Positions 1 to 64,000 of a stretch of DNA of 64,000 bases are shown one piece after another. This DNA comes from Candidatus Saccharimonadales bacterium (lineage in GTDB: Bacteria; Patescibacteriota; Saccharimonadia; Saccharimonadales; UBA10212), in contig DASTXL010000002.1 in the NCBI GenBank assembly GCA_035758565.1, forward strand, positions 83,118-147,117, in the 5' to 3' direction. The translations under genes were made by a program, and so were the position numbers. The notes beneath the pieces were generated by a model. The model did no database searches, had not been told where the DNA came from, and worked only from the letters and a program-made list of their open reading frames with translations. The stretch's first letter is position 1, and every line of letters starts with the position of its first letter.

Positions 1-950
1 AGCATTGCGGTTTGAAGCTGACCGGCTAATTGCGCGATTTGAGAGTAACTGGCTCCGTCGGTAAAAATCGACAGCACATATTGCCCGCCAGGATAACGCA
101 CAATGCCCGCGTCGTGGCGTACATAGCCTAGGTCGCCAGTTTTGTCGGCTACCTTACACTGACTGCCGCAACCGGTCGGAATGCCACTCCTAAGAACCTG
201 CTGCTGCAAAATATTAATAATAAAACTCCTGGTGGCGCCATCAAACCACTTGCCGTTATACAAACCCTGAAGATAATAGCTAATGTCGGCCGCAGAGGTA
301 GTTGGACCCTGAGGGTTATTTAAATCTGTGTTTTGTAGACCGATTGAATTTAACTGCACGTCGGCATCTTCCCAGCCCACATAATCGCCAACAGCAGCGC
401 CGCAAGGATTGTCCGATACCTTGAGCATAGCGCTCACGCAGTCGCTCAATGTTCGGCTTTGGCCGTTGACCTGAACATCAGTCGACGACCATTGGCTCAT
501 GGGTGTTTTCTGGATTAACGGGTACATCAAAAGCAATTTGAACATGCTAGCCGAACGATAACTATGCGTTGAACTGTAGCTAGCAGTACGCTCATCATCG
601 CCCAGACCCTGAACTTGCACCGACCACTTGTGGCCCGGATGCGAATCAACGAATTGATTAATGATGTTTTGCAGCTTGTTGTCTTGGTCGTTAACAGAGA
701 CTACCGGCGAGGTATCGATTTTCGATTGAATAGCCGGTGTTTTGACCTGCGCGCTTGCGGCCAAACCCGCTTTAGATCCGTGAGCATCGGTTCTCACCTG
801 CAAGTGGGCAAAAAATACTGCGGCGGCCATAGGAATACTAACGGCCATTAAATATAAGATGACCGGTATGGAGCGCCGACGGACTATACCCCGCCGTAAG
901 CTATAACTATAAGATGGACTACTCCACCTAGCCGGGGCTAATTTTTTCAC
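1..950 (-). CDS. Class A beta-lactamase-fold serine hydrolase, truncated by the left window edge
   Basis: Absent from the ORF track because it runs off the edge. My manual minus-strand translation gives RSASMFKLLL (S-x-x-K), KVSDNPCG (S-D-N) and VADKTGDLG (K-T-G) in canonical order, after one hydrophobic N-terminal helix (VILYLMAVSIPMAAAVFFA). The start is uncertain: GTG at 950 or ATG at 848. Confidence 0.7.
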   Translation of the reverse strand, partial: MKKLAPARWSSPSYSYSLRRGIVRRRSIPVILYLMAVSIPMAAAVFFAHLQVRTDAHGSKAGLAASAQVKTPAIQSKIDTSPVVSVNDQDNKLQNIINQFVDSHPGHKWSVQVQGLGDDERTASYSSTHSYRSASMFKLLLMYPLIQKTPMSQWSSTDVQVNGQSRTLSDCVSAMLKVSDNPCGAAVGDYVGWEDADVQLNSIGLQNTDLNNPQGPTTSAADISYYLQGLYNGKWFDGATRSFIINILQQQVLRSGIPTGCGSQCKVADKTGDLGYVRHDAGIVRYPGGQYVLSIFTDGASYSQIAQLAGQLQTAM

Positions 951-1073
951 TTTGTTTTGTTTTAAATTGTTTTTGTCTCTAAAGGTACGTCTAGTTTTAA
1001 GATAGACTAGCGCAAAATAAAAATCAATACTCTTATGGTTAAATTGGCGGTTATTAAACAACTAGGTGGTGGA

Positions 1074-1101
1074 GGTGGCGCCCCGGTTGTGGGGCGCCAC
1101 C
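1074..1101 (-). terminator. GC-rich perfect hairpin 3' of the Rpf-like gene
   Basis: GGTGGCGCCCC (1074-1084), loop GGTTGT, GGGGCGCCACC (1091-1101). The 11-bp perfect stem lies 2 nt beyond the TAG stop (1104-1106). There is no U-tract. Confidence 0.55.
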
Positions 1102-1103
1102 GT

Positions 1104-1925
1104 CTACACCGATCGAGACGAAATTGGCGCTGTCGAGTAGCCGCAGGCACGAGCCGTGTTGGGCCAAGGGTCAAACCCTCTGCCCGAGTAGTAGGCTCGC
1201 GAAGCGGCGATCATCTGCGCCCAGGCCGGCCAGTTGTTGGCCGTACCCCATCGCGCCATGAAGTCAGCTCCGTAACGGTTCTGGAACGGCAGATCCATCT
1301 GCAGACCGCCGTAGTAACCGTTGCCGGTGTTTGCGTTCCATGCTCCTTCGAAGCCGTGGATGCAAACGAAGCCGTGATACAGCCAATCGTGCTTGATCTT
1401 CGGTTGTGGCAGGAGCGGCTTGATCTGCTTGTCCAGCTTGACCAGTCGCTCCGTGCTTACTCGCACCGCACCGCGGGCAACTGCGCAGAGCCCTTCCGGG
1501 CCCTCGAGCAGATGCTTGCGACGCAGATCCCAGCAGGTGTAGCGCTGGTAGTGCCGGTACAGCGTCCAGCGACGCTGAGGGTTGTTCCAGTAGTGGACAG
1601 TGCCCACTCGACGACGCACCTCAGCGCACATGCGCCGAGCCTTGCTGAGCTTAGCGGAGCTAAGAACCCGCAGGCTCTTGTCCCTATGGCTAGAGGCAGC
1701 CTTGACCTGGCTGCAATGGTGGACCGCCGCCGCGGCCACGGAACTCTGGGCATCCGCTTGCTCCACCGAGGTGAAGGCAGCGAGCGCTGCCGCGGCAATA
1801 GCCGCAGCCAAGATCAGAATGAACCGACGAACCACGTCGTCTCCCTTCGGTCGATTTTTCAGGTTCTCGAGGCTATGAAAAACTAGCCCACGCTTTGTTC
1901 TGGTTACTAGTTTGTAAGCCATCAT
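1104..1925 (-). CDS. Secreted Rpf-like / transglycosylase-like domain protein (peptidoglycan hydrolase)
   Basis: The C-terminal domain CIHGFEGAWNANTGNGYYGGLQMDLPFQNRYG...WPAWAQMIAASRAYYSGRGFDPWP matches the resuscitation-promoting-factor type transglycosylase-like signature with its Glu. A signal-peptide-like stretch is present (RRFILILAAAIAAAALAAFTSVEQADAQ). A more likely start is GTG at 1835, preceded by AAGGGAG (1841-1847 on +). The ATG at 1925 lies in the low-GC flank. Confidence 0.8.
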   Translation of the reverse strand: MMAYKLVTRTKRGLVFHSLENLKNRPKGDDVVRRFILILAAAIAAAALAAFTSVEQADAQSSVAAAAVHHCSQVKAASSHRDKSLRVLSSAKLSKARRMCAEVRRRVGTVHYWNNPQRRWTLYRHYQRYTCWDLRRKHLLEGPEGLCAVARGAVRVSTERLVKLDKQIKPLLPQPKIKHDWLYHGFVCIHGFEGAWNANTGNGYYGGLQMDLPFQNRYGADFMARWGTANNWPAWAQMIAASRAYYSGRGFDPWPNTARACGYSTAPISSRSV

Positions 1926-2121
1926 TGTCGCTAGAGAATTTAGAAATGTCTTTTAGCAAAACAACTCTAAATTCCCTAACGGCTAGGCTTAAGATGCGAA
2001 CTTATCAAGTTTGCGCGGGAGGTTTACCCGCTCCATGATAAATATTATTCGTCGCATCGGTCTAACAACCGCCACTGTTAGGGTATCGTTTTATATCTGT
2101 TATTTCAAGACTTGAATATTT

Positions 2122-2847
2122 TTATTTGAATGTTTTTAGTAAATAAAATCGCTCTAAGTTGCCTTTAGCACCTGCAACTTCGCTGTCGGCTTTATCGACA
2201 GTTGCAAAATACTTTCGGCTCCAACTCTCAAAATCTTTTAGAATTTGCCGCCGGATTTTATCGTTTTTAATTACACCTTTATTTACTTGGTTAGCGCCGG
2301 CTTCGAACTGCGGCTTTACCATGGCCACAATTTGAGTATTTTTGTTAGCCAGCTTGGCAACTGCTGGCAAAATGTCACGCAAAGAAATAAAACTCACGTC
2401 TATTACCGCAATATCCACCGGGCTGCTCAGCGATTTAAGGTCACGAATATCAGTTTTTTCGTGTAGCTCTATTCGTTCGTCACTTCTTAAACTCGGGTGT
2501 AGTTGGTCGGTGCCAACGTCTACGGCGATAACTTTTTTTGCCCCGTGTTTGAGCGCATAATCCGTGAATCCGCCGGTGCTGCTACCCACATCCAGAACAA
2601 CTTTGTCTTTAAAATCTATATTTAATTTTTGAGCCACGCTAGCCAGCTTCAAACCTGCCCGGCTGACATATTGTTCCTCTGCGATCAGTTTTATTCTGTC
2701 TTTTTGGCCAACTAAAAGCCCGGCTTTATCTTGGATTTGATCGTTAACTTTTACCTTGCCGAGCTTAATGTAGCTTTCAGCCTGCGAACGGCTAGTAACT
2801 AAACCGCGAGCTACTAATTCTTTGTCTAATCTACTGCGCGAGTTCAT
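2122..2847 (-). CDS. tlyA: TlyA-family rRNA 2'-O-methyltransferase (hemolysin A-like)
   Basis: S4-like N-terminus (RLDKELVARGLVTSRSQAESYIKLGKVKVN) followed by an FtsJ-type SAM motif (VLDVGSSTGGFTD). Confidence 0.9.
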   Translation of the reverse strand: MNSRSRLDKELVARGLVTSRSQAESYIKLGKVKVNDQIQDKAGLLVGQKDRIKLIAEEQYVSRAGLKLASVAQKLNIDFKDKVVLDVGSSTGGFTDYALKHGAKKVIAVDVGTDQLHPSLRSDERIELHEKTDIRDLKSLSSPVDIAVIDVSFISLRDILPAVAKLANKNTQIVAMVKPQFEAGANQVNKGVIKNDKIRRQILKDFESWSRKYFATVDKADSEVAGAKGNLERFYLLKTFK

Positions 2848-3337
2848 AATTTTTCTTTACCCTCTTAATCATGCGGCCTGATCTTTTTAACCTCACCTGG
2901 CTTATTAACGAAAATTCTACTACCTTAATAGATTGCCCTTCCCATATTTGCCGCTCATTTTTCTGAAGATTATTACGTAAGGTAACGTGCGGTCGATACT
3001 TTTCGCCCAAAAAATCTTTTTGATGAATTGGGAAACCGTTGTTTTCTAAGCTTTCAAAGATATCCAGATGTAGTTTTTTAAGTTGCTCCAGGTAATCATT
3101 GACGGTTATGACTTGGAGCCTGTCTTCTCTGCCCCAGTCTTCGGTTTTGCCGGCCGTTACTTCAAAACTTTTGTGGCGAACCGCAACGGCCTGAAGGATC
3201 TTATCAAGACGATCTTCATCGTCGCACGGGAACCAGGGTACGATTGTTATGTGCTGCGGCCAAACTTCGAATTCTACATTAAATCTGGCAGGTTCTAACA
3301 AAATAACCACAAGATGCTCGTTGCGCTTAGGCATCAC
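2831..3337 (-). CDS. 2H phosphoesterase superfamily protein (LigT / 2'-5' RNA ligase-like)
   Basis: Two H-x-T-x motifs: WPQHITIVPWF and RPHVTLRNN. Confidence 0.6.
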   Translation of the reverse strand: MMPKRNEHLVVILLEPARFNVEFEVWPQHITIVPWFPCDDEDRLDKILQAVAVRHKSFEVTAGKTEDWGREDRLQVITVNDYLEQLKKLHLDIFESLENNGFPIHQKDFLGEKYRPHVTLRNNLQKNERQIWEGQSIKVVEFSLISQVRLKRSGRMIKRVKKNYELAQ

Positions 3338-3809
3338 CCATCCTCAAATACGTGACTATCTTTTTGCCCTTGGATAAGCCTCGAACAGCAATATTGTCAA
3401 AGATAGCAATCTCATTTATTACCATCTCTGGATGCTCGTCAAACGGGTCCCGATCCTCAAGCTTTCGATAGTGTGGAGTATACTGACTGCCCAGCCACAG
3501 CGGGTGAGAAAATTCTACACCATTTTCCACTAGCCTTTTGAATAATTCTTCGTGGAGCTTGATCAAGGCCGGTGATTTAACACTCACCGCCTTTTTTTCA
3601 TGACCTTGACCCCCTACAGTCATCGGGCCGTCTCGAACTATGCTAAAAGGCTCGGTTTCTTTTACTACTTCATCAATAACGCACATCCTGCCACGAGCAT
3701 CAAACCACGGCAAAATTGTTATGTGTGGAGGCACCTTGTCGAAAGTCTCGCCACTGAAGTAGCGCTCAAACGTCACGGCAACCAGAGTATGCTCGAGTGG
3801 CGCCGACAT
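3327..3809 (-). CDS. 2H phosphoesterase-like paralogue with a degenerate second motif
   Basis: The first motif PPHITILPWF is conserved. The second position reads TPHYRKLE, with no H-x-T/S. It overlaps the neighbouring paralogue by 11 nt. Confidence 0.5.
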   Translation of the reverse strand: MSAPLEHTLVAVTFERYFSGETFDKVPPHITILPWFDARGRMCVIDEVVKETEPFSIVRDGPMTVGGQGHEKKAVSVKSPALIKLHEELFKRLVENGVEFSHPLWLGSQYTPHYRKLEDRDPFDEHPEMVINEIAIFDNIAVRGLSKGKKIVTYLRMGDA

Positions 3810-3819
3810 TTTAAGTTTC

Positions 3820-4383
3820 CTATTTTACCCTCTCGCGGTATTCGCCGGTTTCAGTATTTACGCTGATTAAGTCGCCGGTTTTAATAAATGCCGGCACTTT
3901 GATCGTTATGCCGGTTTCCAGCGTGGCGTCTTTGGTAATGGCGCTCGAGGTATCGCCCTTCACCGCGTTTTCGGTGTAGGTAACTTTTAAGGGCAAATTC
4001 TTTGGTAGTTCAATATTGATTACCCGCCCCTCGAATAATTGAGCGGTGACTTGGTCGCCTTCACGCATAAAGCCAGCTTTATCTTCCATGTCGCTGGCTG
4101 GTACTTCGAATTGCTCAAAACTGTCATTATCCATAAAGAAAAAAATGGCACCGTCATTATATAGGTATTGAACCGGTCGGTTCTCTACTTCGGCGCTATC
4201 AACAGTGTCGTTGCCGTGAAAGGTTTTAGACAGAACCTTGCCGTCGATCAGGCTTTTGATCTTAACATTAACCGTTGAGCCGCCTCGGCCCATAACTTTT
4301 TGACTATATTCAGTCACGCGATAGGGTATTCCATCTAGCTGGAAAACCGTGCCCTTACGCAAATTTGTTATAGATAATGTCAT
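3820..4383 (-). CDS. efp: Translation elongation factor P
   Basis: Full-length EF-P pattern: LRKGTVFQLDGIPYRVTEYSQKVMGRGGSTVNVKIKSL, three OB/KOW-like domains, about 187 aa. Confidence 0.95.
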   Translation of the reverse strand: MTLSITNLRKGTVFQLDGIPYRVTEYSQKVMGRGGSTVNVKIKSLIDGKVLSKTFHGNDTVDSAEVENRPVQYLYNDGAIFFFMDNDSFEQFEVPASDMEDKAGFMREGDQVTAQLFEGRVINIELPKNLPLKVTYTENAVKGDTSSAITKDATLETGITIKVPAFIKTGDLISVNTETGEYRERVK

Positions 4384-4388
4384 GATTT

Positions 4389-4799
4389 CTACTCCAATTT
4401 ATCAATTATTTGTTCAATGTTTGCCGACAAATGCGCCACGTCGATCGCTTCAAAAATATTGTGTTCACTGGCGGTCAAAATACATTTCTTAGCTTTGTTA
4501 AGCCAAGATTTTGCTCGCTTGGCGTTATCGAGCTGATCTTCCCTGGTTTCGCTAAGCTCATAGGCATTAGAGTAAATCCGAGCATCTACTAAATCTTGCT
4601 GCAGGTCCGAAAGAAGTTCGCGGTTCTTAGAACTTAACTCCCCAAAATTAACCTTACGCAAAATCTGCCGCACGTCGCTATCCAAGCGCTTGACCAAAAC
4701 CGATAGCGATTGACTACTCTCCATATACTCCCATGGTAAATTCATTCGTGAATGAAGTACAAGGAAAAAGCGAGCATTGGAATGAGCCGTATTTAACAT
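4389..4799 (-). CDS. Hypothetical protein
   Basis: An ORF fills the gap between efp and rpsR. The helical, charged sequence has no motif I recognise. An internal ATG at 4724 (MESSQSL) preceded by GGGAG may be the true start. Confidence 0.45.
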   Translation of the reverse strand: MLNTAHSNARFFLVLHSRMNLPWEYMESSQSLSVLVKRLDSDVRQILRKVNFGELSSKNRELLSDLQQDLVDARIYSNAYELSETREDQLDNAKRAKSWLNKAKKCILTASEHNIFEAIDVAHLSANIEQIIDKLE

Positions 4800-4855
4800 A
4801 CGGTGAGTGAAACGCGCAGGTTTTGACGCCGTAATTCGCCACGAATAATTTAGCT

Positions 4856-5059
4856 TTAGTTGGTTGCGACGAATGGTAGCAACGCGATATGCCGAGCGCG
4901 CTTTATTGCACGAGCTAATTGGCGTTGTTTAGACTCAGTCAGACCAGTCTTTTTGCGCTGTTCTATCTGGCCGTACTGGTTGATGTAGCGCTGCAAGGTT
5001 TTAAAATCCTTGTAGTCAAAAAATGCTACGTCAGTTCGGTGTTTAAAAATCTTTGCCAT
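4856..5059 (-). CDS. rpsR: 30S ribosomal protein bS18
   Basis: FFDYKDFKTLQRYINQYGQIEQRKKTGLTESKQRQLARAIKRARHIALLPF. Confidence 0.95.
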   Translation of the reverse strand: MAKIFKHRTDVAFFDYKDFKTLQRYINQYGQIEQRKKTGLTESKQRQLARAIKRARHIALLPFVATN

Positions 5060-5065
5060 TAAAAA

Positions 5066-5338
5066 TTATTCTCCGTTAACTATTGAGGCTATTTTAATAT
5101 CAAATTCTGTAGGTAAATCTACTTCAGTAAGTCCGTTTTCTAGTGCACTCTCAACGCCACTAGCCGCCAGGACAAGAGTTTCTCTGCTAAAAGGCATGAG
5201 TGTTCTTATTCTCGCTATATGTACGCCCGAACTCGACTCGAGCTCTGCCAGTCCTCTGAGCACCTGACCATATCTCTTGATAGGCCTACGAGATAAAGGC
5301 ACGCTTTTAGCTTCGGCGGGCGTTAATATTCCTTCCAT
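5066..5338 (-). CDS. Hypothetical 90-aa protein inserted between ssb and rpsR
   Basis: It exactly fills the ssb-rpsR gap and has a strong SD (AAGGAG) 4 nt upstream of the ATG. No family recognised. Confidence 0.55.
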   Translation of the reverse strand: MEGILTPAEAKSVPLSRRPIKRYGQVLRGLAELESSSGVHIARIRTLMPFSRETLVLAASGVESALENGLTEVDLPTEFDIKIASIVNGE

Positions 5339-5346
5339 AAATCTCC

Positions 5347-5820
5347 TTAAAATGGGATGTCGTCGAGGTTGATCGGCTCATCGCCAATATCCTCGATAAC
5401 TACTTCCTCGTCATCCTTAGCTTTGCTGCTTGATTTGCTGGAACTTGCAGGCGCGCTTGAGCCACCACCGTCGCTGCCGCCAGGACCACCCAAGAATGTA
5501 ACGTCCTGGGCTACAACTTCAACTTTGCTACGTTTTTGACCATCTTGCTCCCAGCTACGGCTTTGCAAACGGCCATTAACTAACGCCGGGCGGCCCTTGG
5601 TCAGATACTGGGCAACGCGTTCGCCCAAAGGCCCCCAAGCCACGATGTCGATATAATCGGTCGCTTCGGTCCAGCCGCCATCGCTATTTTTATAGCTGCG
5701 GTTCAGCGCCAGACTAAAACTGCAAACGTTATTGCCATTTGGCGTAGTACGCAGTTCTGGATCGCGCGTTAGGTTGCCCATTAGAATTACTTGATTAAAA
5801 CTTCTTGCCATGGTTCGCAT
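5347..5820 (-). CDS. ssb: Single-stranded DNA-binding protein
   Basis: OB-fold N-terminus (NQVILMGNLTRDPELRTTPNG), Gly/Ser-rich linker, acidic tail ending DDIPF. Confidence 0.95.
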   Translation of the reverse strand: MRTMARSFNQVILMGNLTRDPELRTTPNGNNVCSFSLALNRSYKNSDGGWTEATDYIDIVAWGPLGERVAQYLTKGRPALVNGRLQSRSWEQDGQKRSKVEVVAQDVTFLGGPGGSDGGGSSAPASSSKSSSKAKDDEEVVIEDIGDEPINLDDIPF

Positions 5821-5955
5821 GTTTATGCTTCCAAATTACGGCGTCAAGCCTTCCGTTGCTCCTGCGAAGTAGAGTTCCTACGTCTTAGTCCGCTACTCGG
5901 GCTTTCCTTGTACTTTGTCGCCTAAACATCCTCCTTTTCTTTACTTATCCCTATT

Positions 5956-6339
5956 CTACTCTTCTTCGTTATCGTTATCGTCGTCATCGTTAGAACCGCG
6001 CTCAGCTGCCTTCTTAGCCTTATCGGCTTTGGCGGCTTCGGCTTTGGCGATAGCTTTCAGATCTGGCTTGGTGATCAAAAAGCGAATGATCTCGTCGGTA
6101 ATGTTGAAAACTTGTTCAACACGGGCGACGTTCTCGGCCGGCATCTCAACCGTATAAAAAACGTATACGGCGAAGTCTTGTTTTTTAATTGGGTAGGCTA
6201 ACTTACGTTTGCCCCAATTGTCGGTTTTTTCGATCTTACCGCCATTGTCGGTGATGATTTTTTTGATGCGGGTCTCGGCCTTTTCTAGATCAATTTCTAG
6301 ATCAGGATGATAAAGCACAGCAATTTCGTATGTGTTAAT
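5956..6339 (-). CDS. rpsF: 30S ribosomal protein bS6, probably initiating at ATT
   Basis: S6 fold with an acidic C-terminal tail. The ORF-track start (GTG 6318, MLYHPD) would delete the conserved N-terminal x-x-Y-E-I strand. In-frame upstream codons read ATT AAC ACA TAC GAA ATT GCT GTG, with AAGGAAGGAG ending 6 nt before the ATT at 6339. Confidence 0.85.
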   Translation of the reverse strand: MNTYEIAVLYHPDLEIDLEKAETRIKKIITDNGGKIEKTDNWGKRKLAYPIKKQDFAVYVFYTVEMPAENVARVEQVFNITDEIIRFLITKPDLKAIAKAEAAKADKAKKAAERGSNDDDDNDNEEE

Positions 6340-6375
6340 AACGAACTCCTTCCTTTGGCTCCAAGCTTTCAGTTC

Positions 6376-6506
6376 GCATCAGCCTGTCTGCTAGCAAAGC
6401 CAGCAGCTCCGCTGATGCTTTTGGCGAATTGCGTTGTCGCTTATGCTCAGTCGTTCGCTCAACGTATTTCTATACGCTTCGCTCACTCCTCGCTAGCTCC
6501 TAGCAT
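6376..6506 (-). repeat. Structured repeat element of about 130 nt, copy L, in the rpsF 5' leader
   Basis: Nested hairpin (GCATCAGC 6376-6383 / GCTGATGC 6411-6418 enclosing CTGCT/AGCAG), then TTTTGGCGAATTGC, hairpin CGTAT/ATACG (6462-6476), ACGCTTCG, TCCTAGCA. It is colinear, with near-identical spacing, with 21704-21832 inside fpg. Confidence 0.55.
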
Positions 6507-6585
6507 TTCATCCAAAACTAAAACCTTGGCTTCGGCTGAGCACCTAATTAAGTTGTCCCAACCTGAATTAGTTTTTAGTAGGCAA

Positions 6586-6614
6586 ATTGTAGCACTTTAC
6601 CCCTTATAAATCAA
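6586..6614 (-). promoter_or_regulatory. Sigma-70-type promoter of the rpsF operon
   Basis: The minus strand reads TTGATT-N17-TACAAT (TTGATT = 6614-6609, TACAAT = 6591-6586). This implies a 5' leader of about 240 nt. Confidence 0.6.
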
Positions 6615-6617
6615 CTG

Positions 6618-7667
6618 CTAAACGGCCAGTCTGTGCCCTAGGCGTTTATCAAGCTCGTTGCTAAGAGATTTGATTACCTCTTTTTCTTTGTATGGATCCT
6701 GAACTACGTGGCGAGCTATAAAAATATGAGCTTGTTTGGGGTATGCTCTTGGCGTAGAAATCCCCTGTTTTTTATTGTTCTTTTTCTTCCGCTTGCCGGT
6801 AGCTGCCGGTTCAGATTTTTTTGGAGGATCTAACCGTTGTCGGGGCAATAAGCCGCCGTCCCAGGCCCGCAAGTAATCAATCTCAATAGGTTCTACTGCG
6901 GCTTTGGCCGCGACTCTGAACAGTCTCCGGCCTAGCTTAATCTTGTCTTCCTCATTAGTACAGGTAAGGAAATCGAGCACCTCGTCTTGGTATTTATGAA
7001 TGTCTGGAATTTTTTGTTTAACCACTTGGTTAATAATTATGTCTTGGACTTTTTTAACATTTTCTACCCAGACTTCGTTGTGAGCCCACATATATTGCCG
7101 CTCGGCTAAGGTGAGCCGCCTTATTACTGGTATAGACGGTCTGACATCCACTGCTTCTGGACCGATGTACCTGGCTGCCATAAGGAGAAGTTTGCCTATT
7201 CGCGCAATCCTAGTCTTTGGGAGCGGCGTCCGTTCGAAATCTTTAGTAAATCTTTTATGCAGTTTTACAGGTACGCGCTGCACCCTGGAGTATCGGAGCG
7301 CTTTGTTTAAGTTGTCGCCCTTTTTCCGGAGTTCGTTTTCGGGGCCGTAAAGGTGGTGTCTGTCTTGACTATCATCCTCTCCTTGTTCTTCACGACTGGT
7401 ACCTTCTTCATCTTTAACCAGCATTTCATTTTGAAATTCTGTCCTATGGCTAGCTGGCACAAACAAAACCAAAGGCATTCCGAGGCTATCCACCGGGAAA
7501 AGTTTTGAATCAATCTCTGCCTGTGTTAACTCTCTGACTATCAAGCTATCATCGTCACTAAAAAGAGCCCGCGGGGGCTCTTCTGGTGAAGTTGAAAAAA
7601 TGGGCTCAAATTGAACCGGCTCTATGGCCGGCGACATGGCAGTGGTGAGCTTTAATTGCTCGGACAT
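6618..7667 (-). CDS. Hypothetical protein (349 aa, acidic N-terminal half, basic patch KRKKKNNKK)
   Basis: Long uninterrupted ORF with background composition. No motif recognised. Confidence 0.55.
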   Translation of the reverse strand: MSEQLKLTTAMSPAIEPVQFEPIFSTSPEEPPRALFSDDDSLIVRELTQAEIDSKLFPVDSLGMPLVLFVPASHRTEFQNEMLVKDEEGTSREEQGEDDSQDRHHLYGPENELRKKGDNLNKALRYSRVQRVPVKLHKRFTKDFERTPLPKTRIARIGKLLLMAARYIGPEAVDVRPSIPVIRRLTLAERQYMWAHNEVWVENVKKVQDIIINQVVKQKIPDIHKYQDEVLDFLTCTNEEDKIKLGRRLFRVAAKAAVEPIEIDYLRAWDGGLLPRQRLDPPKKSEPAATGKRKKKNNKKQGISTPRAYPKQAHIFIARHVVQDPYKEKEVIKSLSNELDKRLGHRLAV

Positions 7668-7868
7668 GAACTTTCTACCATATTTGTTTTACCTCTACGA
7701 CTTAATTCTATTAAGCTCGTGCTTATTTGACAATTATAAAATTTACAATTGTTACTAACCTGTTTTAGGAGTATTGTGAGCTTAGGTTCCTGGTCGCTGG
7801 AGTTTTTTAGCGGAGGAGCTATCGGTCTTAAACAACTAGGCACAGAAGGAGGCTCGGCTTTGAGCGCA

Positions 7869-8438
7869 ATGACAGAATTCGCCGGCCTTCTCTGGTCGCG
7901 AGCAACACCTGCACGTCGTCCGCTCGGACGGCTGCATACCTGGCTGGACAGTCGGCTTCGCCCGCGCAAAGACCTGATCGGCTGGCTGTGGCGCATGTTT
8001 CACAACCGGGAGTGGCAGAAGAGCGCATTGCAGAGTGCCGCCTTCTGGGTGCTGGCCACTTTGGTCATCTCCCGTCTGCTGCACCAGCTCGGTCACGGCT
8101 GGTACGTGAGCGTCGGCGTCAGCTTGGGGATGGACAGCGTTACGTACGCCATCAACAAGCTCTGGATCTGGCGCAAGCGCAATGTCGGCATCAAGAAGAG
8201 CTGCAAACGCAATTTCAGCGCGTGGGCAGCGTTCTTCGCCTTCAACGCCGCACTGGCCTGGATGTTGATGCATCCGGCTGGCGTCGGCACCATGCACGCC
8301 CGCTACATCCTCGGCGCCGTGGGCTTCGTAGCCAACCCGGTGATCTTCACCGTCCGTGACCGGCTGGTCTTCAGCCCGGAGAAGATCCAAGAGGTATTCG
8401 CGGAGTTCCGGCAAATCCTGTTCAAGACCGTGGCGTGA
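7869..8438 (+). CDS. GtrA-like small polytopic membrane protein (high-GC islet 2)
   Basis: Four predicted TM helices and an INKLWIWRKR motif resembling the GtrA-family N-x-x-W-x-F-R box. AAGGAGG lies at 7847-7853. Start candidates are TTG 7860, ATG 7869 or ATG 7995. The track ORF start at 7749 lies in the AT-rich flank. Confidence 0.6.
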   Translation: MTEFAGLLWSRATPARRPLGRLHTWLDSRLRPRKDLIGWLWRMFHNREWQKSALQSAAFWVLATLVISRLLHQLGHGWYVSVGVSLGMDSVTYAINKLWIWRKRNVGIKKSCKRNFSAWAAFFAFNAALAWMLMHPAGVGTMHARYILGAVGFVANPVIFTVRDRLVFSPEKIQEVFAEFRQILFKTVA

Positions 8439-8466
8439 GCCCGGGTCGCTCGCAAGCGATCCGGGC
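8439..8466 (+). terminator. GC-rich hairpin directly after the GtrA-like stop codon
   Basis: GCCCGGGTCGCT (8439-8450), loop CGCA, AGCGATCCGGGC (8455-8466). This is a 12-bp stem with one G-T pair. Confidence 0.55.
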
Positions 8467-8576
8467 CACGTCTCACCCCTGTTTTATAAATCCTAGTCCT
8501 TTATTATTCGTCTGACATGCTTGCCCCGCAGCGATTCCTGAATGTAGAAGAGAATGAATAATTCTATTTCGAAATA

Positions 8577-10814
8577 TCAAGAATCAGTGTCGAGGTCGTC
8601 ATAGACATCGCCTTCGCCGGCCGGAGCTATACCGGCAGGCTCTGGTTCGCTGCTGCCAAATACATCATCAGCACCCGACACCAATACTTCACGCGGTCGG
8701 TTAGTGCCGTCGCTTGGAGCAATTATGCCCCGCTCTTCCATGATGTCCATCAGGCGCGAAGCCCGGCCATAGCCAATGCGCAGTTTGCGCTGTAGCAGGC
8801 TGGTGCTGGCCTTACCAGCGGTGGCTACAACGCCCACGGCGTCTTTGAGCATATCGTCATCGTCGCCGCCGTCCATGCTCGCCACCACGCTGCCCTTGCC
8901 GTTGAGCTGCACTGGTTGAGAGATAACTTCGTCGTCATACTGCGGCGGACGCTGAGCTCGCAAAAAGTCACAAATCTTGCTCGTCTCGGAGTCGCTAATC
9001 AAAGCACCCTGTACACGCTTAGGTTTAGTGAATTCCGGAATGTTAAACAAGGCATCACCTCGGCCAAGCAGCTTTTCGGCACCAACTTGGTCGATAATCG
9101 TCCGGCTATCGACTTGGCTAACCGTAGTAAAGGCGATGCGCGCCGGCACGTTAGCCTTGATCAAACCGGTAATCACGTCCACACTCGGGCGCTGGGTGGC
9201 CACAACCAAGTGGATTCCGGCAGCACGGGCTTTTTGCGCCAAACGCACAATCAAGGCTTCCACATCTCGGGCAGCCATCATCATTAGATCAGCCAGCTCA
9301 TCAATAACTATCACTATATAAGGCATGCCTTCCTCTTTTTTGAGGTCGTTGTACTCGCCGATATTGCGCTTGCCAACTTCAGAAAAGGCTTTAAGTCGGC
9401 GCTCCATTTCGGCCACAGCCCACTTAAGAGCACTGATACATTTCTCTGGCTCGGTAATCACAGGTGCCAGCAGATGTGGAATATCCCGGTAAGGCGCCAT
9501 TTCTACCTGTTTAGGGTCAACCAAGATTAGTTTCATATCAGACGGCGAGTTGCGGTACAGCAAACTGGTTAGAAGCGCATTGATCATAACAGACTTACCC
9601 GAGCCAGTCTGGCCGGCAATAAGAAGGTGCGGCATACGTTCCAGGTCGCCAACGACCGGCAGGCCGGTAATGTCTTTGCCAATTACAAAACTTAAAGACC
9701 CCTTGGAGCCATGCCATTCACTGCTAGAAAGCAGGCCGTGCAAGGTAACGGTAGCCGCCTTGACGTTCGGCACCTCAATACCCACTGCCCTTTTACCCGG
9801 GATTGGTGCTTCCATTCGAATGCTAGTAGCCGCTAGATCCAACGCCAGGTTATTCTCTAAGGCTGTCATGCGGGTCAGCTTAACGCCTGTGGGCGGTTTG
9901 AGCGTGTATTGGGTAACGCGCGGGCCCACATTGGCGCCCTCAACCTCTACGTCGATGTTAAAGTTGGCGTAGGTTTCTTTAATAATCTCGGCGTTACCTT
10001 TAACGTCGCCAGCATCGGCTTTGTCTTGTTTAGAGTTAAGCAATTCTAGGCCCGGGAATTTCCAATCAGGGTCGCTGGCCGTAGTTAAAGCAGCGTGGTC
10101 TTGGGTTGGCGCCAACTTTTCGGCGGTGTTACGCAAAGAAGACATACGTGGCGCCCCGGCTACGGCAGCGTGGTGCTCAACCGGCACTCCTTCATGAAGC
10201 TCGAAGCTCGGTTCCATTTTCTTCTTGAGCTGAGCCAGATCTTCTTCGGCTTCTTTAGGTTCACGCTTAAATAGTTCGGCCAGCTTAAGAATTGCTTTTG
10301 GTTCGATAGAAAACGTAAAGAACACGGCAAAAATACTCAAAATAAAGAACACCAGACTTGCCAAGAACTTGCCAAGCGCTCCGGCTAGAGATTCGCCAAC
10401 AGCTTGTCCCACCTGGCCACCGTGACCGCCGACCCAAGCGCTGGGATCAGGGGCATTAAGGGCTGCATGACTAATAAATAAGGTGTTGAAAAAACTAGCT
10501 GTAAAAACCAACAGCGCTATTGTACCCACCATGTTAGGCAGGGGTATGCGCTGGTCTTCGCTCAAAAACTTCAGTGATCCAAGATAAAGCAAAGCCAAGG
10601 GCAAAATAATAGCGGCGATGCCAAAGGCCCACCAGGCCCCGTGCCATAAGCTATGCGGTAACGGAGCACTGACAAAAGCCCCAAAGGCTAGCACAATAGC
10701 AGCAACTATTAAGGCAACAGCACCAACGCCGCGCCAAAAACCAGAGTTCTTCTTCTCTGCTTTCTTTTTGGCGCCACTACCTTTGGGCCGACCGCGTTTT
10801 GATTTTTTAGCCAT
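8577..10814 (-). CDS. ftsK: DNA translocase FtsK/SpoIIIE
   Basis: N-terminal TM helices, Walker A GQTGSGKS, Walker B VIVIDELADL, C-terminal gamma domain LLQRKLRIGYGRASRLMDIME. Confidence 0.95.
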   Translation of the reverse strand: MAKKSKRGRPKGSGAKKKAEKKNSGFWRGVGAVALIVAAIVLAFGAFVSAPLPHSLWHGAWWAFGIAAIILPLALLYLGSLKFLSEDQRIPLPNMVGTIALLVFTASFFNTLFISHAALNAPDPSAWVGGHGGQVGQAVGESLAGALGKFLASLVFFILSIFAVFFTFSIEPKAILKLAELFKREPKEAEEDLAQLKKKMEPSFELHEGVPVEHHAAVAGAPRMSSLRNTAEKLAPTQDHAALTTASDPDWKFPGLELLNSKQDKADAGDVKGNAEIIKETYANFNIDVEVEGANVGPRVTQYTLKPPTGVKLTRMTALENNLALDLAATSIRMEAPIPGKRAVGIEVPNVKAATVTLHGLLSSSEWHGSKGSLSFVIGKDITGLPVVGDLERMPHLLIAGQTGSGKSVMINALLTSLLYRNSPSDMKLILVDPKQVEMAPYRDIPHLLAPVITEPEKCISALKWAVAEMERRLKAFSEVGKRNIGEYNDLKKEEGMPYIVIVIDELADLMMMAARDVEALIVRLAQKARAAGIHLVVATQRPSVDVITGLIKANVPARIAFTTVSQVDSRTIIDQVGAEKLLGRGDALFNIPEFTKPKRVQGALISDSETSKICDFLRAQRPPQYDDEVISQPVQLNGKGSVVASMDGGDDDDMLKDAVGVVATAGKASTSLLQRKLRIGYGRASRLMDIMEERGIIAPSDGTNRPREVLVSGADDVFGSSEPEPAGIAPAGEGDVYDDLDTDS

Positions 10815-10823
10815 CTTTAAACC

Positions 10824-10829
10824 ATTATA
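10824..10829 (-). promoter_or_regulatory. TATAAT -10 box 9 nt upstream of the ftsK ATG (possible leaderless or very short leader)
   Basis: The minus strand reads GGGTATAATGGTTTAAAGATG. There is no SD between the box and the ATG. Confidence 0.35.
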
Positions 10830-10888
10830 CCCTTAAGCGTTAGGGGATTATAGATCCTAACGTTGTTGTAATTATAACATGTTTACGC

Positions 10889-11047
10889 TTATTCTGTCAA
10901 TGATCTGTCAGAATCGTCCTCAGTCTCCACGACGATTATCTCGACATCAGAACCCGCGGTGCAACCCAAATTACGAAGAAACTCGGGCATTTCTTCCTCG
11001 GGTGTATTATCTACGCCTTCGCCGCGTAAAATTATCTGTCGACCCAT
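10889..11047 (-). CDS. Possible 52-aa acidic small protein
   Basis: Manual translation gives MGRQIILRGEGVDNTPEEEMPEFLRNLGCTAGSDVEIIVVETEDDSDRSLTE. It is below the ORF-track length cutoff and has no family support. Confidence 0.25.
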   Translation of the reverse strand: MGRQIILRGEGVDNTPEEEMPEFLRNLGCTAGSDVEIIVVETEDDSDRSLTE

Positions 11048-11109
11048 AAAGCACTCCTCTTCTGCCGAAGATTATACTTCAACCCTGCGACAGAAGCGAC
11101 GATAGCTCT

Positions 11110-13197
11110 TTAATCGACGCGGGCGTCTTGGTTGAGCAAGCGTTGGCGCATAGCTGCAAATCGGCGCTGTTGCTCTAATGCAATCTCTTCCGGCGTCTTC
11201 TCGCGCTGAGGTTCAGCATTGTCGTTACCTGGCTTGTGCATGTCGTTATTGACCTTTTCTGATCGGCCACCTATGACGTTGACCACCGGAATTACAATTG
11301 GGCTACGTTGAGTTTGCTCGTACAAGAAATGGGTAACGTAATCTTTGAGCTCAGCCTTAAAGCGATCTAGATCAACGCGTTTATAGCGTTGCTGCACTGC
11401 CCTTCTTAGCTCGGCTCTAAAAGCGTTCATCAGCTCCTCAGAGTCCTTCATGTAAATGAAGCCGCGACTGATGATGTCTGGGCTAGTCAGCAATGCGCCG
11501 GTCTTTTTATCTATCGTTAGAACCACGGCTACCAAACCTTCTTCGCTTAGAAGCACGCGGTCTTTTACTACCACGCTAGAGACAATTGAGCCGGTTTGAT
11601 CGACCAACACAGTGCCGCGGGGCACCTGGCCGTCGATTTCCATTTTGTCGCGAGTTATGCAAATAACATCGCCGTTTTCGGCATTTACGCAGTTGGCTCT
11701 TTGCATACCACGCTCTACGGCAATATCGATGTGACGCTTCTTAGAGCGATATGGTCCCCAGATCGGAATAAAGAACTTGGGCTTTAGCATCTCGATAATG
11801 TCGCCGTATTCTTCTTGACTAGAGTGACCAGAAACATGCAGCGGACCAATGTGGTCGATGTCGTGATTACGGTGCTCAAAGACATGCACGCCTTTGCGCA
11901 TTAAATCATCGACCATAACGCCAATTAAGGCATCGTTACCAGATTCTGGAATTGGCGTGCTAGACAGCACAACCGTGTCTTGTTCTTTCAGGCTGACATA
12001 CTTGTGTTCGCCCAAGCTCATGCGGTTCAAGGCTGAGTTGGGCTCGCCCTGCCCGCCAGTACAAACTACGACAACTTCGTTGTCTTTGAGGTTCGGCACA
12101 CTGGCAATCGGCACAAAAGTGCCTTTTGGAATCTTCATGAAACCATTGCGCACCGCCATTTCTAGCGTAGAAATCATACTGCGACCATCAAGCGCGATCT
12201 TGCGATTATGCTTCACTGCGGCGTTAACAATCATCTGAATACGGTTGACGTTGGTCGAGAAGATAGCCACAAAGATGCGGCCCGGCGCTTGTTCCATAAT
12301 ATCTACGAAGCTCTGTTCGATAGTTGATTCACTCGGCGTGCGGCCGGGGCGTTCGGTGGTGGTTGATTCGCTCATCAAGACCAACACGCCCTCACGGGCC
12401 AGTTCTTGCAGGCGTTCGGTGTCAGTGCGCTCGTGATCAAGCGGATTTGGGTCTAGGCGGAAGTCGCCGGTGTTCACCAAACGGCCAACCGGCGTATCGA
12501 CCACAATCATGGTACTGCCTGGGATAGAGTGCGTGACACGCACCAGCTCGATATAAAATTCACCGAGTTTTAGGCGCTCGTGAGTGTCTTCGTTCATGGC
12601 AACGGTTTTAAGTTCAAAGCCTTCTGGCATCGGCAAGCCAAAGTTCTGGAAGATTTCCTCAACTCGGCCAATGGTAAAACGGCTGCCGTAAACCGGTACG
12701 CCCGGGTATTTTGGCAAAATGTGCGGCATACCGCCCATATGATCTAGGTGGCCGTGGCTGATCACGAAACCGCGCAACTTGGATTTGATTTGGTCTAGGT
12801 AGGTGGTGTCAGCAATACCGTAATTGATGCCCGGCAGATCAACGCCGAGGTCGTTGCCACAGTCGATAACGATGGCGTCATTTTGATATTCGATAACCAG
12901 CATATTCTTAGACCCACCGGCGTCGAAACCGCCCAGGCCGATAATCTTGAGCCGGGGACTATCGTCGATAAAGTTAGCCCGGCGCTTAGGCTGATCGCTC
13001 TGCATGTTGCTGGCGTCAGAATACTGGTTGGCAATGCGGTTAGCGTCTTGTACGGCTTGCTTTTGGGCGCGCAGCGCGGCACCGCGGCTAACACTGCGGC
13101 CAGTGGCCGTTACGCCGCCGTTATTGTTACGTGGCGGGCGGTTGTTGCCAGAACGCTGGTTGCCCGGTTTGGGCTTATTGTTACTTTTTGGATTCAT
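11110..13197 (-). CDS. rnj: Ribonuclease J (metallo-beta-lactamase / beta-CASP) with a basic N-terminal extension
   Basis: The HxHxDH motif SHGHLDHMG, the beta-CASP region and the RNase J C-terminal domain are present. The N-terminus is a low-complexity stretch, KPKPGNQRSGNNRPPRNNNGG. Confidence 0.9.
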   Translation of the reverse strand: MNPKSNNKPKPGNQRSGNNRPPRNNNGGVTATGRSVSRGAALRAQKQAVQDANRIANQYSDASNMQSDQPKRRANFIDDSPRLKIIGLGGFDAGGSKNMLVIEYQNDAIVIDCGNDLGVDLPGINYGIADTTYLDQIKSKLRGFVISHGHLDHMGGMPHILPKYPGVPVYGSRFTIGRVEEIFQNFGLPMPEGFELKTVAMNEDTHERLKLGEFYIELVRVTHSIPGSTMIVVDTPVGRLVNTGDFRLDPNPLDHERTDTERLQELAREGVLVLMSESTTTERPGRTPSESTIEQSFVDIMEQAPGRIFVAIFSTNVNRIQMIVNAAVKHNRKIALDGRSMISTLEMAVRNGFMKIPKGTFVPIASVPNLKDNEVVVVCTGGQGEPNSALNRMSLGEHKYVSLKEQDTVVLSSTPIPESGNDALIGVMVDDLMRKGVHVFEHRNHDIDHIGPLHVSGHSSQEEYGDIIEMLKPKFFIPIWGPYRSKKRHIDIAVERGMQRANCVNAENGDVICITRDKMEIDGQVPRGTVLVDQTGSIVSSVVVKDRVLLSEEGLVAVVLTIDKKTGALLTSPDIISRGFIYMKDSEELMNAFRAELRRAVQQRYKRVDLDRFKAELKDYVTHFLYEQTQRSPIVIPVVNVIGGRSEKVNNDMHKPGNDNAEPQREKTPEEIALEQQRRFAAMRQRLLNQDARVD

Positions 13198-13240
13198 TTG
13201 TTGTCCTTTCTTTTCTTTAAGATTTTTAAAATGAATTTCT

Positions 13241-13807
13241 TTAATTAATGGCGGCCAGGACGCGTGGGATACGAGAGAAATCGGTTAACAGCGTCTGGCG
13301 CATACCGCCGTTATAAAGAGCGGCGGCGGGGTGAAAAAGCGGCATATACACTTGGCCGTTGAACCTTTTGGGCTGGCCATGACAGCGGCTTATTACAAGT
13401 CCCGGCAAGAGGCTATCCATGCTGTGGCGGCCAAGGGTGACCACCAGCTTGGGCTTGATAGCGTCTAGCTGGGCCTGCAAGTAAGGCAGAAATGCTTTCT
13501 TTTCTTCCGGCAATGGATCCCGATTGTTCGGTGGCCGGTACTTAACTATGTTGGTAATGTACACGTCTGATCTTTCTAATCCTATGCTTTCAAGCATTTC
13601 GTTTAAGAACTTGCCAGCGGCGCCTACGAAAGGTTTGCCTTGCTCGTCTTCGTTCTTGCCCGGTGCCTCGCCGATAAAAACGATCTCGGCATCCGGGTTG
13701 CCATCGCCAAACACCAACTGAGTAGCTGTAGCCGCTAGTTCCGGACAAATGTTGTTGGCCAGGATTTCTGCTTTGATCTTATCTAGCTCTTGCTGTTTGG
13801 ATGACAT
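13241..13807 (-). CDS. Uracil-DNA glycosylase, family 4
   Basis: GEAPGKNEDEQGKPFVGAAG motif and LFHPAAALY motif. Confidence 0.85.
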   Translation of the reverse strand: MSSKQQELDKIKAEILANNICPELAATATQLVFGDGNPDAEIVFIGEAPGKNEDEQGKPFVGAAGKFLNEMLESIGLERSDVYITNIVKYRPPNNRDPLPEEKKAFLPYLQAQLDAIKPKLVVTLGRHSMDSLLPGLVISRCHGQPKRFNGQVYMPLFHPAAALYNGGMRQTLLTDFSRIPRVLAAIN

Positions 13808-13808
13808 T

Positions 13809-14027
13809 TTAACGATTTGTTGAATAACGGATACCGAGCTCCACTCGCCGAACGGCCAAGGTCAAGCAAAACAATGTAATGGCGTAAAGCAGCAGGTTGC
13901 CGGTATTAATTGCCCAGGAAGCGAATCCGTAGCCGATTAACAGGATGACGATTGCCGCTACAATGTTAAACCACAATTTATGAACTATTAGCTCGTTTTG
14001 CGAACGACGGCTAACTCTTCGTGCCAC
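13809..14027 (-). CDS. Small membrane protein (two TM helices)
   Basis: Hydrophobic segments WFNIVAAIVILLIGYGFASW and LLLYAITLFCLTLAV. It is tightly packed against the UDG gene. Confidence 0.45.
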   Translation of the reverse strand: MARRVSRRSQNELIVHKLWFNIVAAIVILLIGYGFASWAINTGNLLLYAITLFCLTLAVRRVELGIRYSTNR

Positions 14028-14135
14028 TTTACTGCGCCTCCGGCTTTTGAGGACAACCTACGGTACCATCACCCCACAAAGTAAACTTTGCAGGGACCCC
14101 GGTTTTCCTCAACGCACCTTTTGGAATAAATCCAA

Positions 14136-14153
14136 ATCCGGCAATTGCCGGAT
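14136..14153 (-). terminator. Intrinsic terminator after pnp
   Basis: Palindrome ATCCGGCAATTGCCGGAT, followed on the minus strand by TTGGATTTATT. Confidence 0.6.
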
Positions 14154-14193
14154 CGGTGCTACTCTTTTCCCTTGAAATACCCATTCTACCTCC

Positions 14194-16335
14194 CTACTTG
14201 TCTTTGCTTAGCTCGCGGGCAGCGGCCTTCATGGAAAGCTGCAAACGACCACGATCATCTATAGCTACTAGTTTAACAGTAACTTTATCGCCTTCTTTCA
14301 AAACATCACTTGGTTTTTCGACGCGCTCTTCGCGAATCTCGCTTACGTGCACCAAGCCGTCTTTACCCGGCAGTATCTGAACAAAGGCACCAAAGTCCAT
14401 AACATTCACCACTGGAACGTCTTTGTATATATGGCCGACTTCCGGCTCGGCGGTAATGGATTCAATCCACTGGCGGGCAGCATCAATGCTTTTTTTGTCG
14501 GGGCTAGCTATCATAACCGTGCCGTCGTCTTTAATATCGATTTCAGCGCCGGTTTCACCGGTTATTTTCTGGATGGTTTCACCGCCCTTGCCGATCACTT
14601 CGCGAATTTTATCCGGGTTAATAGTCATAGTTTCTACCCGCGGAGCGTACGGGCTCAGTTCTTTACGAGGTTCTGGCAGGGTCTCAAGCATATGCTCTAA
14701 GATTTTAGCTCGGCCTTCCTTGCCCTGCTCTAGGGCGTCTTTGAGTACTTCTACGGGCAAGCCGTGAACCTTCATGTCCATCTGTAGAGCGGTGATGCCC
14801 TTTGAAGTACCGGTGACCTTAAAGTCCATGTCGCCGGCAAAGTCTTCGGCATCGGCAATGTCGCTCAAAATGTAGGCCTTACCGTCTTCGAGCATTAAGC
14901 CCATAGCAATGCCGCTAACTGGCGCTTTAATAGGCACGCCAGCATCCATCAAAGCCAAGCAAGACGAACAGGTAGCCGCCATAGATGTTGAGCCGTTCTG
15001 GCTCATAATTTCGGTTACAGAACGAATAGCATATGGAAATTCGGCTTCGCTTGGCAGTACGGCCGATAGAGCGCGCTCCGCCAAATAACCGTGACCGATT
15101 TCGCGGCGGCCCGGGCTGCCAAGGCGGCGAACTTCGCCAACCGTATAGCCGGGAGCGTTGTAGTGGTGCATGTAACGACGTTCACCGTCGCTTACTTCCA
15201 TGGTGTCTACCAGCTGAGCGTAGCTTAATGGCGCCAAGGTAACAATGTTCATACCCTGCGTCATGCCGCGAGTAAATATGCTAGAACCGTGAGCTCGGGG
15301 CAATAGACCCACCTCGCTGGATAACGGGCGAATTTCGGCAAGCTTACGGCCATCCGGACGAATGCCATCTTCTACGATACCTTGACGAACATCCTTATGA
15401 ATGGCCATCTGCAAGGCTTCGTCGTAGTCGCTCTTTTGATCCTCAAATTCTTCACCTAGTTTCTCGGCAAAGTATTCGCGCATTTGCTCGCGCAGGTCGT
15501 TGACCAACTCATTGCGCTCCGGATAAGGTGCTCGCAGCGGGTGGCCTAATTTGCCTTCGACCCACTTATCAACGGCTTTTTGGACCTCTTCATCGGGCTT
15601 TAGAAGCTCATATTCCTGTGGCTGCACACCGACTGCTTGGCAAAGTTTGTTTTGCAGTTCAATAGCTGGCTGGATAGCAGCGTGAGCGTAAGTCAGAGCC
15701 TCTACGATCTGCTCTTCGCTAACTTCGCGGGCCCCTGCCTCCACCATCATGATGGCATCCTTGGTACCGGCAACAACTAGATCGAGATCGCCGTTATCAA
15801 GCTCTTCACTAGACAAGAAGGCTTGCGGCTTGCCGCCTTTCAAACCAACGCGTACACCGGCTACCGGGCCGTCAAACGGCGCGCCAGTCAGCATAAAGGC
15901 GGTGCTCACGGCAATCATGGCAATAACGTCCGGGCGAAAGTTCGGATCCATAGAAAGTACGGTGGCCACGCCCTGAACTTCGTGACGGTAGCCTTTCGGC
16001 CACAACGGACGGACTGGGCGGTCAATCAGGCGGCCAATCAAAACGGCTTCGTCGCTTGGCCTGCCCTCGCGCTTAATAAAGCGGCTGCCGCTGATTTTGC
16101 CAGCGGCATAAAATTTTTCTTCGTAATCAATGCTTAGCGGGAAGAAATCCAGTCCTTGGACTTTTTCCGGGCTGACCATAGCTGTGCCAAGTACGACAGT
16201 GTCGCCATAAGTCACCAGTACACTGGCGGAAGTTCTAAAACCCACGCGGTTTACTTCAAGGCTGAGTTCACGACCGCAAAAATCGGTACTGACTTTAGTT
16301 ATTTTTTTACCATACGGGTTGATTATTTCACCCAT
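14194..16335 (-). CDS. pnp: Polyribonucleotide nucleotidyltransferase (PNPase)
   Basis: Two RNase PH domains, KH (IGKGGETIQKI) and S1 (VMDFGAFVQILPGKDGLVHVSEI). Confidence 0.97.
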   Translation of the reverse strand: MGEIINPYGKKITKVSTDFCGRELSLEVNRVGFRTSASVLVTYGDTVVLGTAMVSPEKVQGLDFFPLSIDYEEKFYAAGKISGSRFIKREGRPSDEAVLIGRLIDRPVRPLWPKGYRHEVQGVATVLSMDPNFRPDVIAMIAVSTAFMLTGAPFDGPVAGVRVGLKGGKPQAFLSSEELDNGDLDLVVAGTKDAIMMVEAGAREVSEEQIVEALTYAHAAIQPAIELQNKLCQAVGVQPQEYELLKPDEEVQKAVDKWVEGKLGHPLRAPYPERNELVNDLREQMREYFAEKLGEEFEDQKSDYDEALQMAIHKDVRQGIVEDGIRPDGRKLAEIRPLSSEVGLLPRAHGSSIFTRGMTQGMNIVTLAPLSYAQLVDTMEVSDGERRYMHHYNAPGYTVGEVRRLGSPGRREIGHGYLAERALSAVLPSEAEFPYAIRSVTEIMSQNGSTSMAATCSSCLALMDAGVPIKAPVSGIAMGLMLEDGKAYILSDIADAEDFAGDMDFKVTGTSKGITALQMDMKVHGLPVEVLKDALEQGKEGRAKILEHMLETLPEPRKELSPYAPRVETMTINPDKIREVIGKGGETIQKITGETGAEIDIKDDGTVMIASPDKKSIDAARQWIESITAEPEVGHIYKDVPVVNVMDFGAFVQILPGKDGLVHVSEIREERVEKPSDVLKEGDKVTVKLVAIDDRGRLQLSMKAAARELSKDK

Positions 16336-16522
16336 AAATTAGAGAGTTTCCTTTCTGGCTTCGCGTTCAGAGGGCAAATATATGGCTGCTTGTGCAGATC
16401 CTGTCATATATCTGAATCTCTGCCGCGAAACTTACTTTATTGGTCCTCACAGATTTTAACTTGTGGGGTTACTTAATGTGCACAAGCTTGTCCGCCAACT
16501 GGCGGATTAGAGTCTGGGCACT

Positions 16523-16801
16523 TTAGCGGCGAATGCCGAGCTTTTTAATCAAAGCAAGGTAGGCTTCGCCGTCACGAGCGGCAATGTATTTAAGCAAACG
16601 CTTGCGCTTACCAACCATCTGCAGAAGCGCGCGGCGAGCCGCAAAATCGTGCTTATTGCGCTTCATGTGATCTGTTAGTTCGGCAATCCGGGCAGTCAAA
16701 GTAGCTACCTGCACAGCAGGGCTACCGGTGTCTTTATCGTGAGCCTTGTGGTCACTCGCGACCGCGGCTTTCTTCTCACTAGTTATCATTCTTGGGGTCA
16801 T
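16523..16801 (-). CDS. rpsO: 30S ribosomal protein uS15
   Basis: GSPAVQVATLTARIAELTDHMKRNKHDFAARRALLQMVGKRKRLLKY. It sits upstream of pnp, as in the classical rpsO-pnp unit. Confidence 0.95.
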   Translation of the reverse strand: MTPRMITSEKKAAVASDHKAHDKDTGSPAVQVATLTARIAELTDHMKRNKHDFAARRALLQMVGKRKRLLKYIAARDGEAYLALIKKLGIRR

Positions 16802-16810
16802 TTTAGCAAA

Positions 16811-17503
16811 TTAAAGGTGTTTTGGCAAGGTCTGAACACTCCTTTGAATAATTTCTGCGTTCAGTGGCTCAATCTCGAGCGCATCGTCTATTTTATAGTC
16901 TGCAATTTTTGTTCGTTTGAGTGCAGACATATAGGCGCCGGTACCTAAGTTTGCGCCGATATCTTCTACTAAGCTGCGGATGTAAGTACCGCTGCTAACA
17001 GAGGTGGTGAAGCTTAATTTTGGATATTTGTATTCAATGTTTTCTATGGAATTAATCGTGACTTGACGCGGCTCAATTTTCACCTCTTTGCCCACCCTGG
17101 CTAGTTTGTAGGCCCGCTGGCCGTTGACTTTGATAGCCGAATAAATCGGGGGCGTCTGGTAAATATTGCCCACAAATTTGCTCAATACCATGCGCACCTC
17201 GGTTTCATCTGGGCGCTGAGTACTTTTTTTGGTTATTTCACCCTCGATATCTCCTGTTGAGCTTGTAGCGCCAAGAGCTGCTTCTACTTCATATGTTTTA
17301 TCGAGCTTAGAAAATTCGTTGGCCCGTTTGCAATACTTACCAATAACTAAAACCATTAAGCCGGAGGCGGCCGGATCCAGCGTGCCAGTATGCCCAACCT
17401 TTACTTTATACCCAGCGGCTTCACTTAAAGCGCGCCGCACGCGAGCAACCACACCAAAGCTTGAGATTCCAGCAGGTTTATTAACTAACAAAAAGCCGTC
17501 CAT
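16811..17503 (-). CDS. truB: tRNA pseudouridine-55 synthase
   Basis: The catalytic motif GHTGTLDPAASG and overall TruB collinearity. Confidence 0.9.
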   Translation of the reverse strand: MDGFLLVNKPAGISSFGVVARVRRALSEAAGYKVKVGHTGTLDPAASGLMVLVIGKYCKRANEFSKLDKTYEVEAALGATSSTGDIEGEITKKSTQRPDETEVRMVLSKFVGNIYQTPPIYSAIKVNGQRAYKLARVGKEVKIEPRQVTINSIENIEYKYPKLSFTTSVSSGTYIRSLVEDIGANLGTGAYMSALKRTKIADYKIDDALEIEPLNAEIIQRSVQTLPKHL

Positions 17504-17535
17504 GATGGCTAAGAGTATAAAGATTTACTTCTTAT

Positions 17536-19179
17536 CTAGCCAGCGTGGTTACCAAAAGGTGGCGTGCTCATCGGCATAAACGGTGGCGGTACTGGTGGCG
17601 GGGCAGTTGAATTGGTAGGCTTATTGTCTGCTTTATCTGTAGGAGTTGGCGTAGTCGAGCCTGGGATCGGCAAACTAGGCGTACCGTTAGGCTCTGGCTT
17701 TGCGGCGGGCTGTTCGTGGGCAGGCTCGGCCAACTCGGTAGCGCCCAAGCTCTCTACAGGATTATTAGCTGGGTCAAATGGCACGCTCGATAGAGCACTT
17801 TCTACAGCATTACGAGCGGCATTAACATCGGTGGCCGGGGCTTGAGCAGCTGGTTTATCCTCGGTCTTTTCGGCCTTGGCGGCTGTCTGTTCACTGAGTG
17901 GCTTAATAACGGTTTTATGCTCGAAAATCTGTTCTTTGCCGGGGCCGTCACCACTCAGGGGATCAATCGGCACACTGTCATAAGGATCCTGCCATTCTGG
18001 CATAGTAGAGGCCGTTAATGGACTTTCTAAGAACGGATGCTTAGTGGCAGGGTTTAATAAAGTATGCGAACCGGGCATTTCCGAAGGATCGGGCTCGGCT
18101 TCTTTCTCTTCAGATTTTTTAGACTCTTCGGCTGTTGAAGTTACGGCTTCTAGCGGCGACTTTGGACCTTTGTCGCTATCGTCGTCGTCATCTTCTTTTT
18201 TTTCGCTCTCAATAGGTTTTATGAGTTCGCCGGCTGTTTTTAGATTTCCCTGTTCGTCTATGTGGATCTCGTCGGATTCGGCGGCTTTGGCTTTTTCTTC
18301 TTTTTGTTTTCTTTCGGATTCTTTGAGTTTGGCCTCAAGATCGTGTTTGACGCTCAGGGTGCCGTCTTCGTCTACTTCTGATTCTTCGGTTTTTTCGGCA
18401 ACCGGTTTAGCAGCTTGAGGCGGTGCGGCTTGGTCGAGCTTGCTGACAATGAGCTGCTGGTTAGCGCCCGCCGCCATTAACTGGGCGCTCATTGTCATAA
18501 CTTTTGGCGAAGTCTTGGCGTTCCCGAATCTGGCAGTCTCGGCAACGATACCGGTTAAGAAAGCCGTAGCTATTTGGCCGTCAATCAAGCCCCCGCCAAA
18601 TGCTTCCGAGATACTGACCAGCATTTCGGACAAGCTGCTGGCCGAAGTATCCTGCCAGTTAATCTGTCCAACATCCGGCGCCTTGCCCTGTCCGGCGTTC
18701 AACGAAATAACCGTGGCGTCGTGCAAAATTCGACCGTGAGCCGAAATAGCAGCGTCAATTTGATTACGGTCTTTGATGCCAAGCGCCATAACCACCTCGA
18801 CATTAAAGTCACCTTGGCCGAACATTAGGTCTTTTTCGGTCAGGCTGGTTCTATAAGGAGTTATAAAGATTTTGACTACTTGGTCCTCGACCTTATAACG
18901 CAGCTTGTCGGCCTTTTCTTTATCGAGGCTGATTATAAAATCGCGTAGACTGTCCGTATTTGTTTCGATTGTTCGTTCGGGTTGTAAAAATTCTAGGGTC
19001 GAGGGCACTTGCCCCGAAAAAACAGCTGTGGCGTGTTTTTGCATTTTGTTGAGCAACAGTGTCAAACCAATGCACGCAGCCAACTGGTCAACAGTGGGGT
19101 TAGTGCTGACAGTTACTAAAACATTAGTCGCCTGGCGGACTCTTTCTACAATCTGTTGTTTTGCGGCTGCCGGATCCAT
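17536..19179 (-). CDS. NrnA-like DHH-family homologue with substituted catalytic motifs and a long disordered C-terminal tail
   Basis: WQDTSASSLSEM and GIVAETARF resemble NrnA (WVDTSASSVSEM, GIVGDTGRF, recalled from memory). The DxD position reads NPTVD and the DHH position reads SLNAGQ. The C-terminal 300 aa or so are Glu/Lys/Pro/Ala-rich low complexity. Confidence 0.55.
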   Translation of the reverse strand: MDPAAAKQQIVERVRQATNVLVTVSTNPTVDQLAACIGLTLLLNKMQKHATAVFSGQVPSTLEFLQPERTIETNTDSLRDFIISLDKEKADKLRYKVEDQVVKIFITPYRTSLTEKDLMFGQGDFNVEVVMALGIKDRNQIDAAISAHGRILHDATVISLNAGQGKAPDVGQINWQDTSASSLSEMLVSISEAFGGGLIDGQIATAFLTGIVAETARFGNAKTSPKVMTMSAQLMAAGANQQLIVSKLDQAAPPQAAKPVAEKTEESEVDEDGTLSVKHDLEAKLKESERKQKEEKAKAAESDEIHIDEQGNLKTAGELIKPIESEKKEDDDDDSDKGPKSPLEAVTSTAEESKKSEEKEAEPDPSEMPGSHTLLNPATKHPFLESPLTASTMPEWQDPYDSVPIDPLSGDGPGKEQIFEHKTVIKPLSEQTAAKAEKTEDKPAAQAPATDVNAARNAVESALSSVPFDPANNPVESLGATELAEPAHEQPAAKPEPNGTPSLPIPGSTTPTPTDKADNKPTNSTAPPPVPPPFMPMSTPPFGNHAG

Positions 19180-19260
19180 ATAAGTAGTTTACGTTTTTAT
19201 TTTAGAATCTTCTGTAGTCAGATTATCACCGAAGTTAAGCATAAGCAAGCTATTTTCTTT

Positions 19261-19330
19261 ACCCAGCACTTAGCTTCAAGACAGCCGCTTAAAGCGGCTA
19301 TTATGAAAGATTTGAAGCTAAGTGCTGGGT
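19261..19330. other. 70-nt perfect nested hairpin in the divergent intergenic region upstream of rpsT
   Basis: ACCCAGCACTTAGCTTCAA (19261-19279) pairs perfectly with TTGAAGCTAAGTGCTGGGT (19312-19330). An inner hairpin is AGCCGC/GCGGCT (19283-19299). Confidence 0.6.
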
Positions 19331-19404
19331 TTACAAATTAACACCTTAAAGGTATAGTCATTGCTTGTATCAAGTTTAATCACTCGTTAAGGAGTTAAGT
19401 TTAA

Positions 19405-19746
19405 GTGCCTATTATTAAATCAGCGAAAAAACGCGTAAAGGTTGCCCAGAAAGCTAACTTGCGCAACGTAAAAACTAAGCGTTCAATGCGTGAGGCTTTG
19501 AAAGCTTTTGCTAAGGTGTTGGCTAGCGGTACCCCGGCCGAAATTTCTGAGGCTGAGCGCAAGGCTGTCAGCGCCATTGACCAGGCTGCCAAAAAGGCCG
19601 TTATTCACAAAAACAAGGCTGCTCGCCAAAAGGCCGCATTGTCTGCTAAAGCCAAGGCTGCCGGCGCTAAGAAAACCACTGCCAAAAAGCCGGCCGCCAA
19701 GAAGGCTGCTGCTAAAAAGCCAGCTGCCAAAAAAGCCGCTAAATAG
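19405..19746 (+). CDS. rpsT: 30S ribosomal protein bS20 with a Lys/Ala-rich C-terminal extension
   Basis: GTG start after AAGGAG. The N-terminus PIIKSAKKRVKVAQKANLRNVKTKRSMREALK is typical of S20. The tail is AKAAGAKKTTAKKPAAKKAAAKKPAAKKAAK. Confidence 0.9.
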   Translation: MPIIKSAKKRVKVAQKANLRNVKTKRSMREALKAFAKVLASGTPAEISEAERKAVSAIDQAAKKAVIHKNKAARQKAALSAKAKAAGAKKTTAKKPAAKKAAAKKPAAKKAAK

Positions 19747-20653
19747 CGGTGATATAAGTACGAATTGCTTCGTCGAGATCGACCGGTTTGGATTTTCCTA
19801 GCCGGTCGATTTTTTCGGCCTCGGAAGCTAGCTCTTGCAGTTTGTGAACAGTTATTTTTTTGGCCAGCGGCTGAGCTTTGCTCACCGGAAACTGGCCAAG
19901 ACCGGCATCGGCTGCGATCTCGGCGGCTGACTTTTGCTGTCCTAATTTGGCCAGCGCCAAAATTCGCAACTGCCAAGCTAACATGGCCATAATTTCTTGC
20001 GGTTCTACGCGCATGCTTCGTTGTTCGTCGTACAGTTCCAGCGCCCGCTTTTTATCACCGCCAAAGGCCGCATCTAGCAAATCAAAAACTTTGCTTTGAG
20101 GTGTTTTTTCAGTCAATAGATCAATTGTCTGCCGGCTAATCGCGGGGTCGTAGGTTACTAATTTTTCTACTTCTCTAGCTAGAATTTGTTGGTTGTCGCC
20201 TACCCGGCCAACCAAATAATTAGCGTCACTTAAACTAATCGAGCCGCCTTGTTCTTTGGCATAATCCACTAGCCACTTGGCCAAACTACGGCTGTCTGGC
20301 AAATTAAATTCTTCAAGTGCCGTCTTGGATTTTAAGGTTTTATAATAACTGGAGCGCTTATCAATTGCCGGCTCGTAAAAAACAAGGTTAGTAGAATCGG
20401 CCGCTGACTCAATAATTTGTTCAATGGTCTCGCTAGCCAATTTGTTGGCGGCGAAGTTTCTTAAAACAACTAATTTCTTAGCTGCCAAAAAAGGTAAACT
20501 TTGCACAGCGTCAATTACGTTTTGGGCGCTAACTTCTTCGCCGTCGATACGCTCTACGGCCAAATCGCCGTGTTCAGCAATAAAGTCGTCAACCAACTGG
20601 TTGAGTCGGCGGCTTAATTCAAAGCTATTGCTCCCGCACAAAGAAATTATCAT
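19739..20653 (-). CDS. holA: DNA polymerase III delta subunit
   Basis: HolA-like pattern MIISLCGSNSFELSRRLNQLVDDF...LVFYE...KLVTYDP. I place the start at the internal ATG 20653 (or 20671), because the 20740 start would overlap dut. Confidence 0.75.
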   Translation of the reverse strand: MIISLCGSNSFELSRRLNQLVDDFIAEHGDLAVERIDGEEVSAQNVIDAVQSLPFLAAKKLVVLRNFAANKLASETIEQIIESAADSTNLVFYEPAIDKRSSYYKTLKSKTALEEFNLPDSRSLAKWLVDYAKEQGGSISLSDANYLVGRVGDNQQILAREVEKLVTYDPAISRQTIDLLTEKTPQSKVFDLLDAAFGGDKKRALELYDEQRSMRVEPQEIMAMLAWQLRILALAKLGQQKSAAEIAADAGLGQFPVSKAQPLAKKITVHKLQELASEAEKIDRLGKSKPVDLDEAIRTYITAI

Positions 20654-20681
20654 CTTTAGAAATGATATCATTGGAGAGATT

Positions 20682-21173
20682 ATGGGAGCGAACAAACATA
20701 AAATTCCGGCTAAGCTAACTAGCGGTACAGTGCTGCCCAAAAAAGCAACACCAGGAGCAGCCGGTTTAGATTTTGTGGCTATTAAAAGAGAGTTTTTTAA
20801 AGTTGAAAACGGCGAATTTAAAAATATAGAACCAACCGAAGCTAGGCAATTCGACTTGGTGCGCTATAGGACGGGCATTTTTATAGAGTTGCCTGAAGGT
20901 TGTGTGGCGCTGGCTTTTGCCCGTTCAAGCATTGCTAAAATGCCGCTGATTATGGCTAACACTACAGGAGTAATAGATTCTGATTACCGCGGCGAAATTA
21001 TGTTTATGTTCAGAATTTTGAATCCGGAAAATATTGTCGAAACGGCTTATCAAATTGGCGACCGTATTGGCCAGCTAGTGATTATGAAGGTCGAAGACGC
21101 GGAGCTTATAAAAACCGACGAGCTAAACAGCTCTCACCGCGGCGACGGCGCTTACGGCTCAACCGGCCGTTAA
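20682..21173 (+). CDS. dut: dUTP diphosphatase
   Basis: dUTPase motifs ARSSIA, GVIDSDYRGEI, RIGQLV, RGDGAYGSTG. The ATG at 20682 is preceded by GGAGAG. The 5' part of the track ORF (20424-20681) is antisense to holA. Confidence 0.9.
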   Translation: MGANKHKIPAKLTSGTVLPKKATPGAAGLDFVAIKREFFKVENGEFKNIEPTEARQFDLVRYRTGIFIELPEGCVALAFARSSIAKMPLIMANTTGVIDSDYRGEIMFMFRILNPENIVETAYQIGDRIGQLVIMKVEDAELIKTDELNSSHRGDGAYGSTGR

Positions 21174-22208
21174 CTAAGGCAAGATTTGGTCGTGCGGGCA
21201 AAAGTGTGTACCTCGGCCAGCTACACGGGTTTTTTCGATAATCGTGCCGCAGCGCGGACACGGCTGGCCTTCTTTTCTAAACACATTGGCAAAGCTTAGG
21301 TAGCTACCTTTGTTGCCTTCGGCATCGACATAGTTTTTATCAGTGCTGCCGCCTTTTTCTATAGATAGTCTTAGCACTTGCAGCAATCCGTTATAAAGAG
21401 CCATGAGCTTGGTTTTAGGGATTTGGCTAACTATGGTTGCCGGGTGAATTTTGGCCAGCCACAGCGATTCGTCGGCATAAATGTTACCCACGCCGGCAAG
21501 CACTGTTTGATCCAGCAAAACGGCTTTAATGTTGCTGTTCTTGCGCCGCATAATACGCTCAATAAACATATCAACCGTAAAGTCGTCTTCTAGCGGTTCC
21601 GGGCCAACCTTTTTAAAGAAATCTATTTCTGGGATTTCGATAGTCGGCATCAGGCGCATCCAGCCGAACTTGCGCTGATCGTTGAAAAACAACTGCGGGC
21701 CGTGTGGGCCTACTTTTGGGCGAAGCCCAAAACTCCGCCCACGCTCTTGGCCGATTGCCTCGTCAGCGACTCCAGTGCTCACGCTTCGTACTTTTTGTAC
21801 GATTTGCTCCGCGCTTCGTCGCTTCCTAGCACTCGGCTCAAGCCCATCGGTTATTTCCGCTTTTCTAGGCTCAAATGTAATAATTACACGCGTAGATTTC
21901 GCGGGCAGGTCGTTCACTAAGTCGGCGTTCGGATGCCCGGCTCCAAACCTTTGTTGGCCGACAAAAACCAGCTGGCCGGTCATTTTTAAGTGGATTATCA
22001 GAGAGTATTGACTAGAAAGATCGATGATCAAAACCTTTGCTCTGCGCCTAACGCCAACTACTTCGGCGCCGACCAAAAAACGCGCTACATCGGCTGGCGC
22101 ATTCGGAAAAGACTTCGGCCAATCGTGCTCGACAGTTTTAATTTTCAAGCCTGGCAAAAGGCGGCTTAAGCCTATGCGGATAGTCTCCACTTCTGGCAAT
22201 TCAGGCAT
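21174..22208 (-). CDS. mutM: Formamidopyrimidine-DNA glycosylase carrying an internal insertion of about 58 aa
   Basis: N-terminal PELPEVE, an H2TH region and a C-terminal zinc finger (CPRCG...FCPHD, where the fourth ligand position is not Cys). At 344 aa it is longer than the roughly 270 aa typical of the family. The extra segment spans residues about 114-171. Confidence 0.9.
   Translation of the reverse strand: MPELPEVETIRIGLSRLLPGLKIKTVEHDWPKSFPNAPADVARFLVGAEVVGVRRRAKVLIIDLSSQYSLIIHLKMTGQLVFVGQQRFGAGHPNADLVNDLPAKSTRVIITFEPRKAEITDGLEPSARKRRSAEQIVQKVRSVSTGVADEAIGQERGRSFGLRPKVGPHGPQLFFNDQRKFGWMRLMPTIEIPEIDFFKKVGPEPLEDDFTVDMFIERIMRRKNSNIKAVLLDQTVLAGVGNIYADESLWLAKIHPATIVSQIPKTKLMALYNGLLQVLRLSIEKGGSTDKNYVDAEGNKGSYLSFANVFRKEGQPCPRCGTIIEKTRVAGRGTHFCPHDQILP
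21704..21832 (-). repeat. Structured repeat element of about 130 nt, copy F, in frame inside fpg
   Basis: Nested hairpin (GTGGGC 21704-21709 / GCCCAC 21737-21742 enclosing TTTTGGGC/GCCCAAAA), then CTCTTGGCCGATTGC, hairpin TCGTAC/GTACGA (21786-21802), GCGCTTCG, TCCTAGCA. The order and spacing match 6376-6506. Confidence 0.55.
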
Positions 22209-22345
22209 TATAACCTTGACCTCTTCTTCTGTTTCAATCCCAGCACTAAAATCTTGATATTCCGCAATCTGATTACAGACTGCTCCATTTCAGGACTTAG
22301 CGCGGGACAGGCTTCGGGTAACTCCGGCATGCGCTAATTATTATA

Positions 22346-23143
22346 CTAGGCGGCTTGCTGCAGTACTTCATCTCTGAAGGCCGCGGCTTCGTGAGGATGC
22401 AAGGCAAAGCCTGGCTTGCGCGCATCAATATCTAAGGGAATTCGAAGAATTGTTGGCCGCTTTTGACGATCAATTTCAAGAGGAGTTTGGCTGGTTTTGA
22501 TCTGGAACGACCTCGTGGCTCCGTCTTGTGCGCGAACCATTATATCTTCAGCAAAATCTATGTCGTGTCTAGACGGTGAATATGTTGTTAGCGGAAAGCC
22601 AATCTTTTTAAACCCTTCGCAACCGATGTATTCGGCCACTATTCCTGACAAAATTCGGCTAACGCTGGCACCTCTGGCGGCCCTTTGTAGCGGAGTTTCA
22701 TTTGGTGGAATGCCCGAAACTAGCGTTCTGGCGTTGCTCAAAATTGCCTTAAGCATATCGTAGGTGTCGCGGCTGCTTTTGAGCGGAAAGGTCTCGCAAT
22801 ATTCGCGCATAAGATATTGAAAGCTAACCTTACCCGTATTCAACTCTGTTAGGTGGTCGCTGTGGCCACCAGATTCATATATATCCGAGTTGCTGAGGTA
22901 TAACACTCCCGCCACCATAAATCGGTTATGAAAGTCCGTCATGGTTGATTCGTAACTTCTGGCCACTACTGGAAGCTCAAAACTTGGGTACTCAAAAAGC
23001 TTTCGCGCAAGGGATGCGGCTCTGGTCGCTCTTTCGGTGGGTCTTATGCCATAGCCAAGATTGTTCAAAAGAACACCCCATGTTTCAGAAACCTCTGGTT
23101 TAGGGGTTGGAAGCCCGGGATCAAATTGGCCTGACTTTTTCAT
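22346..23143 (-). CDS. Orphan protein with a PD-(D/E)xK-like C-terminal pattern (paralogue 1)
   Basis: The C-terminus GIVAEYIGCEGFKKIGFPLTTY...HDIDFAEDI...SFQIKTS parallels the neighbouring gene. The E...D...QxK arrangement is reminiscent of Mrr-cat/DUF4365-type nuclease folds (pattern-level only). Confidence 0.5.
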   Translation of the reverse strand: MKKSGQFDPGLPTPKPEVSETWGVLLNNLGYGIRPTERATRAASLARKLFEYPSFELPVVARSYESTMTDFHNRFMVAGVLYLSNSDIYESGGHSDHLTELNTGKVSFQYLMREYCETFPLKSSRDTYDMLKAILSNARTLVSGIPPNETPLQRAARGASVSRILSGIVAEYIGCEGFKKIGFPLTTYSPSRHDIDFAEDIMVRAQDGATRSFQIKTSQTPLEIDRQKRPTILRIPLDIDARKPGFALHPHEAAAFRDEVLQQAA

Positions 23144-23203
23144 AAATAATCCAAATTTGGCCTAATTTTACAATTTTTACATCATTTTTCAAATATAGGC
23201 AAG

Positions 23204-24061
23204 CTAAAGCGCGACGCCGGCCAAAATATCTAACTTAGCTAGGACAGCCTGCTCTAGTTGACCAGCTTCGTCAGAGGGCAAATTCAAACTCGATCTAGAC
23301 ATAGGAACCCGTACGATAAATCCGTCAGGGGTATGAACTATGTCCAATCCTGGGTCCGCGCCCTTTTTAGCCTTAACCTGAACGGCTAAGCTCTCTAATC
23401 TTCGATTAGTGACAAACGGCAATTTTATGTCAGTCTGAGCCAGATCTTCTTCGGCCGACGCATAGGTAGCAAGTTCCCAGCCGCTGGCCCTTAACGCCAT
23501 CAAAATTTTATGCTCGGCTAGCATACCTATCAACTCGCCGTTAGTTTGGTTGATTCGACTATAAGTTATATCTAAGTCGTCCTCTAATAAACACTTGGCT
23601 TCATACATTACTGTTCTTAAGCCTTCCAACAGCAGAGGGTCGCCCGCGCCCTCAAAGGCGCCGACATAGTCTTGGAGATGCTGCAGAAAGTTTTTCTTTG
23701 ATTCTATTTTTTTGAGCACATGGCCTATAAAACGAGATTTGCGCCTACCCTTAAACTTGCTTTCTTCGCTGGGGATGGCCAGATCGGCAAGCTGAGAATA
23801 CGCTAGTAAAGCAACCGCATCGATAAACAAAGAAGAGACCACATCCGAGCCATAAGTTTCCGACATAGGGTCAATCGAAAGGCTGTCTAGGCCGTAGCGC
23901 TGAGTGGCCCTAATGAGCATCTCTGCCCGTTGTTGCGGGTTGGCGCTGCGGCTCGCTAGATCGGCAAAGTTCTGCTCGATTACGTCAACCGTCGGCAGCT
24001 GGCCGCGCAAAGCATCTTGCATGTTAAAAGCTTGCGGCCTTAACCTCTCTTGATAACTCAT
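23204..24061 (-). CDS. Orphan protein with a PD-(D/E)xK-like C-terminal pattern (paralogue 2)
   Basis: The C-terminus GMLAEHKILMALRASGWELATY...EEDLAQTDI...LAVQVKAKK follows a helical N-terminal domain unrelated to any family I recognise. Confidence 0.5.
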   Translation of the reverse strand: MSYQERLRPQAFNMQDALRGQLPTVDVIEQNFADLASRSANPQQRAEMLIRATQRYGLDSLSIDPMSETYGSDVVSSLFIDAVALLAYSQLADLAIPSEESKFKGRRKSRFIGHVLKKIESKKNFLQHLQDYVGAFEGAGDPLLLEGLRTVMYEAKCLLEDDLDITYSRINQTNGELIGMLAEHKILMALRASGWELATYASAEEDLAQTDIKLPFVTNRRLESLAVQVKAKKGADPGLDIVHTPDGFIVRVPMSRSSLNLPSDEAGQLEQAVLAKLDILAGVAL

Positions 24062-24096
24062 AGGCTAACTCTATAACGATAATTCTTATCCGTAAA

Positions 24097-24354
24097 ATGT
24101 TATCCTTGTCTTACATGGACAGTTTGCAAAATATTATGGCCAACCACCATTTTGAGGCGCCGGACGAAGCCAAAGCGCTCAAGGATTATTTGTTGCGCAA
24201 ATACAACACCGAGGGCCGCATAAAAGTCGATGATAATAATGTGATTTTAAGCGTGCCGAGCTCTGCCCTGGCGGCCACGCTTCAGCTGGAGCGCGATAAA
24301 GTTGCCCGAGAGTGTGGCATTAAAAAACGTTTAGTTATTAGAACCGGCCGCTAA
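24097..24354 (+). CDS. DUF721/DciA-like small protein
   Basis: ILSVPSSALAATLQLERDKVARECGIKKRLVIR resembles the DUF721 core (L-x-V-x-V-x-S-S-x-W-A-x-E-L ... I-x-x-I-x-F-R). Short length fits the family. Confidence 0.45.
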   Translation: MLSLSYMDSLQNIMANHHFEAPDEAKALKDYLLRKYNTEGRIKVDDNNVILSVPSSALAATLQLERDKVARECGIKKRLVIRTGR

Positions 24355-24357
24355 AAC

Positions 24358-24990
24358 TTATTCTTCTGGCGAACCGTCAAATCTTACGATATAAGTTAAC
24401 CATTTTGTACCGTGACTCATAGGAATGTAGTCTTCGTGGAGGGTAGTCATGCCGTGGCGAGTCAGAACCTCTCTGAACTCTCCCCGTTGCCAAAAAGCAA
24501 AAAAGTATGGCGTGTTCTTTAGATAATCTTTGGTTTGAAGCTCCTCGCCTTCACCTTCTTTCATGGCAATAAAGCCGATGGCTTTAGCTTTCATATTTTT
24601 GGTAATCGAGCTTAGAGCTTCGTCTATACGGCTTTTTGGCACATGTATTAATACCGCCGCCGCCCAAAAACCATCAAAAGGTTTATCAAAGTCTAGATCA
24701 TATAGACTTACCTGCTTAAAATCTGCGCCAGGATTATTTTTTCTGGCCTGCTCCAATTGCGGACCCGAGATATCGGTACCCACGTAGTCGTAGCCTTGGC
24801 CAATTAATTCCCGGGCATCGCGGCCAGACCCGCAGCCGATTTCTAAAAGACGTCCTGATGGCAATAGCCGGAAAAATTCATCAAAATTATCCTGCCAAAA
24901 CTTAACAGTTTTGTGAGTGTCTGCCCAATCAGCGGCAACAGAATCGTAACTTTGTTTTGTAATTTCTTCCTGAGGCGTAAGTTTAGTCAT
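24358..24990 (-). CDS. Class I SAM-dependent methyltransferase
   Basis: Motif I LLEIGCGSGRD, then the post-I acidic residue and motif II-like FDGFWAAAVLIHV. Confidence 0.8.
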   Translation of the reverse strand: MTKLTPQEEITKQSYDSVAADWADTHKTVKFWQDNFDEFFRLLPSGRLLEIGCGSGRDARELIGQGYDYVGTDISGPQLEQARKNNPGADFKQVSLYDLDFDKPFDGFWAAAVLIHVPKSRIDEALSSITKNMKAKAIGFIAMKEGEGEELQTKDYLKNTPYFFAFWQRGEFREVLTRHGMTTLHEDYIPMSHGTKWLTYIVRFDGSPEE

Positions 24991-25414
24991 GAGTTATTCT
25001 CGATAAATATTCTTTAATGCCTTTGAGCCAGCCGCCGGTGAAATAATCTTCCGGCTGGAAAGTCTTTACATCTACCCATTCGTATTTATCGTGATGATCG
25101 CCGAGTTTTATATCGCCACTTATGTATTTGCCTTCGTAGCCAATGGCAAAAATTCGGACCATTTCGCCCAATTTCATTTCTTTGCGCTCATGTCGGAAGA
25201 AGACTTTTGGCTCGCCGAGTTTGTATTTAACTTCGGGTCCGAGTTCTTCTTTGATTTTGCGCTCAATCACAGATTCTAGTGAAGCGTCGAACTCGTTTTC
25301 TCGAATCCGTCCGCCCGGAATATCCCAATCGCCAAACACATCATGCGTAATTAGCAGCTTACCGCCATCTCTTAGCAACAATTTGACTGCCACAAAATAC
25401 AAATCCCGCTCCAT
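24983..25414 (-). CDS. NUDIX hydrolase
   Basis: Nudix box GGRIRENEFDASLESVIERKIKEELG. Confidence 0.85.
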   Translation of the reverse strand: MERDLYFVAVKLLLRDGGKLLITHDVFGDWDIPGGRIRENEFDASLESVIERKIKEELGPEVKYKLGEPKVFFRHERKEMKLGEMVRIFAIGYEGKYISGDIKLGDHHDKYEWVDVKTFQPEDYFTGGWLKGIKEYLSRITHD

Positions 25415-25418
25415 TAAG

Positions 25419-25955
25419 TTAACTCCAGTCTCTACCAGCTTTGGCGGCTTTTAAAACATTTTGAATAAAATCTTTTTTTGCCGGTGAGTAAGATTTTCGG
25501 TCGTTAGGATATTTAGCGGCCAGCTTTATCTTTAACTTTTCATAATCCTTGGCGGCGGCTGGGTTTTTTAATAAATATTCTTTGAATAGGGTTGTCACGT
25601 CGATGTATTCTTCCCCTTTTTGGCCAACATGCAAATGGACTGTTCGGTTATCTTCGGGTCCTTTGGCGAACATTAAATGATCTGACATATCATCCCTTAG
25701 GTGATAATCCGCAGCCTCCAAAACTGGCACCCAGCTGCGGGCTTCATCTAAATCTTTCACAACCATCAAGATATCTAACAGAGGCTTAGCCATAATGTCA
25801 GGGATGCTGGTGCTACCCACGTGCATGATTTCTTCAATGTTAGAAGAATTTTTTAAAAGTTTCTGAAGTTCATCCTTTTCTTTGTCAAACGCGAGCGCCC
25901 AATTTGGATCATGCGGTTCGAGTCGGACTTTTTCCCGATGAACACCTAAGCTCAT
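25419..25955 (-). CDS. GrpB-family (UPF0157) nucleotidyltransferase-fold protein
   Basis: HVGSTSIPDIMAKPLLDILMVV and HLHV motifs typical of GrpB. Confidence 0.75.
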   Translation of the reverse strand: MSLGVHREKVRLEPHDPNWALAFDKEKDELQKLLKNSSNIEEIMHVGSTSIPDIMAKPLLDILMVVKDLDEARSWVPVLEAADYHLRDDMSDHLMFAKGPEDNRTVHLHVGQKGEEYIDVTTLFKEYLLKNPAAAKDYEKLKIKLAAKYPNDRKSYSPAKKDFIQNVLKAAKAGRDWS

Positions 25956-28621
25956 AGCTCGCCCCAGTTTTTGCCAATGGAAACATCGGTTTTAAGGTGC
26001 ACCGGCAGGTCAGTGTAGACGTTTTCCATGGTTTCTTTGGCCATTTTGCCAACCTCTTCAGCATCTTCCTTAGCGCACTCCAGGAGTATGGAGTCATGAA
26101 TTTGTAGCAAGATTTTTGGCTCGGCTTTCAGCTTTGAGCTTTCAGCTTTCAGCTTGTTGAGGTTCTTATAAACCTCAATCATGGCCATTTTGGTAATGTC
26201 GGCAGCGCTACCCTGCAAAGGCATGTTAATCGCCGCGCGGTAAGCGGCTTCGCGCACTACAAAATTGCTCGATTTTACATCTGGCGTGGGGCGGCGTCGG
26301 CCCAGCAATGTTTCTACGTAACCCTGCTCTTCTGCCTGTTTACGAGTTTTTTCAATGTATTCTTTGAGCTTCGGTCGGATTTCAAAATACTTTTTAATAA
26401 AGTCGCGTGCTTCACCAAAGCTCATGCCGGTTTGTTCGGATAATGCATGTGGGCCTAGACCGTACAAAATGCCAAAATTTACGGCTTTAACGCTGGAGCG
26501 TTGGGCCTTGGTAACTTTATCCGCCGGAATTCCGTAAAGTTCGCTGGCTGTTTCGGCATGAATGTCGCGGTCTTTGTTAAAGGCGTCGATCATGTTTTGA
26601 TCGTTGGCCAGCGAGGCCGCTAAACGCAGTTCCTGCTGGCTGTAGTCGGCGCTGACCAGCAAATTGCCCTCATTGGCCACGAACGCCGTGCGAATATTTT
26701 TGCCTAAGTCCGTTTTGACCGGAATGTTTTGCAAGTTCGGATCGGCGCTAGACAGCCTGCCAGTCGGCGCAATTGTCAGGTTAAAAGTTGTGTGTAAGCG
26801 ACTGCGCTCGTCGACTTGCTTCGGCAAAGTATCAACATACGTATTCTTTAATTTGGTGACCTCACGGTACTGGCCAATTAAATCAATGATCGGGTGCATT
26901 CCCCGCAGTTTGGCTAGCTCGCTAGCAGCAGTCGAGAATCCTGTCTTACCCTTTTTAATTCCCTGCTTCGGCAAGTTTAATTTTTCGAATAAGATGTCGG
27001 CCAGCTGACTCGGACTGCTGATATTAAACTCCTGATCGGCGTAGCCATAAATCTGCTGTTCCAGGTCACTAATGCTGCCTTCGAGACGAGCGGAGAACTT
27101 TTTAAGATATTTGGTATTCAGTTTGATGCCGGTCAGTTCCATGTCGGCCAGCACCGGCGTTAGTGGCCATTCGATATTTTGGGCTAAATCATAGAGTTTA
27201 GGCACTTGCTCGAGCGCTTCAACTTGGCCATGGTAAAGCGCGCGCATTACAGCAATAAACTCGTTGGCCCGTTCGATAAGCTCTTCTGTCGGCACGTCGT
27301 CAAAACTCGGCAAATTGTAAGCCATTTCGGCGGTAGCGAGATCATTCAAACTTTGTGAGCGAACTAGCGGGTTAATTAGAAAGGCTCCGACCAAAATATC
27401 ATGGCAAACTGGTGGAAATTCAACGCCGAGATGAGCGAGCAATTTTAGTGTGCTTTTAGTGTCGTAGCCAACGATGCCTTTGTCAGCCTTGCCGAACAAA
27501 TCTTTCAACACGGAGGCAACCTTAGCTTTGTCTAGCCTCGGTAAATCAAGCGTATAGGCGGAATTATTATCGCCGACAATTAGCACCCTAGGCTGGCTGC
27601 CATGCGGCCCGGCGGCCCGAGAATAAACGAAGATCGGCTCTGAATTATTCAGCTTTAAACTAGCCAGTTTTTCGTCCTTATTGATAATTAGATTCTTGGG
27701 CAAATCCAGCTTGGCACCAGTATTATCGGCCTTTTTTGTATCCTGCATATTGTCTGGCAAATTACGCAGCAAGCTCCGAAACTCCAGGTCTTCCAGCAGG
27801 TTGCGCAGTTTGGCGGTGTCGATTTTCGTACCGTCCATCTCGCTAAGATTCAACTTCATCGGCGCGTCGCACCAAATGGCTGCCACTGTCTTGCTCATAT
27901 AGGCCGAATCCTTGCCGGCTTCAAGTTTCTTGCGCAATGACTCCTTAATATCCGGCAGATGTTTGTAGACGCCGTCGAGAGTCTTGTATTCCTGCAGCAG
28001 TTGGATGGCCGTTTTTTCGCCAACGCCCGGCACGCCGGGGATATTATCGGAACTATCGCCTTTTAGCGCCTTTAAGTCCAGGAATTGTTCGGGCTTTAGC
28101 CCGTATTTAGCTTCGAAACTTTCGGGATGGAATTCTTCTATATTGGAAAAACCGCGCTTCAAGGCATAAACGTTCACGTGGCCGTTAATCAGTTGCAGCG
28201 CGTCGAGATCGGATGTTATAAGCATGGTTTCGATATTTTTGGTCTTGGCCTGGGCGGCCAGCGTGCCCATGATGTCGTCGGCCTCGTAATCATCGAGTTC
28301 GTAAAGCGGCCAGCCGAGCGCGGCCAGCACGTCGTGGAGGATTGGAATCTGCGTATAAAAGTCGGGCGGCGCCGGCTTGCGCCCGGCCTTGTAGTCCGGA
28401 TAGATTTCCAGGCGTTTTCGGATATTGGTTTTTGGTTTGTCCCAGGCAACACAGACATAATCCGGCCGGAGTTTCTTGATAAGCTCTAGCGCCATGGTCA
28501 CAAAACCGAATACACCGCCGGTCGGAATACCCTCTTTGGTAGATAAATTCGGCATGGCGTAATAACCACGGTAAAACACGCTTTTACCGTCAATAATTGC
28601 TAGCTTTTTTCTTTGCGCCAT
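25952..28621 (-). CDS. polA: DNA polymerase I
   Basis: 5'-nuclease N-terminus, polymerase motif A LVSADYSQQELRLAA, motif B RSSVKAVNFGILYG, motif C LLQIHDSILLE. Confidence 0.97.
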   Translation of the reverse strand: MAQRKKLAIIDGKSVFYRGYYAMPNLSTKEGIPTGGVFGFVTMALELIKKLRPDYVCVAWDKPKTNIRKRLEIYPDYKAGRKPAPPDFYTQIPILHDVLAALGWPLYELDDYEADDIMGTLAAQAKTKNIETMLITSDLDALQLINGHVNVYALKRGFSNIEEFHPESFEAKYGLKPEQFLDLKALKGDSSDNIPGVPGVGEKTAIQLLQEYKTLDGVYKHLPDIKESLRKKLEAGKDSAYMSKTVAAIWCDAPMKLNLSEMDGTKIDTAKLRNLLEDLEFRSLLRNLPDNMQDTKKADNTGAKLDLPKNLIINKDEKLASLKLNNSEPIFVYSRAAGPHGSQPRVLIVGDNNSAYTLDLPRLDKAKVASVLKDLFGKADKGIVGYDTKSTLKLLAHLGVEFPPVCHDILVGAFLINPLVRSQSLNDLATAEMAYNLPSFDDVPTEELIERANEFIAVMRALYHGQVEALEQVPKLYDLAQNIEWPLTPVLADMELTGIKLNTKYLKKFSARLEGSISDLEQQIYGYADQEFNISSPSQLADILFEKLNLPKQGIKKGKTGFSTAASELAKLRGMHPIIDLIGQYREVTKLKNTYVDTLPKQVDERSRLHTTFNLTIAPTGRLSSADPNLQNIPVKTDLGKNIRTAFVANEGNLLVSADYSQQELRLAASLANDQNMIDAFNKDRDIHAETASELYGIPADKVTKAQRSSVKAVNFGILYGLGPHALSEQTGMSFGEARDFIKKYFEIRPKLKEYIEKTRKQAEEQGYVETLLGRRRPTPDVKSSNFVVREAAYRAAINMPLQGSAADITKMAMIEVYKNLNKLKAESSKLKAEPKILLQIHDSILLECAKEDAEEVGKMAKETMENVYTDLPVHLKTDVSIGKNWGEL

Positions 28622-28763
28622 ATTACCTCGCCCTTGCCCCGCACTAAAACCTGAGCGGAGTAGTTTGTAATCAGATTATGAAGTCTCAAGTTTTTAGTGC
28701 CGGGGTCTCCGCCATTAGGCTAGATTATATACCTTCGGATATAAGCACGCGATTGCTTATGAT

Positions 28764-29321
28764 TTAAGTGCGCGTTAATAGAGCCAGATTATAGTTCGGG
28801 TCTAGTTCTCGGGCAATATCGGCGGCGGCTGTGTAAATTTGAGATCTTTGATACCGCTCTTCGTCTAATTCCTCCTTGGTCTTTTGAAGTTCTGCGGAAT
28901 CTTTTTTCATGCGAGCGGCTTCCAAAAGTCTAATTCTTTTATAGCCCGCCGGGAACCTTGCCTCTAAAGTTTCAAATATCTCCACATACTTACGCTCCGA
29001 CGCCAGGTGAGCGAACATTCGGCTAAACACATCCTCTGGAACTTCTCCACGGCGCAGAGTATCTATAGCCGCTAAGATCATTGGAAAATTATTGACGTCG
29101 TGAACCATAGTTTTTTGGCCACCACCAAGCGCAACTTCTATATCAGGAAAATCTTCGTTAACGTATAGAGGATTGGGAGTGATTTGAGCCAGTTCTTGTT
29201 CGAGTTTAGTTTGGTCCTCGAGCGTCCAGATATCTCTCTCGTTAGCAGTTTGCTGCTGCCTAAGCCGCTCGAGTTGACTTTGCACTTCGCCGTCAATTGG
29301 TGTGGGCAAATCTTCTGCCAT
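28764..29321 (-). CDS. Hypothetical protein (185 aa, helical, charged)
   Basis: Clean ORF with background composition. No motif recognised. Confidence 0.45.
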   Translation of the reverse strand: MAEDLPTPIDGEVQSQLERLRQQQTANERDIWTLEDQTKLEQELAQITPNPLYVNEDFPDIEVALGGGQKTMVHDVNNFPMILAAIDTLRRGEVPEDVFSRMFAHLASERKYVEIFETLEARFPAGYKRIRLLEAARMKKDSAELQKTKEELDEERYQRSQIYTAAADIARELDPNYNLALLTRT

Positions 29322-29328
29322 ATTTAAA

Positions 29329-29904
29329 TTATAAGTTCAGAGTTGATTTAATCTGTAATTTAAAACCCTCTAAATCATTGTCGTTGTTGGTTAAAAAAAT
29401 ATCAGACTTGGCTTTGACAGCCGACATACTCAAGGTAGCCGCATCGCCGCCTTCGTGCATTTCGTCCTCTTCTTCTTTCAGGAATTGATCAAACGTTTTT
29501 TGGTCTTCGGCGCTGCGCGACCTAGAAGAAACGCGCTGGTAACGCAGTTTAGGATCGGCATCAACCCAAACTACTTTGCCGCCCAATTGGTGGATTTCAT
29601 CGGCTTCGCCGGCGTTTCTAAGATTAGAGATAACCAAGCCAGCGTATTTGCCGTCTGTTGCTTTAAAAACTTCAACCGCTTTATCCATGAGGATTCCTAG
29701 GCCAAATTCCCGGCGCCACTCGGCGCTAATTTTCCTTAAATTCTGGCGCTCGATTGGCAAATTCCGACGCCTGGCTTCGTCACGCAGCAAATCCGACACA
29801 GAAACAAACAGCCAGTCATAATCTTCGGCGAGAATTTGACCCAGAGTATCTTTGCCAGAGCCGTTTGTACCAGAAATACCAATTAACTGGAGCGGCTTAC
29901 GCAT
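29329..29904 (-). CDS. P-loop nucleotide/nucleoside kinase-like protein
   Basis: Walker [13 protein letters not shown] and an overall small-kinase layout (dephospho-CoA/adenylate kinase-like). The substrate cannot be inferred. Confidence 0.55.
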
Positions 29905-31054
29905 CCTTGAGCTCTTGTGCTTCTTGCATACCCTCTAGATGATTCAGGGCATCTCTTTCTATTTTTCGAATTCTTTCTCTGGCCATTCCCCAGCTTCTTC
30001 CGATTTCGTCCAAAGTTTGAGGCTCGCCCTCAAACCCGTAGCGGGCTGATATAACTTTTCTTTCCATATAGGGCAAGCTGTCTACGAGTTCGCGGATACG
30101 CTCACGGCGAATATCCTCGTGAACGGTTTCTTCGACAGGGGGTTCGGAATCGTTTTCTATCATGTCGCCAAGCTCAGCATCGTCTTCTTCGCCAACGGTC
30201 ATGTTCAAAGATACAGAAGCTCTTACCAGAGACTTAACTTCCTCGACATCCTGAACCGACAGAACGGCTTTGTCGGCAATTTCTTCGTTAGTCGGTTCGC
30301 GCCCTAGCTCCACAACCAAGTCGCGTTCGGCTTTCACAACTTTGTTGAGTTTTTCAACCATGTGCACCGGAATACGGATGGTGCGGGCCTTGTCGGCCAG
30401 GGCCCGGGCTACAGCTTGGCGAATCCACCAGGTAGCGTAAGTAGAGAATTTGAAACCTTTGCGCCAGTCGAACTTTTCAGTGGCTCGATTTAACCCGATG
30501 CATCCCTCTTGAATTAAATCCAAAAAGGGCAGGCCTTGGTTTCGATAACGCTTGGCAATAGAAACCACTAAGCGCAGGTTACTCTCTACCATTTTTTCCT
30601 TGGCCGCCGCATCGCCTCTCTCAATTCTTTTGGCCAGAGTCACCTCTTGATCCGCAGTCAGTAAAGGGTGTTTACCTACCTCTCTTAAGAAAAGCTGTAA
30701 ACTATCCAGCGAGCCGCTCCTAATCAGCTCATCAATTTCCTGCTCCTCACCCTCGTGGTCGCCGTTGATAGTCACCCCCGATTGTTCGATCATGTGAATC
30801 ACCCGGCTAACATCGTGATCCTCTAAACCTAAGCCGTCACAGGCACTGGTAATTGATTCTAGATCAATAAGGCCGTGGTTCTGGGCCGACTCGAGTAAAG
30901 AGCTTATCTCTGGCTGACTTAAAAGATCCGCATAATTGTCGATTCCTGATTCATAACCGCCACCTACCACTTCTAGGTGTGGCTGCGAATAGTAGGCGGC
31001 AGGTCCGTCTTCTTCCGGAGCAATACTAGTATTAAAACTTGGCCCGAATTCCAT
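29897..31054 (-). CDS. RpoD-type sigma-70 factor, second tandem copy
   Basis: Regions 1.2-4 are present: [46 protein letters not shown], and the C-terminal 4.2 [22 protein letters not shown]. Confidence 0.85.
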
Positions 31055-31097
31055 TTAGGCTCACTATACTACAGCTTTTGCAGCTAACCATGAGCAT

Positions 31098-32237
31098 TTA
31101 CTGCAGGTATTCGTGCAGACGGCGGGTTTCTTTGTTCTTGCGCAGTTTAGCCAGGGCTTTGGCTTCGATCTGACGGATGCGCTCGCGGGTAACGCTGAAC
31201 TCCTGACCGACTTCTTCTAGAGTGTGGCTTTTGCCGTCCTCTAGGCCAAAACGTAGCTTTAAGATCTTTTGTTCGCGCTCGGTTAGTGTGCCTAAGATTT
31301 GACGAACTTGTTCTTTGAGCAGCTGTTCGCTGGCAGACTCGGTAGGACTTTTTTGGTCTTCGTCCTCGATAAAATCGCCCAAAACGCTATCTTCTTCGTC
31401 GTCGCGGACCGAAGCATCGAGCGAACTGATATCTTGTTTAATTTTCATGATGTGCTCGACCTTGTCGACATCCATCTCCATAGCAACGGCAATTTCTTCG
31501 TTGGTCGGTTCGCGGTTTAACTCCTGAGTCAGGCGGCGCTGGGTGCGCAGCAGCTTATTGATAGTTTCGACCATGTGCACCGGAATACGGATGGTGCGGG
31601 CCTGGTCGGCAATGGCCCGGGTGATAGCTTGGCGAATCCACCAAGTTGCATAAGTAGAAAATTTGAAACCGCGTTCTGGATCGAATTTTTCTACTGCGCG
31701 CAACAAACCAGTGTTGCCTTCTTGGATTAAATCAAGCAGGTCTAAGCCACGGCCTACATAACGCTTAGCAATAGAGACTACCAAACGCATGTTGGCTTCG
31801 GCCATTTGGTCTTTGGCCCGTTTGTCGCCGGACACGACCCTTTTAGCCAGCGCCAACTCTTCTTCGGCGGACAAAAGCGGGATTTTACCGATTTCGCGCA
31901 AGTAAAGACGCACGCTGTCATCGGCAATATCGTCTATATAAGAGTTGTCCTCTTTTAGAAGTTCTTCTTCGGCTTCCTCTTCTTCCCAATCGCTCAGTTC
32001 TACGGCGTCAGGTTCGGTAGCCGGCAGCAGTTCGATGTCGTTTTCGGTCATTTCGGCATATAGGCGTTCCAGCACATCGATATTTGCCGGAGCGTCTGGA
32101 ATCAATGCGAAAATATCGCGCTGATCGAGTTTACCGTCTTTCTTACCCTGCTCGAGCAACTGGGTAATTTCTTTATCATAAGTTTTGTTGGTCCGCTTGG
32201 GCGCGGCCTTCTTGTCTTCAGCTTTCTTTCTGGGCAT
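31098..32237 (-). CDS. rpoD: RNA polymerase primary-like sigma factor
   Basis: [69 protein letters not shown]. It lies directly downstream of dnaG, as in the classical dnaG-rpoD arrangement. Confidence 0.9.
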
Positions 32238-32296
32238 ATCCCCTCCCTACCTAAAGCAACGCTTAAGCTGCTCTTTTCTTTGATTACAGCATAGCG

Positions 32297-34039
32297 TTAT
32301 TTAATTAAACTGTTAAGCTCATCTGCTTTTTTGACTAAAGCTTCAATTTCTGCCTCGTCGGCAGCTCGCATTTTTTCGGCTAATTTTTCTTTTTCTATTT
32401 TGACGTAACGGTCTATTAACCGGTGTTTGAGGCGCTCAGCCTGAGACGCTAAGTCCTCTGGCGGCACACTGCTATAAATTTCCTCAAACTGTAACATTAT
32501 AATTTTAACATAATCAGCCACTGGCTGCAATTGTGCGGCTATCTTGGTGTCTCCTTTAAAGTCAGGGTTGGACTTCAAAAAATCATAAGTTTCTTGCTGC
32601 GGACCCTCGGTAAATACATCTTTAGGCAAGTCGCTCAGCAAGCTCCGCAAATTCGGCACCGCCAACAGCATAGCCAATAAATGGTCCTGCAAGCGCTGGT
32701 GCTCAAAAGCCACAACGTCAATTTTGCCGGGTTGGTATTTGGATTTTTTAAATAGCTGCGGCTGTGTTGACTGGCCAATAAACTTAGCTTTTACGGCATC
32801 AAAGCTGGTGTCGGTGAGTTCGGCAATTTTCTTTAAGTAATGCTCCTTCTCAACGGGATCTTTGAGTCGGCGGATGGTGGCTATCAGCGTGTCGGTAAAC
32901 AGCCTCTTTCCGGCGGCAGTTTTTACATCTACCTCTGTTAAGTAGCGTTCAATGAGCCAATCTGGCGCATAAATACTTTGTTCAATAGCCCGCTCCCAGG
33001 CCTTGGGATTTTGCTGCACAAGTTCGTCGGGGTCTTTCGCTCCATCAATGCTTATGATGCGCAAATTGACTTCGGCTTTTTGAGCTAACGGGATAACCCG
33101 TTCGGTAGCGGCAATACCGGCGCGGTCGCTGTCAAAGCTCAGGCGAATATCGCCTGTGAAACGCTTAAGCGCCCGCAAGTGCTGCTCGGTCATAGCTGTA
33201 CCAGCGCTGGCTACTACGTTTTTAAAGCCAGCTTGCCAAGAGCTAATAACGTCCAGGTTGCCCTCGACAACTACAACAAAGCTTTGCTTTCGAATGGCTT
33301 CTTTGGCCAGGTGCAGCCCAAATATCTGGCGGCTCTTATCGTAAACGATCGTGGCCGGTGTGTTGATATATTTGGGTGAATTTGGCTCATCGGCAAGCTG
33401 TCGGGCGGTAAAGCCGACAATCTGCCCAGCTTGGTCGGCCAACGGCACCATTATCCTACCCCGGAACATGTCACGGGCGGCACCGGCCCTACGCATACTT
33501 ATTAGCCCAGCCCGCTGCATTTCATCGGTCGTAAAACCACTCTTAGTTAAAAAATTAACTAAGGCCACACCAGTGCTGGGCGCATAGCCCAGCCGCCAAG
33601 CAAGTATGGTGTCTCTGGAAAATTTGCGTTTATTAATCAAGTAATCAAGGGCTGGCTTATTAACCGTTAGCTGCTTTTGATAAAACTTAGCCGCTAGCTC
33701 CAGAACCTCGAGAGTCCGGCTCTTAAGCTTGCTATTACTAGAACTGCCGGCGGTCTTGTACTGGTCTAAATCAACGCCGGCTTTGCGAGCTAACATCTCG
33801 AGAGCGCCTTTAAAGTCTAGGCCTTCAACATCCATAACAAAGCTGAACATGTCGCCGCCTTTGCCGCTAGAAAAATCGTGCCAGATTTGCTTTTCGGGAC
33901 TAACAATAAAGCTCGGAGTTTTCTCGTTAGTGAACGGACTCAAACCTTTAAAGTTGCGGCCGGCTCTGCGAAGCTGGACGTATTCGCTAATTACGTCCTC
34001 AATACTTAATCGGGATTTCACCTCTGAAGCTGCATCCAT
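32297..34039 (-). CDS. dnaG: DNA primase with all four zinc-ligand positions substituted
   Basis: NEKTPSF primase motif and TOPRIM VVVVEGNLDV. The zinc-ribbon region reads GLSPFTNEKTPSFIVSPEKQIWHDFSSGKGGD, with S, T, D and S at the Cys/His/Cys/Cys positions. Confidence 0.95.
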   Translation of the reverse strand: MDAASEVKSRLSIEDVISEYVQLRRAGRNFKGLSPFTNEKTPSFIVSPEKQIWHDFSSGKGGDMFSFVMDVEGLDFKGALEMLARKAGVDLDQYKTAGSSSNSKLKSRTLEVLELAAKFYQKQLTVNKPALDYLINKRKFSRDTILAWRLGYAPSTGVALVNFLTKSGFTTDEMQRAGLISMRRAGAARDMFRGRIMVPLADQAGQIVGFTARQLADEPNSPKYINTPATIVYDKSRQIFGLHLAKEAIRKQSFVVVVEGNLDVISSWQAGFKNVVASAGTAMTEQHLRALKRFTGDIRLSFDSDRAGIAATERVIPLAQKAEVNLRIISIDGAKDPDELVQQNPKAWERAIEQSIYAPDWLIERYLTEVDVKTAAGKRLFTDTLIATIRRLKDPVEKEHYLKKIAELTDTSFDAVKAKFIGQSTQPQLFKKSKYQPGKIDVVAFEHQRLQDHLLAMLLAVPNLRSLLSDLPKDVFTEGPQQETYDFLKSNPDFKGDTKIAAQLQPVADYVKIIMLQFEEIYSSVPPEDLASQAERLKHRLIDRYVKIEKEKLAEKMRAADEAEIEALVKKADELNSLIK

Positions 34040-34109
34040 ACTCTAATAGTAACGTATTGTATGTTTGTTCACAGTCAAAGCGGCTTTGTCTGCTATATTT
34101 GACGATAAT

Positions 34110-34943
34110 ATGAGCGAATTTAGGGCAGTTATTCTTGATTTAGATGGCACTGTTGTAGAGCCCACACCTAGCGCACTTCCATCGGAGCGGGTGGTAAATG
34201 CTGTTAAGAACACCGTGGAGAGCCAAACCAGAGTCAGCGTCGCCACTGGCCGTCCATATTGGATGGCTAAAAATATCATTAATCGTCTGGGCGTGGTTGA
34301 TTTTTGCGCCATAAACGGCGGTGCCGAAGTTTACGACCCCGTCAAGGACGAGCGAGTATATTACACTAAAATCCCCAGACTTAGCCAGCGGGCCGTCGTG
34401 ACAATTTGCCACAATATGGGAATTGACGTTTATGATGCAGAGAGTCAGGTGGTTGGGACGCCAATAGAAAGACCGTCGGCTGTTGACGAGAACAACGTTA
34501 AGTTGTTTATTTCCGGCTTGGAAGAGATTCGCGCTGATGAGCTCTTAGAAGAATTGCGGCCGATTGATGATGTTTTCCCTGTGAAGTCTACCTCGTGGTC
34601 GCCGGGTGAAGTTGTCGATATTCATATTACTCACAACTTGGCTACCAAGGAACAAACCGCCAAAGCAATTTTAGAAGCTTATGGGATTGACCCCGACCAC
34701 AGCATAGGTATAGGCGACAGCTGTAACGATATGCCATTGTTTGCCGTAGTTGGCAGAAGCTTTGCAATGGGTAACTCGCATATTGACCTCAAAAATGTAG
34801 CCGACGATGTGACGGCCAGCCTCAAAGACGATGGCGTGGCTGTTGTTTTAGAAAAATTTTTTCCAACTCCAGCATCATCGTCAATAAAAACTCAGGCTTT
34901 TAGTATTCCTGCTTTTAGCCCCGGTCGCGTCCCAATAGCTTAG
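34110..34943 (+). CDS. HAD-superfamily hydrolase, Cof-like (IIB)
   Basis: Motif I VILDLDGTVV, motif IV GIGDSCNDMPLF. I use the ATG at 34110 (MSEFRAV). Confidence 0.8.
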   Translation: MSEFRAVILDLDGTVVEPTPSALPSERVVNAVKNTVESQTRVSVATGRPYWMAKNIINRLGVVDFCAINGGAEVYDPVKDERVYYTKIPRLSQRAVVTICHNMGIDVYDAESQVVGTPIERPSAVDENNVKLFISGLEEIRADELLEELRPIDDVFPVKSTSWSPGEVVDIHITHNLATKEQTAKAILEAYGIDPDHSIGIGDSCNDMPLFAVVGRSFAMGNSHIDLKNVADDVTASLKDDGVAVVLEKFFPTPASSSIKTQAFSIPAFSPGRVPIA

Positions 34944-34965
34944 TCGGTAGTTCCCTGTTAGAATA

Positions 34966-35571
34966 GTGCTTATGCAACCGCAAAGCCCGAGCGGGCCGAA
35001 CCCGCAGTTCGATTTCATGCTGAAAGATCAAGGTAAGCAGCGCCGCTCCTTACCATCGTTCAGCTTGCCTAAGCCCGTGCTTATTAGCGCCTGCACGGTA
35101 GTCGTAATTATTATCTTAGTTGTTTTATTTTCTTTGCTGTCGGGTTCTAAAAATAAAGATACCAATCAAATCACCAGCCTCATGGCCGAGGCCCAAGAGA
35201 TATCACGGGCCAGCGGTTTAATTAACCAGCAATCCAAAGACGCCAATGTAACCGCTCTAGCTTCGACCGTCAGCACTACGCTTTCTAGCCAACAAGCACA
35301 ACTTAGCAACTACCTTACCTCTACTGGACACAAAGTTGATGCCAAGCTTTTGAGTGCCGATCAGAACACCGGCACAGATACGCTTTTTCAGACAGCGGCT
35401 CAAAACAATAACTTGGCTTCTACTTATAATAATTACCTCAAACAGAACCTGGTCAACTATAAGACAATGCTGGCCAACGAATATAGTTCAACTCCGAGCA
35501 AGACTCTCAAAGATATTCTAAATAACGCTGCCGGTAGCGTTAACGCCATTTTAAGTTCTCTTAATTCTTAA
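34966..35571 (+). CDS. Membrane-anchored hypothetical protein
   Basis: A single N-terminal TM (VLISACTVVVIIILVVLFSLL) followed by a Gln/Asn/Ser/Thr-rich ectodomain. Confidence 0.5.
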   Translation: MLMQPQSPSGPNPQFDFMLKDQGKQRRSLPSFSLPKPVLISACTVVVIIILVVLFSLLSGSKNKDTNQITSLMAEAQEISRASGLINQQSKDANVTALASTVSTTLSSQQAQLSNYLTSTGHKVDAKLLSADQNTGTDTLFQTAAQNNNLASTYNNYLKQNLVNYKTMLANEYSSTPSKTLKDILNNAAGSVNAILSSLNS

Positions 35572-35881
35572 CTAGCTCGTAGGAGTGACGGATTAGGTCT
35601 TTGACCTCGTCATCGGCTAGTTGGCCGGTTAGAATAATGGTGTTCCAGTGCTTTTTATTTAGGTGGTAGCCCGACATCACGGTTTCATAACGTTCGCGCA
35701 GAATTTCAGCTAATTTAGGGTCGCACTTTAGGCTCAGACGCAAAGGGTCGCTGCCTTCGGCAATCAGCGCAAACATCTTATCGTTCAGCTTATAAACTGC
35801 CGTACCTTCGCCGAACGGATAGTCTAGCTTAGCGCCCGACAAACTTAAAATATAATCTTCTACCTCTTTATGGGTTTTCAC
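35561..35881 (-). CDS. MmcQ/YjbR-family protein
   Basis: LDYPFGEGTAVYKLNDKMFALI and HLNKKHWNTI motifs typical of the YjbR family. Confidence 0.7.
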   Translation of the reverse strand: MKTHKEVEDYILSLSGAKLDYPFGEGTAVYKLNDKMFALIAEGSDPLRLSLKCDPKLAEILRERYETVMSGYHLNKKHWNTIILTGQLADDEVKDLIRHSYELVKN

Positions 35882-35969
35882 ACCTCAATTTTATCAGACC
35901 AAAAATTTGACAATTGCGCGCTTAAAGGCGTTAATTAAAGCAATAATTTAGTGTTTTGGGAGATTTAAG

Positions 35970-38900
35970 ATGCGCGAGCGGCTTGTTAGGGTGGCTAAAC
36001 AAACATCAAAAAGGTTCTTAACACTAACGGCGGCTACGATTATGGCCTTTTCTGGCCTGGCTTTGGCCAGTCCGATGTTCTTCACTGGCAACGTTGCGGC
36101 CGCTGGCGGCATCCTTTTGCTAAACGAGATTTTTCCCAGCCCGGATCTGAACAGTCAAAGTGAATGGGTAGAAGTTTATAACCCCGGCAGTACCAGTGTC
36201 AGCACCAGCGGCTGGAACATTTCTTCATCCGGCCACGATTTTAGCGGTAGTGGTAATGTAAGCAACAATTGTTCCGACACTGTTCCGGCCTACGGCTACT
36301 GTGTTTTTACTGATAACTCCCAGGTCAGTGCCCAGCAACTGCTCGCCAACGGCGGCGACACAGTTACGCTGACTAATGGGGTTAATAGCGACTCCGTAAC
36401 CTACCCTTCTATAAGCAGTAGCTCTGATATGAGCTACGCTCGGACCGTGAACGGCGCAGGTAGCTGGACTTCGGCCTCTCCAAGCGAAGGAACCAGTAAC
36501 GATCCTGCCGACAACTTGAGCGTCTGCGCCAGCAACTGTGACTATACGAGCATTGGCGCTGCTATCTCTGGCGCCCAAGCCGGCACGGACATCTACGTCG
36601 ATCCAGGCACTTACCATGAGAACGTTAACGTTAATAAGGCCGTTACGCTTATGGGTGCGGGCGCAGATAGTACCACGATTGTAGCTACCGACGGCAATTC
36701 TTCGCCGCTAACCTTCAGCGGCAACGGCGCCACTGTCAGCGGCTTTACTATCACCCACGACTACACTGACTCTGAGCTGGCCGCCTGGAACTTTAACAAT
36801 AACGGCGTGACTTTCGGCCAATTGACCCACGACAACACTCTTGAGAATTCAACAGTCACTCTTAACCGTAACGGTGTCTACCTGAACAATTCAGAAGATA
36901 ACGTAGTGACCCGCAACACCATCACGAACAACCGGACCGGCGTTAACATGACCAACGATCTGGCCGGTACTCAGATAACCGACAATGTAATTTCGGATAA
37001 CTGGACCGAGGGTTTGGTTACCTACGACTCGGGTATTGCCATCAACTATTCCAACGTCACCGTTAGCGGCAACACTTTTGATCAAAACTGGTACGAACAA
37101 ATCACTGTCAAAAATACGAGTCTCTCCAGCGGCACTCTTGACGTTAGCGGCAACACTTTCAGCGACAGTCCGGTCACTTACACGACTTCTTCCAGCTCCA
37201 GCTTGGACGAGCCGGGATTTGCCGCTCAGCAGCCGGTAAGCCTAGGCGGTACGGCTACCAAGCCTGCTCAAAGTCTGCCTACCCTGCGCATCTTTAACGG
37301 CGGCAACGTCAGCCTAGGCTACAGTGGCAAGACTTTGAAGGTTGGCGCGGACGAACCTTACACCACTATTCAATCAGCCGTTAACGACGCTTCGGCCGGC
37401 GACACGATTGCCGTTGATGCCGGAACCTACAATGAGTCACCGACTATTAATAAGTCGCTGACCCTGACCGGCGCCCAAGCCGGCGTAGCTGGCTCTAGCC
37501 ACAGCGGCAATGAATCAACGGTTAACCGTTTCTATGTCACTGCCGGCGGTGTTACCGTCAACGGTTTTAGCTTCAACGGCACCAGCACCAGCGGCCAGCT
37601 TCAGGTCTTGTCGGCCTCTACTTTGTCAGGAATTGTCGTCGAGAATAATGTCTTCAGCGGATATAGCAATGTTGCTCTGCCAACCAATGGTGCCGGTAAT
37701 ATTGTAATTAAGCAAAACCTGTTCACCTCTCCGGGCGCTCCAGCTGAGGCTATCCAGATCAAGCCATACAGCAACCAGAACGTCATTAATCAGCACGACT
37801 GTAACGGCACCCAGGTCTTAAACAACGTATTTACCAACGCCACAACCAACGGCGCGGCCGATATCAACTTTTCCTGCACCGGCAGTAATTCGTCTAATGT
37901 TACCGTGTCGGGCAATACCAGCACTAACCCAACCGACCCTAACGGCCCGAACATGGTAGCCTTCTCGGGTGTCACGGACGGGATTGTGGTAAGCAACAAC
38001 ACGGCAAGCACCAGCGGTTCACAAGTACTCTTCTTCGGCAGCGTCAGCGGCACGGCTTCGATTACCGGCAATACCTTCACGAATGGTGGCGGGAAGGCCG
38101 TTTCCATCCATGGCGGCGACCATTATGCCGGCGTAAATGACAGCTCCAACACTGGTACGTTTACAATTACGGGCAATACCTTCAGCGGCAACGCTTACGG
38201 CGTATACGTACAAAGTGGCTCCCTCAGCGGCAGTGGTTCAGTCGACGCCTCACACAACTACTGGGGCACGGCCGTAGCTTCAACCATAGAAGGCGAGAAC
38301 ACCAGCGGTGTCACCGTTTCGCCATACTATGTTGATCACTTAAACGGCACTTTAAGTTCGGTAGTGCCTACCACGGTTTACGTTAACCAAACCGGTCACA
38401 TCCCCGGCTACGACGAATTCTCTACCATCAGCGAAGCCGTCAATGCTGTCGCCAGCGGCGGTACCGTCAACGTCGGCGCCGGCAACTACACTGAAAGTTC
38501 ACTTACACTTGCTAAGCCGCTGAACCTGTTCGGACCAAACAAGGACGCTAATCCGAATACCGACACCCGCGTCAGCGAAGCGACAGTGACCGGCCACATC
38601 CTGGTCACTTCCAGCAATGTTGAAATCAAAGGTCTAACTCTTACCGATCCAAACTATTCTGGCGTCAGTATTGAAGCCGTCCAGGTCTACGGTTCCGGTT
38701 CGCTAGTTAGCAACGTGACTGTCCAAAACAACATTTTTACCAGCATTGAAAACAGCGCGGCTCACGGCGCTTACGGCGTCATGGTTCAGGGCAACGTCAA
38801 GACTATCGAGGTCTACGCCAACAAATTTAGCGGCATCAACGCTACTACTAGCGGCGGCTGGGCCCACGCTATCGAAGTTTCTCCCACCAGCTCCAATGGC

Positions 38901-40031
38901 AGCATTCCGCAAGATGTTAGGGTTATTGGCAACAGCTTCTCGAACATTACCAACGTTGGTAATTCGGATGCTTACGCCTTCAGCGTCGATAGTACTACCT
39001 ACGGCGGCCAAACAGTTTACGCTGATGCCTCGCAGATTCTACCGTTTGCCGGCAACAGCCTGGCTGGCCTAAAGGTTCGCAACCTTGACCCCAACCATAC
39101 CTTAGATCTAACCGACAACTGGTGGGGCAATGTCTTGGGCGCTAGCAGCAGCCAATACAGCGGCGCCGTCGATGTATCGAGCTGGTGCACAGACAGCACC
39201 TGTACTTCCGACCAATCGGCCTCAAGCGGCACTACTACATTGCCGTCAGGTTCACTTGGCACGCCAACCACTTCCGGCAACACTTCCAGCCTTACACTGC
39301 CTTCAACCAACGACGTAACAGCTTCTACTACGACTTCTAGCGGCACGGTTCAAGTTACAATTCCAGCCGGTATCACTATTAGCGCTCCGGCTAGCAGTAA
39401 CTGGGATGGCACTATTACCGCCCCGACCGTCACAACTGTTCAACTGGGTTCTACTAAAACTGTCTCGCTAGCCATCCAAGTTGGCGCTTCTGGAGTAGAT
39501 TTGACATTCGATAAGGCCGTTCGCTTGGTTCTGCCCGGCCAGGCTGGCCAATCAGTCGGCTTTGTTAACGCCGAAGGCGTCTTTAGCACCATCGACGCTT
39601 GTGTAGCTGGCGACGACCAGAACGCTCAGGACACAGCCTTACTCGCGGGCGGTGATTGTTATCTGACTTCCGGCAGCGACTTAGTAGTTTGGACCAAGCA
39701 CTTCACTACCTTTGTTGCCTATACGCCTGCACCGCAGAGTTCTAACGGCAACTCTTCTAGTGCCACAACCACTTCCGCCTCAACCACTGGCTCCCAAGCC
39801 AGCAATGGCTCTGGTGCCGGCGAAGTGCAAGGACAAAATACCTCAGCTACCAGCGGCAAAACTTCAAGCACCAACGTTAAGACACCAGCTGCCAACGCTA
39901 GCCAGCCTAAGGTTGCCGCCAAAGAAGCCGGCGGCATCCGCTGGTATTGGTGGGTCATCGTTGCCCTAGTTGCTCTAGCAGCTATCGGCTTTGGTGTTTA
40001 CCGTTACGCCGACGGCACTGACAAAAATTAA
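35970..40031 (+). CDS. Giant surface protein: signal/TM, lamin-tail (LTD) domain, three right-handed beta-helix modules, Ser/Thr-rich stalk, C-terminal TM anchor
   Basis: The LTD-like segment is LLLNEIFPSPDLNSQSEWVEVYNPGSTSVSTSGWNI...YCVF. Three beta-helix entry motifs follow: YTSIGAAISGAQAGTDIYVDPGTYHENV, YTTIQSAVNDASAGDTIAVDAGTYNESP and FSTISEAVNAVASGGTVNVGAGNYTESS. The C-terminal anchor is WYWWVIVALVALAAIGFGVYRY. Confidence 0.8.
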   Translation: MRERLVRVAKQTSKRFLTLTAATIMAFSGLALASPMFFTGNVAAAGGILLLNEIFPSPDLNSQSEWVEVYNPGSTSVSTSGWNISSSGHDFSGSGNVSNNCSDTVPAYGYCVFTDNSQVSAQQLLANGGDTVTLTNGVNSDSVTYPSISSSSDMSYARTVNGAGSWTSASPSEGTSNDPADNLSVCASNCDYTSIGAAISGAQAGTDIYVDPGTYHENVNVNKAVTLMGAGADSTTIVATDGNSSPLTFSGNGATVSGFTITHDYTDSELAAWNFNNNGVTFGQLTHDNTLENSTVTLNRNGVYLNNSEDNVVTRNTITNNRTGVNMTNDLAGTQITDNVISDNWTEGLVTYDSGIAINYSNVTVSGNTFDQNWYEQITVKNTSLSSGTLDVSGNTFSDSPVTYTTSSSSSLDEPGFAAQQPVSLGGTATKPAQSLPTLRIFNGGNVSLGYSGKTLKVGADEPYTTIQSAVNDASAGDTIAVDAGTYNESPTINKSLTLTGAQAGVAGSSHSGNESTVNRFYVTAGGVTVNGFSFNGTSTSGQLQVLSASTLSGIVVENNVFSGYSNVALPTNGAGNIVIKQNLFTSPGAPAEAIQIKPYSNQNVINQHDCNGTQVLNNVFTNATTNGAADINFSCTGSNSSNVTVSGNTSTNPTDPNGPNMVAFSGVTDGIVVSNNTASTSGSQVLFFGSVSGTASITGNTFTNGGGKAVSIHGGDHYAGVNDSSNTGTFTITGNTFSGNAYGVYVQSGSLSGSGSVDASHNYWGTAVASTIEGENTSGVTVSPYYVDHLNGTLSSVVPTTVYVNQTGHIPGYDEFSTISEAVNAVASGGTVNVGAGNYTESSLTLAKPLNLFGPNKDANPNTDTRVSEATVTGHILVTSSNVEIKGLTLTDPNYSGVSIEAVQVYGSGSLVSNVTVQNNIFTSIENSAAHGAYGVMVQGNVKTIEVYANKFSGINATTSGGWAHAIEVSPTSSNGSIPQDVRVIGNSFSNITNVGNSDAYAFSVDSTTYGGQTVYADASQILPFAGNSLAGLKVRNLDPNHTLDLTDNWWGNVLGASSSQYSGAVDVSSWCTDSTCTSDQSASSGTTTLPSGSLGTPTTSGNTSSLTLPSTNDVTASTTTSSGTVQVTIPAGITISAPASSNWDGTITAPTVTTVQLGSTKTVSLAIQVGASGVDLTFDKAVRLVLPGQAGQSVGFVNAEGVFSTIDACVAGDDQNAQDTALLAGGDCYLTSGSDLVVWTKHFTTFVAYTPAPQSSNGNSSSATTTSASTTGSQASNGSGAGEVQGQNTSATSGKTSSTNVKTPAANASQPKVAAKEAGGIRWYWWVIVALVALAAIGFGVYRYADGTDKN

Positions 40032-40046
40032 CACACCCTAAAAATG

Positions 40047-40081
40047 AATAAACTCCGGAGTTAGTATCTCCGGAGTTTATT
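40047..40081. terminator. Bidirectional intrinsic terminator between convergent genes
   Basis: AATAAACTCCGGAG (40047-40060), loop TTAGTAT, CTCCGGAGTTTATT (40068-40081). The 14-bp perfect stem has A/T runs on both sides. Confidence 0.75.
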
Positions 40082-40097
40082 TTTATGCTACCTATGA

Positions 40098-40682
40098 TTA
40101 GGCTTTGGAGCGCGCGGCCGCTAGGGTGTCAGCGTACCACTTTAGTGTCTGGCTTTGGGCCCTTAGGCTGACTTGCGGACCATAGGGCTTGTCGCGCAGC
40201 TCTTCTTTTAGTACGCCCTCTTCGTCAATAGCGTCACCAACTCGGTCGCTAAAGAATACGGCCTGCGGGATACTCACGGCGCCAACCCCCGGCAAGGCCA
40301 TGCGTAAGTTGGCTACCGCTTGTGCGCCACCGGCGGAACCGTGGGCTACCAAGGCTACTGGCTTATTCTCCATTTGATAGTCAAGAAAATCTAAGGCGTT
40401 CTTTAGAACCGCTGATGTTGAGCGGTTGTATTCTGGTGTTACTAAAACGTATCCGTCGAATTCTGCTATCTTGTCCAGCCACGTCTTAACCTCCGGCTTC
40501 GGTTGGCGTTCTGGGTTATACCGAGGACTTACTGCCTCGTCAAAAAAAGGCAGCGGATAATCTCTGAGGTCAAGGGTCTCAACTTTAGCTATTTTAGAAA
40601 CTTCCTTGGCTACCCAAGCGGCTAACTTATCTGTTTGGCGGCCTTCACGAGTACTACCAACAATTACGGCAATTTTTGTCAT
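40098..40682 (-). CDS. NADPH-dependent FMN reductase family protein
   Basis: KIAVIVGSTREGRQT N-terminus and the PEYNRS motif. Confidence 0.8.
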   Translation of the reverse strand: MTKIAVIVGSTREGRQTDKLAAWVAKEVSKIAKVETLDLRDYPLPFFDEAVSPRYNPERQPKPEVKTWLDKIAEFDGYVLVTPEYNRSTSAVLKNALDFLDYQMENKPVALVAHGSAGGAQAVANLRMALPGVGAVSIPQAVFFSDRVGDAIDEEGVLKEELRDKPYGPQVSLRAQSQTLKWYADTLAAARSKA

Positions 40683-40752
40683 TTATTCTCCTTGGTTTGG
40701 TGCTATACTTTTTATAGTTAAATATTAAATCCATTACTATATTTTGTAAAGT

Positions 40753-41091
40753 ATGAAAAGTTTATCAAGAACCAAATCTCTCGAACCTCACGCCGGCTGT
40801 ATTGCCAGCGCCATGGAGATAATTGGTAACAAGTGGACTGCTTTGATTTTGAGAGACCTAGCCAGCGGCTCAAAGCGCTTCAGCGAACTCGAGAAATCCG
40901 TTGGCAAAATTAATCCCCGCACTCTTTCTCAGCGACTAGACGACCTCGAGGTGCATAAAATTGTCACTAAAAAATCTTATGCCGAGGTTCCGCCACGAAT
41001 TGAATATACGCTGACCAAAAAAGGTGAGGATCTGGTGCCGGTTCTAGAGCAAATGGCCGCGTGGGGCACGCGCTACTACCACGCCGGCTAG
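40753..41091 (+). CDS. HxlR-family winged-helix transcriptional regulator
   Basis: [14 protein letters not shown]...[28 protein letters not shown]...PPRIEYTLT. It is divergent from the FMN reductase gene. Confidence 0.85.
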
Positions 41092-41489
41092 TTCTTAGGT
41101 TTAAATTCTAAACTGGCCGAATTTATACAATAATGCTGGCCACTTGGGCTGCTAGAATCGTCAAATAAGTGCCCAAGGTGACTGCCGCAATTAGCGCAAA
41201 TAACCTCGGTACGATGCATGCCATGACTACTATCTTCTAGCAGTTTAACAGCATCACTTCGGACCACGTCGGCAAAGCTTGGCCACCCAGCTAACCCTGG
41301 AATATCCGACTCATACTTGGATTCGCTACTAAACAGCTCGGCACCGCAAACCGGGCAGACATACATCCCTTTTTCTTCATTGTTCAAAAGTTCGCCGCTG
41401 AACGGTGCTTCCGTACCCTTCTCCCTCAGGATGTGGTACTGTTCCGGTGTTAACCTTTTTTTAATCTCTTCTTCACTAAGTTGGGCCAT
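41088..41489 (-). CDS. msrB: Peptide-methionine (R)-S-oxide reductase
   Basis: CPVCGAELF and [14 protein letters not shown] zinc motifs, with the catalytic region HYCINS. Confidence 0.95.
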
Positions 41490-43181
41490 CTACATCCTTT
41501 CTGGAGCTTCAATACCCAGTAAGTTTAGTCCGCCTTTTAGAGTTTGGCTGTAAAGTTCCACCAATTTTAGGCGCACCTCTTCGCGCGGATCATCAATGAT
41601 CCGGCTTTTTTCATAAAAACTATTAAATTCCTGAGCTAGCTCATAAAGATAAGTACAAACGTGGTGCGGCATCAGCTCTTCAGTTGCTTTCGCTACGACT
41701 TCTTGGTATTCGCCAATTTTGCGTAGTAAGCTTCTTTCGGGTACGTCCAGGTCTAGGCTTTTAGCAGGTTGTTTATCCGCCTTAGACAGAATGCTTTTCG
41801 CCCGGGCGTGAGCGTACTGTAAATAAGGTCCCGAATTTCCTTCAATGCTTACCGACTCGGCCGGGTCGTAGATAATATCGCCGCCCATGCGCTGTTTCAA
41901 GAAAGCATACTTAACAGCTCCCAACGTGACCTGCTCGTCGTCCTTGCCGGTTAGTTCGCGGTTAGCAGCAGCGGCAAACTGAATCACATCAGTGGCACCC
42001 AGGATATTACCCAGCCGGCTGCTCATTTTCACGCCGCCGGACAGCTTGACGATCCCATGAGTTACGTGAGTAGTGCGTCGGCTTAAGTCCGGCGCAAACT
42101 GCTCGATACTTTTAAGTACGACTTTCATATACTCAATAATGTCATTCCCGGTAATTACCACCGAGCGGTCAAACTTATAATCATTCCACTTGGCCATGAT
42201 TAGACCGACGTCTTTCGCTTCGTAAGTCGGCAGCCCCTGAGAGTTTATAAACACGCGGGTGTGGAGACCATATTTTTCACCCGGGAAAACTATCGCGCCG
42301 TTGCTTTCCTCATAAACGTCGCCGATATGCTCCTGGACGGTCTTAACCCCCAGTGGTGCCGTCTGGCTTTCCGGATAATACTTTTCAAAGCGGCTGCCTA
42401 TGAAACGATAAAACTCATCAAAATATTGATAGCTCCATTCCCTGCAATTCCAATAAATCTGCGCGAAGGGCGATTCGTGGTCGTCCAGCTCATGCACCTG
42501 GTAAACGCGCTTGTTGTAGTCGATAATCTGTTGCTTAGCCTTCTCGTCGGTTTCGTAGGCGTTGTTACCTTCAACGTAGCGCTTAGTTATAAAAGCTATT
42601 CGGGCCGACAATTCTTGTTCGGCCAATCTTTGGATTTCACTTAGAGCCCGGCCCTCGTTGAGCTCGCCGTCCGAACAATGCCCGACAATTGCCCACATGG
42701 TCTTACCTACATGTAAGCCAACGTCACCGCCGAAGTTAACGCGGTGCACCTTGGCGCCGGCGTTCTCAAGTAAATTAGCGACGGCATCACCCATGATTGA
42801 GGTGTAAAGATGTGCGGCGTGCAAAACTTTAAAGGGATTCGGATCAGAGTACTCGGCAACTATTGTTTGGCCGGCAAGCGGCTTGGCCGGTTCAGCCTCC
42901 ACAATGGTCCAGAGAGCCTCTTGAGTCAGCGTAATATTGATAAAACCCGGCCCAGCCGGCATAGCGGTATGGATTTTTTTGTAGTCGCCGCCATTTAACT
43001 TGTCTGAAAGTTCTTGGGCAATATCACGAGGGTTTTTGCCGAGCCTGCCGGCCAGCTGTAAGGCTACGTTGCTGGCATAGTCGCCGAATTGGCCGTCGCT
43101 CATTTCTACCGAGGGTTTGACTTCGATTTTATATAAGTCCCGGCAAAGCTTGGCTAAATCCTCTTGAAGCTCATTTATCAT
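41490..43181 (-). CDS. argS: Arginine--tRNA ligase
   Basis: Class I layout with the HIGH-region variant (KVLHAAHLYT), a DALR anticodon-binding domain and a terminal Met typical of ArgRS. Confidence 0.95.
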   Translation of the reverse strand: MINELQEDLAKLCRDLYKIEVKPSVEMSDGQFGDYASNVALQLAGRLGKNPRDIAQELSDKLNGGDYKKIHTAMPAGPGFINITLTQEALWTIVEAEPAKPLAGQTIVAEYSDPNPFKVLHAAHLYTSIMGDAVANLLENAGAKVHRVNFGGDVGLHVGKTMWAIVGHCSDGELNEGRALSEIQRLAEQELSARIAFITKRYVEGNNAYETDEKAKQQIIDYNKRVYQVHELDDHESPFAQIYWNCREWSYQYFDEFYRFIGSRFEKYYPESQTAPLGVKTVQEHIGDVYEESNGAIVFPGEKYGLHTRVFINSQGLPTYEAKDVGLIMAKWNDYKFDRSVVITGNDIIEYMKVVLKSIEQFAPDLSRRTTHVTHGIVKLSGGVKMSSRLGNILGATDVIQFAAAANRELTGKDDEQVTLGAVKYAFLKQRMGGDIIYDPAESVSIEGNSGPYLQYAHARAKSILSKADKQPAKSLDLDVPERSLLRKIGEYQEVVAKATEELMPHHVCTYLYELAQEFNSFYEKSRIIDDPREEVRLKLVELYSQTLKGGLNLLGIEAPERM

Positions 43182-43198
43182 CTCTTTAAATATAAAGC

Positions 43199-43879
43199 CT
43201 AGCGGTCGCTTTTAGAAGCTTTGAAGACCATCAAACCTTGCCAAAATGCCAGATAGCTAACGCTTAAAAGCACAAAGAATAAGCCGGTCATGTCTAGAGC
43301 ATGAGGGTTACCCAGCGGATCTGTCACGCGGTCGGACACGTTAATAATTAAGCCGCTAGTATTGCTCACCAGGTCCCAGCTGCTCCAGCGCAAAACTCGC
43401 CCCATATAAATAGCGAAGCTGGAGAGCAAAATGACGAGCTCTATCAAAAGCCAGCTTTTCTCTTTTGAAAGGCGCTTCAAAAACTCCCGGTGCAGTAAAT
43501 AAAGACTAGTGAACCCCAGTACAAAGCCATTGAGCACTAATGTACTGATTAAAACAATATCGAAAAGTTCGCTTATCTCGCCGGTTGGGTAAACATGAAT
43601 AAAGTCCGTCAATACATACCAGGTATTCGGTAAAAAGAACAGCCAAGCGAGGCTCAAAAGAACATTCTGCCAAGATAGCCAGCGCCTGATTCTTAGCTGC
43701 TCGCACAAAATCCAGCCGAACCCTAGACCAACCCAAGCCAGAGCCAAGTTCTCGGGTATAAACCAATAGCGTGTAGTGCCGGTGACCGCGGCACGGTAGC
43801 AAAGCAGGCCAATACATAGCAGGCTGAGCAGCCCCATTGACGCTATATAATGCTTAATTGCCTCACTTCTTAAGCTCAT
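43199..43879 (-). CDS. DUF1361-like polytopic membrane protein
   Basis: NLALAWV, FLPNTWYVLTDFIH and GRVLRWSSWD motifs match my recollection of DUF1361. Confidence 0.6.
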   Translation of the reverse strand: MSLRSEAIKHYIASMGLLSLLCIGLLCYRAAVTGTTRYWFIPENLALAWVGLGFGWILCEQLRIRRWLSWQNVLLSLAWLFFLPNTWYVLTDFIHVYPTGEISELFDIVLISTLVLNGFVLGFTSLYLLHREFLKRLSKEKSWLLIELVILLSSFAIYMGRVLRWSSWDLVSNTSGLIINVSDRVTDPLGNPHALDMTGLFFVLLSVSYLAFWQGLMVFKASKSDR

Positions 43880-43905
43880 AGGCTAATTATACTAAACGCG
43901 CGCCT

Positions 43906-44580
43906 TTAAGCACTGAATTGGACCAGCCAATTGGGACTGTCCAAAAAGTGTTCTATGCGGAATTGAAACTCTTTGAGTGCCTGCTCGCGGGCGGCATCAT
44001 CCATACCAAGCACATTCATAGCAGCGAACGGCTCATGAACGTTAAAACCACAAAAAGCCAACGTGCCGTAGTTTATAGGGTGCAAGAACTGGTTAATACT
44101 GGCTTTGTGCTCGCTGGTAGACTGATAATATTCCGCCGGATGCCCAACGCTCACAACCAACATTGCCTGCTTGCCGCGCAACAAACCTTTTTCATAAAAT
44201 TGGCCACCGTCCCAGGCAAAGCCCATGGCCAATACCCGATCAAACCAGCCTTTCAAGATAGCCGGCACCGAATGCCACCATAGCGGTGCCACGAAAATTA
44301 CAAAATCAGCAACTTGAACCTTATTAATCTCGGCGCTAATATCCGGCGCAAAGGCATTGCCGAGGCCGGCGGCGTGTTTTTGTTCGAGCATATAGTTAAA
44401 ATGCCCTCCGCTGGTAGTTACAAAATCCCATTTTTGCGCGGAGGGGTTAAACCCAGAGCCATACAGATCGCTAATGGTAACGGTGTGGCCCTGACGGGCC
44501 AAGACTTCGGTAGCCAAGTTCTTCATGGCCGCCGTGAAGCTGCTTGGCTCGTTATGCGCATAAACGATTAATATATTCAC
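43906..44580 (-). CDS. Flavodoxin-like-fold NAD(P)H dehydrogenase (quinone)
   Basis: MNILIVYAHNEPSSFT N-terminus and LWWHSVPAILKGWFDRV motif. Confidence 0.75.
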   Translation of the reverse strand: MNILIVYAHNEPSSFTAAMKNLATEVLARQGHTVTISDLYGSGFNPSAQKWDFVTTSGGHFNYMLEQKHAAGLGNAFAPDISAEINKVQVADFVIFVAPLWWHSVPAILKGWFDRVLAMGFAWDGGQFYEKGLLRGKQAMLVVSVGHPAEYYQSTSEHKASINQFLHPINYGTLAFCGFNVHEPFAAMNVLGMDDAAREQALKEFQFRIEHFLDSPNWLVQFSA

Positions 44581-44678
44581 TCCACCCCCTAATATTCTTA
44601 CGCTTATTTTAGCTTAAATGCGTAGGGCTCCCAAGCATTGAAAATAAAGCTTGGGATAAAAGCCAGGCTGTACAAAAA

Positions 44679-45119
44679 CTAAGCGAAAGAGCCAACTGGC
44701 CGCACCATTTGGTCGCTCATCCTAAAAATCATCTGGCTGATTCGCCAAGTACCGTTAGAGCCTTTGACCAAAATGTAATCAATAGTGCCGCGAACGGTCC
44801 AAACATAGCGATCGCCGTGATCGGCTACGTAGTGCATGTTCTCTACCTGAGTCGTAACTTTAGCGCGGCGTGAGTTAAGCATGCGAACAGCCAGTTTTTT
44901 GATGAAGTGCCGGGTGGCGTAAAAGTAACTGCCGATCTCTCGGCGCCAGCCATCCACCAGCCTGTGCTTAGGGATTATCGCCGGCATCTCGCCGGTCATG
45001 GCCTTGTTATCGATGAATGGATTTTTAACAAAAAACTCTTCTAGTTGCCGCCACTGCTTCATGTCCTGAAGCATAGCAACGCTCTGCACAATATCTTTTA
45101 TTTGCTCTTTGTCGCTCAT
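44679..45119 (-). CDS. NTF2/SnoaL-like fold protein
   Basis: Size and pattern fit (DIVQSVAMLQDMKQWRQLEEFF ... WRISQM). Weak, pattern-level only. Confidence 0.45.
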   Translation of the reverse strand: MSDKEQIKDIVQSVAMLQDMKQWRQLEEFFVKNPFIDNKAMTGEMPAIIPKHRLVDGWRREIGSYFYATRHFIKKLAVRMLNSRRAKVTTQVENMHYVADHGDRYVWTVRGTIDYILVKGSNGTWRISQMIFRMSDQMVRPVGSFA

Positions 45120-45374
45120 TTAATGCCCCCTTTTGTTTGCTACCTTCGTTAATGCTAACGAGTAACACTGAAAATAAGCTAAATGCTATTTTGGTAGCGG
45201 TTAAAATTTTAACTGCTACTGCTTATTATTTTATCACCAGCAAAAATCACTTGCCTCTCCCACCGCTTGGCTTGAGGATAAGCCAAGCGGAAGAGCAGCG
45301 ATAATAAAAACCTTGCTGAAATTGTGCTACTCGTTCGCGCAATTTCCGAGCAAGGCTAGGATTAGATTGATGCG

Positions 45375-45392
45375 TGGCGGAAGGGGCGGGAT
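45375..45392 (-). repeat. Exact 18-nt copy of the 3' end of tRNA-Ser(GGA)
   Basis: TGGCGGAAGGGGCGGGAT at 45375-45392 is identical to 45543-45560 (the tRNA 3' end including CCA), 168 bp apart in direct orientation. Confidence 0.85.
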
Positions 45393-45507
45393 ACCTAAAG
45401 TCGCTAGCGCTCCTGGGATAATTTCGTCGCGTGCTCGAAATAAATTCCTGCGCGCGCTCCTCATTACCGAACCCTGGCTCAAATCCTGCGCTTTCAACTA
45501 GAAAGCT

Positions 45508-45535
45508 AAAGCCGGCCTAGTGAAAGACCGGCTTT
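45508..45535 (-). terminator. Hairpin immediately 3' of tRNA-Ser(GGA)
   Basis: AAAGCCGG (45508-45515) pairs with CCGGCTTT (45528-45535). Confidence 0.5.
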
Positions 45536-45542
45536 ACCTTCC

Positions 45543-45633
45543 TGGCGGAAGGGGCGGGATTCGAACCCGCGATACGCTTTGGGCGCATACACGCTTTCCA
45601 AGCGTGCTCCTTCAACCACTCGGACACCCTTCC
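45543..45633 (-). tRNA. tRNA-Ser (anticodon GGA), CCA encoded
   Basis: Manual fold: acceptor GGAAGGG/CCCTTCC, anticodon stem CACGC/GCGTG with loop TTGGAAA, long variable arm, T arm GCGGG-TTCGAAT-CCCGC, then GCCA. Confidence 0.9.
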
Positions 45634-45812
45634 GTACCGAAATATTTTACCAGAGATTAATCTAGATTTTTTTACAACTTTTTCTTTTTGTATAGGAAGT
45701 TATCCCCAGCGTACACTTTAAAGAGACTTGGAAGTTAGCCTGCCAGTCGATCGGGAGAAATCCGCAAGTAGGGTGCGGCTTATTCTTCAGACTAAATTTT
45801 TAAAGGATTTAA

Positions 45813-46682
45813 ATGGCCCTTATAGAACTACGTGACGTATCGAAAGTTTACGGCTTCGGCGATGCTACTACTCTGGCGCTCGACGAGGTGAGTTTAAGAG
45901 TGGAAAAGGGCGAATTCGTGGCCATCATGGGCCCATCCGGCAGCGGCAAAACGACCTTAATGAACATTATAGGAGTGCTCGACCGGCCCAGCCACGGCGA
46001 GTACTTGCTCGACGGCCGCCATGTTGCCCGTTTTAGGCCTAATCAAAGCGCTAAGTTGCGCCGCGATAAAATCGGTTTTGTGTTCCAATCATATAATTTA
46101 CTGCCACGCCTCAACGTGCTCGAAAACGTAGCCCTACCCTTGGCCTACAAAGGCATGACGCCTATGCGCAGGGCTCGTCGGGCTAGCGACATCTTAGAAC
46201 TAGTCGGTCTACGCGACCGCGAGTATTATATGCCCCGCCAGCTGTCCGGCGGCCAGGCTCAGCGGGTAGCAATTGCCCGGGCACTTATTAATAATCCGAG
46301 TTTGCTGATCGCCGACGAACCAACCGGCAACCTAGACAGCCAAGACAGCCGCGTTATTATGGAACTTCTCTCGGATCTTCATCGCCAGGGTAATACTATT
46401 TTGATGGTTACCCATAACCCCGAACTAACCCGCTACGCTCAGCGCGTGCTCTATATGCGCGACGGCGGTGTTGTCGAAGATGAACAAACAGCCATTGGTC
46501 AAATGGCCCGCGGTGCCCGCAAGACTTTCTTTGAAAAGAAAACTTTGAGTGATGATGAGATTGCCGCCGGTGTTTCAGCCATAATGCACGCCCTGCCAGA
46601 CAAAGCCAAGCCCGCCAAAAAACGCCGCGCCAAGCCAAGAAAAACTACGCGCAAACGCGTGACCAAAAAGGTAGCGCGCTAA
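45813..46682 (+). CDS. ABC transporter ATP-binding protein (MacB/LolD-like) with a basic C-terminal tail
   Basis: Walker A GPSGSGKTT, signature LSGGQAQR, Walker B LLIADEPT. The tail is KPAKKRRAKPRKTTRKRVTKKVAR. Confidence 0.9.
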   Translation: MALIELRDVSKVYGFGDATTLALDEVSLRVEKGEFVAIMGPSGSGKTTLMNIIGVLDRPSHGEYLLDGRHVARFRPNQSAKLRRDKIGFVFQSYNLLPRLNVLENVALPLAYKGMTPMRRARRASDILELVGLRDREYYMPRQLSGGQAQRVAIARALINNPSLLIADEPTGNLDSQDSRVIMELLSDLHRQGNTILMVTHNPELTRYAQRVLYMRDGGVVEDEQTAIGQMARGARKTFFEKKTLSDDEIAAGVSAIMHALPDKAKPAKKRRAKPRKTTRKRVTKKVAR

Positions 46683-47896
46683 TGTTCAGCGGCAATTACA
46701 AGATGGCGGCGACCTATTTGCGCCAAACCAAATGGCGCTCATTGCTCACCATGCTAGGTATTATCGTCGGCGTGGCATCGGTAATTACAGTCGTTAGTTT
46801 GGGTGAAGGTCTAAAGCATCAAGTCGTTGGCCAGATTAATTCCCTAGGCAGCGATGTCGTGACCGTTCGCTCCGGTAAGCTGGTTCATCAGAACGGTAAC
46901 CAACAGGGTTTAAACCTGCTGGCCTTCTTATCGGCTAGTACGCTAACTACCAAAGACGTTACTTCGCTAGGTAAACTCTCGTCGGTCAGCCAAGTTGTGC
47001 CTTTCGACTTTGTCACCAACAGTGCCAGCTCGACCGACACCGAAGTTGACAACGCTTATGTGATTGGCACCACCCCAAATATGCCGCAAGTTCTACACCA
47101 AAAGATGTCGTACGGTAGTTTCTTTGACGGCGACTCCGACAATTTTGCAGTTATTGGTACCAATGTGGCCCACGGCTTGTTCGGCGAGTTCAATCCCGTT
47201 GGACAGTCTCTGCAAATCCGCGGCCAAAGCTTTATTGTTCACGGCGTGCTTTCGCCAACCAATGGCGGCCTGCTTTCAATCGCCCAAACAGATTACAACA
47301 ATGCTATTTTCATCCCCACAACCGCGGCTCAAGGTCTTACCGGCGACCACACCAACATCTTGCAAATCCTTCTTAAATCCAAGAATTCCTCTGACGTTTC
47401 GCAGGCCATTGCCGACGCCCAAGCTGATCTAGCGTCTAATCACGGCAACGACGATTTCACCGTTCTTAAACAAGATCAGTTGCTCGATTTAGCCGGTGGC
47501 GTAGTCAATTCTATTACCGGTTTTATATCTGGGATTGCCGCAGTTAGCTTGCTGGTTGGCGGGATTGGAATTATGGACATCATGCTAGTTAGCGTTTCTG
47601 AACGTACGCGCGAAATCGGGGTCCGCAAGGCTCTGGGCGCCACCAATCGCCAGATTCTAAACCAGTTTTTGGTAGAAGGTCTGGTGCTCACTATTTCTGG
47701 CGGCGTACTAGGCATTCTTGTTGCCCTGCTGGCCAATGTAGCCCTACGGCTTTATACCAACTGGCAGCCGGTAGTTAATTGGCCAATTATTCTACTAGCC
47801 GTGGGCGTATCGATTTTGGTGGGTGTAATTTTCTCGACGGCGCCGGCAATCAAAGCTGCCCGCAAAAATCCCATTGATGCCCTAAGAGGTAATTAG
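46682..47896 (+). CDS. ABC transporter permease (MacB periplasmic domain plus FtsX)
   Basis: N-terminal TM, a large extracytoplasmic domain and C-terminal FtsX-type helices (SVSERTREIGVRKALGA). Confidence 0.9.
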   Translation: MFSGNYKMAATYLRQTKWRSLLTMLGIIVGVASVITVVSLGEGLKHQVVGQINSLGSDVVTVRSGKLVHQNGNQQGLNLLAFLSASTLTTKDVTSLGKLSSVSQVVPFDFVTNSASSTDTEVDNAYVIGTTPNMPQVLHQKMSYGSFFDGDSDNFAVIGTNVAHGLFGEFNPVGQSLQIRGQSFIVHGVLSPTNGGLLSIAQTDYNNAIFIPTTAAQGLTGDHTNILQILLKSKNSSDVSQAIADAQADLASNHGNDDFTVLKQDQLLDLAGGVVNSITGFISGIAAVSLLVGGIGIMDIMLVSVSERTREIGVRKALGATNRQILNQFLVEGLVLTISGGVLGILVALLANVALRLYTNWQPVVNWPIILLAVGVSILVGVIFSTAPAIKAARKNPIDALRGN

Positions 47897-47898
47897 AT

Positions 47899-48153
47899 TT
47901 AGGTTCGCTTTTTTATAACTAGCCAAAGATAGACAACTGCCGAAATGATAAAAATTGTCCAGCTAATAGTCGCCAGGGTGGAGCCAATGGTCACCTTGGT
48001 GCTCGCGCTATTCAACGCTGAACAATTAGTGTCTGAGCCAATGGGACAGTTATAAACGTTCCAGATAGATAATACGCTAGCTATTTCTATCACTAATGTA
48101 GCCGCAAAAGAAGCTATCAAAATTTTAAGTACGTTTTTCTTAGTTAGTTTCAT
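47899..48153 (-). CDS. Small membrane protein
   Basis: Two hydrophobic helices (ILIASFAATLVIEIASVL; WTIFIISAVVYLWLVI). Confidence 0.45.
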   Translation of the reverse strand: MKLTKKNVLKILIASFAATLVIEIASVLSIWNVYNCPIGSDTNCSALNSASTKVTIGSTLATISWTIFIISAVVYLWLVIKKRT

Positions 48154-49181
48154 TGGTCGAGTTGTTTTTTGAACTTTTCAACCAGATCAACCGGTGCCGG
48201 GTTTTGATTGTTCAGCAGGGCTACATAAATTGACACAAAGTCGCCAAAGCAGACTGCCCAAAGCAGCTGCTCCAAAACTGTTTGGCCCTCAGGCTTCACA
48301 ATGTACGGTGCTGGTCTGCGACCGGAAAGCAATTTCTCGGCCACCTCAAACCGCTTTAAAATTCTAGGATTTTCTAAGCCGGAACGCAGCTCCACAATAG
48401 CGTAAGGCTTCTCAATTGGATGGCTAGACCAGCCAATCAGTTCATTATGGTCAAATTCACTCAACTGATTCCACCAAGCTACGTTCTTAGCGTTCTCGTT
48501 AAAACTTATTTTCCACTTGTAGGCAGCCGGCGCCATCAGCGGACCGCCGTAAATCACGATCGAATTGCCGGCTAGCTCCATAGCTAGTTTTTTGGCTGGA
48601 TTATCTTTTTGCGGCACCGTTGGCAGCCAGGTTTTAACCACTTCGGTTAGAAATGTGGCAGTTTGGTGCAGCTCCTTGGTGGCCTCGTTTTTGTTGAGCA
48701 GGCCGGCGGCTTCCAAAATCGCCACAAGGGCCTTAAGGTTATAAAAAACCGCATACCTAGGCTGGTCGGCTTTAGGCAACAGTAAAAGCGAGTGCCCTTT
48801 TTCTTTGGCAATTTCGACTAACTTGCCGCCACCAGCAATCACTAGAACCTTAGCGCCCTTTTCTTCTGCCTCGGCTAGAGCCGAAAGTGTTTCTTCGGTA
48901 TTGCCTGAATAACTAGAGGCTATAAAAAGCGTCTCCCGCGAAACGTATGCCGGTAAATGGTAATCGCGGCATACTTCAAAAGGCAAATTGTAGCCAGGCC
49001 ACGTAGCAGCCAGCAACGCAGCTAGTGCTGAACCACCCATGCCCGCATAAACCACATTGCTAAATTCACCGCTTATGTGTGGGAGTTCAAAGGCATACTC
49101 TAGCTGTGCCGGTTGTTTTTCGGCAATACCCAGCGCATCTTGCCCGTCTCGGAAGTGGATGAACTTCAAATCGTCGAGCAT
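48150..49181 (-). CDS. Bifunctional phosphoglucose/phosphomannose isomerase-type SIS protein
   Basis: SIS-domain layout (VVYAGMGGSALAA ... IASSYSGNTEET). Size and C-terminal domain are as in the PGI/PMI family. Confidence 0.75.
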   Translation of the reverse strand: MLDDLKFIHFRDGQDALGIAEKQPAQLEYAFELPHISGEFSNVVYAGMGGSALAALLAATWPGYNLPFEVCRDYHLPAYVSRETLFIASSYSGNTEETLSALAEAEEKGAKVLVIAGGGKLVEIAKEKGHSLLLLPKADQPRYAVFYNLKALVAILEAAGLLNKNEATKELHQTATFLTEVVKTWLPTVPQKDNPAKKLAMELAGNSIVIYGGPLMAPAAYKWKISFNENAKNVAWWNQLSEFDHNELIGWSSHPIEKPYAIVELRSGLENPRILKRFEVAEKLLSGRRPAPYIVKPEGQTVLEQLLWAVCFGDFVSIYVALLNNQNPAPVDLVEKFKKQLDQ

Positions 49182-49254
49182 AAGCCGTTTGACCCCCTAT
49201 AGTTACCTGCCTATAATTGTAAATGATAAAAGCAAAAGCACCTAAGGGGGTGGA

Positions 49255-49665
49255 ATGTTCGGACTAAACGATGATGACCGGCCGCACCACGACCACATGC
49301 CAAAAACTGACAATATGAGCGACGATTCTTCTAGCTCGCCGTTCGCGGCTGCTTATTCTTCGTTGAATGGCGGCATCAAGCCAAGCCCTCACCTCGGAGA
49401 CAACGCTGGTATGCCAGAAGAGGACTTATTGCAAATTAAGTCTCAGGCCCTCAAAAGCCTGGCTCCGCTGGTCGGTCATCTAGACCAATCTCCCGAGGAA
49501 AAATTCAAGACAACCATGATGATGATTCAGGCAACCGATAATTCCGATTTAATTCGAGATGCCTACAGCGCCGCTAATCAAATTCCAGACGAAAAGGCTC
49601 GCGCCCAGGCTCTTTTAGACGTCATTAACGAGATAAATTACTTTACCCAAAAGGGCAAAAACTAA
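49255..49665 (+). CDS. Hypothetical protein
   Basis: ORF with a GGGGG-rich SD region upstream. No motif recognised. Confidence 0.4.
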   Translation: MFGLNDDDRPHHDHMPKTDNMSDDSSSSPFAAAYSSLNGGIKPSPHLGDNAGMPEEDLLQIKSQALKSLAPLVGHLDQSPEEKFKTTMMMIQATDNSDLIRDAYSAANQIPDEKARAQALLDVINEINYFTQKGKN

Positions 49666-50123
49666 GAAGCGCGGCGGGTTTTGACGGCGTAGTGCAGCCC
49701 TGCAGCCACAAAGCTGGCCGCTAAAAATATAACAGCGACATCGCCAGGACCAGTATCTGATAGTTGTTGATTTTGATTTGCCGAGCCAGGTCCTTTGCCA
49801 GAACTGGCGCTCCCTGATGTAGAACCGGAATTAGACGAGCCACCTGTGGACTTTTTGGGTGTCTCGCTAGAGCCGTTAGGCTGCAACGGAGGAGTGGCAG
49901 TGTTGGCACCCCGAGGATTGTTAACAGCCCCATGGTTAGAGCGATGGTGGATCCAGCGGGCGCCAAAGAAAATCACCACAATCAATACGATAGCTACAAC
50001 CACCTTGGTGGCCCAGCCGAACCACGGCTGATTAGTTACCTTTTCAAACATGGTGGGTTCAGTATCCGTGCTAATTGTTGGTTCATCAGTAGGATTATTA
50101 ACAACCGGCTTTTCGGCGTTCAT
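49662..50123 (-). CDS. Low-complexity envelope protein with an N-terminal TM and a sorting-signal-like C-terminus
   Basis: N-terminal TM VVVAIVLIVVIFFGARWI, then a Gly/Ser/Asn-rich spacer. The C-terminus is LSDTG plus hydrophobic VAVIFLAASFVAAGLHYAV plus KTRRAS. Confidence 0.5.
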   Translation of the reverse strand: MNAEKPVVNNPTDEPTISTDTEPTMFEKVTNQPWFGWATKVVVAIVLIVVIFFGARWIHHRSNHGAVNNPRGANTATPPLQPNGSSETPKKSTGGSSNSGSTSGSASSGKGPGSANQNQQLSDTGPGDVAVIFLAASFVAAGLHYAVKTRRAS

Positions 50124-50175
50124 TTAAATCTCCTTTTGACATGATTATATCATAATTGGAGATTTATGCAATAAG

Positions 50176-51276
50176 CTATACCTGCCCAGGGACTTTTTTA
50201 ACCTTTTCTAAATATACCTTTCTGGTAGTGCTCATAAGGTCGCTTGAGCCGTCTAAAGTTAGCGCCCACTCGACAAGTCCGCACCGGATGGCAATGGCCG
50301 AGGCCGCCGTACGATTTTCTACGCCGAGCTTCTCATAGATGTTAGTCAAATGAAACTTTATAGTCTGCGGCGTAACAAACCGCTCTTTAGCTATGTGTTT
50401 ATTGGGCAAGCCCAGACAAACACAACCCAGTACATCCAGCTCTCCGTTAGTTAATTCCGACACTTCTTTAGGCATGTGATCCCTGGGATCTCCCTCGGCT
50501 TGTGATGGAAAGCTGATCGCATACCCGCTTGCCTTAACCAAAGAAGCGATAGATTTAAGCACATCCCCCGGCTGGTTAACTTCAAAGAGCTCGTACATTC
50601 GTCTCATATGCTCCCAGACATATTCTTCAGAAAGGCAAAGCTTTTCGGCCGCCTGCGCCCTGGAGGCTCCTTCGTCAAGCATGGTCAATACTTCGTACAT
50701 GGCCAGCGGAATTCTGCCCAAAATCTTTTGAGCCGACTCTTTGTTATCCTCCGGAATTAGCGCCTGGCTTAGCCTGGCCATCATTTCCTGGTCTTCGGGC
50801 GATAGTCGAAAAATACTAATGTTGTTTTGGAAAATGCGATTGGCTACCATCATTAATAGGCCGGCAGCCTTTATAACCTTCTCCTTCCTTGCGGTCTCCT
50901 GGTTTGTAGCCTCGTTATAGATTGCCACGGCTTTTAGCCCACCGCTAACGCCTAATTTTTTATAAACATGGCTGCGGTGATACTTAACCGTTTCGGGCGT
51001 AACCCACAGCTGTTGGGCAGCTTCCTGGATACCCAGCCCTTGGCTCATTAACTTTAAGTGCTCGTGTTCGGCAAGGGTCAAAGATTCAGCTCCCTCAGGA
51101 AGCGACCGATCCCGGATATTTAAAAAATCCAAAGCTATGCCGCCAACCTCAGCGGCAGCTATGGCCAATCTAACTTCGACAGCGCGTATCCGATCTTCTG
51201 TTTGGGAGGCGGGAACAGGTTCGTCAGTGGCGCCGGTCGGGATTTCGAGCTGATCCAGCTCTCCCAGGCTCTCCAT
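50176..51276 (-). CDS. Regulator with three LuxR/GerE-type HTH modules and no receiver or sensor domain
   Basis: HTH 1 is LTLAEHEHLKLMSQGLGIQEAAQQLWVTPETVKYHRSHVYKKLGV. HTH 2 (degenerate) is MYEVLTMLDEGASRAQAAEKLCLSEEYVWEHMRRMYELFEV. HTH 3 is LTNGELDVLGCVCLGLPNKHIAKERFVTPQTIKFHLTNIYEKLGV. Confidence 0.75.
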   Translation of the reverse strand: MESLGELDQLEIPTGATDEPVPASQTEDRIRAVEVRLAIAAAEVGGIALDFLNIRDRSLPEGAESLTLAEHEHLKLMSQGLGIQEAAQQLWVTPETVKYHRSHVYKKLGVSGGLKAVAIYNEATNQETARKEKVIKAAGLLMMVANRIFQNNISIFRLSPEDQEMMARLSQALIPEDNKESAQKILGRIPLAMYEVLTMLDEGASRAQAAEKLCLSEEYVWEHMRRMYELFEVNQPGDVLKSIASLVKASGYAISFPSQAEGDPRDHMPKEVSELTNGELDVLGCVCLGLPNKHIAKERFVTPQTIKFHLTNIYEKLGVENRTAASAIAIRCGLVEWALTLDGSSDLMSTTRKVYLEKVKKVPGQV

Positions 51277-51354
51277 CGATCACCCCCACGCTTGCTTACA
51301 TAACAAGCTAACAAGGTGGCTGATATTTATCAGTGACTAGGCGCACAAGCAGTC

Positions 51355-51381
51355 AAATAGGCGGCTATTTGCCGCCTATTT
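51355..51381 (-). terminator. Hairpin terminator after groEL
   Basis: AAATAGGCGGC (51355-51365), loop TATTT, GCCGCCTATTT (51371-51381). Confidence 0.65.
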
Positions 51382-51403
51382 TCTATGCGATTTGGCAGAG
51401 CTT

Positions 51404-53047
51404 CTACATCATGCCCATACCGCCCATGTCAGGGGCGGCCGGGGCAGATTTTTCTGGGATGTCGACAACTAGCGCGCCCATGGTCATGGCCGTCCCGGCG
51501 ATGCTAACAGCGTTTTGGATAACTTCTCTAGCCACGCGGGTTGGGTCAATTATTCCTTCGGACTTAAGGTCGACCAACTTGTCCGGTGTATTAACATCTA
51601 CGCCCTGGCCTGGGTTTTTGTGCTCACGGATCTTTGGCAACCATTCGTCAGGATTAAGGCCAGAATTATGCATTAACTCATAAAACGGTCTTAACAGGGC
51701 TGTTTTGAACAACTGCTTGCCTTCTACTAACTCATCCGTTGAGTCAATCTTTATATGATCGCTAAGATTTACGAGCGTTACGCCACCGCCCGGTACAACG
51801 CCTTCGCTCATAGCGGCCTTAACGGCGGCCACGGCGTCATCGACGCGGTATTTCTTCTCTTCAATTTCTGTCTCGGTGGCACCGCCGACTTTGATAACGG
51901 CAACCTTGCCGGAGAGCGCCGCGCGGCGCTTCTCTAGATTTTCTTTGTCGTATTCACTTGTAGCCGCATCGACTTGCTTATTGATTTGAGCGATGCGGGC
52001 CTTGATAGCTTCGGCCGAACCAGCGCCTTCGATAATCGTCGTCTCGTCCTTGGTGACGATAACTTTGCGGGCGCTACCGATCACGCTGACGTCGGCGTTT
52101 TCGAAAGTAGTACCGGTCTCTTCGCTAATTACCTCGCCGCCGGTCAAAATAGCAATGTCGTTCAAAATGTCTTTGCGACGATCACCGAAGGCCGGAGCCT
52201 TGACGGCGACGGTATTAAACACGCCTTTCAGTTTGTTGAGGATCAGCGTGCCCATGGCTTCGCCTTCGACGTCCTCGGCAATCAAAACCAGATCTTTCTT
52301 GCCGCTCTGAGCTAGTTTCTCGAGCATCGGAAGAAATTCCTGGATGCTAGAAATCTTAGCGTCAGTAATCAAAATCGCCGGCTTGTCATAAACGGCTTCC
52401 ATACGCTCGGTATCAGTCACCATGTAGGGGCTAACGTAGCCGCGGTCCATGCTGAAGCCTTCGACAACTTCGCTCTCGAGCGCCAAACCCTGGCCTTCTT
52501 CAACGGTTACCACGCCGTCTTTGCCAACTTTTTCCATAACGTCAGCAATCAGCGCGCCAATTTCAGCGTCGCCAGCGGAAATTGTGGCGACTTCGGCTAC
52601 GCGCTCTTTTTTGCCGGCAATGTCTTCGCTCATGCCGGACAGCTGGTTAAGCACGTCTTGCGCGGCAGCTTCCAGGCCTTTTCTAAGCAGCATCGGGTTA
52701 TGGCCAGCGGCGATCAGCTTGTTGGCCTCGTTTAAAATGTGGTAGGTCAAAACCGTAACGGTAGTGGTGCCGTCGCCGGCAACGTCGTTCATCTTGCTGG
52801 CGGCTTGCTTGATCAGTTCGGCGCCGACTTTGTAGCCCAGCGTTTCGTCGTCTTTGTCTTCAACTTCTACGCCCTTGGCTACCGTCACGCCGTCGTGCGT
52901 GACACTCGGCGCGCCGTAACTTTTGCTGATTACCACGTTGCGTCCCTTCGGGCCCATGGTAGTTTTCACGGCGTTATATAAAATCTCGGCACCTTTTAAG
53001 ACGCGGGTGCGGGCGTCATCATCATAAAAAACTTTCTTGGCCATCAA
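51404..53047 (-). CDS. groEL: Chaperonin GroEL
   Basis: Full-length Cpn60, including AAMSEGVVPGGG and the C-terminal PDMGGMGMM. Confidence 0.98.
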   Translation of the reverse strand: MMAKKVFYDDDARTRVLKGAEILYNAVKTTMGPKGRNVVISKSYGAPSVTHDGVTVAKGVEVEDKDDETLGYKVGAELIKQAASKMNDVAGDGTTTVTVLTYHILNEANKLIAAGHNPMLLRKGLEAAAQDVLNQLSGMSEDIAGKKERVAEVATISAGDAEIGALIADVMEKVGKDGVVTVEEGQGLALESEVVEGFSMDRGYVSPYMVTDTERMEAVYDKPAILITDAKISSIQEFLPMLEKLAQSGKKDLVLIAEDVEGEAMGTLILNKLKGVFNTVAVKAPAFGDRRKDILNDIAILTGGEVISEETGTTFENADVSVIGSARKVIVTKDETTIIEGAGSAEAIKARIAQINKQVDAATSEYDKENLEKRRAALSGKVAVIKVGGATETEIEEKKYRVDDAVAAVKAAMSEGVVPGGGVTLVNLSDHIKIDSTDELVEGKQLFKTALLRPFYELMHNSGLNPDEWLPKIREHKNPGQGVDVNTPDKLVDLKSEGIIDPTRVAREVIQNAVSIAGTAMTMGALVVDIPEKSAPAAPDMGGMGMM

Positions 53048-53162
53048 AATCCTCCTATTTAAAGATTAACTGAGACAAACCTGGGGTTTTTCTCGTCACG
53101 CCGGGCAAATTGTGCGAAATTTGCTCGGGCTGCTCTTTTCCCTTTTAAAACTAGACTTCTCA

Positions 53163-53426
53163 TTACTTTACGGTCGCTAAAATATCTTCTTCTTTAACTA
53201 AAATGTACTCTTTGTCTTCAACCTTGACCTCGGTTGTCGAGTAGGACTTATAAACAATCCGGTCACCCGGCTTAATTTCTTTTACCCCTTTGCCAACCTT
53301 TAAAACTTTGGCCACTTTTGGCTTCTCGGCGGCTTTATCTGGCAAGTACAGGCCAGATGCAGTTTTAGTCACGGCCTCTTCTTGCTCGGCCACGACCCAC
53401 TCGTTCAATGGATTTAAACTAGACAT
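53163..53426 (-). CDS. groES: Co-chaperonin GroES
   Basis: The mobile-loop region (TASGLYLPDKAAEKP) and Cpn10 length. Confidence 0.95.
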   Translation of the reverse strand: MSSLNPLNEWVVAEQEEAVTKTASGLYLPDKAAEKPKVAKVLKVGKGVKEIKPGDRIVYKSYSTTEVKVEDKEYILVKEEDILATVK

Positions 53427-53469
53427 ATCTCCTCCTGATTATTACCTAGAATGGAGCCTCAAGCTCCAG

Positions 53470-53496
53470 CTAGCACTCATGATATACGAGTGCCAA
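53470..53496 (-). promoter_or_regulatory. CIRCE operator (HrcA site) upstream of groES
   Basis: CTAGCACTC-N9-GAGTGCCAA against the consensus TTAGCACTC-N9-GAGTGCTAA. A TTGACA -35 (minus strand, 53508-53503) precedes it. Confidence 0.8.
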
Positions 53497-53622
53497 AATT
53501 CCTGTCAAGAGATATGAAGCTTATGCTTGCCGTAACTTAATTAATGTTGACCGATTAAAATCAGAGGAGTAGACTCTTTTTATTCCAGGCCACCCCCCCC
53601 CAAGTGGAAAGGCAGGTGCGTT

Positions 53623-54033
53623 ATGTCGGGTTACGCAATCGATGGCCTCGTCATCGAGCGCTGTGGCCGCGAGGTCTCGCTGGTCAACGTCATGGGCGCG
53701 GTTCCCAACCCCGCCTCTGTCGGTCCGATCCGACGGGAGTTCGCGAAGGTCATGGGCATGCATCCGAAGCGCGTGGTCGGCCCCTCTGGGCCGGACTCCA
53801 CCGGTTCGGTCACCGTCCTGACCGCCACGGTCCCGGAGCACCGCGAGGACGACGCAGAGCTGACGATCTGGGAGATCATCGCCCGCAAGGGCAACCTGAT
53901 CGAACCTCAGCTCACCAAGACGAGCCCGAGCAACTTCGGCTCACGTCGAAGGCGCGCGATGCGCAGCCACCCGCACGAGACGCCGCTTCCGCGGCTAACG
54001 AGTCGTGGGCGCAGCTGCGGGCACCTGCACTAG
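53623..54033 (+). CDS. Orphan ORF of high-GC islet 3 (possibly decayed at the 3' end)
   Basis: This is the only frame with a protein-like N-terminal 100 aa or so (MSGYAIDGLVIERCGREVSLVNVMGAV...AELTIWEIIARKGNLIEPQ) and high third-position GC. The last 35 aa or so are Arg/His-rich and third-position GC drops, while another frame becomes GC3-rich. A frameshifted remnant is possible. Confidence 0.35.
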   Translation: MSGYAIDGLVIERCGREVSLVNVMGAVPNPASVGPIRREFAKVMGMHPKRVVGPSGPDSTGSVTVLTATVPEHREDDAELTIWEIIARKGNLIEPQLTKTSPSNFGSRRRRAMRSHPHETPLPRLTSRGRSCGHLH

Positions 54034-54043
54034 CCGGATTCGC

Positions 54044-54068
54044 GGGGACCGGGCAGCGCCCGGTCCCC
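54044..54068 (+). terminator. GC-rich perfect hairpin after the islet-3 ORF
   Basis: GGGGACCGGGC (54044-54054), loop AGC, GCCCGGTCCCC (54058-54068). It starts 10 nt after the TAG at 54031-54033. Confidence 0.55.
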
Positions 54069-54129
54069 TCCCCTGTTGGACTGGATACCTGCCGCGGATT
54101 CTGCATTAGCAGAAGCCCGCGGTTCTCCC

Positions 54130-54138
54130 TGTTATACT
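54130..54138 (+). promoter_or_regulatory. Extended -10 (TGTTATACT) 6 nt upstream of the ATG at 54145
   Basis: An identical 9-mer occurs at 58007-58015 upstream of valS. There is no SD between the box and the ATG. Confidence 0.4.
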
Positions 54139-54144
54139 TAGCCC

Positions 54145-54942
54145 ATGGCCAAAAATATCTTGATGTGCGCTCCTGACTTTTTTGATATCGAATACGAAAT
54201 CAATGTTTGGATGCACCAAGAAAACCAAGTTGCTGAAGAAACCGCCGAAGACCAGTGGCGCAAACTTTATAAAATTTACTCTGAAAAACTTGGCTGGAAC
54301 GTCAAATTAATCGACCCCGTCAAAGGCCTGCCTGATATGGTATTTGCCACCGACTGCTGCCTGATGATAGATGACAAAATCCTACTTTCCTCTTTCCGAT
54401 TTCCGGAACGCCAGCCCGAAACCGAGCACTTTGAAAAATGGTTCCGCGCCAAAGGTTATACCAAGATCAAAAAAGCTAAAAACTTCTTCGAAGGCGGTGG
54501 CGATAATTTAATTTGTGGTAACAAGATCCTAGCCGGCCACGGCTTCCGCTCTAGCCCGGAAGCGGCCACGGAACTGCAAAGTTACTTCGACCGCGAGGTT
54601 GTCAGTCTAAAAATCGTCGACCCGCGCTTTTATCATTTGGATACTTCCCTAGCCGTGTTATCCGACGACACGGTCGCCAGCTACCTGCCGGCCCTCGACG
54701 AAGCCAGCCAAAAACGCCTAAAAGCCGCTGTTCCAAATGTTATCGAAGCCACGCTAGAAGAAGCCCAAGGCTTTGGCTTAAACGCTGTAAGTGACGGTCA
54801 CACCGTAATTACCAGCAACGAGTCAGAAAGCTTGCTCGCTAAATACCGCACCGCCGGTTTTGAAGTAATTGGCACGCCAATTTTAGAATTCCGAAAAAGC
54901 GGCGGCGGCGTTAAGTGTTTGACTCTCGACCTAGACCACTAG
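54145..54942 (+). CDS. Guanidino-group-modifying enzyme (amidinotransferase / DDAH / arginine-deiminase-fold family)
   Basis: FEGGGD, YHLDT and the C-terminal catalytic-Cys motif SGGGVKCLTL. Confidence 0.7.
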   Translation: MAKNILMCAPDFFDIEYEINVWMHQENQVAEETAEDQWRKLYKIYSEKLGWNVKLIDPVKGLPDMVFATDCCLMIDDKILLSSFRFPERQPETEHFEKWFRAKGYTKIKKAKNFFEGGGDNLICGNKILAGHGFRSSPEAATELQSYFDREVVSLKIVDPRFYHLDTSLAVLSDDTVASYLPALDEASQKRLKAAVPNVIEATLEEAQGFGLNAVSDGHTVITSNESESLLAKYRTAGFEVIGTPILEFRKSGGGVKCLTLDLDH

Positions 54943-54943
54943 A

Positions 54944-55360
54944 TTAGTGCATTCGCGGACGCGCAGCGCCCACATTTCCAGTTCTAAACGAACTGCCGTT
55001 TGTCTTCGGGCCCCAAGGTACATGGGCGGCCATGGCATGAGCCCGACGAGTCATCTCTTGGTCTTCGGCCAGCTTAACGACGTGCTGGATCTCGGCAACC
55101 AGGCCGTCCTGGCCCAAAACTACCCTATATACATCATCGGCCGCGCAGACGTGAGCGCCAACTGGGTCAGTAGCCTCGTCTAAGATTGCCTCATAGGCCG
55201 TGCCGCTGCCTACAGGCAGCATTTCTACTAGCCGGGTCAGGCTCAAAGCTCGTTCAGCCTCACCGGCTCTCAATGCATAAATTCTTTTACGCTGTTCTTC
55301 GAATGATTTTGCCGGCAATATTCCGACGGGGATATCTATGACAGTTTCAGATCCGTTCAT
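54944..55360 (-). CDS. Hypothetical protein (138 aa)
   Basis: ORF flanked tightly by neighbouring genes. No motif recognised. Confidence 0.4.
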   Translation of the reverse strand: MNGSETVIDIPVGILPAKSFEEQRKRIYALRAGEAERALSLTRLVEMLPVGSGTAYEAILDEATDPVGAHVCAADDVYRVVLGQDGLVAEIQHVVKLAEDQEMTRRAHAMAAHVPWGPKTNGSSFRTGNVGAARPRMH

Positions 55361-55430
55361 TGGGACAAATCCTTAATCTTGCATATTATACTTAATTTAT
55401 GCATATTTGTCAATAAACGAATGTTTGCGA

Positions 55431-56783
55431 TTACCGGTTACGAAGCGCCGTGCGAGCAGCCTTAACTTCGTCATAGGGCCGCTCGATCACGCGTTCTTGA
55501 TTGGCATCGTCTTGTTGCAAGTGCCGCAGTTCAGCGGCTTTTGGCCCATTAGAGAGGATGGATTTTTCGTGACCCTTGCCGAGCAGCAATACTACGTCAC
55601 CTTTCTTGGCGACCTTAAAGGCAGCTGCAATGGCTTCTTCACGCTTGTGTATTAAAAATAAATCTCTTTCCCGAATTTTACCGATCTTCTCGGCACCAGC
55701 GGCTATTTCTTCCATGATGGCTAGACCGTCCATATCACGGTCGTCTTCTTCGGTTACGAATACAATGTCGGCATATTTGCCAGCCAGCTCGCCTTGCACG
55801 GCTCGCTTCTTTTCGTCGCGCCGTCCAGCCGAACCGAACATCACGATTAACTTGCCTTTAACTAGCGGCTTGATGTCTTTGAACAGTTTTTCAAAGCTGT
55901 CCGGGGTGTGAGCGTAATCCACAATTACCTCAAAATCTTGGCCCTCATCCACCGTTACCATCCGACCCTCTACACTTTTTAGAGCAGCTATTCCCTGTTC
56001 TATTTGCTCGACACTCAAACCTAGAGTTCGGCCAACTCCCAACGCCGCTAAAGAGTTATAAACGTTAAAACTGCCTGGCAAATGGCATGTGATGTTGTAT
56101 TTGTCGCTACCGATTTCAACGCTATATCGGCTACCGCTGGCGTTCATTTCTACGTTTTTGGCTTTTAAGTCACCCCTCTTGATACCGTATGTTACTGGAT
56201 TTTTAATATCCTGGGCAAAAAGCTCCGCACTTGGGTCCTCGGCGTTTATTATTCCGGTTCGCAGGCCTTTGCGGTTTTTGTTTGTTAGCTTGAACAACTT
56301 TCGTTTGGCATCTCGGTACTTCTCGAACGTGCCATGATAATCTAGGTGCTCTTCGGTGATATTCGTCATAACCGCCACGCTATATGGCACGCCCCACACC
56401 CGGTATTGAGCCAGTGCATGACTGGTTGTCTCTAAAATTAGCCAATCCACACCTTGCTCTTGCATATACTTAAACCGCTTGAGCAGCACTGGTACGCCGG
56501 CAGTAGTCATATGTTCTATCTGCGGCTTAATGTCGTCACCAACACCGTAGGCCACAGTTGTCATCAGACCGACTTTATAACCTGCTTCATGTAGCATCCG
56601 ATGGATCAGAAAACAGGTAGTTGTCTTGCCATTGGTGCCGGTTACGCCTATAACTTTTAGACTCTGAGATGGAAATCCCTTTAGCGTATTCAGCGCTACG
56701 GCCTCCCCTAGGTGCCCGTAAGGTTCGACGGTTCTGAATACTTTTTTTGGCACGAACTTTTTAACTATTGTTCTCGGGTTCAT
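55431..56783 (-). CDS. murE: Mur ligase, MurE-like (UDP-MurNAc-L-Ala-D-Glu:diamino acid ligase)
   Basis: P-loop GVTGTNGKTTT, and DYAHTPDS characteristic of MurE. The N-terminal domain is short. Confidence 0.8.
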   Translation of the reverse strand: MNPRTIVKKFVPKKVFRTVEPYGHLGEAVALNTLKGFPSQSLKVIGVTGTNGKTTTCFLIHRMLHEAGYKVGLMTTVAYGVGDDIKPQIEHMTTAGVPVLLKRFKYMQEQGVDWLILETTSHALAQYRVWGVPYSVAVMTNITEEHLDYHGTFEKYRDAKRKLFKLTNKNRKGLRTGIINAEDPSAELFAQDIKNPVTYGIKRGDLKAKNVEMNASGSRYSVEIGSDKYNITCHLPGSFNVYNSLAALGVGRTLGLSVEQIEQGIAALKSVEGRMVTVDEGQDFEVIVDYAHTPDSFEKLFKDIKPLVKGKLIVMFGSAGRRDEKKRAVQGELAGKYADIVFVTEEDDRDMDGLAIMEEIAAGAEKIGKIRERDLFLIHKREEAIAAAFKVAKKGDVVLLLGKGHEKSILSNGPKAAELRHLQQDDANQERVIERPYDEVKAARTALRNR

Positions 56784-56806
56784 ACTCTAAAGTATACTGT
56801 AAGCTT

Positions 56807-57865
56807 ATGAGAATCTTAGGGATTGAAAGCTCAGCCGATGAAACCAGCGCTGCCGTAGTGGAAGATGGCAAAAATCTACTGTCCAATATAGTGGCCAGCA
56901 GTCTAAAGCTGCACGAGGTTTACGGCGGCATCGTCCCGGAAATTGCTGCTCGTTCCCATCTAGAAGTAATAATACCGACTATAGAAAAGGCCTTGGCCGA
57001 CGCCGGAACTAATTGGCAAGATATTGACGCTATCGCCGTAACTAAAGGACCGGGCTTAATTGGCAGCTTGCTCATAGGCGTCTTAACCGCCAGAACGTTG
57101 GCCATCTCAAAAAACAAACCTCTATACGCCGTCAATCACGTAGAAGCCCACGTTTATGCCAATTTCATAACCGAAACTAAGCTTCAGAATTACCAGCTGC
57201 CCAAGCACCAGCCTCAGTTCCCCTGCCTTGCCCTAATTGTCTCTGGCGGTCACTCTCAGCTAGTTTTGTTCAAGAATCACGGCGACTACCAGATTCTCGG
57301 ACAGACACGCGACGACGCCGTCGGCGAAGCCTACGACAAGGTCGCCAAAATGTTGGGCTTTCCCTACCCTGGCGGGCCCAGCATCGAGAAAGCCGCGCGC
57401 CTAGGCAATCCTCAGGCAATCAATTTGCCGCAAGCTAAGCTTGATGGCGAATACGAATTCAGCTTTTCAGGCCTTAAAACAGCCGTTTTAAGAGCCGCTC
57501 AAGCTTTAATCGGTGAAGATTACACATTTCCTTCTTCTAAGCTTCCAGAGCGCTTAAATGAGGCTCAAAAGGCTGACATTGCCGCCAGCTTTGAGCGAGC
57601 CGCTCTTTTGGCTCTGGTGGACGCTACAGCTAAAGCTACCATCAGACTAAATCCTAAAAGCATAGTCATCGCCGGTGGAGTAGCCGCCAGTGGGGGGCTG
57701 CGGCGCGAATTAGAAGACAAACTACCCCTTGCTCCCACTTATACAGATATGAAACTGTGCACCGATAATGCCGCCATGATTGCCTCCCTGGCCTATTACC
57801 GCCATTCAATGGACACTCCAGCCGACACTTACTCCCTGTCGCCCGAGCCAAATTTAGCAATGTAG
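56807..57865 (+). CDS. tsaD: tRNA N6-adenosine threonylcarbamoyltransferase
   Basis: MRILGIESSADETSAAVV, the His pair NHVEAHV, and SGGHSQL. I place the start at the ATG at 56807. Confidence 0.95.
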   Translation: MRILGIESSADETSAAVVEDGKNLLSNIVASSLKLHEVYGGIVPEIAARSHLEVIIPTIEKALADAGTNWQDIDAIAVTKGPGLIGSLLIGVLTARTLAISKNKPLYAVNHVEAHVYANFITETKLQNYQLPKHQPQFPCLALIVSGGHSQLVLFKNHGDYQILGQTRDDAVGEAYDKVAKMLGFPYPGGPSIEKAARLGNPQAINLPQAKLDGEYEFSFSGLKTAVLRAAQALIGEDYTFPSSKLPERLNEAQKADIAASFERAALLALVDATAKATIRLNPKSIVIAGGVAASGGLRRELEDKLPLAPTYTDMKLCTDNAAMIASLAYYRHSMDTPADTYSLSPEPNLAM

Positions 57866-57920
57866 TTGAAAACGTAAGCTCGTTGCTGTTAAGCTAAAAT
57901 CAAACAAAAAGTGAAATGTT

Positions 57921-57980
57921 AGGGCACTATTTCACTTGCTTTTCGTACGAAAAGCTTAGTAGTTAGTGCCCTCTTTTTCA
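57921..57980 (+). terminator. Long stem-loop terminator after tsaD
   Basis: AGGGCACTA (57921-57929) pairs with TAGTGCCCT (57964-57972). The inner palindrome is GCTTTTCGTACGAAAAGC (57938-57955). CTTTTTC follows. Confidence 0.7.
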
Positions 57981-58006
57981 TGTGAAGGGCAAAAAGTTAA
58001 CACCTT

Positions 58007-58015
58007 TGTTATACT
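58007..58015 (+). promoter_or_regulatory. Extended -10 (TGTTATACT) 9 nt upstream of the valS ATG
   Basis: No SD between the box and the ATG at 58025. The same 9-mer occurs at 54130-54138. Confidence 0.4.
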
Positions 58016-58024
58016 GTAAAAATC

Positions 58025-60637
58025 ATGAAGTTATCGAGCGCTTATGAGCCCGCAGATTATGAATCCGACATCTATTCCCTCTGGGAGAAGGCAGGGGTCT
58101 TTAAAGCCGACCCCAAGAGTTCTAAGCCTCACTTTTCTATCAGCATGCCGCCACCCAACGAAACCGGCAGCTTGCATGCCGGCCACGCCATTTTCTTGAC
58201 TCTGCAAGATCTTATGGCCCGTCATGCGCGCCAAACCGGCAAAGACGTTCTTTGGCTCCCAGGAACCGATCACGCTGCTCTTGCTGTGAATGCGCTTATG
58301 GAAAAACGGCTGGCGGAGCAGGGGACTAGTCGAGAAAAAATTGGCCGAGAAGAGTTTCTACGCCAAACTCGGGAGTTCGTTAGCCAAAACCGCGGCAATA
58401 TGAATGCTCAGATCAAGGCCATGGGCTCTAGCGTTGATTGGAGCCGGGCTCGCTACACCTTAGACGAGGCTCTAAACCGCTGCGTTAATGAAACCTTTGT
58501 CAAAATGTACGACAGGGGTCTAATTTACAGAGGTCACCGCATTGTTAACTGGGATCCTAAGCTTCAGACCGTAGTCTCCGACGACGAAGTCGTTTATAAG
58601 GAAGAGAAGGCACCATTTTACACTTTGCAGTTTGGCCCCTTCCAGATTGGCACTGCCCGCCCAGAGACTAAGTTTGGCGACAAGTACGTCGTGATGCACC
58701 CTGATGATGAACGTTATAAACACTTCAAAGACGGCGACACTTTTGAGTGCGAGTGGATCAATGGCAAAATTACCGCCACGGTGGTCAAAGACGAAGCGAT
58801 TGATCCAGAGTTTGGCACCGGTGTCATGACCATCACGCCGTGGCACGACCACACGGATTTTGAGATTGCCGAACGCCATGGCCTAGAGAAAGAACAAATT
58901 ATTGATTTTGACGGCAAGCTACTGCCCATAGCCGGAGAGTTTGCGGGGCAGGGTATAGACGAAGCCAGACCAAAAATCGTTGAAAAGCTCCAAGCTAAAG
59001 GTTTGATGGTTGATATTGATGAGAATTACATTCACAACGTCGCCATCAATGACCGCGGCAAAGGAGTTATTGAACCGCAAATCCGTTTGCAGTGGTTCGT
59101 AGACGTTAACCGCCCGGCAGTTGAATGGAAGGGTCAGTTGCGCAGCTTGAAAGAGGTTATGCGGGCCGTTATCGACGATGAAGATATCAGGATCCTGCCA
59201 ACCCGCTTTGAGAAAGTTTACTTCCACTGGATCGACAATTTGCGCGACTGGTGCATATCGCGTCAAATCTGGTGGGGACACCGCATTCCGGTTTGGTACA
59301 AGGCCGAAGAGCGTTACGTTGGCGTAAACGCGCCCGAAGGCGAAGGCTGGCAACAAGACCCAGACACACTTGATACCTGGTTTTCTAGCGCGCTTTGGAC
59401 CTGGAGCACACTGATTGATCAAGATTTAGCCAAAGATTTTTCCCTGTCTTTAGAAGATATTTTGGCCCATAGTTTAGACTTCCAGACTTACCACCCCACC
59501 TCTGTTATGGAGACCGGTTGGGACATTTTATTTTTTTGGGTGGCGCGTATGATTCTGGCCACCACATTTATGACTGGCCAAGTTCCCTTTAAAACTGTTT
59601 ACCTGCACGGCTTAGTGCGCACCGAAGCCGGCAAAAAAATGAGCAAGAGCGACCCCGAGGGCAATGTTGATCCAGTAGAAATTATTAGCGAATATGGCGC
59701 TGATGCTCTGCGACTGGCATTAATATCAGGCGTTAGCGCCGGTAATGACCAACGTTTGGGGAAGGGAAGGATTATTGCCAGCCGTAACTTCTGCAATAAG
59801 CTATGGAACATCGCCCGTTACATTGAAACTAATGCCTCTGGCGACTTAAGCGTAGACCCCGAACCAAAGACTGTCGCCGATCATTGGATACTTAACAAGT
59901 TAAGTATTGTTCAGGCGAGTATAAACCGCGATGTTTCCGGTTTTAAGTTTGGCGAAGCCTACGACACCCTCTATCACTTTATTTGGGACGATTTAGCCGA
60001 TTGGTATATCGAGGCCAGCAAGGCAGAGCAGAACCAGAGCGTTTTGGCCTATGCCCTAAAAACCAGCTTGCTGCTGGCCCATCCTTTTGCTCCGTTCGTT
60101 ACCGAAGCCATTTGGCAGCAATTGGGCTGGGGGAACACTGTTCTAGCCGCCATAGAACAGGCTAAGCTTCCGGCTTTTGATCAAGCAGCATCACAGGAAT
60201 TTGAAGATGTTAAAGAAATCGTTACCGAAGCCAGACGCATAGCTAAAACTCTAAATGTACCAAAGCCCGACATGGTTTTTGAAAGTGAACCGTTAGTTGC
60301 GCAGAATAAAGAACTTATCTTAAGGCTCGCTAAGCTGGGTAGTGTTCGTGAGGTTACTAAGGGTGAAGGCCTTAGGTTGACCTCGATAAACAGAGTTATT
60401 TGGCTCGACATAGATAAAACTAAGGCTCGTGACCACGCCGATAAACTTGCTGAACGCGTTAAGGCAGTTGAGGTAAATATCGCTAATCTAGAAAGCCGAC
60501 TCGCTAATAAAAGCTATGCGGAGCGAGCACCGGCTGAGTTGGTTGGGCAGACCAAAGCTCAGCTCAAGCAAGAACAAGACGCACTTGAACGCCTAAACGA
60601 GGAGTTAGCCGAGTTTAAAGCTCTAGGTGGGCTTTGA
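58025..60637 (+). CDS. valS: Valine--tRNA ligase
   Basis: HIGH region PPPNETGSLHAGHA, KMSKS, an editing domain and a C-terminal coiled coil. Confidence 0.98.
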   Translation: MKLSSAYEPADYESDIYSLWEKAGVFKADPKSSKPHFSISMPPPNETGSLHAGHAIFLTLQDLMARHARQTGKDVLWLPGTDHAALAVNALMEKRLAEQGTSREKIGREEFLRQTREFVSQNRGNMNAQIKAMGSSVDWSRARYTLDEALNRCVNETFVKMYDRGLIYRGHRIVNWDPKLQTVVSDDEVVYKEEKAPFYTLQFGPFQIGTARPETKFGDKYVVMHPDDERYKHFKDGDTFECEWINGKITATVVKDEAIDPEFGTGVMTITPWHDHTDFEIAERHGLEKEQIIDFDGKLLPIAGEFAGQGIDEARPKIVEKLQAKGLMVDIDENYIHNVAINDRGKGVIEPQIRLQWFVDVNRPAVEWKGQLRSLKEVMRAVIDDEDIRILPTRFEKVYFHWIDNLRDWCISRQIWWGHRIPVWYKAEERYVGVNAPEGEGWQQDPDTLDTWFSSALWTWSTLIDQDLAKDFSLSLEDILAHSLDFQTYHPTSVMETGWDILFFWVARMILATTFMTGQVPFKTVYLHGLVRTEAGKKMSKSDPEGNVDPVEIISEYGADALRLALISGVSAGNDQRLGKGRIIASRNFCNKLWNIARYIETNASGDLSVDPEPKTVADHWILNKLSIVQASINRDVSGFKFGEAYDTLYHFIWDDLADWYIEASKAEQNQSVLAYALKTSLLLAHPFAPFVTEAIWQQLGWGNTVLAAIEQAKLPAFDQAASQEFEDVKEIVTEARRIAKTLNVPKPDMVFESEPLVAQNKELILRLAKLGSVREVTKGEGLRLTSINRVIWLDIDKTKARDHADKLAERVKAVEVNIANLESRLANKSYAERAPAELVGQTKAQLKQEQDALERLNEELAEFKALGGL

Positions 60638-61457
60638 CTTTTTTAATGCTGGCTTCGGCGTCATAGGGGTTAAAGCGACAGATCTGCCAGCCCAATTTGT
60701 CGGCATTAACCACCGCTAGCTTGTCGTCGTCAACTAAAAGAATGCTTTCGGGTGCGCAACCAGCTTCTTCTTGTGCGTACTCAAAAATTTCAGGACCGTA
60801 TTTGAGCATTTTAACCACGGACGAATCTATCACCTTAGAGAATCGCGACAGGGTAATTTTGCGCTGGGCAGATAAGCCGTCAATTAACTTCGGCATGGTG
60901 TTGGAAAATAAGCCAATCTCGTAGTTTTTAGCGGCCCAATCAACTAGTTCGGCCATGCCCTCTACAGGCTCCACGGCAGATAGGTAAAACTTGCCCCAAT
61001 CAAAATCATCCATTCCAAGATGCTGACCCATGGCCCTGTTGAAGTCGGCCATGCTCATCTTGCCGTCACAGACGTCGTCGTCATATCGCCAGTAAAAGGC
61101 TTCGATAGTATCAACCGGCAGTCCGGTCAGGCTCGACAGCTTAGTGAAGGCCTTTTCGTAAGATCGCACCAAGGTGCCGTTAAGGTCAAAGTAAACAAAT
61201 TTAATACCACTTTTAGAGGTTTTTTTAGCCATCGGCTCGGCCTTTTTGACGTCCAGCAAAGTATCAAGGGGAACCTCGGTAGCCGCAGCAATAGCTGCCA
61301 CCGTAAAGACGCTTGGTGCCCGAATAGCGCCACGCTCAATTTTGGCCAGTGTCGAATAAGATAAGCCCGCCTTTTGACACAACTCTTGTTGTGTCAGCCC
61401 AGCTCTCTGGCGAGCTTTTTGCAAGCGCTGCCCCAGCGCCTTTTCTTCTACCCCCAT
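60615..61457 (-). CDS. Fusion of an XRE-type HTH domain and a HAD-like hydrolase domain
   Basis: The N-terminus LGQRLQKARQRAGLTQQELCQKAGLSYSTLAKIERG is an XRE HTH. It is followed by HAD motif I-like VYFDLNGTLV (the second Asp is Asn) and ILLVDDD. Confidence 0.7.
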   Translation of the reverse strand: MGVEEKALGQRLQKARQRAGLTQQELCQKAGLSYSTLAKIERGAIRAPSVFTVAAIAAATEVPLDTLLDVKKAEPMAKKTSKSGIKFVYFDLNGTLVRSYEKAFTKLSSLTGLPVDTIEAFYWRYDDDVCDGKMSMADFNRAMGQHLGMDDFDWGKFYLSAVEPVEGMAELVDWAAKNYEIGLFSNTMPKLIDGLSAQRKITLSRFSKVIDSSVVKMLKYGPEIFEYAQEEAGCAPESILLVDDDKLAVVNADKLGWQICRFNPYDAEASIKKVKAHLEL

Positions 61458-61540
61458 ATAGCCATATAGTACCAGTTAAGTTATGAACCGCCAACCACAT
61501 AATGCCACCTAGAGGGGTAAATCTGTGGAGATTCTGTGGA

Positions 61541-61933
61541 TTAAAAGGCTAGTTTCGTGGCAATTTTTGATAATTGATCATGGTCGGGCTCAACCGACTG
61601 GTCTGGCACATAGTGATATTGCCGGGCATTTTCGAAAGGGAAGACATGAACATGCGCGTGAGGTACGCCAAGGCCTTCAATCTGGAGGCCGACGTAAGTT
61701 GGTTCTAAAACATCTTGAATACGTCCTGCAATCTTTTTGGCTGCCCCCATTAGATGCTGATATTCCTCGTCACCCAGATTCCAAACAAACTTGACCTGCT
61801 TCTTGGGCACGATTAGAACGTGACCAGGAGTCTTAGGGTGAATATCGAGAAAAGCCAAAACTTGATCGTCTTCGTAAACTTTGTGGCAGGGAATTTCGCC
61901 TTTAATAATCTTGGTGAAAATGCTGTCGCTCAT
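61541..61933 (-). CDS. HIT-family (histidine triad) protein
   Basis: Histidine triad VPHAHVHVFP and the N-terminal IFTKIIKGEIP. Confidence 0.9.
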   Translation of the reverse strand: MSDSIFTKIIKGEIPCHKVYEDDQVLAFLDIHPKTPGHVLIVPKKQVKFVWNLGDEEYQHLMGAAKKIAGRIQDVLEPTYVGLQIEGLGVPHAHVHVFPFENARQYHYVPDQSVEPDHDQLSKIATKLAF

Positions 61934-62011
61934 AGCTTCATATTAACAGGTTGTGCTCTTGATTTTTCTTACTAATTATGCTAATGTTTAATAAGTTTTT
62001 CAAAAACAAAA

Positions 62012-62959
62012 ATGAGCGAATTAACAATCCCGAGCATCGAAAAAGAAGACATTAGCCCACCTAAGATCGAGGCCGGCGGTACGGCAATTGTGCTACAGAG
62101 GCATGAAAAATACGACCGCGACCGAAGCTCTGAACGCTCAGGCTCCGTCTTCGAGGATGCTGCTGAAGCCGCCAAAGAACGAGCTTTGGCTTTTTTTAAG
62201 GAACTTCTATCCAACGAAGATCCAAATAGTCCCACCTACGTTTTCTTTGGCTCAAGCGACACCCAGTACAACAACAAAGGACGCCGCAGCTTGGAAACAG
62301 CCGAGCTAGCACAGCAGGCCTGCATCGAAGTTATGGAGTCGCTAGGCATCAATCCTGCGGAAAGAATACTCAACCTCAACACCAACCACAGTTTAAAAAA
62401 ATTCGACAGTAATCAACAAGGGCAAGATTTAAACATTCGGCCAATTATTAAATTGCGGGAGCCAAATATTTTTGGAGACCACGATAACCACCGACTAGGG
62501 GGCATAGATAAGGAGGCCGCCGCCAAGTCTGGCGACCGGCGCTACTTCGACTACATGATCCAAAAACACGGTTCGGAGGGTGACGAGGCATGGACTCCAG
62601 AAGTTTGGGCCATACATGAAAAGGACGGTGAAGAGGAAAAGAGACGTGAGCTTGGGGCCGAGGGAGTTTATGACATCTTGGACAGAACAAAACGCGCCCT
62701 TGCTGGACTTGCGAGATATTCTGAAGCTTTTCATGACAAGAATCCTGAGGCTAAACTACTACTATGGGTTACCAGCCATTACGACACCATAAGTCCTCTT
62801 GTGAAAGATGCTCAAGGAATCAGTTTGAAAGGTGATGAGTATCTGAAGGTTGATTACGGAGGCGGGGTCGTCATCAACCTGCCAAAAGGTGGCGAAACCG
62901 TCTTGGAGGCTAGGAGTCAAAAGGTGCCGCTCGCTATCGGCAGGGTAGCGGTGGGTTAA
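62012..62959 (+). CDS. Possible histidine-phosphatase-superfamily protein
   Basis: VLQRHEKY (an RH-type catalytic motif) and VTSHYDTISPL (a distal His motif). Weak, pattern-level only. Confidence 0.4.
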   Translation: MSELTIPSIEKEDISPPKIEAGGTAIVLQRHEKYDRDRSSERSGSVFEDAAEAAKERALAFFKELLSNEDPNSPTYVFFGSSDTQYNNKGRRSLETAELAQQACIEVMESLGINPAERILNLNTNHSLKKFDSNQQGQDLNIRPIIKLREPNIFGDHDNHRLGGIDKEAAAKSGDRRYFDYMIQKHGSEGDEAWTPEVWAIHEKDGEEEKRRELGAEGVYDILDRTKRALAGLARYSEAFHDKNPEAKLLLWVTSHYDTISPLVKDAQGISLKGDEYLKVDYGGGVVINLPKGGETVLEARSQKVPLAIGRVAVG

Positions 62960-63480
62960 GCCGTCAGGGCGTCTACAGCCGCTTGAATAGTTTTGAAAAG
63001 CGGGACACCGTGATCGGTGTGCCACTTTTTAATAACAGTTATGTGGCTCTGAACTTGGTCGAGAGCATCACTCTTAGCGCCACCATCGTAGTTATTATGC
63101 TCGCGGTAAGCAATGTAAGATTTGTGCGTTTCCCAGTCGGGAACAACCACGGCATCAGGCTTTAGCCAATAGTTAGAGGCCCCCATGACCCAAAAACCTT
63201 TGGTCTTGGCCTCCATAGTTATAAGATCGCTACGCTGATCAACTCTGTTGATAACATCTAATGGCTCTTCCCACCACGCCCCATCGGGATGGGCGCCGGC
63301 ACCAATCCACAGATCATCGCCATCAATCCAGTGAGGCTCCGCTTGATTTTTGCAAAAATGCGTCTTACCGGCACCGGACGGGGCTAGAATAAAGAGACCT
63401 TTTTGGTGGGTTTTGTACTTAAGAGCCAATTGCTGGTAAAAATTCGAACCATCGCGGAGAATTAAAGGTTTTAGTTCCAT
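62956..63480 (-). CDS. P-loop NTPase of unknown function
   Basis: Walker A LAPSGAGKTH. No further motif recognised. Confidence 0.5.
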   Translation of the reverse strand: MELKPLILRDGSNFYQQLALKYKTHQKGLFILAPSGAGKTHFCKNQAEPHWIDGDDLWIGAGAHPDGAWWEEPLDVINRVDQRSDLITMEAKTKGFWVMGASNYWLKPDAVVVPDWETHKSYIAYREHNNYDGGAKSDALDQVQSHITVIKKWHTDHGVPLFKTIQAAVDALTA

Positions 63481-63497
63481 ACGCTCATGATATCAAA

Positions 63498-63515
63498 TGG
63501 CGGAGAGGGAGGGAT
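63498..63515 (-). repeat. Exact 18-nt copy of the 3' end of tRNA-Ser(GCU)
   Basis: TGGCGGAGAGGGAGGGAT at 63498-63515 is identical to 63687-63704, 189 bp apart in direct orientation. A degenerate T-loop-like GTTCGACCC follows. Confidence 0.85.
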
Positions 63516-63556
63516 GTTCGACCCAACCCGTCAAAAAGCTCTGCTTTTTGCGGTCG

Positions 63557-63621
63557 GGCCCGCCTCGCGGTTTGCCTGAGCGGGCAAACATCGCTCCGGC
63601 CGTTCGAATCCCACGCGGGCC
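63557..63621 (+). pseudogene. tRNA-like remnant (acceptor-like stem plus T-loop-like sequence)
   Basis: GGCCCGC (63557-63563) pairs perfectly with GCGGGCC (63615-63621). There is an internal stem GTTTGCC/GGCAAAC (63570-63589) and GTTCGAATC at 63602-63610. At 65 nt, with no proper T stem or 7-nt anticodon loop, it is not a functional tRNA fold. Confidence 0.3.
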
Positions 63622-63686
63622 AAGCAGTTGTCTCGCTTCGCCTCGTACCAAATTAATAAACCCAGCTAGCGCTGGATTCATTAATT

Positions 63687-63779
63687 TGGCGGAGAGGGAG
63701 GGATTCGAACCCTCGCTGGAACTTTCGCCCCACTATCGATTTAGCAAACCGACCCCTTCAGCCTCTTGGGTACCTCTCC
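63687..63779 (-). tRNA. tRNA-Ser (anticodon GCU), CCA encoded
   Basis: Manual fold: acceptor GGAGAGG/CCTCTCC, anticodon stem TCGGT/ATCGA with loop TTGCTAA, long variable arm, T arm GAGGG-TTCGAAT-CCCTC. Confidence 0.9.
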
Positions 63780-63795
63780 ATTGTATTTAACTAGC

Positions 63796-63886
<91 letters not shown>

Positions 63887-64000
63887 ACGGAGGCCCTTAA
63901 ACAGAGGTAAGTATACCAGCTCGCGGGTGGTTTATCTAGACCGTTATATAAGTTAAAATAAGCATAAGCCCTGGTTGTTAAGCTTTCTGTACTGTTTTAG

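Follow-up and report, generated by a model that had tools for sequence, protein, structure and literature searches.

An in-frame insert in a Saccharimonadales fpg gene as a probable copy of a dispersed structured repeat with Rickettsia palindromic element-like behavior

What is the extra segment in the middle of a Saccharimonadales DNA repair gene, and how might it have come to lie in frame? The window that we analyzed, a 64,000-nucleotide stretch of DNA from a Candidatus Saccharimonadales bacterium, carries on its minus strand (21174..22208) a 344-aa ORF that is identified by Pfam and the PDB as fpg (formamidopyrimidine-DNA glycosylase, Fpg/MutM). Its product has the Pfam domains Fapy_DNA_glyco (PF01149), H2TH (PF06831), and zf-FPG (PF06827) and is matched by Fpg structures in the PDB at E = 6e-53. 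In alignments to solved Fpg structures, residues 1-80 of the window protein correspond to structure residues 1-80 and residues 171-339 to structure residues 102-268, with an extra segment between both blocks. The initial annotation had described this segment as an in-frame insertion of about 58 codons at 21696..21869 (minus strand; codons P114-P171 exactly, PRKAE...PHGP), and both the alignments to solved structures and the existence of insert-free alleles bear this out. Compared with the nearest insert-free allele (P0004/L206; host part 84% identical), the insert comprises 55-56 codons, and all comparisons together give 55-58. The DNA junctions relative to the same allele run TTT-GAG, then CCT...CAC as the insert, then GGC-CCG, and this comparison of filled and insert-free alleles shows no direct repeat flanking the insert. 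The peptide that spans the insert junction is ...VIITFEPRKAEITDGLEPSAR.... As was also claimed at the outset, the reading frame through the insert is open and the flanking catalytic motifs are intact, namely the N-terminal PELPEVE, the RRAK lysine, and the H2TH motif. The fourth cysteine of the zinc finger is replaced by Asp in the window protein. An AF2 model based on the Fpg alignment, which is of moderate overall quality (pLDDT 71), places the insert as a loop, predicted to be disordered, between beta-strands 106-112 and 172-177, with pLDDT values of 25-30, below 50, at insert residues 118-168 and with the remaining fold recognizable.

We find that Fpg relatives in the protein database are bimodal in length, at about 290 and about 343 aa. 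When aligned, the long class has a 51-58-residue block at a single site, where the short class has nothing. Among 80 species-representative loci, 70 have the short fpg spacing and none has this insert; one (L039) has the element at a second site in fpg. The orthologue alignment thus places the segment outside most Saccharimonadales Fpg proteins, and the idea of a segment common to the whole lineage, which the initial annotation had set against its own reading, fails. In a tree built from the host part of Fpg, the window protein and its relative P0002 are nested in an otherwise insert-free clade (84% identity), and the remaining insert-bearing proteins are 66-74% identical to the window Fpg over the host part; the sampling behind this tree is skewed to insert carriers because the query itself contained the insert. 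Protein databases hold called genes only, so disrupted alleles would escape notice in them.

The inserted DNA had been proposed to be homologous to the leader of rpsF at 6376-6506 in the same window. A default repeat finder, blastn, and nhmmer gave no link between the fpg insert and the rpsF leader copy, which is detected only by Smith-Waterman comparison with shuffles and by structure-aware models. The Smith-Waterman score of 32 compares with 17.9 +/- 2.65 for dinucleotide shuffles and is reached by 1 of 500 shuffles. The sense RNA of the fpg insert folds better than its shuffles (z = -5.35), as does the rpsF leader copy (z = -4.73), and the two have a common three-helix shape. We built two covariance models, the first of which (R1) derives from an eight-sequence alignment of two window copies, five further fpg inserts, and one second-site fpg insert. 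The second (R2) was made from 44 metagenome copies only, with no window sequences, and it picks out four window copies, namely the fpg insert, that in the rpsF leader, and two short forms. This recovery is an independent test of the homology claim, with the caveat that the input for R2 was collected using R1 and a sequence pattern, both derived from window copies. With a Smith-Waterman score above shuffled controls, a common fold, and these R2 scores, the proposed homology stands.

The element is a nucleotide-level unit of ~150-180 nt with a three-way fold, consisting of a closing helix (P1), a long rod (P2), and a hairpin (P3); a short form has P2 only, with a closing helix. In fpg, the full element with its three helices and a few flanking bases occupies 21684..21863 on the minus strand (R1, 189 bits; R2, 145.9 bits, E = 9.5e-40). 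The 5' strand of P1, GGAAATAACCGATGGG (21843..21858, minus strand), is new sequence that is missing from the empty allele. It is followed by P2, a 97-nt rod-like hairpin (21746..21842, minus strand), and by P3, a 43-nt hairpin (21702..21744, minus strand). The 3' strand of P1 (21685..21699, minus strand) consists of the host codons P-Q-L-F-F, the start of the conserved LFFNDQRKFG motif, and covaries with the 5' strand across orthologues. Conserved parts of P2 are a CGUA/UACG apical stem and purine-rich internal loops (GGA, CGA, GCGGA / GAGCA, GGAG, GAC). In P3, compensatory changes separate the window copy from that of the related locus L001 (GTGGGC/GCCCAC against GCTTCC/GGAAGC). The consensus from the eight-sequence alignment has 58 pairs, with compensatory changes in 45 of them. 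When 55 copies are aligned, standard pairs fill 92.4% of pair cells, as against 66.5% in shuffles and 29-42% when the partners are slid, and double changes occur at 51 of the 58 pairs; these pairing values are somewhat inflated because the underlying alignments were fitted to the covariance model and lean to its structure.

Elsewhere in the window, the full-length copy in the rpsF 5' leader lies in sense at 6358..6536 (minus strand; R2, 132.4 bits, E = 6.7e-36), ends ~10 nt before the Shine-Dalgarno sequence, and has 3-5 stops in each of three frames. R1 adds two short forms, both also recognized by their fold. The first lies in sense between rpsF and ssb (5832..5917, minus strand; R1, 63.4 bits, E = 1e-18; R2, 66.7 bits over 5777-5942). 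The second comes shortly after the stop codon of rpsR and runs antisense to the operon (4747..4843, plus strand; R1, 66 bits, E = 1.6e-19; R2, 89 bits over 4731-4879). The rpsF-ssb-rpsR operon therefore holds three copies. The short form at 4747..4843 was also picked up as an inverted repeat by a repeat search. At gathering thresholds, Rfam 15 yields only three tRNAs in the window, and at E = 10 it gives no match at 21640-21910 or 4700-6600.

We also find the element widely in other Saccharimonadia DNA, with at least ~87 copies outside the window, ~20 of them in frame and in sense inside unrelated genes. In 1.4 Mb of fpg-centered loci from species-representative genomes, R1 gave 9 further matches, one of them weak; most of the 80 loci have no copy, and L039 has three in 20 kb. 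A strand-specific pattern derived from P2 matched at least 120 stretches of a metagenome collection, and R1 confirmed at least 84 matches in at least 80 metagenome loci. For instance, a UDG-family gene has an in-frame 48-aa insert between ...KQSG and ELVLVILPLF, which its orthologue in L083 is without. In further examples, polA has an in-frame copy directly before LLQIHDS, truB has one before KVGHTGTLDP, a second polA carries a copy at its 5' end, and the copy at the second fpg site falls between QLVFV and FGAGHP. Host genes confirmed by Pfam are those for MsrA, FolD, UvrD/PcrA, Dus, YjbR, Glu/Leu/Phe/Val dehydrogenase (GDH), TsaD, CysS, a Mur ligase, and a methyltransferase. Additional genic examples were identified by eye. 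Scanned for copies inside ORFs and for their frame, as the initial annotation had proposed, this DNA yields in-frame copies in many unrelated genes, and all three sense frames are used across sites.

The genic copies have a marked orientation. Among 91 copies for which context was assigned, with genes called by a simple longest-ORF rule, 24 lie inside sense ORFs and 2 inside antisense ORFs, both of the latter being short forms or doubtful ORFs; four metagenome loci are duplicated, so that the distinct numbers are slightly lower. About a quarter of the copies are intragenic, and the unit measures ~100-180 nt. Intergenic copies flanked by co-directional genes are sense in 17 cases and antisense in 20. 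Genic copies contain 0 stops in the frame that is used and 1-5 in each of the others. Open frames are commoner in antisense (71 of 165) than in sense (33 of 165), but the antisense-frame peptides are hydrophobic and Cys/Leu/Phe-rich (GRAVY +0.24), whereas the sense-frame peptides are hydrophilic and Ala/Ser/Gly/Arg/Gln/Glu-rich (GRAVY -0.90). Selection on the encoded loop therefore explains the sense bias of genic copies more simply than oriented insertion does.

Among insert-bearing Fpg proteins the peptide looks conserved, as it would in a lineage-specific Fpg loop or domain under protein selection. However, all codon positions of the insert are equally conserved. In codon-aligned fpg orthologues the host third-position identity is 0.33-0.41, near saturation, whereas that of the insert is 0.56-0.82, about equal to the 0.66-0.83 of its first and second positions. 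In addition, the closest insert-bearing relative (P0002/L001) has a homologous insert at the same site in another frame, the usual frame having a stop there, and L125 likewise reads element DNA in another frame. Given this equal conservation beside saturated host third positions, the different frame used by L001, and a sense RNA that folds beyond shuffles into the same shape as the rpsF leader, we conclude that the conserved object is a nucleic acid and not a peptide. A phmmer search of 1.8 billion representative proteins with the window peptide returned one more Fpg, one spurious repeat protein, and nothing else, which indicates that peptide searches are unsuited to the element; a profile search with the insert peptide had no matches and missed the source Fpg proteins as well. 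More than 15 other genes carry the element too, as does non-coding DNA. The equal codon-position conservation, the other frames, the other genes, and a peptide search that finds only another Fpg refute the reading of the insert as a protein domain.

The same segment might instead be intervening sequence, excised or skipped as an intron, an intein, or a translational bypass so that the product lacks it, and the helix that joins the insert ends to downstream exon-like sequence is superficially intron-like. Yet the frame used is always open, which would be unneeded under removal or bypass, and removal of P1 would delete conserved host codons too. Taken with the protein-selected loop as one family of explanations, this account is in our judgment extremely improbable. 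Inteins are at least ~130 aa long and have an N-terminal Cys/Ser, a C-terminal His-Asn, and a downstream nucleophile. An intein is ruled out here by a length of 58 aa and by the lack of end motifs, as the insert starts with PRKAE and ends with PHGP, followed by Q. Group I and group II introns have no Rfam match. DGR and CRISPR repeats were rejected, as no such repeat pairing is present.

The closing helix, P1, is paired in nearly all copies, with a duplex energy over 34 nt on each side of the core of -23.9 +/- 5.4 kcal/mol, compared with -13.0 +/- 4.2 kcal/mol for mismatched partners. The P1 sequences of different copies are nevertheless unrelated, and this holds even for two copies on one contig with ~85-90% identity in P2. 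Every outer position of P1 shows all four Watson-Crick pair types, with partial conservation confined to the inner ~4 bp (CGCA ... GG-TGCG). Wherever an insert-free homologue fixes the boundary of a genic copy, the 3' strand of P1 is host sequence, which corresponds to xLFF at fpg site 1, RWGA at fpg site 2, VLVIL in UDG, HILL in polA, FRILL in MsrA (aligned to 2j89 residues 159-163), and ASLTV in GDH (aligned to 1gtm KGKTI). Typically, a strongly conserved motif starts with this host part. The 5' strand, by comparison with insert-free alleles of fpg and UDG, is net new sequence, and among fpg orthologues it tracks the synonymous differences of the host strand. Neither of the two junctions that were set beside an insert-free allele (fpg and UDG) has a direct target duplication; the element flanks form an inverted, not a direct, repeat. 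This pattern is the opposite of a transposase-bound terminal repeat. A WQD...WQD around the GDH insert was considered as a target duplication and rejected, as it is the element's own conserved GCAGGAC. In FolD, the junction residues could belong to either host or insert.

Two known kinds of mobile repeat were weighed as accounts of the element. A classical MITE, an IS deletion derivative that is moved in trans by a transposase acting on conserved TIRs and that makes direct target-site duplications, would also be small, non-coding, palindromic, multi-copy, and patchy across lineages, and in-frame MITE insertions are on record (PMC10969869). Here, however, conservation is lowest at the termini, which are different at each site, and the filled-versus-empty comparisons lack direct repeats. 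Because the closing helix is site-specific and half-host, with neither conserved termini nor direct duplications, we consider a classical MITE improbable. Lower still is the likelihood that we assign to a REP/REPIN-like unit moved by RAYT (an IS200/IS605-type Y1 transposase) on single-stranded DNA hairpins. Its hairpin architecture without terminal repeats or target duplications is in keeping with the element, and the conserved GTA(C/T) tetranucleotides of the apical stem loosely recall tagged REPs (PMC3733652). REPs, though, are 20-40 nt long and extragenic, against 100-180 nt and an often intragenic location here, and a site-specific closing helix is foreign to REPINs.

The stability of P1 shows no correlation with how consensus-like the core is (rho = 0.08), so a helix made once at insertion and then decaying finds no support, and the same lack of correlation between energy and model score means that P1 formation cannot be dated by energy. 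At the orthologous fpg site the cores are 77-84% identical between hosts with saturated synonymous sites, and the window core is 77-82% identical to the cores of distant fpg hosts. Its identity to the core of the sister locus (P0002/L001) is 58%, a value not above those for copies in other genes or for the rpsF leader copy of its own genome, and we therefore conclude that this one fpg site has housed two element lineages. Element and host trees agree roughly within the main fpg lineage, which together with the saturated synonymous sites indicates long-term preservation of the fold. Copies within a single genome are only 57-58% identical in the core, and hence there is no sign of recent bursts. 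The retention of the core at the orthologous fpg site speaks for function or ongoing correction; a purely selfish, dead insert is unlikely to be kept so.

This preservation raises the strongest rival to a selfish repeat, namely that the element is a host-useful structured RNA (for example, a signal for mRNA stability, processing, protein binding, or translation pausing) that is kept wherever it is present, its spread being secondary or ancient. Core conservation despite saturated host synonymous sites fits this account, as do the abundant compensatory changes, the conserved internal-loop purines and CGUA/UACG apex, the rough agreement of element and host trees in the main fpg lineage, and the maintenance of P1 whatever the core divergence. 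Further points in its favor are the sense orientation of full-length copies in genes and leaders and the clustering of three copies in the rpsF-ssb-rpsR operon. On the other hand, intergenic copies have about equal orientation, the host genes have no common pathway, the element is missing from most related genomes and from most fpg orthologues, sister hosts carry different element lineages at one fpg site, and no Rfam family matches even at the permissive threshold of E = 10. We regard host utility as rather unlikely to be the main explanation, and it is compatible with the one that we prefer.

Based on these data, we propose that the fpg insert is very probably one copy of a dispersed, non-autonomous, structured Saccharimonadia repeat that behaves like the Rickettsia palindromic elements (RPEs). 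As a description of behavior, an RPE-like selfish repeat inserted in frame is a reading that we hold with high confidence. The initial annotation had suggested an RPE-like selfish element in a coding gene, and this stands for the behavior. It does not extend to homology, the likeness being functional, nor to a simple palindrome, as the ends form a site-specific, half-host helix. Copies would arise at the DNA level regardless of orientation, and selection would keep those genic copies that have an open frame and encode a harmless hydrophilic loop. Judging from the open frames, the protein is presumably translated straight through the insert.

How such a repeat is copied into new sites is a more tentative matter. 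With low confidence, we suggest copy-in by template switching during replication or repair, rather than by a transposase acting on terminal repeats. The structured core would be copied first, and the nascent antisense strand would then fold back and copy the adjacent flank. This fold-back would give the closing helix, whose outer 8-12 bp would be an inverted copy of the host sequence directly 3' of the insert, and pairing in P1, P2, and P3 would then be maintained by continued templated correction or by selection on the fold. Possible, if doubtful, is a novel mechanism of spread in which the insertion acquires, or is directed by, the complement of the immediate 3' host sequence, with the fold perhaps also under purifying selection. 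Such spread could take the form of transposase-free, fold-back template-switch copy-in or of guide-like homing to conserved coding sequence, and in most cases a highly conserved protein motif would begin with the codons of the complementary host stretch. The insert would be clamped by a half-element, half-host helix because the stretch complementary to the 3' host sequence is either acquired or guiding. A fold under purifying selection inside ORFs would mean that it serves the cell or the element itself, as RNA or as ssDNA. Two known processes bear a partial resemblance. In quasipalindrome mutagenesis, an intrastrand template switch can extend or perfect a hairpin stem by copying the opposite flank, and homing introns (IGS/P10, EBS-IBS) have a segment complementary to the flanking exon. 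To our knowledge, neither process creates a dispersed family of this kind. The element has no associated ribozyme core or reverse transcriptase, and the resemblance is a lead to mechanism only.

Rickettsia palindromic elements (families RPE-1 to RPE-10) were reportedly described by Ogata et al. in 2000 and 2002. The Saccharimonadia element resembles them as a hairpin-forming repeat of ~100-180 bp that is present in many copies in a small, reduced genome. Both lie in frame in unrelated housekeeping genes with ORFs intact, the added peptide being located in RPE hosts where the fold tolerates it, and both are without a transposase of their own. The differences are also clear. Saccharimonadia (CPR) belong to another phylum, so that the likeness is one of behavior and a sequence relationship is not expected; the element here uses all three reading frames; it has a three-helix architecture whose closing helix is site-specific and made partly of host codons; and, even between deeply diverged hosts, orthologous sites keep its fold with compensatory changes. 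RPEs are the outstanding case of in-frame insertion in a 2024 review of MITEs (PMC10969869). That review also covers bacterial MITEs in transcribed or coding regions (ERIC, BOX, Correia, Nezha, and QMITE1), which are likewise small, non-autonomous, structured repeats and can give in-frame fusions and affect mRNAs (PMC10969869). These have conserved TIRs and direct target duplications, or a defined modular make-up, whereas the element described here shows neither conserved termini nor, at the junctions compared, direct duplication. A distant analogue is found in the mitochondrial coding palindromes of Nematomorpha (PMC6649704), long hairpin inverted repeats within functional genes in which fold and coding are kept together. 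There, both arms encode conserved protein and no dispersed insert is involved; in our case host coding sequence contributes no more of the outer helix than its 3' strand, and the copies have a common, mobile-type module as their core.

In the full-text literature on Saccharibacteria, Patescibacteria, and the candidate phyla radiation we found no description of such elements, in agreement with the initial annotation, which knew of none for CPR-type genomes. The new features are the site-specific P1, with a 3' strand drawn from host codons, and the preservation of the fold at orthologous sites. In-frame coding palindromes have so far been treated as a peculiarity of Rickettsia and are seldom described outside that genus. 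An independent and abundant family in Saccharibacteria would show that a second, unrelated lineage with reduced genomes tolerates selfish-looking DNA in essential genes, the host functions here including DNA repair, replication, tRNA modification, and aminoacylation. For the annotation and phylogenomics of CPR bacteria, length differences of 50-60 residues may represent element insertions rather than domain gains, and the covariance model from this analysis can be used to mask them. Lastly, a closing helix templated by the host and a fold preserved over the long term are handles on how an element that has no transposase is inserted and maintained.

The insertion site between QLVFV and FGAGHP, the second of the fpg sites, also holds inserts of 11-39 aa in further Fpg orthologues, all shorter than the element, the dispersed structured repeat carried in frame by the fpg gene of the window. 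We found these inserts at loci L061 (10250-10366), L012 (6124-6177) and L036 (10250-10303) and in protein P0106. None of the 11-39 aa inserts at this site matches the covariance model built from element copies; they could be remnants, or loop expansions with no relation to the element. At the C-terminus of the window Fpg (21174-21200), the zinc finger ends in THFCPHDQ, with Asp replacing the fourth cysteine. In the Fpg alignment, Asp or Glu also occupies this position in orthologues P0002, P0010, P0054 and P0088, and most proteins have CPxCQ.

The window contains a second repeat motif, with the core CCCAGCACTWA, that has no relation to the fpg-insert element. One copy (22239-22286) lies immediately 5' of the fpg start and an inverted copy (28657-28704; 48 nt, 81%) lies 6.4 kb away, while two copies at 19251-19340 form a near-perfect palindrome with a predicted fold of about -50 kcal/mol. 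There is also a direct repeat family, D1, with 184-nt copies at 30274-30457 and 31487-31670 (80% identity, 1.2 kb spacing). In rpsF, the conserved N-terminus of S6 (NTYEI) is encoded ahead of any canonical start codon, of which the first is a GTG at 6318 (window 6318-6345); past the GGAAGGAG Shine-Dalgarno sequence, translation has a sole candidate for its start, the non-canonical codon ATT near 6336.

In many antisense intergenic copies of the element, a gap of 0-13 nt separates the 3' end from the stop of the gene convergent with it, for example at window 4747-4843 and in copies at L115, L117, L120 and L121. Judging from this arrangement, the transcript of the convergent gene would carry the reverse complement of the element directly after its stop, a position like that of a terminator or 3' stabiliser. 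Within coding sequence, a UvrD/PcrA helicase gene (L165:2960-6355) combines an intein at residues 329-669 (Pfam Intein_splicing) with an element copy that is proximal to the N-terminus, directly ahead of the MGTFHS motif.

Element copies are unevenly distributed. Two copies lie 1-9 kb apart on several short metagenome contigs (L139, L141, L111, L154, L087, L093 and L155), and three occur within 20 kb at L039; most of the species-representative loci, by contrast, carry no copy. Because some loci hold paired or triple copies and most representatives are empty, these uneven copy numbers suggest lineage-specific expansions of the element.

Follow-up and report, generated by a model that had tools for sequence, protein, structure and literature searches.

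The DNA analysed here is a 64,000-nucleotide stretch from a Candidatus Saccharimonadales bacterium (the window), in which two tRNA-Ser genes are each followed by a structured trailer segment whose end repeats the final 18 nt of the tRNA exactly. The first locus runs in the order tRNA, terminator T1, unit, repeat and strong terminator T2, with these features:

45543-45633, minus strand: tRNA-Ser(GGA) gene with encoded CCA (ARAGORN; Rfam tRNA model, 57.6 bits)
45543-45560, minus strand: proximal repeat, the last 18 nt of tRNA-Ser(GGA), from an exact repeat search
45375-45542, minus strand: the whole of unit 1, 168 nt, starting with the first base past the tRNA CCA and including the distal CCA
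45507-45536, minus strand: hairpin T1, a terminator-like stem-loop directly 3' of tRNA-Ser(GGA), 12 bp with 6 G-C pairs and a T-rich tail
45476-45495, minus strand: T-arm/acceptor 3' end of the tRNA in diverged antisense form, with 15/20 matches between GAAAGCGCAGGATTTGAGCC and antisense GAAGGGGCGGGATTCGAACC
45466-45476, minus strand: sense T-arm 5'-half-like motif CAGGGTTCGGT (tRNA version GCGGGTTCGAA)
45393-45465, minus strand: GC-rich irregular hairpin region from the T-arm-like motif to the distal copy, poorly conserved in sequence
45375-45392, minus strand: distal repeat, ATCCCGCCCCTTCCGCCA, identical to the final 18 nt of the tRNA
45301-45364, minus strand: predicted terminator T2, a bipartite stem (45311-45355) followed by UUUUUAUUAU

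The GC content of unit 1 is 54%, compared with 49% for the window, and its fold has a free energy of -65.4 kcal/mol (z -2.9). With the addition of GGAAGG/CUUUCU, T1 extends to 45500-45543 and reaches -28.3 kcal/mol (z -7.8). Around the same hairpin extends a palindrome whose 43-nt arms (45476-45518 and 45525-45567) are 74% complementary. T2 has a free energy of -22.5 kcal/mol, which was equalled by none of 200 shuffles; as a predicted terminator, it would close the transcription unit formed by the tRNA and unit 1. A first-pass annotation had listed the strong hairpins of this region and all of them are present, including those at 45263-45290 (11/11 bp) and 45194-45219 (13 bp). Its view that the region holds no credible ORF also stands, because the three overlapping ORFs of 55-62 aa cross repeats and terminators. 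It had further described a degenerate T-loop-like motif. The sequence in question, CCGAACCC, does exist (45468-45475), but it is the complement of GGGTTCGG and therefore constitutes a T-arm 5'-half-like motif on the tRNA strand.

The exact 18-nt duplication reported at first pass was reproduced, with TGGCGGAAGGGGCGGGAT found at two places in the window, 45543-45560 and 45375-45392. When up to three mismatches were allowed, further matches were confined to the 3' ends of the two other tRNA-Ser genes and to the copy at 63498-63515. These five matches compare with an expectation of 0.04, and none of 100 shuffles reached five. All matches of the 18-mer in the window are tRNA-Ser ends or their copies.

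The same architecture had been noted at tRNA-Ser(GCU), where the two copies of the tRNA end indeed occupy 63687-63704 and 63498-63515. The features of this second locus are:

63797-63886: tRNA-Ser(UGA) gene, just upstream of tRNA-Ser(GCU)
63687-63779, minus strand: tRNA-Ser(GCU) gene, its last 18 nt (63687-63704) being the proximal repeat
63498-63686, minus strand: the whole of unit 2, 189 nt, GC 58%, fold -83.6 kcal/mol (z -4.3)
63647-63690, minus strand: T1-equivalent 20-bp hairpin that begins in the tRNA GCCA and has a U-rich 3' side, -28.9 kcal/mol (z -7.5)
63602-63614, minus strand: GTGGGATTCGAAC, which matches a tRNA T arm exactly in antisense
63498-63529, minus strand: distal exact 18-nt copy (63498-63515) with a degenerate T-arm remnant, GGGTTGGGTCGAAC, before it

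Here 171 nt lie between the two 18-nt copies, and the ATG of the next ORF (63480) is 17 nt past the distal repeat. GTGGGATTCGAAC matches the adjacent tRNA-Ser(UGA) at 13/13 positions, and its GGGATTCGAAC part matches the unit's own tRNA-Ser(GCU) at 11/11. The dual-terminator setting of locus 1 is reduced to T1 at locus 2. We considered homology between units 1 and 2 and rejected it, as direct alignment showed nothing convincing beyond tRNA-like pieces. When relatives of locus 2 were sought via the adjacent 174-aa ORF, the gene tables left no room beside that ORF for a tRNA pair.

Each spacer also contains an inverted, diverged copy of the tRNA 3' end, a feature that the first-pass annotation had missed. 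On the tRNA strand, a unit thus consists of the T1 hairpin, the diverged antisense T-arm/acceptor 3' end, the sense T-arm 5'-half-like motif, GC-rich hairpins and the exact 3'-end copy. The tRNA end is present three times per locus in a direct-inverted-direct arrangement, the first two copies forming the long palindrome around T1.

Related units were found in other genomes, in every case behind tRNA-Ser genes. One is in another Saccharibacterium (L011), which is syntenic but distant (58% identity in the neighbouring ATPase). Its layout is that of the window, and its repeat and first 7 trailer nt track a compensatory acceptor change in its own tRNA, GGAAGAG/CTCTTCC. Between unit 1 and L011, internal sequence and structure are poorly conserved except for the tRNA-like motifs. 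The other is on a Clostridia contig (L138), where units are in tandem with a period of 153, 1.9 copies and 98% identity, accompanied by one further decayed copy. L138 was the only real one among the 19 matches of a metagenome pattern scan, the other 18 being chance. The T-arm 5'-half-like motif of unit 1 is common to L011, L007 and L138. GTGGGATTCGAAC and its next two bases are identical to the L138 unit at 15/15 positions, a likeness to be read with the fact that the retrieval pattern itself demanded part of the shared motifs. Unit lengths are 168 and 189 in the window, 161 in L011 and 153 in L138.

An unoccupied tRNA in relatives had been proposed as a check, and one was found. Among relatives that are 86-87% identical, the site is empty in L163, decayed in L157 and differently filled in L164, where the 18-nt repeat brackets an unrelated cargo with no antisense copy and the unit length is 177. 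The unit is absent from close relatives and is therefore dispensable. The trailer start GGAAGGTAAAGC follows the same tRNA type in both L157 and L162, neither of which has a distal copy, so the proximal trailer is native to the tRNA gene. Colinearity between the flanks of the occupied and the empty (L163) site is not clean. In L159, a 1.2-kb insert behind the tRNA carries neither a tRNA-end copy nor an integrase.

The antisense copy is marginally significant in unit 1, with p values of ~0.04 and 0.036 for the two window units, compared with 0.01 for L011, 0.002 for L138 and <0.002 for the E. coli RtT RNA. It can pair with either 3'-end copy, and pairing with the repeated end gives an outer helix that leaves the NCCA tail unpaired, as in the Rfam RtT consensus. 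This helix closed in unconstrained minimum free energy (MFE) folds of the unit 1 core, L138 and RtT, and is weaker in unit 1, where 10/13 positions are paired by inspection. It was the sole survivor in RNAalifold on five cores, with only its GGGAU/AUCCC core in common, in an alignment where MAFFT had misplaced the E. coli sequence. A matrix of antisense copies against own and foreign tRNAs did not discriminate among the Ser-type units.

The folds could also indicate an independent tRNA-like RNA gene acting in trans, with an acceptor-like stem (GGAAGG.../...CCUUCC-GCCA), three arms and an RNase P cut between CCA and GGAAGG. With one cleavage the tRNA would gain its mature 3' end, and an RNA would be freed that is possibly charged or serves as a decoy. 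In favour, unit 1 at its MFE forms three arms and a 6-bp acceptor-like stem that leaves the GCCA tail free, no spacer separates CCA from GGAAGG, and the acceptor complement in L011 is 7/7 and covaries with the tRNA there. However, the L011 version of the fold is 2.7 kcal/mol worse than its MFE, and GGAAGG also pairs in the extended T1 hairpin and is found even where the distal copy is missing (L157 and L162). Moreover, unit 2, L138, L164 and the E. coli units have no 5' acceptor strand after CCA, and no Rfam tRNA-like, tmRNA or YrlA model matched a unit. It is therefore improbable that the units are such genes.

The arrangement resembles the tRNA-linked repeats (TLRs) of E. coli, on record since 1978 (Egan & Landy 1978, Rudd 1999, Bosl & Kersten 1991, as cited in PMC8144298). 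They comprise the tyrT 178-bp repeats, rtT RNA (rttR; Rfam RF00391 RtT) and the rrnB inter-terminator sRNA. [quoted passage not shown] The trailer unit measures roughly 170-190 bp, or 100-180 bp in the E. coli definition of the class. The rrn TLRs sit between dual terminators and arise by read-through of T1, which is 87% efficient; the resulting sRNA is then processed near the repeat (PMC8144298). The literature searched assigns no function to tRNA-linked TLRs and treats them as an enterobacterial curiosity.

Both window units begin directly behind the CCA of tRNA-Ser(GGA) or tRNA-Ser(GCU), in the orientation of the tRNA, end in an 18/18 identity to it and occur once per locus at 168 and 189 bp. 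They share with the tyrT/tyrV TLRs the position directly downstream of a tRNA gene, a final 18-19 nt equal to the tRNA 3' end including CCA, a size of ~170-180 bp and the possibility of tandem repetition. The tyrV unit measures 178, and the identical repeat, by the same measure, is 18 nt at both window loci, in L011 and in L164, 22 in L138 and 19 in tyrV. Like RtT, they place an antisense T-arm/acceptor copy ahead of a sense T-arm 5' half, the former pairing with the repeated end to leave the NCCA tail. The rrnB locus parallels locus 1 in that a stable-RNA gene (5S) is followed by T1, a unit ending in a copy of the gene 3' end, and T2. The rrnB unit measures 168 bp, the length of unit 1, and carries a T-arm-like palindrome, CAAATCCGC...GCGGATTTGAAC.

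The likeness does not extend to the cores. RtT and the rrnB sRNA rrB are alike (p 0.003), but neither resembles any Ser-type unit in sequence or by covariance model. The RtT model gave 133-138 bits on four E. coli copies and no match on either window unit, at its gathering threshold (45 bits) or at E <= 10. The Rfam scan proposed at first pass thus returned no family for the units. Run at gathering on the window, L007, L011, L138 and L164, and at E <= 10 on units 1 and 2, it yielded tRNAs and sub-threshold chance matches and nothing else, with no RtT, YrlA or tmRNA match to the unit itself. A resemblance of GTTTGCC...GGCAAAC-CGCGAGG in unit 2 to GTTGCC...GGCAAC-GACCCGAAGG in RtT was not significant, and a 45-aa ORF starting MRS, like E. 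coli Tpr, was judged to be chance.

There are other differences. The tyrT-tyrV units belong to tRNA-Tyr in Enterobacteria and number four copies, whereas the present ones follow tRNA-Ser in Saccharibacteria and Clostridia and are single at each window locus. The tyrT units also lack the terminator-like hairpin and long palindrome found between the tRNA and the Ser-type units. The rrnA/B/D TLR sRNAs (rrA, rrB, rrF) follow 5S rRNA, their repeat spans the mature 3' end, with 13 nt in the gene and 5 nt past it, and in rrnB an antisense counterpart of the 5S end is lacking (p 0.88). These sRNAs bind CsrA and Hfq via GGA motifs and are processed by RNase E, properties that are not to be assumed for a Saccharibacterium. 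Further parallels are 3'ETS-leuZ and other functional spacer or trailer RNAs of tRNA operons, with levels coupled to tRNA transcription, as cited in PMC8144298. 3'ETS-leuZ differs in being a short RyhB/RybB sponge with no tRNA-end copy.

We consider it reasonably probable that both features are tRNA-linked repeats, that is, 168-189-bp trailer modules ending in an exact 18-nt copy of the tRNA end. Layout, unit size and the 18-nt rule match the E. coli TLRs, although this likeness is architectural and could be convergent. Of the possibilities raised at first pass, an unrecognised structured ncRNA locus is still compatible with the data in this form, while a miniature non-autonomous element is compatible but less likely. 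Several findings speak against the TLR reading, among them the missing T2 at locus 2, the L164 cargo without an antisense copy, the marginal antisense copy of unit 1, the poor internal conservation between unit 1 and L011, and the dispensability of the unit. The perfect tract of only ~18 nt is presumably too short for ordinary gene conversion. Moreover, cores are common across phyla while ends always match the local tRNA, which a mobile element would explain equally well.

The mobile alternative holds that a core of ~150-170 bp moves among tRNA-Ser genes by means of a recombinase encoded elsewhere, the 18-22-nt direct repeats being either attL/attR or the local tRNA end duplicated as a target. 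The first-pass annotation had likewise read the direct repeats as an attL/attR footprint. In that comparison, the direct repeat of a tRNA 3' segment from the T loop and the empty site in L163 are as in prophages, islands and ICEs, as is an element-side copy that restores the tRNA end and supplies a terminator. The attP regions of tRNA-integrating elements carry their own tRNA 3' end and terminator, and the unit brings both. Mobility would also account for the empty, differently filled and decayed sites (L163, L164, L157) among close relatives and for the tRNA gene inversions and tRNA body replacement at this site. GGATTYGA..GGGTTCGGTARTGA..GGAKCGC is common to Saccharibacteria and the Clostridia contig behind different tRNA-Ser isoacceptors, and GTGGGATTCGAACGG is matched at 15/15 in cores across both groups with a terminal repeat that always fits the local tRNA. 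In addition, the TTCAAAT-type loop of the antisense copy differs from that of the unit's own tRNA in the window and L011, and the E. coli tyrT and rrnB cores are mutually homologous yet end in tRNA-Tyr and 5S sequence, respectively.

Against mobility, a Pfam scan (E <= 0.001) took in 34 of the window's 43 non-overlapping ORFs with a length of 170 aa or more and detected no recombinase domain; 11 of the 34 matched no Pfam family at all and the remainder were recognisable housekeeping or neighbour genes. The genes beside the window units are SnoaL_4, flavodoxin-like, ABC/MacB and a P-loop ORF, and no recombinase was found next to the L011, L138 or L164 units. A motif scan of viral contigs gave 57 matches, all of them chance hits in unrelated, mostly coding-looking sequence, and a second, more specific pattern gave none. 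BLAST of both units against phages and of unit 1 against plasmids found no match, so that no copy was seen free or at other sites. The search for a full-length island with an integrase, another check proposed at first pass, found none, and the one for the spacer on episomal DNA came back empty from viral contigs, phages and plasmids. What is bracketed is 150-171 bp with no cargo and, unlike known att sites, an internal inverted copy of the target. The tRNA-adjacent trailer start is conserved with the tRNA type even where no unit is present (L162), the occupied and empty flanks are not cleanly colinear, and retrieval of L138 required part of the shared motifs. Just 5' of the identity block, the T-loop bases differ between the copies (TTCGA vs TAGGT), which would make a crossover in the T loop awkward. 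The footprint interpretation therefore retains its repeat and its empty site but lacks an integrase, an island and a phage or plasmid copy, and we regard a miniature mobile element as unlikely. The option of a decayed island, also raised at first pass, has no support: the at least five units behind four different tRNA genes are all 153-189 bp, sizes that independent decay of islands would not yield.

A more specific form of mobility is quite unlikely, namely that the Ser-type units (two in the window, L011 and L138) are tiny non-autonomous elements homing to tRNA-Ser 3' ends across phyla. In single-stranded DNA or in RNA, the inverted and direct target copies would fold back on each other to imitate the T-arm/acceptor duplex for use by a host or helper recombinase, and the 18-22-nt terminal repeat would be rebuilt from each new target. 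CTX-phi attP(+) and integron attC are fold-back single-strand recombination sites. As there, two imperfect inverted target-like copies ~90 nt apart could form a target-mimicking duplex, the target here being the T-arm/acceptor end of a tRNA; unlike there, the present units gave no evidence of single-stranded DNA, a Xer- or IntI-type recombinase or mobility.

The constancy of the units bears as well on the idea of neutral debris, in which a unit is what decay has left of a tandemly duplicated tRNA gene, or of a duplicated 3' part of it, and does nothing as DNA or RNA. Degenerate T-arm remnants do abut the exact copy (GGGTTGGGTCGAAC before ATCCC in unit 2, GGT before ATCCC in unit 1, GGT being likewise directly 5' of the copy in L164), short matches to other tRNA parts occur (e.g. 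GAGCACGC), tandem tRNA genes and TLRs coexist at E. coli tyrT/tyrV, and the unit is dispensable in relatives. On the other hand, no tRNA model or cloverleaf fits the units, ARAGORN and Rfam tRNA reporting only the three real tRNAs. The terminal 18-22 nt are perfect every time (both window loci, L011, L164, L138 and four E. coli copies) next to unrecognisable bases, the distribution of unit sizes is narrow, and the layout is kept between genomes that are 58% identical in a neighbouring protein. The saccharibacterial lineage has a small genome, which also argues against debris. We give this explanation little credence.

For the tRNA-linked repeats that we favour, we propose the following course. 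At the DNA level, the triplet may have arisen when a palindrome or template-switch event duplicated the tRNA 3' end around the terminator. The short direct repeats would then permit tandem amplification, as in L138 and E. coli tyrT, and precise loss, as in L163, and such repeat-driven gain and loss would explain the patchy distribution. At the RNA level, polymerase passing a leaky T1 would transcribe the unit as far as T2. Read-through would most likely produce a trailer RNA whose 3' end is tRNA-like; in it, the antisense segment would pair with the repeated 3' end in a long helix with the NCCA tail free. This acceptor/T-stem-like end may be trimmed and protected as tRNA 3' ends are, probably by 3' exonucleases such as the window-encoded PNPase rather than by RNase E; the window encodes RNase J and PNPase. 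The result would be a discrete RNA of ~165 nt, with a level that tracks transcription of the tRNA operon.

A TLR architecture is thus present behind tRNA-Ser in a Saccharibacterium and on a Clostridia contig, with a core unrelated to that of the E. coli TLRs. The shared features are the exact 18-22-nt copy of the tRNA end, the internal antisense copy and a unit of ~150-190 bp, with a terminator sandwich at locus 1. This suggests that TLR-like modules have been generated or selected repeatedly, or have spread, across bacteria, and it makes the origin and role of TLRs tractable comparative problems. If the homing explanation were true, the E. coli TLRs, with homologous cores and tRNA-Tyr or 5S ends, would be the same phenomenon and a 45-year-old oddity would be explained. 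In practice, island finders in which fragments of tRNA 3' ends serve as att sites will encounter such modules as false positives. The modules also flag tRNA operons that may yield extra structured RNAs with tRNA-like ends.

The 3' ends of two tRNA-Ser genes are duplicated in this window, which derives from a Candidatus Saccharimonadales MAG. TGGCGGAAGGGGCGGGAT, the reverse complement of the final 18 nt of tRNA-Ser(GGA) with CCA included, has two exact copies in the window (45543-45560 and 45375-45392), and for tRNA-Ser(GCU) the corresponding 18-mer lies both at 63687-63704 and at 63498-63515. A search with the 18-mer allowing up to 3 mismatches returned 5 matches against 0.04 expected. The duplicated ends are genuine and far exceed chance expectation, which bears out both the exact second copy and the like architecture at tRNA-Ser(GCU) claimed by the first-pass annotation. 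The parts are listed below, where the distal copy is the second copy of the tRNA 3' end, and T1 and T2 are terminator-like hairpins, T1 near the start of the unit and T2 after it.

Features of the two tRNA-Ser loci
45543-45633, minus: tRNA-Ser(GGA) (ARAGORN and Rfam)
45542 down to 45375, minus: unit 1, 168 nt
45536-45507, minus: T1 of unit 1, terminator-like hairpin, 12 bp with T-rich tail
45495-45476, minus: diverged antisense copy of the tRNA T-arm/acceptor end (15/20, p ~0.04)
After the antisense copy: sense motif like the T-arm 5' half, CAGGGTTCGGT
Between that motif and the distal copy: GC-rich irregular hairpins, ~70 nt
Last part of unit 1: exact 18-nt tRNA-end copy
Stem 45355-45311 plus UUUUUAUUAU, minus: T2, strong intrinsic terminator downstream of unit 1
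63687-63779, minus: tRNA-Ser(GCU) (ARAGORN and Rfam)
63797-63886, minus: tRNA-Ser(UGA) (ARAGORN and Rfam)
63686 down to 63498, minus: unit 2, 189 nt, parts ordered as in unit 1
Unit 2, beginning within the tRNA GCCA: 20-bp hairpin
Unit 2: antisense T arm, exact match, GTGGGATTCGAAC
Unit 2, after the antisense T arm: GC-rich hairpins
Unit 2, just ahead of the exact copy: degenerate T-arm remnant
63498-63515, minus: exact 18-nt copy, end of unit 2

With its GGAAGG/CUUUCU extension, T1 of unit 1 reaches -28.3 kcal/mol. Together with T1, the antisense copy and the tRNA end form a palindrome centred on the T1 loop (43-nt arms, 74% complementary), and the tRNA 3' end is therefore present in triplicate: direct, inverted, direct. 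All hairpins named earlier were found, and the reported lack of a credible ORF was upheld, the ORFs of 55-62 aa overlapping one another and crossing repeats and terminators. A 45-aa ATG ORF (45327-45464, minus; MRSARRNLFRARDE...) starts like E. coli Tpr (MRSFDQGSTRAPARER...), a small basic ORF annotated within the tyrT repeat unit; since it crosses the repeat and T2, this likeness is probably due to chance. At locus 2, no second terminator was found and the next ORF begins 17 nt past the unit. This ORF (63480-63515 junction) is conserved, encodes 174 aa with a P-loop-like GAGKT motif and has no Pfam match; as no terminator intervenes, it may share a transcript with the tRNA operon and unit 2.

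Other elements were observed nearby. The 13-bp palindrome GTAGCGGTTAAAA/TTTTAACTGCTAC (45194-45219) closely follows a conserved -10-like GTGATAAAAT and precedes a SnoaL_4 gene (44679-45119, minus). The Saccharibacteria relatives L157, L163 and L164 retain this palindrome with changes that are partly compensated, and it has the appearance of an operator or a 5'-UTR hairpin belonging to the SnoaL_4 gene, outside the tRNA-linked unit. The perfect 11-bp hairpin at 45263-45290 (16 bp extended, -24.9 kcal/mol) has no T-run. The minus strand entering its 5' arm, ATCGCTGCTCTTCCGC, matches the tRNA end ATCCCGCCCCTTCCGC at 11/16 positions ~100 nt past the distal copy; this match is not significant alone, and the hairpin may be a decayed second unit. 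Elsewhere, two genes of the sigma-70 family (385 and 379 aa, regions 1.2-4 in both) stand in tandem at 29900-32237, adjoining a primase gene.

The arrangement resembles the tRNA-linked repeats (TLRs) of E. coli K-12, of which 22 are spread over ten loci of tRNA or rRNA operons, 1-5 at each, with 18-19 bp identity to the upstream gene's 3' end as their hallmark (PMC8144298). In NC_000913.3, the Rfam RtT model detects four copies behind tyrT and tyrV (133-138 bits; one carries the annotation rttR), and all four terminate in the final 19 nt of tRNA-Tyr. In the Rfam consensus, the upstream GGGAAGG.U pairs with A.CCUUCCC of the tRNA-end copy, leaving CCACCACCA unpaired. When aligned, this upstream strand proved to copy the T arm/acceptor of tRNA-Tyr in antisense (19/22), with a sense T-arm 5' half coming next, the same order as in units behind tRNA-Ser genes (Ser-type units). 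In the 168-bp rrnB unit, T1 precedes a T-arm-like palindrome (GCGGATTTGAAC) and the repeat is followed by T2; this T1-unit-repeat-T2 order equals that of locus 1. The rrnB TLR, whose upstream gene is 5S rRNA, contains CAAATCCGCCGGGAGCGGATTTGAAC, a T-arm-like palindrome with the GGATTTGAAC motif of Ser-type units (L176 ~440-460). E. coli TLR cores have no significant sequence similarity to Ser-type cores, whether from the window, L011 or L138 (described below). Both window features are TLR-type modules by architecture.

The tRNA-Ser(GGA)/ABC-transporter synteny is kept across Saccharibacteria, to which the relatives belong (percentages are identities in the adjacent ABC ATPase). L011 (58%) carries a 161-nt unit with its parts ordered as in the window; its repeat ATCCCGCCTCTTCCGCCA and first 7 trailer nt, GGAAGAG, match its own genome's tRNA, which shows a compensatory acceptor change relative to the window tRNA. 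L007 has related, partly decayed units flanking an assembly gap. L157 (87%) retains T1 and T-arm-like motifs without the distal copy, and L162 (77%) the trailer start alone. An unoccupied tRNA, sought as a check, was found in L163 (86%), where the conserved SnoaL_4-gene promoter follows within ~30 nt of CCA. In L164 (86%), the tRNA gene is inverted, and behind it come 159 nt of unrelated cargo and then the same GGTATCCCGCCCCTTCCGCCA; in L166 and L167 the tRNA is likewise inverted, but no unit is present. The tRNA-Ser(GGA) locus is a rearrangement hot spot. The tRNA genes inverted relative to the ABC transporter gene lie at 714-804 (L164), 174-263 (L166) and 59-148 (L167), and the L164 distal copy abuts the region that is the tRNA promoter in other genomes. 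The syntenic site holds one of two strongly divergent tRNA-Ser(GGA) bodies (L163/L164/L165/L159 vs window/L157/L162/L011), which differ in D arm, anticodon stem and variable arm, in relatives with ATPases 75-87% identical (L011: 58%). Their final ~29 nt are identical among the closest relatives, which suggests whole-gene replacement.

Of 19 matches from a pattern scan of metagenomes, one was real: L138, a contig from Clostridia, its RodA being 89% identical to 'Clostridia bacterium'. Here 153-bp units in tandem (1.9 copies, 98%) stand behind tRNA-Ser(UGA) and tRNA-Ser(GCU), each unit ending with the tRNA's final 22 nt, and a decayed third unit comes after them. Past the two full units (11390-11460) lies a mini-unit, GTGGATTTGAAC-GGACCGCCCCGCAGGGGGGC-AAATCCCAC, with inverted and direct T-arm halves around a single GC hairpin, perhaps the remnant of a unit or a unit in minimal form. 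Similarity across the motif block was significant between unit 1 and the L011 and L138 units and between unit 2 and an L138 unit; the scan pattern required part of this block, but neither a neighbouring tRNA-Ser nor identity over 22 nt nor a tandem layout.

The first-pass annotation had likened the repeats to the scar of an integrase, a reading that is supported only in part. The tRNA-end direct repeats and the empty L163 site agree with it, but of the 43 non-overlapping window ORFs that are 170 aa or longer, 34 were compared with Pfam and none of these showed a recombinase domain (11 of the 34 matched no Pfam family); other window ORFs encode ArgRS, ValRS, ABC/MacB, PGI-like and similar proteins. 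Searches of viral contigs, phages (both units) and plasmids (unit 1) found no copy of the units. Nor was a decayed island borne out, as all units measure 153-189 bp, sizes that independent island decay would not yield. A miniature mobile element is unlikely, with no integrase adjoining the L011, L138 or L164 units in addition to these negative searches. We nevertheless keep it as the main rival because units are patchily distributed in close relatives, cores common to different phyla always carry the ends of the local tRNA, the antisense-copy T-loop type is foreign to its own tRNA (window, L011), and homologous E. coli cores end in either tRNA-Tyr or 5S sequence.

As for the TLR-type modules as RNA, an outer helix between antisense copy and repeated end, with the NCCA tail free, appeared in the unconstrained MFE structures of the window unit 1, L138 unit 1 (a clean three-way junction, -63.9 kcal/mol) and E. 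coli RtT cores. It was the sole helix retained by RNAalifold over five cores, with two compensated pairs; as a single tRNA end supplied both strands, such covariation does not count as independent support for RNA function. Alternatively, the antisense copy can reach across T1 and pair with the end of the tRNA itself, and in unit 1 and L011 the trailer GGAAGG/GGAAGAG, which also pairs within extended T1, can join with the distal copy in an acceptor-like stem. When the whole precursor (45300-45633, minus) is folded, the MFE structure pairs the tRNA 5' acceptor strand with the distal copy, and the antisense copy takes up the T arm/3' end of the tRNA itself, so a read-through RNA could, as modelled, misfold or alternate between two tRNA 3' ends.

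We propose that the triplet may have arisen by palindrome or template-switch duplication around a terminator hairpin, and that the short direct repeats would permit amplification and precise loss. Polymerase reading through T1 would yield a trailer RNA ended at T2, whose outer helix and NCCA tail might make its 3' end tRNA-like and exonuclease-resistant. In E. coli, the rrnA/B/D TLRs sit between T1 and T2, are T1 read-through products that undergo processing close to the repeat, and are bound by Hfq and CsrA; RNase E recognition of TLR RNA has been proposed, the tRNA-linked members have no known function, and a stringent-response claim of 1991 was withdrawn in 1994 (PMC8144298). Since the window encodes PNPase and RNase J, the RNase E proposal may not carry over. 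TLRs are a known but obscure kind of element; what is new here is the sequence family, the tRNA and the phyla.

Follow-up and report, generated by a model that had tools for sequence, protein, structure and literature searches.

The G+C-rich segment at positions 53590–54128 of the window (the whole 64-kb stretch of DNA that was analysed), referred to here as islet 3, is interpreted with moderate confidence as an intact accessory gene module, native to Saccharimonadales and transcribed autonomously. It is a member of a group of tightly folded, GC-rich units with one gene each, which occupy a variable slot beside the chaperonin genes of soil Saccharimonadales and seem to stay GC-rich over the long term. 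The G+C content of islet 3 is 67.3%, with its 500-nt flanks at 42.8 and 46.4%, and it has the highest value of all 539-nt segments in the window (mean 0.490, sd 0.038); nowhere else in the 64 kb, which is 49% G+C overall, is a segment of this length as G+C-rich. Hand counts of 41/60 and 21/60 G+C given in a first-pass annotation of this DNA were exact on recount, and its description of the segment as deviant in composition was likewise borne out.

Islet 3 has groES (53163–53426, minus strand) as its left neighbour and a gene of dimethylargininase/amidinotransferase fold (54145–54942) as its right neighbour, in a neighbourhood comprising groES-groEL, the dimethylargininase-type gene, a Mur ligase and TsaD. 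On the left, the CIRCE operator of the divergent groES-groEL operon (CTAGCACTC-N9-GAGTGCCAA; 53470–53496, minus strand) was recognised from the sequence and is present in all relatives, and a promoter scan placed the groES promoter on the minus strand (-35 TTGACA, 53508–53503; -10 TATCAT, 53484–53479), forming the native left border of the slot. The native right border is TATACTTAG-N2-ATG (54134–54147, plus strand), the start context of the dimethylargininase-type gene, as identified from the sequence and from the islet-free locus L038. Because this TATACTTAG..ATG context directly adjoins the groES promoter in L038, the unit of insertion or deletion can be set at approximately 53510–54133, with the promoter of the module included.

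The first-pass annotation had described an orphan ORF between groES and a guanidino-modifying enzyme gene, in effect a simple insertion, and had proposed a check of its presence or absence in relatives. Approximately 19 of 28 species-representative related loci were found to carry islets of 400–600 bp and 60–75% G+C beside groES, with five of the 28 empty, and islet 3 is instead one of the modules filling a conserved slot that comes with a promoter and recurs across the order. The slot spans from the groES promoter to the Mur-ligase/TsaD block and holds between zero and four modules per genome, with tandem arrays in L011, L024 and L042. Its modules have a promoter, a closing helix and a terminator in common, while their ORFs fall into unrelated families that are patchy on the marker-gene tree. 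All-against-all phmmer comparison of the slot ORFs gave three small clusters only and profile–profile probabilities were below 1%, on account of which they cannot be claimed as one diverged family; describing the occupants as one class rests on position and on shared regulatory and RNA architecture.

The islet contains one intact coding sequence of 136 aa (53623–54033, plus strand; annotated as VFT49_03235 in a Saccharimonadales MAG), placed in the ORF list exactly where the first-pass annotation had it and supported by a homologue. A Shine-Dalgarno-like GGAAAGG (53606–53612, plus strand) lies 10 nt 5′ of the ATG. G+C content at the three codon positions is 0.64/0.53/0.85, with third-position GC (GC3) averaging 0.51 (sd 0.06) over the 63 ORFs of the window; each 90-nt segment entirely within the ORF has a GC3 of 0.77–0.93, and three-base periodicity is strong throughout. 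It had been suggested that the tail of the ORF switches frame and that the gene is a decaying, frameshifted remnant. Neither suggestion held when the codon-periodicity check that had accompanied it was run: the ORF phase keeps its high third-position GC (0.77–0.83 in the tail) up to the stop, and the second codon phase rises in GC only because the tail abounds in CGN codons.

Among approximately 15 billion proteins a single homologue of the 136-aa ORF was found, namely P0002 (138 aa, 47% identity, full length), whose locus (L002) lies in a distantly related Saccharimonadales genome within the same groEL-groES ... Mur ligase-TsaD neighbourhood. P0002 aligns to residues 1–134 with the tail in frame, and FGS(R/K)RRR, PHETPLPRLT and SCG are all conserved in that tail. 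No frameshift, premature stop or truncation is seen relative to P0002, and the codon-phase GC profile agrees with this, so that a pseudogene or frameshifted remnant was rejected. The two genes differ at 50/49/73 sites by codon position (dN/dS ~0.52), both of the indels between them are in frame, and the PHETPLPRLT stretch has three DNA differences, all synonymous and at third positions. The ribosome-binding site (GGAAGGAAG in L002), start and stop are also conserved, and the alignment of islet 3 with L002 extends over the promoter, the leader, both hairpin positions and the trailer.

The product is predicted to consist of a small alpha/beta domain and a disordered arginine-rich tail. An AlphaFold2 model (mean pLDDT 72), for which two sequences were the input and which was confident in one of five models, has a beta-beta-alpha-beta-alpha domain at residues ~8–95 followed by a predicted disordered Arg/His-rich tail at residues ~100–136, carrying the conserved PHETPLPRLT and SCG. 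The protein has a pI of 10.1. It gave no significant profile match in Pfam, NCBIfam, PHROGs, PADLOC or PDB, and its model matched no known fold, the best matches having E = 0.15 (PDB) and 0.06 (BFVD) with TM-scores of ~0.3–0.4 (query- and target-normalised). Nucleic-acid binding may be offered as a guess at its role.

Compositional islets are commonly taken as recent imports that are bound to ameliorate. However, GC3 is 0.85 in the islet 3 ORF and 0.81 in the L002 homologue, compared to 0.54–0.61 in native genes (the average over the native genes of the islet 3 genome being ~0.5), and native genes compared between the two genomes are synonymously saturated (pS 0.75–0.81). Because the homologue is equally GC-rich even though native synonymous sites are saturated, the high GC would appear to be maintained and not to be the scar of a recent transfer. 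The possibility that both copies are young and unameliorated was rejected given their 47% identity, their pS of 0.55, which is near saturation for such composition, and a GC3 above 0.8 in each. The gene of islet 1, another of the GC-rich islets in the window, has syntenic orthologues in two other genomes that are also GC-elevated, and because this second islet family likewise stays GC-elevated, some force bound to these transcription units seems to hold their composition. GC-richness is tied to the transcribed unit and has outlasted a deep divergence, with its upkeep perhaps due to selection on RNA structure or to biased gene conversion during exchange among Saccharimonadales; the candidate forces are this selection, biased gene conversion at a hot spot of exchange, and a host-directed role. 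One practical consequence is that GC-based filters for contamination or transfer would wrongly remove these native genes from MAGs.

The AT-rich promoter of the module was located by promoter scan at 53527–53575 (plus strand), where a conserved upstream stretch precedes a -35 element TTGACC (53547–53552), a 17-nt spacer and a -10 element TAGACT (53570–53575). It aligns with TTGACT-N17-TATACT upstream of the L002 homologue, and a profile built of 11 such promoters had the slot as its sole match position in approximately 600 kb of related sequence, with the islet 3 copy at E = 3e-9. The leader arm of a predicted closing helix, UCCAG-G-CCA (53584–53592, plus strand; MFE and centroid folds, position-defined arm analysis), begins 8 nt past the -10 element, near the expected 5′ end of the transcript. 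It is followed in the 5′ leader by a C9 homopolymer (53593–53601, plus strand) inside a small predicted CCAC...GUGG hairpin.

Both hairpins described in the first-pass annotation were confirmed. The first (54044–54068, plus strand; inverted-repeat search) lies 10 nt past the stop and has a perfect, G+C-rich stem of 11 bp capped by a 3-nt loop; L002 has a 13-bp hairpin of other sequence at this position, and in many related loci the GC-rich ORFs end in perfect GC-rich hairpins. The second, imperfect one was resolved as CCGCGGATTCTGC/GCAGAAGCCCGCGG at 54092–54122 (plus strand; CCGCGGAUUCUGC / GCAGAAGCCCGCGG as a full stem-loop) from the sequence, the inverted-repeat search and comparison, and is probably the intrinsic terminator of the module. 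Homologous GCCGCG...CGCGGC stems occur in nine modules, with compensatory changes at six of the 12 consensus pairs, and those of the eight modules besides islet 3 are mostly followed by clear U-tracts; in the islet 3 copy the U-tract (UUCUCCCUGUU) is degenerate and weak, and this copy was not flagged by a terminator scan. Between the two hairpins lies the trailer arm of the closing helix, UGG-A-CUGGA (54077–54085, plus strand; folds, arm analysis and permutation tests), whose end is 6 nt before the 54092 stem and 4 nt before the stretch used as the terminator stem in the arm analysis.

The sigma-70-type promoter of the module would fire away from groES, giving a transcript of approximately 545 nt with a leader, a ribosome-binding site, the 136-codon ORF, the perfect GC hairpin, a short trailer and the terminator hairpin. 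The first nucleotides of the leader are predicted, with comparative support, to pair with the trailer just 5′ of the terminator, by which the whole mRNA would become closed, compact and GC-rich. Such a closed fold would shield both RNA ends and probably limit or gate translation; in that case the protein would come from a long-lived message under structural control.

For islet 3 and L002 alike, the closing helix is present in the MFE fold and in the centroid fold; in L002 the trailer equivalent GGGACAAGAAUAA is predicted to pair with UUAUUCUGUCCC. Across modules the arms vary (CCAGUCC, CCAUCC, UUAGUCCUAUUC, UUAGUCAGGUC) with complementarity kept. Leader and trailer arms pair more stably with their cognate partners than with non-cognate ones: for 13 modules the observed sum was reached in at most one of 20,000 permutations, and for the nine modules with position-defined arms in nine of 50,000. 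These permutation tests replaced duplex folding of the whole leader with the whole 3′ region, which was undiscriminating because GC-rich 3′ regions pair with anything; RNAalifold on MAFFT alignments of leader and trailer recovered the terminator and missed the closing helix, as the arms were aligned out of register. The helix of islet 3 is itself short, at 8 bp, and is interrupted by an internal mismatch (-11 kcal/mol); it is no more specific than non-cognate combinations, ranking 12th of 13 after normalisation. Folding z-scores were -4.5 for islet 3 and -7.0 for L002, with 23 native 551-nt controls having a mean of -0.97 (sd 1.1) and a minimum of -2.9.

The abrupt GC jumps at the edges of islet 3, and the fact that the source record is a metagenome-assembled genome, could suggest an assembly chimera or a binning artefact. 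The probability of this is negligible, since an independent Logan assembly (run SRR25158471) contains a 12,450-bp contig that is identical throughout its 12.45 kb, with 100% identity over both junctions, since the homologous module was seen with the same synteny in each of the six contigs inspected out of seven recorded, each from another sequencing run, and since the architecture also occurs in approximately 20 MAGs of unrelated studies, including the complete chromosome L042. Another alternative is that of the first-pass annotation, which read the islet as a recent import from a high-GC Gram-positive donor with the ORF now decaying by frameshift. Saccharibacteria live on Actinobacteria, and the GC, GC3 and Arg/Ala/Gly/Pro-rich composition of the islet is like that of Actinobacteria. 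The transglycosylase domain of islet 1 is in addition 76–81% identical to proteins of Gaiellaceae (Actinobacteria), and because of this an ultimate actinobacterial origin may still apply, at least to some modules. However, the expected donor did not emerge. No relatives beyond the two Saccharimonadales populations were detected by exhaustive HMMER search of 1.84 billion cluster representatives or by a search of 5.8 billion clusters, nor were any found in phages and plasmids (tblastn), IMG/VR or JGI contigs, and no actinobacterium that was searched has a homologue; word-indexed searches, a protein-pattern scan of JGI metagenomes and a back-translated PHETPLPRLT DNA pattern likewise gave nothing outside Saccharimonadales. 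Two matches to the JGI pattern (L008 and L009) were due to chance, having no ORF in the matching frame, and P0003, a 547-aa tandem-repeat protein in which residues 70–122 were matched seven times at 25% identity, was judged to be no relative, the match being a sum of low-complexity segments. The sole homologue, moreover, is full length with its tail in frame, sits in the same Saccharimonadales slot behind the same AT-rich promoter and is as high in GC3 despite saturated synonymous sites. Recent import followed by decay is considered most unlikely. The situation resembles host-to-epibiont transfer in Saccharibacteria (e.g., PMC7427843, PMC8764695) in that the lineage depends on high-GC Actinobacteria, in that the islet resembles such hosts in composition, and in the Gaiellaceae-like domain of islet 1, but differs in that no host homologue of islet 3 was found and in that the module is older than the divergence of two deep Saccharimonadales clades and is unameliorated.

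An RNA of such strong predicted structure might itself be the functional product, as a structured non-coding RNA of ~0.5 kb with the ORF incidental to its GC-rich sequence. The very strong folding z-scores, a closing stem typical of stable RNAs, a layout conserved between modules with unrelated ORFs, and the openness of all six frames would all fit this. It is nevertheless very unlikely in view of the periodicity along the entire ORF, the conserved ribosome-binding site, start and stop, the in-frame indels and the exclusively synonymous changes in the conserved stretch; Rfam also gave no covariance-model match at E ≤ 1 on 53400–54250 and, at gathering scores, only tRNAs in the window and four related loci. 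The highly structured dual-function RNAs, of which RNAIII of Staphylococcus is one, are similar in their length of ~0.5 kb, their long-range helices joining the ends, their several stable hairpins and their embedded ORF, but the islet 3 ORF fills most of its predicted transcript, and no sign of a regulatory role of the RNA was seen. Long-distance 5′–3′ pairing is also a hallmark of the hok and aapA toxin mRNAs (PMC6733600), in keeping with which a type I toxin-like module could be proposed, where such pairing would leave a toxic message untranslated until its processing. Islet 3 shares with hok/Sok and aapA/IsoA (PMC6733600, PMC9841398) a monocistronic message whose 5′ end is predicted (MFE and centroid folds; cognate specificity holds across the modules of the slot) to pair near its 3′ end, and a compact RNA predicted to be stable and probably poorly translated; furthermore a predicted pairing joins GCAGGUGC, which lies between the ribosome-binding site and the AUG, to GCACCUGC at the end of the ORF. 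This proposal is scarcely credible, however, as the product is a predicted soluble, basic alpha/beta protein of 136 residues in place of a short, hydrophobic, membrane-targeting peptide (<~60 aa), and no antisense antitoxin is evident: a consensus scan, which may miss such a promoter, found no sigma-70-like site for one on the minus strand inside the islet. An 8-mer complement of the GCAGGUGC/GCACCUGC kind is moreover expected ~0.3 times by chance (an estimate), and L002 shows no such sequestration of the ribosome-binding site. A different alternative is that of a mobile cassette, in which the leader/trailer inverted repeats are DNA ends recognised by a recombinase, or fold in single-stranded DNA, and modules are swapped in an integron-like or MITE-like manner at a promoter-equipped, groES-side platform; this we regard as unlikely. 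In its favour are the occupancy of zero to four modules with tandem arrays, the unrelated ORFs behind one conserved promoter, the patchiness of ORF families relative to the marker-gene tree, the inverted repeats bounding the GC-rich part, and the report that detected gene transfer into Patescibacteria is mostly from other Patescibacteria (PMC12455944). Against it, no integrase or transposase gene lies beside the slot in the window or L002, no target-site duplication is visible, the arms differ between modules and give no single recognition consensus, and the patchiness is equally explained by differential loss from an ancestral array; nor is the module a promoterless cassette, because the indel unit relative to the empty L038 site includes the promoter. 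Integron attC sites are ~57–141 bp long with paired R″/L″ and L′/R′ boxes, for which the islet 3 hairpins are too short: the inverted-repeat search of islet 3 found no attC and only palindromes of 25 and 31 nt, and the one GTTRRRY match (GTTGGAC, ~54075) is at chance level by estimate. Integron cassettes are alike in having a single ORF with an imperfect palindrome, sometimes in tandem, of non-host composition and with unrelated ORFs at one site. The islet modules differ in having no integrase, attI or R/L boxes (no intI or attI adjoins islet 3), in each having its own promoter, which is conserved, and in their inverted repeats, which flank the ORF where a cassette has a single attC.

Islet 3 resembles islets 1 and 2 in layout. 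This had been noted in the first-pass annotation and was found again here, each islet being a single-gene unit with a terminal GC hairpin, a predicted leader/trailer closing helix and predicted folding of unusual strength; the folding z-scores of islets 1 and 2 are -3.6 and -7.1. A much bolder reading, which we consider quite unlikely, is that Saccharimonadales carry an undescribed class of closed-loop single-gene units, in which a conserved promoter, a 5′–3′ closing helix, a GC hairpin and a terminator surround a hypervariable ORF and Actinobacteria-like GC and codon usage is actively maintained. If true, the GC would be upheld by a yet unknown cassette exchange using the leader/trailer repeats, or by RNAs or proteins acting on or inside the actinobacterial host, and the groES-side slot would serve the epibiotic lifestyle as a locus of effectors or of variation.

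Flexible genomic islets and ORFan hot spots are similar to the slot in their variable occupancy between core genes, their deviant composition and their proteins without an assignable family. They differ in that the deviance of the modules is towards higher GC, is confined to the transcribed unit and is kept in orthologues past synonymous saturation, and in that the slot occupants, despite their unrelated ORFs, have a conserved promoter and an RNA layout in common. No description of such islets in Saccharibacteria was found in the literature. Saccharibacteria are now genetically tractable and the majority of their lineage-specific genes are uncharacterised; with its conserved promoter and RNA scaffold around interchangeable, fast-evolving ORFs, the slot offers an easily found locus for gene turnover and accessory functions.

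The first-pass annotation had noted that the right-edge motifs of islet 3 match those of the other islets; the right-edge motif CCCTGTT is part of the trailer, where it stands either between the hairpins or after them. At the left edges, the 13-mer TTAAACAACTAGG is common to islets 1 and 2 and absent from islet 3. The islet 2 copy overlaps the leader arm of the fold (CGGUCUUAAACA) at that arm's 3′ end and extends beyond it; the islet 1 copy is reverse-complementary to the trailer.

Islet 3, the GC-rich stretch beside groES (53590-54128), is the most G+C-rich 539-nt stretch of the window, about 4.8 standard deviations over the mean. The interval has 67.3% G+C against 42.8% and 46.4% in its flanks, and the 200-nt windows within it (starts 53601-53951) range from 0.65 to 0.695, the window as a whole having 49.0% G+C with a standard deviation of 0.053 for 200-nt windows. 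Both hand counts of G+C in the first-pass annotation were exact on recount, and the ORF and two hairpins claimed there were all found in the sequence: ORF136 (53623-54033, plus strand, 136 aa) in the ORF list and, by inverted-repeat search, a perfect 11-bp hairpin (54044-54068, plus strand) and an imperfect hairpin (54092-54122, plus strand). The left neighbour is the minus-strand groES-groEL pair, which has a CIRCE operator and a near-consensus promoter, and the right neighbour is a dimethylargininase-type gene. NCBI lists ORF136 among the hypothetical proteins of a Saccharimonadales MAG. That islet 3 is an assembly chimera is very unlikely, since an independent Logan assembly (one sequencing run) had zero differences over 12,450 bp covering both junctions.

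To identify homologs of ORF136, an exhaustive HMMER search was conducted over 1.84 billion cluster representatives. It returned one real relative, P0002 (138 aa, E = 6e-30), the product of ORF138 on contig L002, with an alignment spanning residues 1-134 at 47% identity and including the tail elements FGS(R/K)RRR, PHETPLPRLT and SCG. In the DNA alignment of the PHETPLPRLT stretch there are three differing positions, every one a synonymous third position. Across the full gene, 50, 49 and 73 differences fall at first, second and third codon positions, the two indels keep the frame, and dN/dS is approximately 0.5. Third-position GC of the ORF136 frame stays at 0.77-0.93 up to the stop codon, and where a second phase gains GC in the tail, this represents CGN arginine codons with no change of frame. 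Judged from these comparisons, ORF136 is a protein-coding gene under moderate constraint, and its earlier reading as a decaying, frameshifted remnant is ruled out by the full-length homolog, the in-frame indels and the synonymous tail changes. Nor was the proposed high-GC Gram-positive donor found: there were no relatives beyond two Saccharimonadales populations in 5.8 billion protein clusters or in IMG/VR and JGI metagenome contigs, and neither 50,697 phage nor 72,556 plasmid records gave a tblastn match. Profiles of Pfam, NCBIfam, PHROGs, PADLOC and PDB were likewise without a match. The best AlphaFold2 model, built on two sequences only, has a mean pLDDT of 72 (the other four, 39-52) and consists of a beta-beta-alpha-beta-alpha domain (residues 9-92) and a disordered basic tail, with no significant structural neighbours in PDB or BFVD. 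The arginine-rich tail may bind nucleic acid.

The homolog is encoded on contigs of several runs (six shown, seven on record), of which L002 is the longest. Its gene order is groEL-groES-[196-aa gene]-ORF138-Mur ligase-TsaD, and the gene neighbourhood in the window is the same. ORF138 has 66% G+C and a GC3 of 0.81, compared with approximately 0.6 for native genes of L002, and the adjoining spacer falls to 34% G+C. Identity between the two genomes is 81% for GroEL, 66% for TsaD and 53-55% for Mur ligase, with native synonymous sites saturated (pS 0.75-0.81). For the ORF136/ORF138 pair pS is 0.55 and dN 0.52, and we estimate that pS saturates near 0.6 at a GC3 near 0.85; such divergence would be about that expected of a fast-evolving orthologue. 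Despite this divergence neither descendant has a weaker GC signature than the other, so the signature is maintained and not the scar of a fresh transfer. The GC-richness is restricted to the transcribed unit, being high from approximately the transcript start to the terminator with an AT-rich promoter, and it persists through deep divergence. It may be kept up by RNA-structure selection or biased gene conversion.

A conserved promoter and ribosome-binding site of its own belong to ORF136, and two stem-loop positions are conserved as well. The promoter, TTGACC-N17-TAGACT (53547-53575, 5' of ORF136), aligns with TTGACT-N17-TATACT of L002, as do sequence further upstream, the C-rich leader and the ribosome-binding site. 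Both ORFs are followed by a perfect GC hairpin, whose sequence differs between the loci, then by a short motif (GGACUGGAUA in the window, GGGACAAGAAUAA in L002) that is reverse-complementary to the nucleotides right after the -10 element, and then by a second hairpin, opening with GCCGCG in both and ending in a U-tract in L002. At another locus, L038, the TATACTTAG..ATG context of the dimethylargininase gene directly adjoins the groES promoter, and this junction places the indel unit of the window at approximately 53510-54133, promoter included. In several genomes (54134-54147 in the window; also L038 and L022) the start of the dimethylargininase-type gene lies 2-5 nt past a conserved TATACTTAG or TATACTAG, which suggests that a -10 element immediately precedes the start codon and that the message is leaderless. 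The leader of islet 3 also contains a C9 homopolymer (53593-53601), and there are C5-C6 runs in related modules and a long G run beside an assembly gap in L044; the C9 tract could be a site of slipped-strand variation or merely a hard spot for assemblers.

Leader and trailer segments are paired in both MFE and centroid folds of the window and L002 transcripts. In all 13 modules (GC-rich single-gene units beside groES) part of the 3' region is complementary to the leader, and in the nine examined for distance this part ends 0-10 nt 5' of the terminator. The arm sequences vary by module (CCAGUCC, CCAUCC, UUAGUCCUAUUC, UUAGUCAGGUC and others) with complementarity kept. When cognate pairings were compared with shuffled ones, the observed sum was reached in 1 of 20,000 permutations for the 13 modules and in 9 of 50,000 for nine modules with arms set by position alone. 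Compensatory changes occur at 6 of 12 terminator stem pairs. Folding z-scores are -7.1, -3.6 and -4.5 for islets 1, 2 and 3 and -7.0 for the L002 module, against a mean of -0.97 (sd 1.1, minimum -2.9) for 23 native control segments of 551 nt. A 5'-3' closing helix and unusually stable transcript folding are predicted with comparative support. Among the modules compared, the window's copy has the weakest closing helix (8 bp, -11 kcal/mol, non-specific against non-cognate trailers), and the prediction of this helix draws its support chiefly from the homologous layout. The 5'-3' interactions known from hok and aapA mRNAs (PMC6733600) suggest, by analogy, that a closed fold would stabilise the message and restrain translation; the defining toxin features of hok and aapA, however, were not found in islet 3.

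A second module group reads toward groES, with arms UUCGGCAACAAG and CUUGUUGCCGAA and a covarying variant, UUCAGUAGCAAG and CUUGCUACUGAA, in L002. These modules (L002 4386-5016; L018, L020, L021, L029, L034, L041 and L044) consist of a GC-rich ORF with no family assignment, a perfect 11-15-bp GC hairpin, CUUGUUGCCGAA with a U-run, complementary to the module's own leader, and a small conventional terminator.

The layout which the first-pass annotation saw shared with the window's two other GC-rich islets is correct, and more specifically so than was stated, since islets 1 and 2 likewise combine a single GC-rich ORF with a terminal GC hairpin and a predicted closing helix. In islet 1 (1045-1925, minus strand; hairpin 1074-1101) the GC-rich gene encodes an Rpf-like transglycosylase, and other Saccharimonadales-type contigs contain syntenic orthologues of it that are 47-59% identical. 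The full-length ones (L045, L047) are GC-elevated (GC3 0.70-0.77), and the closing arms covary (ACUAG/CUAGU vs ACUGA/UCAGU). Islet 2 (7822-8500) carries a GC-rich GtrA-like membrane protein gene, and pairing is predicted between its leader CGGUCUUAAACA and UGUUCAAGACCG at the ORF end, directly 5' of the terminal hairpin. An exact 13-mer, TTAAACAACTAGG, is common to both islets (positions 1054 and 7828). The C-terminal catalytic domain of islet 1 is 76-81% identical to Gaiellaceae (Actinobacteria) proteins; an actinobacterial ultimate source is plausible for some modules, though not demonstrably for islet 3.

A GroES scan of GTDB species representatives yielded 35 loci. Nearly all have the order TsaD-Mur ligase-[gap]-groES-groEL, and no relative of ORF136 is detectable in any of them. 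Approximately 19 of the 28 loci with a complete gap have one to four islets in this slot (60-75% G+C, 400-600 bp each, in genomes of 45-52% G+C), and five gaps are empty (117-179 bp). At least 13 loci have an ORF divergent from groES, 3' of a same-type promoter; the same conserved promoter occurs in 10 loci (11 copies, that of the window included), and its profile, scanned over approximately 600 kb, matched at the slot position only. Slot ORFs encode 98-151 aa with GC3 of approximately 0.67-0.90, and 12 of 14 products are basic (pI 9.1-11.7; native median 5.7). They form three small families plus singletons, with no relation found between families by sequence or profile. The slot is a hot spot whose regulatory and RNA scaffold is conserved. 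The largest array seen is in L042 (5285-10000, complete chromosome OZ246413.1), whose 4.7-kb gap has approximately four separate islets of 63-76% G+C. Very short ORFs (2-10 codons), each 3' of a strong CUCUGAAAGGAGG ribosome-binding context, lie between the main ORF and first hairpin in L002 (~5775-5825) and in the 3' regions of L028 and L035, and may be remnants or translational-coupling elements. Between the window's dimethylargininase-type and Mur ligase genes lies another 138-aa ORF without family (54944-55360, minus strand), with mildly raised G+C (55%) and only a weak relative in L024 (33% identity).

GroEL, Mur ligase and TsaD were used for a rough neighbour-joining tree, which carries no support values. 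It places the window beside L019 and puts L002 in a different clade, together with L013 and L014. The slot ORFs of these nearer relatives are unrelated to ORF136/ORF138, and a second ORF family (L028, L035) is likewise divided between clades. Differential loss from an ancestral module array fits this distribution, arrays being present in L011, L024 and L042. Modules moving among Saccharimonadales fits it as well; a published survey found that most detectable transfers into Patescibacteria originate in other Patescibacteria (PMC12455944). The slot has no adjoining recombinase gene and no visible target duplications. What stands of the first-pass interpretation is that islet 3, like islets 1 and 2, is a single-gene unit of deviant composition with hairpins; that it is a decaying Gram-positive import does not stand. 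The gene belongs with the orphan accessory genes of genomic hot spots, set apart by its maintained compositional anomaly and conserved closed-loop RNA layout, neither of which was found described in the literature searched.

Elsewhere in the window, two sigma-70-family genes lie in tandem on the minus strand (29897-31054 and 31098-32237). Both are full length, with regions 1.2, 2, 3 and 4, and they have in common a 184-nt stretch that is 80% identical. A small genome would not be expected to carry two primary-like sigma factors, and the pair might be linked to distinct promoter classes. A 1353-aa protein (35970-40031) with a lamin-tail domain, right-handed beta-helix repeats and several internal DNA repeats is probably a large surface protein.
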